Source: Aulosira sp. ZfuVER01 (lineage in GTDB: Bacteria > Cyanobacteriota > Cyanobacteriia > Cyanobacteriales > Nostocaceae). From it: DNA of 17,395 nt. Below, piece by piece: positions 1 to 17,395 of this stretch. Under the pieces are notes generated by a model. That model ran no database searches. It worked only from the letters and a program-made list of their open reading frames with translations, and was not told the origin of the DNA. Within the stretch, counting starts at the first letter, position 1. Each line of letters opens with the position of its first letter. The stretch lies in assembly GCA_034530615.2 (NCBI GenBank), contig JAVRCV020000044.1, positions 1-17,395 of the forward strand, in the 5' to 3' direction. Made by a program: the position numbers and the translations under genes.

Positions 1-116
1 TACACTCAACAAATTTGGGCTTTACCTCCTTAAGTTGACACCAATGAGCATTGCTAAACCCCTACGAAAAATATATCTGGATCAGGATTTTTGTGAATTG
101 GTATAAACTCTATTTG

Positions 117-263
117 TTAGGAATTTGCAAATAATACCAAGCCAAATTCCTCGCCAGTAGCTCGAAAACCAATACCGCGATAAGCTGCTTGTGCTGCCAA
201 GTTTTCTCGTTTTGTAAATAAGATAGCGCGTTCTACTCCTTGCGATCGCGCTTCTAATAATGA
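117..263 (-). pseudogene. 3' remnant of a GNAT-family acetyltransferase
   Basis: SLLEARSQGVERAILFTKRENLAAQAAYRGIGF matches the GNAT C-terminal pattern (N-x-x-A-x-x-x-Y-x-x-x-G-F). There is no room for a 5' part because the peroxidase stop is at 292, and a GGGCAT-type short repeat (265-284) lies at the junction. Confidence 0.7.
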
Positions 264-291
264 GTGCCCAATGCCCTCATGCCCTATACGG

Positions 292-2043
292 CTATACACG
301 CCGCCAAGGAGCGAAAGCATTATGTATATTGAATAAGGCAGGAGCCAAGCTAGGAAAGTGACGTTGCAGGACAGTTAACATCCCGTTGTTGTCAATCCAG
401 TCTAGACCGAATTGAGTATAGATTTCCGCGCGATAGTCTTTGGTAAAGAAGCGATCGCTCTTTAAGCGGCGGGAAGCCATTAAGATAAATACGCGAAATG
501 CTGTATCGCTAAAGCCAAAGCCTTTTGGTAGATCTTCGGCAAACATCCCTACAACTAAATCTACGCTGTTAATGTCATTGTTGTAGACTTCGCGTAGTTC
601 TTTTGCCCACACTTGATTACTTGTAATCTCTTCAAAGGATTTGACTCGACCGCGGCCAATAATTTCGCGGAAATCATTGTAGCGAGGAACACCTCTTTCG
701 CGATCGCGCAGGATATCAATCGCTGCTAAGTCGAAAGTTTCTCCGTTGTCTCGGATGAGTTGCTGTAAGGCTTTGGGGTAGTTGTGTAAGGTAATTGCAC
801 CTGGGTGGGCAATTCCGAAAGAATAAAATAGATCTGCTAATCCAATTTCTTCTACTACTCCCCTAGCGCGTTTGCCACCTACTTCAAAGAAATCGCCTTT
901 GCGTCGCAATTTACCCGTTGTGTGGGAATAAAATTCAAATTCATCGGGAATTAGGGGATGTAACCGATACACGCTGACGAATTCTTCGGTGATGTAGTAG
1001 GGCGCTGTATGGTGATCGGTTGGGGAACCAATGATTCCACTTATTGTCTCATCATCGCTGATACGTCCAAAAATCCGTTTGAAATTTTGACCAAGTAACC
1101 CCCACCAGTTAGCACTCATGGCTATTTGCAATGCTGGATGGGCGAGGATACCAGGAGTCCATTCGACGGTGTGAATTTTTGCCATCAATGCCGCGTTAAT
1201 TAGTCGCGCATGGTCAAAGAGGTCGTCATCTTGCCATTCTGGGTATTGCTGCTTGAGGCGATCGCAGATGGTGTTATGTTCTCTTACAAACAGAGTATGC
1301 AATAAACTCAACCCAATCCACCAGTTGTCATTAAACCCTGTACGCTCGATACCAATTGCTGGATCAATAGGCAATAATCCATCATCACCAATAATTAGTT
1401 TGCCATCAACGTGCGATCGCAATTGAGCGACCTGTTCGGTATTATTACCATAGATTTGTGAACCATCCCACCAATGAGTCACTTTGTTAATAAATGTTGG
1501 CGGTTCCGCGCGATCGCCTTGCGGACGGCTTTCATCTACTAAGGTTTCTTTAATTGCCATCGGTCGATGGTCTTGCGGCCAGGTATCATCCTCAGCTAAG
1601 GGAATGACAATTTTCTTATCTGGACGGTTGTCACCGTGAGAAAACCAATCATGGTTTTGAAACTGAATCCAAGCCGCCGCCAAGATATTTAAAGATGTCG
1701 CTGGGATAAATTCATCTCGCGTCATCAACTTCTGGCTAATAGTGCGGGGATTGGGGTTAAGTAGATTTTTGCGATCGACATTCGTCTTTGTTAGAGGAAC
1801 ATTCCGCCCTAAGCGAGTGCCAACCATCCCCATTTCTGGATGCTTGAGGTCGTTAAAACTACCATCTGCGGTGCGCGCTACCAGATGACGACCATCAGGG
1901 CTGGGCTGGGGGTGCGGAAGTTTTTCTGTATCTGAAAGTTGAGACGTATCGTGGAGGTTTTTTTGTCTCAGTTCTTTGCGAAACCCTGCTAGTTTTAACA
2001 ATGCTAATGGTGTAGGTAGGCGATGCCAGGGAATTCCAAACAT
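292..2043 (-). CDS. Animal-heme-peroxidase (peroxidase-cyclooxygenase) family protein, fatty-acid alpha-dioxygenase-like, 583 aa
   Basis: Motifs RTADGSFNDL, WIQFQNHDW (distal His), WWDGSQIYG, LFVREHN, KIHTVEWT, EEFVSVYRLH (catalytic Tyr and proximal His), RDRERGVPRYN and ASRRLKSDRFFT, all paralleling plant alpha-DOX motifs. Confidence 0.9.
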   Translation of the reverse strand: MFGIPWHRLPTPLALLKLAGFRKELRQKNLHDTSQLSDTEKLPHPQPSPDGRHLVARTADGSFNDLKHPEMGMVGTRLGRNVPLTKTNVDRKNLLNPNPRTISQKLMTRDEFIPATSLNILAAAWIQFQNHDWFSHGDNRPDKKIVIPLAEDDTWPQDHRPMAIKETLVDESRPQGDRAEPPTFINKVTHWWDGSQIYGNNTEQVAQLRSHVDGKLIIGDDGLLPIDPAIGIERTGFNDNWWIGLSLLHTLFVREHNTICDRLKQQYPEWQDDDLFDHARLINAALMAKIHTVEWTPGILAHPALQIAMSANWWGLLGQNFKRIFGRISDDETISGIIGSPTDHHTAPYYITEEFVSVYRLHPLIPDEFEFYSHTTGKLRRKGDFFEVGGKRARGVVEEIGLADLFYSFGIAHPGAITLHNYPKALQQLIRDNGETFDLAAIDILRDRERGVPRYNDFREIIGRGRVKSFEEITSNQVWAKELREVYNNDINSVDLVVGMFAEDLPKGFGFSDTAFRVFILMASRRLKSDRFFTKDYRAEIYTQFGLDWIDNNGMLTVLQRHFPSLAPALFNIHNAFAPWRRV

Positions 2044-2383
2044 TTTACAAATTCCTTTAGTGTGTTTTTAGACAATAATTAAGATTTTTCCGCTATTATT
2101 ACTTACACCTTAATTCCGTAATTTTATTAAGGCGTAACTATTTTTTTAGATACTGAATTCAGAAAAGATTGACCGCTCCTGAGATTTAGTAATTCTCCCA
2201 AGTGGAATTTGTACAACTCGAAATTCTAGAGTGTATCTACTCTAGTTTGTTGCATTTTGTGTAAGTCAACATTGATAGATTTATGGGGTTTTATATCTGT
2301 CACCCCTATTTCACAACTTTATGCACAATTCTATAGTTTTTTATATAAAAATCTTATCTTAGTTGTGAAAAAATTTTTAAACT

Positions 2384-2412
2384 AACCGCCAAGTACGCCA
2401 AGTAAGCCAAGG
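2384..2412. repeat. 9-bp tandem repeat (CGCCAAGTA-like, about 3 copies)
   Basis: aaccgccaagtacgccaagtaagccaagg read directly. Confidence 0.7.
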
Positions 2413-2452
2413 AAGAGACATACAAGATTTGATGAAAGTCTGAGGGATTATA

Positions 2453-2557
2453 TATAGCAATCTTATAAGAGATTTAGGAGTTCTTGGAGGGTGTAAGCAC
2501 TTATTTACAAGCTTTTTAGCTTTTGTTGTTGCTCACAAATGATTTGAAAATGCTATA
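2453..2557. mobile_element. Degenerate MITE-like element with TATAGCA...TGCTATA ends
   Basis: Left end tatagcaatcttat; right end reverse-complements to tatagcattttcaaat. Imperfect inverted termini, no ORF. Confidence 0.4.
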
Positions 2558-2795
2558 TGATAATCCGCTTTAATCTTTGAAAAAATCTGTACACTTGAAG
2601 CTTAAGTGTAGAATGGGCAATACCCCTCATATCTAGATTTTGTTAGGTATTGTCCACCCTAAGTGTATTTTTACTTCTATTGAAAAGTTGATTGATTCAA
2701 GCAGATGTTACAAAACAATAAGTTGTAAATCTCATGAAGTTAGTTGTCTTATAATACCTATCAAACTTACTCAAAGCGCCTTCAAATAACAATAT

Positions 2796-2809
2796 TACCC
2801 CTAGGGGTA
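2796..2809. promoter_or_regulatory. Perfect palindrome TACCCCTAGGGGTA, candidate operator
   Basis: 14-bp perfect palindrome with C/G tracts in an AT-rich divergent intergenic region; resembles CsoR/RcnR-family operators. Confidence 0.4.
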
Positions 2810-2888
2810 CTGTTAGATTATCAATTTGAATTCAGAATAGATTGTAGATAAAGTTTATTGCGTTAATTCGTACTCGTTATTATCAATA

Positions 2889-2912
2889 ATTTCCTAATTA
2901 GAGTTAGGAAAT
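2889..2912. promoter_or_regulatory. Inverted repeat ATTTCCTAA-N6-TTAGGAAAT upstream of the P450
   Basis: 9-bp perfect arms ending 77 bp before the P450 ATG. Confidence 0.35.
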
Positions 2913-2989
2913 CTGCTAAAAATCTTTCTCGTATTTTGTGTAATCAAATACTGTTTACTACTAAACTACTTGCATAACGCTAGGCTTAT

Positions 2990-4291
2990 ATGGACACATA
3001 TCCTTCAACAAATGTCCTTGATATCTTGCGGCTCTTAGGAAATTTGATTGGTAAATTTTTGCAGAGTCCGCGTAGCTTTAATGCCAAGGTGGTACTGACC
3101 AATTGGTTGAAAGGGTTAACTATCAACTACAAGAGCGAGAATGTCATTTTAGATTTTTTGCTAAAAAAAGTATTACTGGTATCTGGGCGTGATTTGTCAG
3201 CGCACATCCTGAAGGAAGCACCGTCGAGTCAAGGTTACATTGAGGGGACGCTGAAGAAAAAAGGGATGTCCTATCTTGCACCTGAGGCTTTAACTATTAG
3301 CCATGATGAACAATGGCAACGCTTACGCCCTTATAACGAAAAAGTGCTTTGCATAGGTGCTAAACATCATTATCAACAAGCTTTTCTCAATCAAATACAC
3401 CGTGCTTTCTCCAAGGCAGTTTCCAGCATTGCGGAGATTCGGCAATGTATGGGGATAGCAATGCTGGGTATTGTATTTGGCGAAAATGTTGCACCTTTGA
3501 GTTTAATTGAAGATATCCAAGTCTTGTTTAGCATGGTAGGCAATCCAATTAAAAGGATGCTGGTGGGAAAGCGCGAACAAGAACGACGGGCAAAATTTTA
3601 TGCTTCCTTAAGACAGCTATGGAAAGAAAGCGAACTATCTCATCAACCTTCGCTGCTGTCTATGGCACATCATCTCAAACCTGAAGCGGATGAGGAAGAG
3701 TTAATTGAGCAAATTCCCCACTGGATGTTTACGTTCACAGGATCGGGTACAGATTTGTTGGTGAGGTCTTTGGCTTTGATTAGTTCGCACCCAGAAGTTT
3801 TACAGCGAGTGCAGGATGAAATCAATCAGCAGGGTTCATTAGAGCAACCTTCAACAATTGCTCAATTAACTTACCTCGAAGCCTGCGTACTAGAAACTGG
3901 TCGCCTTTACCCTCCGGTTACACTGACGTTTCATGTTGCACCAGGTGGGGATGTTTTTGAGAACCGTCAAATTCCGCAGGGAATGGATATTCTGCACTTT
4001 TTCCCACTGATGCAACGGGATTTGGCTGCTCATCCAAGTGCTGATGTGTTTTTACCAGAAAGGTGGCTAGATGCAACTCATTCAGTTGATATTCCTGATT
4101 CCAATTTATTTTTAAAAGGTGCGCGTACCTGTCCCGGAAAAGATCTAATTCTGTTTGTATGTAAAAGTGCGATCGCAATTCTTCTAGAACAGCAAAAACT
4201 CAGAGTCAGCAGCAATCAACTTGCTCAAAAGCCTTTACCACTCTATTTTCCAGAAAAAGATATTCGCTTTCATACCCAGTTAAATCATTAA
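2990..4291 (+). CDS. Cytochrome P450 with atypical I-helix, 433 aa
   Basis: K-helix ExxR (ETGR), PERW meander and heme motif FLKGARTCPG (Cys381). The I-helix reads FTFTGSGTD instead of AGxET. Confidence 0.92.
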   Translation: MDTYPSTNVLDILRLLGNLIGKFLQSPRSFNAKVVLTNWLKGLTINYKSENVILDFLLKKVLLVSGRDLSAHILKEAPSSQGYIEGTLKKKGMSYLAPEALTISHDEQWQRLRPYNEKVLCIGAKHHYQQAFLNQIHRAFSKAVSSIAEIRQCMGIAMLGIVFGENVAPLSLIEDIQVLFSMVGNPIKRMLVGKREQERRAKFYASLRQLWKESELSHQPSLLSMAHHLKPEADEEELIEQIPHWMFTFTGSGTDLLVRSLALISSHPEVLQRVQDEINQQGSLEQPSTIAQLTYLEACVLETGRLYPPVTLTFHVAPGGDVFENRQIPQGMDILHFFPLMQRDLAAHPSADVFLPERWLDATHSVDIPDSNLFLKGARTCPGKDLILFVCKSAIAILLEQQKLRVSSNQLAQKPLPLYFPEKDIRFHTQLNH

Positions 4292-4310
4292 TTTTATGAG
4301 GTCATAAGCA

Positions 4311-4742
4311 ATGGCTATTACAACAGCAGACATGATGAATATGTCGCCTGCTGAATTGGATGAACTTTATCAAAACAGCCCAGTTGGAGAAATTCCTGAT
4401 GGACAAGGTAAGGGTACAGTTGTTTTTGTCACGGGAATTCCTATCCGCAATATCTTGTCATGGCTTGTGAGGTTGCTGGCTTGGCAAGGAAAGGTGTTTT
4501 ATCGCGATCGCGGTTTCTTACTAAACCGAATCACCATATTAGGAATGAAGTTAGTAAAAGCCAAAGTTTACCGGGGTGAAAGTTGGTTTGGTAAGGATGA
4601 AGCCATCATCCTAGACTATTCTCAAACTTCATTTATTGCGCAAAAAATTCGAGATGAAATCAGAGAAGTTTCTCCTGGTGTTTTTCTTGGTCAAGCTTAT
4701 TGGGGTAAGACGCGGGTGTTGTGTTTTGCATTGGAATTTTGA
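4311..4742 (+). CDS. Conserved hypothetical protein, 143 aa, predicted beta-rich (WQGKVF / LDYS / RDEIREV motifs)
   Basis: ATG 19 bp after the P450 stop with GAGG upstream; natural-looking composition. The motif layout is reminiscent of GXWXG/DUF4334-like barrels (recalled, not searched). Confidence 0.85.
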   Translation: MAITTADMMNMSPAELDELYQNSPVGEIPDGQGKGTVVFVTGIPIRNILSWLVRLLAWQGKVFYRDRGFLLNRITILGMKLVKAKVYRGESWFGKDEAIILDYSQTSFIAQKIRDEIREVSPGVFLGQAYWGKTRVLCFALEF

Positions 4743-4766
4743 GTTGTGATTTTATGTTGAAGAAAG

Positions 4767-4794
4767 CAGGAGGCAGAGAGCAGAGGACAGAAGG
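4767..4794. repeat. Degenerate GCAGA(G/A)G short tandem repeat (STRR-like)
   Basis: gcaggaggcagagagcagaggacagaagg read directly. Confidence 0.55.
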
Positions 4795-4970
4795 AGTAAT
4801 CGCTTTTGAGAGGCGGAATATCACAACCTTTACCAGGCAGACTCGCCCTGCTGATTTTGGCAGGGATGTTAACACTGGTAATTGGTGGCGCGGGTGCATA
4901 TTCCCCGATCAAGTAACTAAGACTCAGACGCGATCGCGCAATGCAAGCCAATACATTAACAATGCGGTTT

Positions 4971-5005
4971 ATCCCCCTCATCCCCCTTGTCCCCCTCATC
5001 CTCCC
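4971..5005. repeat. 9-bp tandem repeat (ATCCCCCTC-like, about 4 copies)
   Basis: atccccctc atccccctt gtccccctc atcctccc read directly. Confidence 0.8.
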
Positions 5006-5086
5006 TAGCTGTTCTCCAAATCGGGAACGGTTCGATAAAATTAGAGATAATGCACAGTTTTGCTACAAAGATTTAGGTGCAGGATC

Positions 5087-5701
5087 GTGGGTAGCAGACG
5101 AGTCTTTCTGTTCCACAGCTTCAGTATAATTTGGCTAGCAGGATTTTCTGCGATCGCTTGTAGTTCTGGTGGTAGTAACGATACCCAAATTCCCCTCACC
5201 CCAAGCAATAAATTAAAACCGGAGGGAAAAACTATGAAACTAGAAAGCAGTGTCTTTGAAGCTAATAGCCTTATTCCCGCTAAATATACTTGTGATGGCT
5301 CAGATATTTCCCCCAGTCTAAGCTGGGATGAACCCCCAACAGGAACCCAAAGTTTAGCATTAATTGTTGACGATCCAGATGCACCCAGACGCACATTTGT
5401 ACATTGGGTGCTTTACGATATGCCTGCGACAGTTCGGCAATTACCAGAACAAGTTGCTAGTGCAAAAACTTTACCCAGCGGTGGAGTTCAAGGAAAGAAT
5501 GATTTTGGCAAATTAGGTTATGGTGGCCCTTGTCCTCCCAGTGGTACGCATCGGTATTTTTTCACCCTTTATGCTCTAGATAAAAACTTGAGTTTGCAAC
5601 CAGGTGCAACAAAACAGCAAATTTTGCAAGCAATGAACGGTCATGTTTTAGCAACAGCAGAGTTAATCGGACGCTATCAACGTCAATTGATAGGGCGCTA
5701 A
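5087..5701 (+). CDS. YbhB/YbcL family Raf-kinase-inhibitor-like (PEBP) protein; start at GTG 5087 or ATG 5234
   Basis: Motifs KYTCDGSDISP, DPDAP, FVHWV and GYGGPCPPSGTHRYFFTLYALD. The N-terminal extension has SRRVFL and a lipobox-like AIAC. Confidence 0.93.
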   Translation: MGSRRVFLFHSFSIIWLAGFSAIACSSGGSNDTQIPLTPSNKLKPEGKTMKLESSVFEANSLIPAKYTCDGSDISPSLSWDEPPTGTQSLALIVDDPDAPRRTFVHWVLYDMPATVRQLPEQVASAKTLPSGGVQGKNDFGKLGYGGPCPPSGTHRYFFTLYALDKNLSLQPGATKQQILQAMNGHVLATAELIGRYQRQLIGR

Positions 5702-5716
5702 AGCGCAACTACGAAC
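5691..5716. repeat. Short palindromic dispersed repeat (GCGCTAAAGCGCAACTACGAAC)
   Basis: Hairpin GCGCT-AA-AGCGC followed by ACTACGAAC, overlapping the PEBP stop; resembles cyanobacterial small dispersed repeats. Confidence 0.55.
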
Positions 5717-5779
5717 ATTTTTTATTGCAACATTTTAGTCTTGCAACGCCAGTGGCTTTCAAGCAAGGAACTCTTTTGG

Positions 5780-8700
5780 CTAAAACCTTGTTTCATACTC
5801 AACAACAGCGCGACCTTCATCTCCTAAATTAGTAGAACCGCGTACACGAACTTCGTCATTGAGACGATAAATTACGTTGTAATTTAAAGGTTCATTGCTA
5901 GCAAAAACCCGTGACAAAGAAACAGAAAAATTCCTCGATACATCAAATACCCCCTCAGCTGCTAAACCAAGTACTGAAACGTTTGTATTTCGATTAGTCA
6001 CAAGGCTAGGAAATAGCCGCAATTCACTTAAGCCAATAGTCTGACCAATTTGACTAATAGTGCCTTGCAAGTTAGAGAAAATTGCCGAACCAGCTAGGTT
6101 TACAAGTCCTAAGCCTGTATCACCTTGCTGTAAATTGTTAAGAATTGAGCCTCCGAGTAAAGCGACAATTTCTCCTCGGCTACGGCGAGGTTCGCTAGTT
6201 AGTACAAGATTTTGAGATAATTCACTGGCTGGGCCTTTTGCTATAGCCTGAATGCGAACGCTGTTTAAAGTACCGAAGTTGATTGCAGAAATATCTCGAA
6301 TCTCACTCGATACAGGTGAAGTGCGAGATAGAGTGCGAGTTGCTTCTGGGACAATTGTTACTAGGCGGACATCTAAAGTTGGGTCAAATCCCCTATTGGG
6401 AGTAAATACTGCGGTTTGGTCGTAACCACGAGCTAAGGTAAATTGAGAGGTAAATAAATTTATCTGGCCTCCCCGCAGACTAACCTTTCCTTGAGGACGA
6501 GGTTTAGCTAAGGTTCCGTTGAGCGCGATCTCACCTTGAGCTACAAAGCTAAATAGTGGTTGACTTATAACACGAACATCATTAGCTAAAACTAGCTGTA
6601 AATTGTCAAATTCTATAGGTATTTTTGGTGTATTGCTGGTTGTGGGTGTTGTTGCTGAATTAGCTGAATTAGTCGCAGTAGCTTGTTCTGGTTTAGTAAC
6701 TGTAATCACTGGAGAATTTGCTGCATCTGGTGTTTTCCCAGAAGTCCTAGACGTGCCTTGTTTTAGTGATACCTCACCATCATTCAGCTCAATTCTACCG
6801 CCGAGTTGAGGAGCAAACGCTGTGCCTGTAATCACCGCATTACCGCTAACTCCACCTTGATATAATCCTTCAAGATTCACCCTCAAGTTATCTAACGCCA
6901 CTGTGAGGGGATTAGCAGCTGCTTGTTGTTGCGCATTTTGACTGGCAAAAATCGGTAGAATTCCCGCCGCCGTTAATTGTCCGCGACTGTACTGTGCTTG
7001 AAGATTATCAACAATTAAGCGATCGCCTGCAAACCGCGCTGTCCCTGTCACATTAGTTAACGGTTCTGAAAGGCTTTGCACATTGATTGTGGCATTATTA
7101 ATTGTGGCAGTACCCGTGGTCTCTGGTCGAGCTAATGTTCCCTGTACTGCTACGTTTACTTGTCCTTGACCATCTACCCATTTAACTTGATTGTTCAGTA
7201 CGTTTAATACTGCCAAGCCTTCATCTTTAACATTAGCTTGGATGCTAATTTGATTGCTATCTGGCTGTGCGGAAGCAAAAGGTAATTTAGCAGGGACGCT
7301 ACCATTAATTTGAATTGGTTGTGTACCAGTAACTAGAACGTTACTGTCAAAATTTAATTGGGCATTATTATAGTTAAAAGCAACTTGTGCTGACTGTATA
7401 GATTGATTATTTAAGTTGCCATTTACTAGTGCTAATTCCCCAACAGCTTGGGGATTATTTAAATTCCCGCTGAGGGTGGCATTAGCATTTACATTACCTG
7501 TAATATCTACAGGTAATTGCGGAAAGAAAGGTTTAATATCTGCTAGTGCTAAATTTTGGACTTGAGCCTGTCCAGATAATGCCTTTTGGCTCAATTGTCC
7601 GTTAAAAGCTATGAGGGAATTATTGAAATTAACTTGCAGAGGTAGCAGTGTTAAATTACCGTTTTCATAATTACCACTAGCTACGATTTGGTTAATATTA
7701 TAGTTACCCCATACCCAATTATCACCTGTAAAATTAAAACCAATATTCAATCCCGATCGCAAACTTCCTGTTACTCCTAACCTACCGCTGATGATGCCTT
7801 GTAATTCTTCTAAAGTAGGTATACGGCGCGATGCTTGTTCCTGCGTTCTTTCTTGGGAAACTTGATTTTGAATTTTGGATACATAAGCTATTTGCCCTAA
7901 TAAATTAGTATCGGGCAAACTTACAGGCTGAGTTTGTAAAGCTTCAGCACCAGCTAATTTTGGAGCCTGTAAGCCAGTACGCACATCTTGAAAATTGTAA
8001 ATATTTAATGTTTGTAGTATGTTTTGAACTTTCGCTTGGTCAAAGCTAACTTCAAATTTTAAGGGATTGTTACCTGTTGTTGGTAAAATTCCACTGAGTG
8101 CATAACGGGTTTCACCTTGCAGTAATTCCCCATTATTTAAACTAAAATTCCCATTGCCATAACTGATATTACCGCGAAACTCATCCGCTTGAATTCTGCC
8201 AATTCTAGGTTGTGCTACTGCTACATTACCAACTAAACTATAATCATTTAAATTAACTGCTAAATTTCCTGATAATTTTCCGTTAATTGTGCCTAAATTT
8301 GCGTTGGCAGGAATGAAGCTTTTAGCTATAGATATAGGGAATTTTTGGACGTTAACTGTTAAAGTATCTCCAACTGTGTTACCAGTGGCGATAGTGTTAT
8401 CTCGTCTGATATTAAATGCAGTTGGACGGTTATTAGCACCTAAAGAAAAAGCAATTTGGTCTTGTCTACCAGCAACCTGAAATTGCGTTCCCTGTCCTTG
8501 CTGATAACTAACATTACCAGTTAACACAGGGTCAAATGCTAAACCGTTGACAGCCAGATTTTCTAAGCGAATATTGCCATTAGCAATGGGGGTTGTAGGC
8601 GTACCTGCTACTTGTCCGTTAAAATCTACCCTACCCGCTAAGGCAATATTACCTGGAAGCTTAACTGGCAGACTTTGCAGATTATAATTCTGTGCCTGGA

Positions 8701-11038
8701 CATTCAGATTTAATCCGGTAATTTGGGGAGTTGGTTCCAACGCCACAGCAATATTACCCGCCGCCTTTAAACCAGGTGCAGTTGCTTGGACAATTTGCAG
8801 TCCACTGCCATTCCATTGAAATTCGGCAGTTAGTGGTTGTGTGAGTGCCGCTAAACCTTGGGAAAATCTCACATTACCTGCGGCTTGAATGTTCTGCGGT
8901 TGGAAGGAAGCAGTAGTTCCCGCCGCTAGTACATCACCATTTAACCGCCCGCGTAAATTTTGTGATAAATTATTCAGTTGAACTTGGGAAATATTGGCTA
9001 AAGCTTGCCAGTTACCGTTCTTCAAATTGATATTTCTTAAGTTAACTGTTCCCTTAGCTAAACTCAACCGCGCTTCTCCAGCGGCTTGAATGTTATTTAA
9101 CGCAAAGGAATTAGTATTACCTGCAATCTGTACATTACTATTAACAATCTGTCCTTGAACATTTTTGGCAAATTGATTGAGTTGAATACCGGAAGCATTC
9201 GCTACAGCTTGCCACAAACCGTTATTGAGGCGGATATTATTGAGGTTAACTCTACCGCCAGCGACATTCAAATTCGCTTGTCCGGAGGCTTGAATGTTAG
9301 GTAGTTGGAATGATTTTGTAGTTCCCGCTAAATTGAATACACCGTTTAAAGTACCTTGAAATTGCGGTGGTAAGGTTGCGTTAGAGTTTTCTTGAGTGCG
9401 TGTAGCTTGAGCTAAACTATTGACAGGAACGCGAGAAGCATCAACAAAAGCTTGCCAGCGATCGCCTATCAGTTGTCCTCGTGCTGCAACTGTACCCCCC
9501 GCTACTTGAAATGCTGTATTTTGAATCTGGACGATTCCCTTGTTAACTGCTAATTCGACTTTACCGGGATAAGTAGCTAGAGGTGCTTGGATTTGCACTA
9601 GAGTTTGTAAATTAGCGAGAGTTCCCGAAACTTGGGTATTGGCTGAGACTGTACCAATGCGAATGTTATTTAAATTTGCATTGTAAGTCTGCGCGATCGC
9701 ATCTCCTGGTAACTTCGTCGCCTGCAAGTTTATCGCAACTTTCCCCTGCTTTCCTAAGCCAACTCGACCCTTACCAGTAATCTGTCCGCCTAAGGTTGGG
9801 GTTGCTTGAATTTGAGAAATGATAATTTGCTGGGGTGTTCCGCGAAACTGAGTGGTGATTTTCTCAAAGCTAACGCGATCGATCGCAGCAGGTTTAATGG
9901 TACTCACCGCACCTGTTAACACCGGCTGTTTAATTGCACCTTGCAACTTGATATTTGCAGTGAAGTCTCCAGCAGTTGCGATCGGTAGTTTAGCGTTAAA
10001 GGTTTGTAAAAGGTTTTGAGTGCTAACAGCTTTTACATCGGCTGTGAGGTTATAACCTGTTTGCGTATTTATCCACCCATTGATTTGTGCAGGAATGTTA
10101 CCCAAGCTTGCAGTAAAACCTTCCAGCGCAACCTGCTCACCTTGAAATTGTAGTTTACCTGTGGTATTAGTTATTTTCGTAGGAAAATTATTAATCTGTG
10201 CTACTACTTGATTAACGCCAACTGTGCCAAAAACAGTTGTTTTCGGCTGATTTCGTTGGAACTTAACGGTCAAATCGCCATCTATACTTCCAGCCTGCAA
10301 GTTTACAGGTGTCTGCACCAATTGCGTCAGATTAGGTGCGAATAAACTAGCGGTACGAACTTTGAGGGTTGTTTGTGCGGTTTTCGGAAGCGTCTCTCCA
10401 GCAATCTGTAAACTTCCTCCACTAATAGCTTGAGCGCTACCATCAAAATTAATACGTTGATTTTGCTCTAAAAAACGGGCAATCCCATTAAGTTGATTGA
10501 ACCCAACTATTACTCTCGGTTTACCTTGGGGGATATATGGTGACAAAGCAAGACCACCATTTTGCAACCGTAGTGATTCTAGTTGAGTTTGGATAAAACC
10601 TTTGCGTTCTTGAGATGCAGTATTGAGTCTAGTTGAAACCCAGCGCCCTTGTCGATCCTGTTCGATATAAACAGCAGGCTGAATTAAGGTAACATTTAGC
10701 TTTAATGTCCGGTTGAAAACTAATCGCCAAGGATCGAATCCTACGTCTACAGCTTGTGCTACCAGTCTATCGGGATCTGTGGTTGTTGGGGGAATTGATG
10801 TTGTACCAAAACGCAAACTATTGGGTGAAAAACTTTCAACTGCGCCTAAATTTACAGGTCTTCCTAGCAAATCTAACAGATTGCTTTCAATTAATGGTAC
10901 TAGTCTTTGATGAATAAAAATATTTGCCCACCAAATACCTCCCAAAATTCCAGCGATTAAAACTACTCCTAAAGCAATGCTGGTACGAGTTAATAACAGC
11001 AGCCATAAACGCCGATTAGAATCCGGAGAGCGTGTCAT
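5780..11038 (-). CDS. tamB: Translocation/assembly module TamB (AsmA-like, C-terminal DUF490), 1752 aa
   Basis: Single N-terminal TM anchor, long Gly/Asn-rich beta-strand body, and DUF490-type C-terminus (GTLAKPRPQG, FDPTLDV, LTSEP, YRLND...EYETRF). AGAGGA lies upstream of the ATG. Confidence 0.92.
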   Translation of the reverse strand: MTRSPDSNRRLWLLLLTRTSIALGVVLIAGILGGIWWANIFIHQRLVPLIESNLLDLLGRPVNLGAVESFSPNSLRFGTTSIPPTTTDPDRLVAQAVDVGFDPWRLVFNRTLKLNVTLIQPAVYIEQDRQGRWVSTRLNTASQERKGFIQTQLESLRLQNGGLALSPYIPQGKPRVIVGFNQLNGIARFLEQNQRINFDGSAQAISGGSLQIAGETLPKTAQTTLKVRTASLFAPNLTQLVQTPVNLQAGSIDGDLTVKFQRNQPKTTVFGTVGVNQVVAQINNFPTKITNTTGKLQFQGEQVALEGFTASLGNIPAQINGWINTQTGYNLTADVKAVSTQNLLQTFNAKLPIATAGDFTANIKLQGAIKQPVLTGAVSTIKPAAIDRVSFEKITTQFRGTPQQIIISQIQATPTLGGQITGKGRVGLGKQGKVAINLQATKLPGDAIAQTYNANLNNIRIGTVSANTQVSGTLANLQTLVQIQAPLATYPGKVELAVNKGIVQIQNTAFQVAGGTVAARGQLIGDRWQAFVDASRVPVNSLAQATRTQENSNATLPPQFQGTLNGVFNLAGTTKSFQLPNIQASGQANLNVAGGRVNLNNIRLNNGLWQAVANASGIQLNQFAKNVQGQIVNSNVQIAGNTNSFALNNIQAAGEARLSLAKGTVNLRNINLKNGNWQALANISQVQLNNLSQNLRGRLNGDVLAAGTTASFQPQNIQAAGNVRFSQGLAALTQPLTAEFQWNGSGLQIVQATAPGLKAAGNIAVALEPTPQITGLNLNVQAQNYNLQSLPVKLPGNIALAGRVDFNGQVAGTPTTPIANGNIRLENLAVNGLAFDPVLTGNVSYQQGQGTQFQVAGRQDQIAFSLGANNRPTAFNIRRDNTIATGNTVGDTLTVNVQKFPISIAKSFIPANANLGTINGKLSGNLAVNLNDYSLVGNVAVAQPRIGRIQADEFRGNISYGNGNFSLNNGELLQGETRYALSGILPTTGNNPLKFEVSFDQAKVQNILQTLNIYNFQDVRTGLQAPKLAGAEALQTQPVSLPDTNLLGQIAYVSKIQNQVSQERTQEQASRRIPTLEELQGIISGRLGVTGSLRSGLNIGFNFTGDNWVWGNYNINQIVASGNYENGNLTLLPLQVNFNNSLIAFNGQLSQKALSGQAQVQNLALADIKPFFPQLPVDITGNVNANATLSGNLNNPQAVGELALVNGNLNNQSIQSAQVAFNYNNAQLNFDSNVLVTGTQPIQINGSVPAKLPFASAQPDSNQISIQANVKDEGLAVLNVLNNQVKWVDGQGQVNVAVQGTLARPETTGTATINNATINVQSLSEPLTNVTGTARFAGDRLIVDNLQAQYSRGQLTAAGILPIFASQNAQQQAAANPLTVALDNLRVNLEGLYQGGVSGNAVITGTAFAPQLGGRIELNDGEVSLKQGTSRTSGKTPDAANSPVITVTKPEQATATNSANSATTPTTSNTPKIPIEFDNLQLVLANDVRVISQPLFSFVAQGEIALNGTLAKPRPQGKVSLRGGQINLFTSQFTLARGYDQTAVFTPNRGFDPTLDVRLVTIVPEATRTLSRTSPVSSEIRDISAINFGTLNSVRIQAIAKGPASELSQNLVLTSEPRRSRGEIVALLGGSILNNLQQGDTGLGLVNLAGSAIFSNLQGTISQIGQTIGLSELRLFPSLVTNRNTNVSVLGLAAEGVFDVSRNFSVSLSRVFASNEPLNYNVIYRLNDEVRVRGSTNLGDEGRAVVEYETRF

Positions 11039-11206
11039 CTCTCATCCTCTGGTGATAAGCCTTGCAAATAAATGCGCATATACATAGGGTCTACTTTATT
11101 AGACTGCCTTAAAATGCTGATTCTAAAATCATCTCTGCGATAGATTGCATTTTTTCCCGTACCATACCGAAGATGTAGGATGTATATTCCACAAGTGGAG
11201 AAAAAT

Positions 11207-12877
11207 TCAGGCTCCTGGTTTAAAATAATCGAGGAGGCGATCGCCAGAATCTGCACGAATTAATGCCACAACTACATCGGGTAAAGCTGTCAAACTAGGG
11301 TAAACCAGATAGCGAGGTTCCCAATGGGGGCGAAACTTTTCTTTATAGGCGTGTAAGCCTTTAAAGTTGTAGAAGCGATTTAAATGTTCGTAAAGATAGC
11401 CTAATACTCTCTCCAAACGGCGCGATTCTGGGGTTTCACCAACTCCCGCCAGTGCAGAAAGCGCAAAATTAAAGCTATCGTAGTTTTTTTCCTTAAAGTA
11501 CTGAAGCATGGAAGCAAATAAAACATCCATTGTCCCATTCTCCATCAATGGACGATGCCGCATCATATCGAGAGTTACTTCATTAAGTTGATATTCTGGC
11601 ACAATATTGGCAAAAGCTTTGATTTTTCCTTCAGGATCGTAAACGACAGCAATTACACATTCCCGCAGGTAAGCTTCGTCAAACCAACCTAGAGAAAACT
11701 TTTTTTCTGAACCTTGCACCATTCTCAACCATTCATCACTCACAGGTTTTAGCTGACGCAACAATTCATCACTAATTGGTGGCTGGTAAAACTTGACTTC
11801 ATATCCTAGTTTCGTCAATTTATTGATAGCAGGTCGAAAGTTTTTCCCAGCTTTGCCTTGTAAAGTAAAATTTTTCAGGTCAACGATCGCTTCTTCCCCA
11901 ATCTTCAGTACCCTAAAACCTAGAGATATGTAGATGTCCAAATCGTCTGGCAAAGTTTGGTAAAAAGCCGGATACCAATCGTTACGCTGACAGAACTGCC
12001 CAAAGCCAATGATAACCTCTTTGCGGTCTTCTATCGGCCCAATCGGATCTCCTAAGGCGATCGCACCTCGTCCTTTGGGAACATAGGCGATCGTACTCCG
12101 ACCAGAAGGACTAAAATAATAACTTTTATCATTTAATAGCGTATAAGCTGCTAAAGAAGACTTCCCATACTTTTCGACAATTTCCTTGGCTTTTTTTCGC
12201 TCATTTGCTGTAGCGGGATTACGTAAAAAAACTGGTTGCAACAGCATGACAAAGGCATAAGTAAAGGTACAAGCTGCAATTACATAAATAGAATCAGCAA
12301 AAAAGTTACCAAACCTAGTTTTTGGTTGCAGTCCAGCATTATCTTCTGTAAGGAACATTGCTAAAGTTTGAACTACTGCTGCACCCCAATCAAAATTTAC
12401 CGAAAATTTGCCATCTAGAAGGTAAAAGCCAATTGTTCCATAAGCTAAAGTAAACAGCAAAGCACCAAATAATACCCGGACTCCTCGTGCAATTGAAGGA
12501 CGGTCTGATTGTGCTGTAAACAAATGGCGCATCCACATTAATTGCAGTAGCAAAATACCTGAAAGTATACTTTCTTCATAGTCCCAACCCTTCAGCAAAT
12601 GGCTAATAATCGAAATTACTAATAAACCAACTGTCAGCACCCAAGCAACTCGTTTTCGCCGCAATAAATTAGTTGCCAATGCTAGTAAAGCGAACCCAGC
12701 TAAAGCCGCAAATATATGACCGCTGGCACGAATTTCAAATGGTAAAAACTGCTTGAGCCAGTGATTGCGTTCGGGTAGAGTAGGAGTCACGGCTGAGATT
12801 AAATTTACCACTCCTACCAAAGCCGTCAGCAAAGCTGCACTTTTAAGTCCAATCTGAGTTTTTAATTGAGAATTCAT
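11207..12877 (-). CDS. Phosphatidylglycerol lysyltransferase-domain (DUF2156) protein, MprF synthase-like, lacking the flippase domain, 556 aa
   Basis: About 6 N-terminal TM segments, then DKSYYFS, ALGDPIGP, KIGEEAIVDL, EKKFSLG, LDMMR, NGTMD and FYNFKGLHAYKEKFRPHWEPRYL. Confidence 0.92.
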   Translation of the reverse strand: MNSQLKTQIGLKSAALLTALVGVVNLISAVTPTLPERNHWLKQFLPFEIRASGHIFAALAGFALLALATNLLRRKRVAWVLTVGLLVISIISHLLKGWDYEESILSGILLLQLMWMRHLFTAQSDRPSIARGVRVLFGALLFTLAYGTIGFYLLDGKFSVNFDWGAAVVQTLAMFLTEDNAGLQPKTRFGNFFADSIYVIAACTFTYAFVMLLQPVFLRNPATANERKKAKEIVEKYGKSSLAAYTLLNDKSYYFSPSGRSTIAYVPKGRGAIALGDPIGPIEDRKEVIIGFGQFCQRNDWYPAFYQTLPDDLDIYISLGFRVLKIGEEAIVDLKNFTLQGKAGKNFRPAINKLTKLGYEVKFYQPPISDELLRQLKPVSDEWLRMVQGSEKKFSLGWFDEAYLRECVIAVVYDPEGKIKAFANIVPEYQLNEVTLDMMRHRPLMENGTMDVLFASMLQYFKEKNYDSFNFALSALAGVGETPESRRLERVLGYLYEHLNRFYNFKGLHAYKEKFRPHWEPRYLVYPSLTALPDVVVALIRADSGDRLLDYFKPGA

Positions 12878-12929
12878 CTGTTATTAACGATCGGCGTTTA
12901 GTTACAAAATATTATTAATAGTATTTGAC

Positions 12930-13838
12930 TTAAATTTTTAATTTTGAATTACTAAACTGTTTTCCTACATAGGAAAGTGAATCTTTGAGGTGTTTATGAA
13001 AGTAGTTCCAACCCACATCAGCACCAGATAAACCATGCCCTCCTGGAAACGCATAAAATACATGAGCAACACCTAATTTATTTAAGGTTTCATTAAAAGA
13101 TTTTGTAGAAGCAAGTAAATTACTATCGTTAATTCCGGCATCAAGGTATACACGCAATCGCTTTCTGTCTTGAATTGATAACTGTTGTACAATCTGTTGA
13201 GGGCTATTTTGCGGGCCGCTTTTATCTGTAAAATAACCGCTATGACTAAAGAAAACATTGAAGTTATTCAGATGGCGTAACCCAATATTCAATGCACCCC
13301 ATCCTCCAGAAGATACACCTCCTATTGCCCAAAATTGTGGGTTATCCAAGGTGCGGTAGTGGGACTTCACTACGTTGACTAATTCCGAACCTATCCAAGT
13401 ACCTACTTTACCATTAGGGCCATCAAAATAATCGGGATCGTACAAAGGGCTAGAACCTCGATTATCATTGCCATCTGGTGTAATTAAAATTGATGGTGGC
13501 AATTGTTTACTTTGATAAAGTTCGTGCAATATATTCAATAGTGCATATTTGTCAGCATAAGCACGAGCATCGTCATGGCCGCCGTGCAATAAAAATATCA
13601 CCGGATAACGCTTTTGGGGATTTTTATGATAGCCAGGAGGTAAAATTACCCCATAGTTACGGACTGCTCCCATTGCTTGAGAGTTAAAACTTTCTACCTG
13701 AAAACTCAGCCCTGTATTAGCTTGCTCTTCGGGTCGGTCTAATTGTGGCGCACCTAAAATAAACACGTAGTAGTAACCAGCAGCAGTTAAGACAGCGATC
13801 GCTCCTGCCAAACTAATTACAACTTTAGAAATTCTCAT
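12930..13838 (-). CDS. Alpha/beta-hydrolase (putative esterase family) with N-terminal membrane anchor or signal, 302 aa
   Basis: YPVIFLLHGG, nucleophile elbow GVSSGG, LDAGIND and PGGH; hydrophobic residues 6-28. Confidence 0.9.
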   Translation of the reverse strand: MRISKVVISLAGAIAVLTAAGYYYVFILGAPQLDRPEEQANTGLSFQVESFNSQAMGAVRNYGVILPPGYHKNPQKRYPVIFLLHGGHDDARAYADKYALLNILHELYQSKQLPPSILITPDGNDNRGSSPLYDPDYFDGPNGKVGTWIGSELVNVVKSHYRTLDNPQFWAIGGVSSGGWGALNIGLRHLNNFNVFFSHSGYFTDKSGPQNSPQQIVQQLSIQDRKRLRVYLDAGINDSNLLASTKSFNETLNKLGVAHVFYAFPGGHGLSGADVGWNYFHKHLKDSLSYVGKQFSNSKLKI

Positions 13839-13919
13839 ATTTATTTAGTGCTTTATCAATAACATCTCACAATATTTAACTATAATTAATATTTTTTAAA
13901 TAAGCAATATATAGTATTT

Positions 13920-13943
13920 GTAGGGTGGGCAATGTCCACCCCA
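13920..13943. repeat. GTAGGGTGGGCAATG(C/T)CCACC palindromic dispersed repeat
   Basis: Hairpin with a GTAG head. A related copy lies at 15653-15672, with degenerate ones near 45-65 and 2608-2660. Confidence 0.7.
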
Positions 13944-13957
13944 TGCAGATGATAAAG

Positions 13958-14929
13958 TTAATTATTTGGAGTACTTTTAGCTCGCTCCAAGCTTAAATTA
14001 TCAGCAGCGTGCGCTATCTGTGATATGCGAAATTGTTCGCCTACAAAAGTTAAAGAATCTGCCAGATGTTCGCGCCAGTATTCCCAAGTGTGACTGCCAG
14101 GAAATTGATGAAATATATTATATATTTTTAGTTGGTTGAGCACTCGAGTAAACTGTTTAGCTTCATCGAGTTCTTCCGTATCTGAAGCACCAGAATCTAA
14201 ATAAATCTTCAATCTTTTTTTAGGTTGTGGCGAAATATTTTTGATATAAATTATCGGACTATTTTGCGGGCCGCTTTTATCTTTAAAATAACCACTATGA
14301 CTAAACAAAATTGAGAAGCGAGGTAAGTTATGTAATCCTACATTGATTGCACCCCAACCACCAGATGACAGTCCACCCATAGCCCAAAAATCAGGATTGG
14401 ATAGTGTCCGATAGCGGCTTTTAACCACTTTTACTAATTCATCACCAACGGCGGTAGATACATTACCTTGCGGCCCATCGATATATTGAGGGTCCCAATA
14501 AGGACTAGTACCACGTTTGTCGTTACCGTCAGGAGTAATGATAATACTAGGCGGTAACTTGTTAGTAGCATAAAGCTTTTCTAAGGTCTTGAGAGCCTGT
14601 CCTTTCTTTTGATCGAACCAAGAATTAGGATCGCCGTGTCCACCATGAAGCAGAAAAATTACAGGATAGCGTTGTTGGGTATGTTGCTCATAGCCAGGAG
14701 GTAAAGAAATTCCATAAGTGCGCTTTCCTCCCATCACTTTGCTATCGTAAGTTTCTAATTTGTAAGTGAGTGGTTTAGCTAATTCATTAGTATTGGGCTG
14801 TGGCGGTAAGATTGAAATAGTTGGCTGTAATTGTTGAGCTGGCTGTGCGGCTACATCTTGAGAGTAACGACAACTTATGAGCGTAAGTAGGGAAACTAGT
14901 AGTAAAATTTGAGATGGTTTATACTGCAT
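13958..14929 (-). CDS. Alpha/beta-hydrolase (putative esterase family), predicted lipoprotein, 323 aa
   Basis: Signal peptide ending LISC; YPVIFLLHGG, GLSSGG, LDSGASD and PGSHTW. Clear paralog of the downstream esterase. Confidence 0.9.
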   Translation of the reverse strand: MQYKPSQILLLVSLLTLISCRYSQDVAAQPAQQLQPTISILPPQPNTNELAKPLTYKLETYDSKVMGGKRTYGISLPPGYEQHTQQRYPVIFLLHGGHGDPNSWFDQKKGQALKTLEKLYATNKLPPSIIITPDGNDKRGTSPYWDPQYIDGPQGNVSTAVGDELVKVVKSRYRTLSNPDFWAMGGLSSGGWGAINVGLHNLPRFSILFSHSGYFKDKSGPQNSPIIYIKNISPQPKKRLKIYLDSGASDTEELDEAKQFTRVLNQLKIYNIFHQFPGSHTWEYWREHLADSLTFVGEQFRISQIAHAADNLSLERAKSTPNN

Positions 14930-15158
14930 TTAAATATCAATTATTAATCTGCATTTTTATTACTCAATAGAGTAACTAATTAAGGGTAAAATAAAAATGC
15001 ATAGCTAAAGTAATTTACTAGCAATTTACTTCAGCTATGATTTTAGTAGTTAACCGAATGGACTTTATATAAGAGAGCTTATAGTAAAGGTGTGTAGCTT
15101 TTGTGTCAATTTAATGGAAATATTGCGACTATATTCAGCTGTATAATCGCAATACCAA

Positions 15159-15268
15159 TAAACTTTTTGCAGAAGTGGGTAAAAGGGTAAGGGGTAAAGG
15201 GGAAAGGAATAAGAAAAACCTTTCCCTTTCCCCCTCTTATAAAAATAAATATTTTTGCAAGAGTTCTA
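15159..15268. mobile_element. MITE-like element with imperfect TIRs and internal purine/pyrimidine short repeats
   Basis: Left end taaactttttgcagaagt versus reverse-complemented right end tagaactcttgcaaaaat. Internal ggggtaaaggggaaagg pairs with cctttccctttccccc. Confidence 0.6.
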
Positions 15269-15330
15269 ATGTGTAATGTTTTTAATATAAATCGATAACC
15301 TTGAGTTAGCTCAAGATGCGATCGCGCTAC

Positions 15331-15455
15331 CAAGTAGACAGAATTAATTACACAACGTCATTGCGAATGGAGCGAAGCGAAATGAAGCAATCGCAAGGGT
15401 TGGGATTGCTTCGCTTCGCTCGCAATGACTGTAAATATTTTTGTCCAAGTACTTA
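15331..15455. repeat. Large palindromic repeat (GTCATTGCGA...GAAGCAATC...GATTGCTTCG...TCGCAATGAC) within AAGTA...TACTT ends
   Basis: Nested inverted repeats at 15357-15429 form a branched hairpin. The outer ends are imperfectly complementary. Confidence 0.8.
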
Positions 15456-15479
15456 TCTTCTTGAGTTTCTAGGAGATCC

Positions 15480-15654
15480 CTACTGCGTTCTATCAATTGT
15501 GCGATATCTGAATGGCTTCGGCTACATGATTGGCTTGTATTGTATCTTCTCCTGCCAAATCTGCAATTGTTCGTGCTACTTTGAGAATGCGATCGCGTGC
15601 TTGCTGCACTCGTTTGGCTACGCATATTGATGTTTCTCCTGTAGGTTGTTGAGT
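15480..15654 (-). pseudogene. comM: 3' remnant of a YifB/ComM Mg-chelatase-like AAA+ ATPase gene, with internal deletion and frameshift
   Basis: [17 protein letters not shown] joined to [13 protein letters not shown]...HVAEAIQ. After one extra base the frame continues [11 protein letters not shown], matching the family C-terminal AEAIQYR. Confidence 0.85.
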
Positions 15655-15690
15655 AGGTGGGCATCGCCCACCGAAACCCAATTACTTCAG

Positions 15691-15713
15691 AGGGAACAGG
15701 GAACAGGGAACAG
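15691..15713. repeat. Heptamer tandem repeat AGGGAAC, about 3.3 copies
   Basis: agggaac agggaac agggaac ag read directly. Confidence 0.9.
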
Positions 15714-15740
15714 TGTATCCCACGGCAAAAGAGGTGAGAT

Positions 15741-15854
15741 TGAAACAAGGCGGAAATAAACATACCACTCTCAATCGTGCAAAAGCAGAAAATATAAGTC
15801 TTTTGACTTTTGACTTTTGACTTTTGACTTCTGCCTTCCGCGTAGCGGTGCTAG
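15741..15854. mobile_element. MITE-like element ending in CTAG and carrying (CTTTTGA)4
   Basis: Left caaggcggaaataaac, right ttccgcgtagcggtgctag; heptamer array at 15800-15827. The terminal CTAG overlaps the stop codon of the adjacent gene. Confidence 0.65.
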
Positions 15855-16246
15855 ACAGTTTCATCAGACTTAACAGCCGCTTGCTCTGCACCTGCTTTTA
15901 CACGGGTGATAATAGCTTTGCGGATGCGATCGCTCTTCAGCACGCCACCAGCTTGGACATATTCGGGGCTGTCTTTTCCGTATTTCCCGGCAACAGACAT
16001 TAGCATATTTTCACATAAAACACCCAAGCTTTTTTCTAACTTGTCAATATCAGTTTTGGAAGCATCAACTACAGCCAAAGCAGTGTTATGAGTGTTTATT
16101 TTATTGCGTAATTCCTCTATTTGAGCTAGCATATTTTGCAAGCTGTTAAAATTGCCAAAATCCAGATTCGGATCAATAGCTTGCATACCAGAAGCTCGCT
16201 TTTGAGCTTTTTCAAGAATACGAGATGAACGTTTGGCTAAGGTCAT
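15851..16246 (-). CDS. Conserved hypothetical protein, 131 aa (basic termini, central helical/coiled-coil region, YGKDSxEY..AGG motif)
   Basis: Strong SD (GAGGAG) 6 nt before the ATG; resembles a cyanobacterial hypothetical family as recalled. Confidence 0.88.
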   Translation of the reverse strand: MTLAKRSSRILEKAQKRASGMQAIDPNLDFGNFNSLQNMLAQIEELRNKINTHNTALAVVDASKTDIDKLEKSLGVLCENMLMSVAGKYGKDSPEYVQAGGVLKSDRIRKAIITRVKAGAEQAAVKSDETV

Positions 16247-16267
16247 AATTTACTCCTCAAGAACTTT

Positions 16268-16333
16268 TTATTACAGAACGGCGTGAAAAACTCAACTTAA
16301 TTTTGAATTTTTAATTCCGCTTTGTGGTACTAC
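16268..16333. mobile_element. Short degenerate copy of the same CTAG-type MITE family
   Basis: Left ttacagaacggcgtgaaaaac, internal aattttg/aattttt heptamers, right ttccgctttgtggtactac; same layout and orientation as 15741-15854. Confidence 0.5.
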
Positions 16334-16508
16334 TGTTAGCTTGTCTTAAAACAGCTGGATTTTGGCTCAGGGAAAATCACAAATATTTGGCTTTTTGAAA
16401 TAAGATTTAGGAATAAAATTCTGTAATTATGCGTAATATTATGTCAGTTTAAATAACCGTCATTACGACCGTAGAAAAGCAATCCCTGCAACTTCTCTAC
16501 ACAGAAAA

Positions 16509-16741
16509 TCAACTCGTTCATTGTGAATGAGATCTCGTTCTGTATGAATGAGTACTCGTTGATAAAGAACCTCAACTCGTTCGTTGTGAATGAGATCTCG
16601 TTCTGTATGAATGAGTACTCGTTGATAGAGAACCTCAACTCGTTCGTTATGAATGAGATCTCGTTCTGTATGAATGAGTACTCGTTGATAAAGAACCTCA
16701 ACCCGTTCGTTATGAATGAGATCTCGTTCTCTATGGATGAG
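16509..16741. repeat. 63-bp tandem repeat, about 3.7 copies, built from three 21-bp subunits
   Basis: Units start at 16509, 16572, 16635 and 16698. CTCGTT recurs every 21 bp, and there are few differences between full units. Confidence 0.97.
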
Positions 16742-16838
16742 GTAATTTTGGTAAAGAAGGCTGATTTGGCTTAGATGCTGCATCGGCTGGTGGTAGAAAT
16801 TGCAGCGAAGAGATAAAGAGCGAATCTTACAAGGTTAA

Positions 16839-16895
16839 GCGATCGCATTTTCTGGAGTAGTTAACTGCGATCGCATTTTGTCGAGAAGCGATCGC
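16839..16895. repeat. Cluster of three HIP1 octamers
   Basis: GCGATCGC at 16839, 16867 and 16888. Confidence 0.9.
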
Positions 16896-16976
16896 ACTCC
16901 ATACTTTTGAGGCTAGGTGAATTGATGAATAGTACCAATTCTCCAAAATTACACTACTAAACCTGAAAATTACGAA

Positions 16977-17393
16977 TTACTTCCACCATCGTGCTACATC
17001 TACAATGGCACGGGCAACTTCTGCCGTTGCAACTTCACCACCTAATGCAAAGATAACTGGAAACAATGCTTGAATATCAGACAGCAAATTAGGACGAGTG
17101 CGAAGGGATAGCTGATGAAGTGTATCTCGCCAAAGGGGGAAAAGTTTGGCAGATGGCATTTGTGGCAGTTTCTCTGCTAAAGCTCTCAAGGCATCGGCGC
17201 GATAATACTCATTCTGAATCGAGTGGGCAGTGATGAGTGCTTCTGGTAATACCTCAGGCAGTTTCTGAGCTAAGGCACTCAAGGCAGGGGCGCGATAACT
17301 CTCATCCTGAATCGAGCGGGCGGCGGTGAGTGCTTCTGGTAATACCTCAGGCAGTTTCTGAGCTAAGGCACTCAAGGCATCGGCGCGATATCT
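16977..17393 (-). CDS. 3' end (partial) of a 31-aa helical-repeat protein, possibly the C-terminal sensor of an NB-ARC/NACHT-type protein
   Basis: The frame stays open to the window edge. Repeats YRADALSALAQKLPEVLPEALTAARSIQDE have a 93-bp DNA period, followed by a capping region ending VDVARWWK. Confidence 0.8.
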   Translation of the reverse strand, partial: RYRADALSALAQKLPEVLPEALTAARSIQDESYRAPALSALAQKLPEVLPEALITAHSIQNEYYRADALRALAEKLPQMPSAKLFPLWRDTLHQLSLRTRPNLLSDIQALFPVIFALGGEVATAEVARAIVDVARWWK

Positions 17394-17395
17394 CT

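Follow-up and report, generated by a model that had tools for sequence, protein, structure and literature searches.

An alpha-dioxygenase locus of Aulosira sp. ZfuVER01 with an atypical P450 in an exchangeable neighbouring slot

What is the role of a cytochrome P450 encoded beside a fatty-acid alpha-dioxygenase (alpha-DOX), and do the two belong to a fixed lipid pathway? Cyanobacterial alpha-dioxygenases serve as biocatalysts for aldehydes. The question is raised by one locus of Aulosira sp. ZfuVER01, in a window of 17,395 nucleotides (the whole stretch of DNA that was analysed). A sequence-only reading had placed three genes here, and their presence and coordinates were confirmed:

292..2043, minus strand: fatty-acid alpha-DOX, 583 aa (residue alignment; residue roles from PMC8720084)
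2044..2989, no strand: AT-rich divergent intergenic region of 946 bp between the DOX and P450 starts
2683..2856, plus strand: conserved upstream element, likely a promoter region (68-73% identity among relatives)
2990..4291, plus strand: cytochrome P450 of the CYP1719 group, 433 aa (motifs, fold, homologues)
4292..4310, plus strand: 19-bp spacer with a ribosome-binding-like GAGGT at 4298-4302 (sequence)
4311..4742, plus strand: orphan protein of 143 aa, an 8-stranded lipocalin-like beta-barrel (predicted fold, homologues)

The DOX and P450 genes are divergent at this locus and are not a single operon. No Rfam match was found in 2044..2989.

The dioxygenase and its atypical P450 neighbour

The alignment indicates that all defining residues of alpha-DOX are retained in the 583-aa protein. 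Distal His131, catalytic Tyr359 and proximal His362, accompanied by Phe355, correspond to rice H157, Y379 and H382, and the carboxylate and alpha-carbon site His291/Thr296/Arg526 corresponds to rice H311, T316 and R559. Equivalents of His311, Tyr379, His382 and Arg559 are present in every full-length partner DOX aligned. The heme ligands, catalytic tyrosine and carboxylate residues are common to CalDOX, LepDOX, CsDOX and the rice (4KVJ) and Arabidopsis (4HHR) enzymes, and the numbering of CalDOX is nearly equal (His131/His361/Tyr358). The protein is predicted to make 2-hydroperoxy acids from free fatty acids, and by analogy with characterised relatives, alpha-oxygenation would probably extend over acids of about C10-C18. 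Unlike the P450-paired DOX here, those enzymes have been investigated singly, as aldehyde makers; neither "P450" nor "gene cluster" occurs in PMC8720084.

The neighbouring protein has the fold, the ExxR motif (302-305) and the FxxGxRxCxG thiolate loop of the P450 superfamily, with a canonical Cys pocket around Cys381. Its description as atypical is borne out by the I-helix, PHWMFTFTGS, in which TFTGS replaces the oxygen-activating AGxET, so that the conventional monooxygenase motif (A/G)Gx(D/E)T is lost: Gly251 stands at the acid position and Ser252 at the Thr position. This is a family trait. All 178 motif-bearing family sequences are without Asp or Glu at the acid position and all 178 have Ser at the Thr position, with Thr-Phe replacing Ala-Gly, while the Cys pocket is canonical in 178/181 sequences and the ExxR pattern is found in 164/181. 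Of the eight other P450s in the same genome, the motif AG-x-(D/E)-T is retained by seven and lacking in the eighth. A distant relative beside DOX at locus L162 seems to retain the Asp-Thr pair. An invariant substrate-side signature (G86, K89, LAP96-98 and Q241-P-H-W245) suggests a specific substrate.

The window P450 is 66-67% identical to Moorena homologues (loci L001-L005), and it is through these homologues, which match CYP1719A2 by eye, that it falls in CYP1719 (>40% identity to a named member). CYP1719A2 (Moorea producens, AOX02516.1; PMC7014017 supplement) shares the motif PHWMFTFTGSGTDLL with the window P450; only a name has been assigned to it so far, and a literature search under "CYP1719" found only unrelated matter.

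Conserved pairing and an exchangeable slot

Is the dioxygenase a regular companion of this P450? An alpha-DOX-family gene lies within 5 kb of the P450 family member at 59/63 loci in about nine phyla, and the remaining four are broken by contig ends. The pairs occur in six arrangements, and 52 of the 59 are within 600 bp. No DOX-P450 fusion was found in the 63 loci, nor among long proteins, the latter being weak evidence. In 42 pairs, the DOX and P450 trees have 12 well-supported splits in common, and the distance correlation is 0.39, the highest value under permutation being 0.20, with kin that are not independent; the deep branches of the two trees conflict. Divergent transcription across a 946-bp gap makes a shared transcript impossible here and would suit two unrelated neighbours, but with alpha-DOX in only 1-10% of genomes, conservation of this extent makes chance adjacency extremely improbable. 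Accordingly, the dioxygenase and P450 stand as a pair, as the sequence-only reading had proposed.

Furthermore, the P450 is exchangeable. In close relatives, the slot that separates alpha-DOX from the small gene can hold K6, an unrelated 300-aa mini-P450-like gene. Of 15 genomes of the genus, 14 have DOX, four the CYP1719-like P450 and eight K6, and none has both this P450 and K6. For example, the small proteins of genomes G696 and G698 are identical and their DOX proteins 96% identical, while the middle genes differ. Between relatives across the swapped slot, homology ends about 115 bp 5' of the P450 start and restarts at the P450 stop codon; the element at 2683..2856 precedes whichever gene occupies the slot, K6 included. 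K6 has no profile similarity to the P450 and no ExxR, and its P450-likeness comes only from language-model features (high score, 151/256 features) plus a Cys motif. Similarly, of 40 cyanobacterial DOX loci, six have the P450 as neighbour, nine have K6 (plus one fusion), 15 the orphan K2 and one a fused catalase-like domain, and no locus combines two of these partners. It is in this exchange of a P450 for an unrelated gene at one spot among close relatives that the novelty lies.

There are also dioxygenases without a recognised partner, at 7/40 cyanobacterial loci (plus one unresolved), at 11/14 Actinomycetota loci and in two of the 14 DOX-bearing genomes of the genus. Lipid genes recur around the 63 P450 loci (patatin, Tle1-like phospholipase and lipoxygenase-like genes, four each).

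The small gene is still less fixed. DOX, P450 and small gene stand together at 30/63 loci, and the small gene is absent from 30/63; elsewhere it follows other partners or stands alone. The barrel is therefore not tied to the CYP1719-like P450 and is an optional accessory of a wider heme-enzyme cluster. Ten polar residues (W58, K61, N72, S91, D102, Y103, S107, R114, E116 and R118) are invariant in 75/75 diverse homologues. The best structural match is Tcur_1030 (PDB 4MVE), at 18% identity, an entry whose title names no function. GXWXG/DUF4334 proteins are also among the candidates for kinship; the barrel has no Pfam match, PF14231 and PF14232 profiles included, and the GXWXG/DUF4334 lead comes from a language model alone, with a fairly high score. 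Lipocalins and FABPs are among the closest systems, and the predicted lipocalin-like fold is compatible with a carrier role. Hence, of the split pathway of dioxygenase, P450 and cyclase or carrier that had been proposed, the conserved pair survives and the barrel fits a carrier, while a fixed three-enzyme set does not agree with a missing small gene and a replaceable P450.

Candidate chemistry and its alternatives

Because the P450 is kept beside DOX across phyla and swapped in relatives, it likely converts an unstable lipid peroxide. We lean towards a P450 that consumes the 2-hydroperoxy fatty acid, reductase-free, before it decays to an aldehyde. DOX would oxidise free fatty acids to 2-hydroperoxy acids, and the P450 would take the peroxide directly, pre-empting decay to the one-carbon-shorter aldehyde, by a presumed O-O cleavage at its heme. 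The unusual I-helix has parallels: Gly precedes the axial residue in prostacyclin synthase too, and in fungal 8R/9R-AOS the axial residue carries a hydroxyl group (PMC13049297). Against this reading, the distal axial position is Ser252 and not the Asn of CYP74, PGIS and diol synthases; an axial Asn is not shared by all self-sufficient P450s. We expect a 2-hydroxy acid as product, with the second oxygen transferred either within the same chain, to give a diol or an epoxide, or onto a co-substrate; the diol synthases of fungi and the alpha-DOX1/caleosin pair of plants are the models. Catalysed cleavage or formation of a 2-oxo acid may occur instead. The small barrel would bind lipid.

Or the P450 may be a monooxygenase fed by housekeeping ferredoxin/FNR or an Fe-S flavoenzyme, acting on the DOX aldehyde or preparing the DOX substrate, in alpha-oxidation or in breakdown of branched or isoprenoid lipids. 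We regard this as possible but doubtful. Several features would suit a reductase-fed P450 as well, namely Ser at the Thr position, WxxxR, ExxR and the Cys pocket, and an FMN/Fe-S oxidoreductase, a potential electron source, occurs at 20/63 loci. The lack of a nearby ferredoxin, which had been taken as an argument, is uninformative, since no P450 of this genome shares a contig with a ferredoxin (Fer2 matches in the genome number 11). Against a monooxygenase stand the universal loss of the acid residue and the remodelled Ala-Gly groove, a slot that also accepts a protein without ExxR and non-P450 genes, the absence of RoxA-like, Dyp and catalase-like cluster genes from this genome, and the lack of a ferredoxin motif, by regular expression only, among the 768 genes called at the 63 loci.

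That slot occupants are unrelated to each other would suit a gene that merely tunes DOX and makes no new lipid, through heme binding or the peroxide level that activates or protects the tyrosyl radical. Indeed, the wider clusters include Dyp-like genes at 15/63 loci, catalase-like genes at 16 and dihaem cytochrome genes at 32, and alpha-DOX needs heme oxidation by peroxide to start (PMC13049297). The P450 substrate signature speaks for a specific substrate instead, and tuning appears unlikely. A plant-like route had also been suggested by analogy. In it the P450 would act as an allene oxide synthase, the barrel would be the corresponding cyclase, and the product would be a cyclopentenone oxylipin. 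Such a route could draw on the barrel, with eight strands and polar residues that are possibly catalytic, on OYE-type reductases at 20/63 loci and on the lipoxygenase-like genes. The heme loop FLKGARTCPG, however, lacks the nine-residue CYP74 insertion, and barrel and OYE meet at one P450 locus only (1/63, L003). CYP74 chemistry proceeds via an epoxyallylic radical (PMC10813956), which the non-allylic 2-hydroperoxide of a common fatty acid should be unable to give, and the analogy is very unlikely.

Known systems and significance

No description of an alpha-DOX/P450 cluster of this kind was found in literature searches. In fungi, DOX-CYP fusions that act as linoleate diol, epoxy alcohol or allene oxide synthases likewise combine a tyrosyl-radical heme dioxygenase with a P450 whose I-helix is without the customary motif (PMC13049297); they are single polypeptides with 8/9/10-DOX activity and HxC, whereas here the genes are separate, the dioxygenase is an alpha-DOX (C2), and the P450 has RxC and no axial Asn. 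In Nostoc punctiforme, the hydroperoxide of a 10S-DOX is transformed by a separate heme enzyme, a catalase-related hydroperoxide lyase (same source), but that DOX is COX-like and not an alpha-DOX, and the partner here is a P450. An alpha-DOX with a fused catalase-like domain occurs at locus L106. Arabidopsis alpha-DOX1 and caleosin CLO3, which yield the antifungal 2-hydroxy acid 2-HOT (PMC13543774), are a precedent for an alpha-DOX with a partner, although CLO3 is unrelated to P450s and genomic linkage is not implied.

A partner kept beside alpha-DOX across phyla suggests that the aldehyde may be no more than what the peroxide decays to by default. More tentatively, a reductase-free CYP1719 P450, the minimal 300-residue P450 and the catalase-like proteins could be alternative alleles of the slot, each diverting the 2-hydroperoxy acid to a different stable oxylipin and swapped by recombination in the conserved flanks, with the barrel as a catalyst on the product and not a carrier. 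The swap within the genus offers a ready comparison, one dioxygenase with two unrelated partners. If the P450 does consume the peroxide, the locus would represent a P450 family that needs no reductase and a heme enzyme for 2-hydroperoxy acids, and the orphan barrel family would gain its first function; if the alternative alleles are real, it would provide the first bacterial enzymology on non-allylic 2-hydroperoxides and a new origin for lipid signals specific to individual strains.

The dioxygenase locus and its genome

The sequence-only reading placed the three open reading frames correctly, and the two gaps, one divergent of 946 bp and one of 19 bp, are as it described. The window is a complete contig (C44) of an 8.0-Mb genome, and the closest named relatives of its proteins come from Calothrix and Tolypothrix.

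Features of the window
292-2043 (-): fatty-acid alpha-dioxygenase (DOX), 583 aa
2990-4291 (+): CYP1719-like P450, 433 aa
4311-4742 (+): lipocalin-like "barrel" protein, 143 aa
5060-5701 (+): PEBP-family gene
5780-11038 (-): TamB gene, 1752 aa
11207-14929 (-): phosphatidylglycerol lysyltransferase-like gene, two PF00756 esterases before it
16509-16741: tandem array, 63-bp period, 3.7 copies
17164-17395: tandem array, 93-bp period, 2.5 copies, within an ORF that runs off the end of the contig

DOX gives the one PF03098 match of the whole genome, and its E-values are 1.8e-120 against rice alpha-DOX and 1e-15 against cyclooxygenases. His131, His291, Thr296, Phe355, Tyr359, His362 and Arg526, equivalents of residues named for alpha-DOX in the portion of PMC8720084 used here, are all kept; judged from sequence, the enzyme taken alone is an ordinary one. 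According to part of PMC9305512, alpha-DOX enzymes form an unstable 2R-hydroperoxy acid, which yields a Cn-1 aldehyde by decarboxylation or a 2-hydroxy acid.

DOX, P450 and barrel are each single-copy at family level (tblastn), and no gene for a RoxA-like or Dyp protein, for the recurring neighbour families F5 and F6, or for K2 and K6, alternative occupants of the P450 position ("slot"), was found in the host genome. Therefore, the window carries a minimal, three-gene form of the cluster. An inverted repeat at 2100-2140 (15-bp arms around an 11-bp spacer) lies upstream of DOX, 57-97 bp from its start; it is a possible operator but may also have arisen by chance. Just past the DOX stop, positions 120-264 match the end of an adjoining 270-290-aa gene in relatives (84-94%); the gene pair located there in relatives appears truncated or lost in the window. 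In genome G692, the PEBP gene sits away from the DOX locus.

Neighbourhoods of the three genes

Scanning of species-representative genomes gave 63 P450-family loci, many of them kin, from Cyanobacteriota, Chloroflexota, Gemmatimonadota, Pseudomonadota, Actinomycetota, Acidobacteriota, Verrucomicrobiota and others, with the phyla taken from record titles. Co-occurrence of all three genes had been proposed: the pairing of DOX with P450 held (59/63), and a fixed trio did not (30/63; barrel in 33/63). The four loci lacking DOX have at most 272 bases of upstream sequence each. DOX can be up- or downstream of P450 and on either strand, and no more than 600 bp separate the two in 52/59. The barrel directly follows P450 in 26 of its 33 loci. 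Partner DOX proteins come in forms of about 585, 790 (TPR-bearing) and 950 aa, with the alpha-DOX residues retained in all full-length proteins. Trees of DOX and P450 (42 pairs) agree near the tips and disagree at deeper branches. A divergent 935-965-aa alpha-DOX-like clade (L035, L037, L042, L060) keeps Tyr and His, with Thr-Arg replacing Arg-Arg.

Recurring neighbours in the 63 P450 loci (own gene calls and Pfam)
RoxA-like dihaem cytochrome: 32
OYE-type FMN reductase with Fe-S motif: 20
orphan F5: 18
catalase-like F6: 16
Dyp-like: 15
small membrane protein: 12
GMC oxidase: 5
lipoxygenase-like: 4
patatin: 4
Tle1-like phospholipase: 4

F6 (e.g., L057:11383-12531 and 15 further loci) forms a block with the Dyp-like peroxidase and F5; its distal Thr-His motif is matched in 10/16, and its match to coral allene oxide synthase is weak (E 0.12).

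On the DOX side, 47 match rows from a sample of the order gave 40 cyanobacterial loci, excluding the window and six contig-edge or frameshifted fragments. K2 is the commonest neighbour (15), followed by K6 (9) and the CYP1719-like P450 (6); seven have no recognised partner, one is unresolved, and K6-DOX (L107) and catalase-DOX (L106) fusions occur once each. K2-DOX fusions are also found in the database proteins P0256 and P0266. K2 (e.g., L079:9630-10565, +) is an orphan of 310 aa in which His82, Arg113 and Lys132 are invariant; it has 2039 relatives at E 0.001 and resembles catalases only by motif. K6 (L069:10805-11701, +; fused to DOX in L107:8453-11212, -) has 300 aa and a C-terminal P450-like Cys motif, FxFGxGxxxRxC, without ExxR; language-model features give its likeness to P450s. 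In the phylum of genome G712, Actinomycetota according to the record title of L023 (17 match rows including two unpublished genomes; 14 fetched), 11 of 14 DOX loci have no recognised partner, and the others show a distant relative of the CYP1719-like P450 5 bases downstream, a catalase-like gene, and a Dyp/F5/F6/barrel block. Similar 240-255-aa genes flank alpha-DOX in L163, L164, L166, L170 and L171 of this phylum; the one scanned, L170:10089-10832, encodes a metallo-beta-lactamase-fold protein. From the P450-side and DOX-side counts together, it follows that P450 needs DOX and that DOX does not need P450.

Around the barrel in 43 metagenome loci, many on short contigs, are catalase-like genes (19), DOX (16), P450 (11) and RoxA-like genes (10); thus, the barrel serves the wider cluster and not P450 specifically. 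Barrel and RoxA-like dihaem cytochrome share a single reading frame in L031:11241-13292, L033:10963-13140 and L009:11903-14044.

Possible task of the slot proteins

The slot alternates are unrelated heme-type folds, and K6, K2 and the catalase-like domain are each sometimes fused to DOX. The two folds with a known ability to convert fatty-acid hydroperoxides are those of P450s and of catalase relatives, according to portions of PMC13049297 and PMC10813956. The simplest common task would be reductase-free O-O cleavage of the DOX product, a reading that we favour slightly. For P450, a peroxygenase- or diol-synthase-like outcome would be more likely than allene oxide/cyclase chemistry, by analogy to Arabidopsis alpha-DOX1 with caleosin (part of PMC13543774), an alpha-DOX working with a partner protein. 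The allene oxide and cyclase analogy drawn by the sequence-only reading is very improbable because the peroxide sits at C2 and is not allylic. A reductase-fed P450 acting on the aldehyde or substrate is a serious rival, if a rather doubtful one; the absence of a ferredoxin gene, formerly cited for a peroxide-using P450, carries no weight. Tuning of DOX by the slot gene is unlikely.

Exchange of the slot gene within the genus

Among 15 genus genomes, DOX is found in 14, P450 in 4, K6 in 8 (adjoining alpha-DOX in all 8) and the barrel in 8, and none has both P450 and K6. Such zero overlap has a chance of 0.015 assuming independent genomes, which these are not. In all eight barrel-bearing genomes, the divergent gap separates DOX from a partner gene, which is followed by the barrel; this partner is P450 in four and K6 in four. 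P450 and K6 loci are interleaved in a quick DOX tree. Identity between genomes G696 (P450) and G694 (K6) is 93% up to a point ~115 bp ahead of the P450 gene; from the P450 stop codon onward it is 97%. The slot lacks a partner in two genus genomes, one with a transposase-like gene there (by eye), and K2 fills it in the same layout in metagenome contigs L123 and L124.

A dioxygenase with a hydroperoxide-transforming partner is of a kind already known. Our literature search, mostly of titles and abstract openings, found no published description of an alpha-DOX that is paired with a P450 family of its own and has an exchangeable partner slot. The alpha-DOX/P450 finding is real, and the new contribution of the window is the exchange of the slot gene within a genus.
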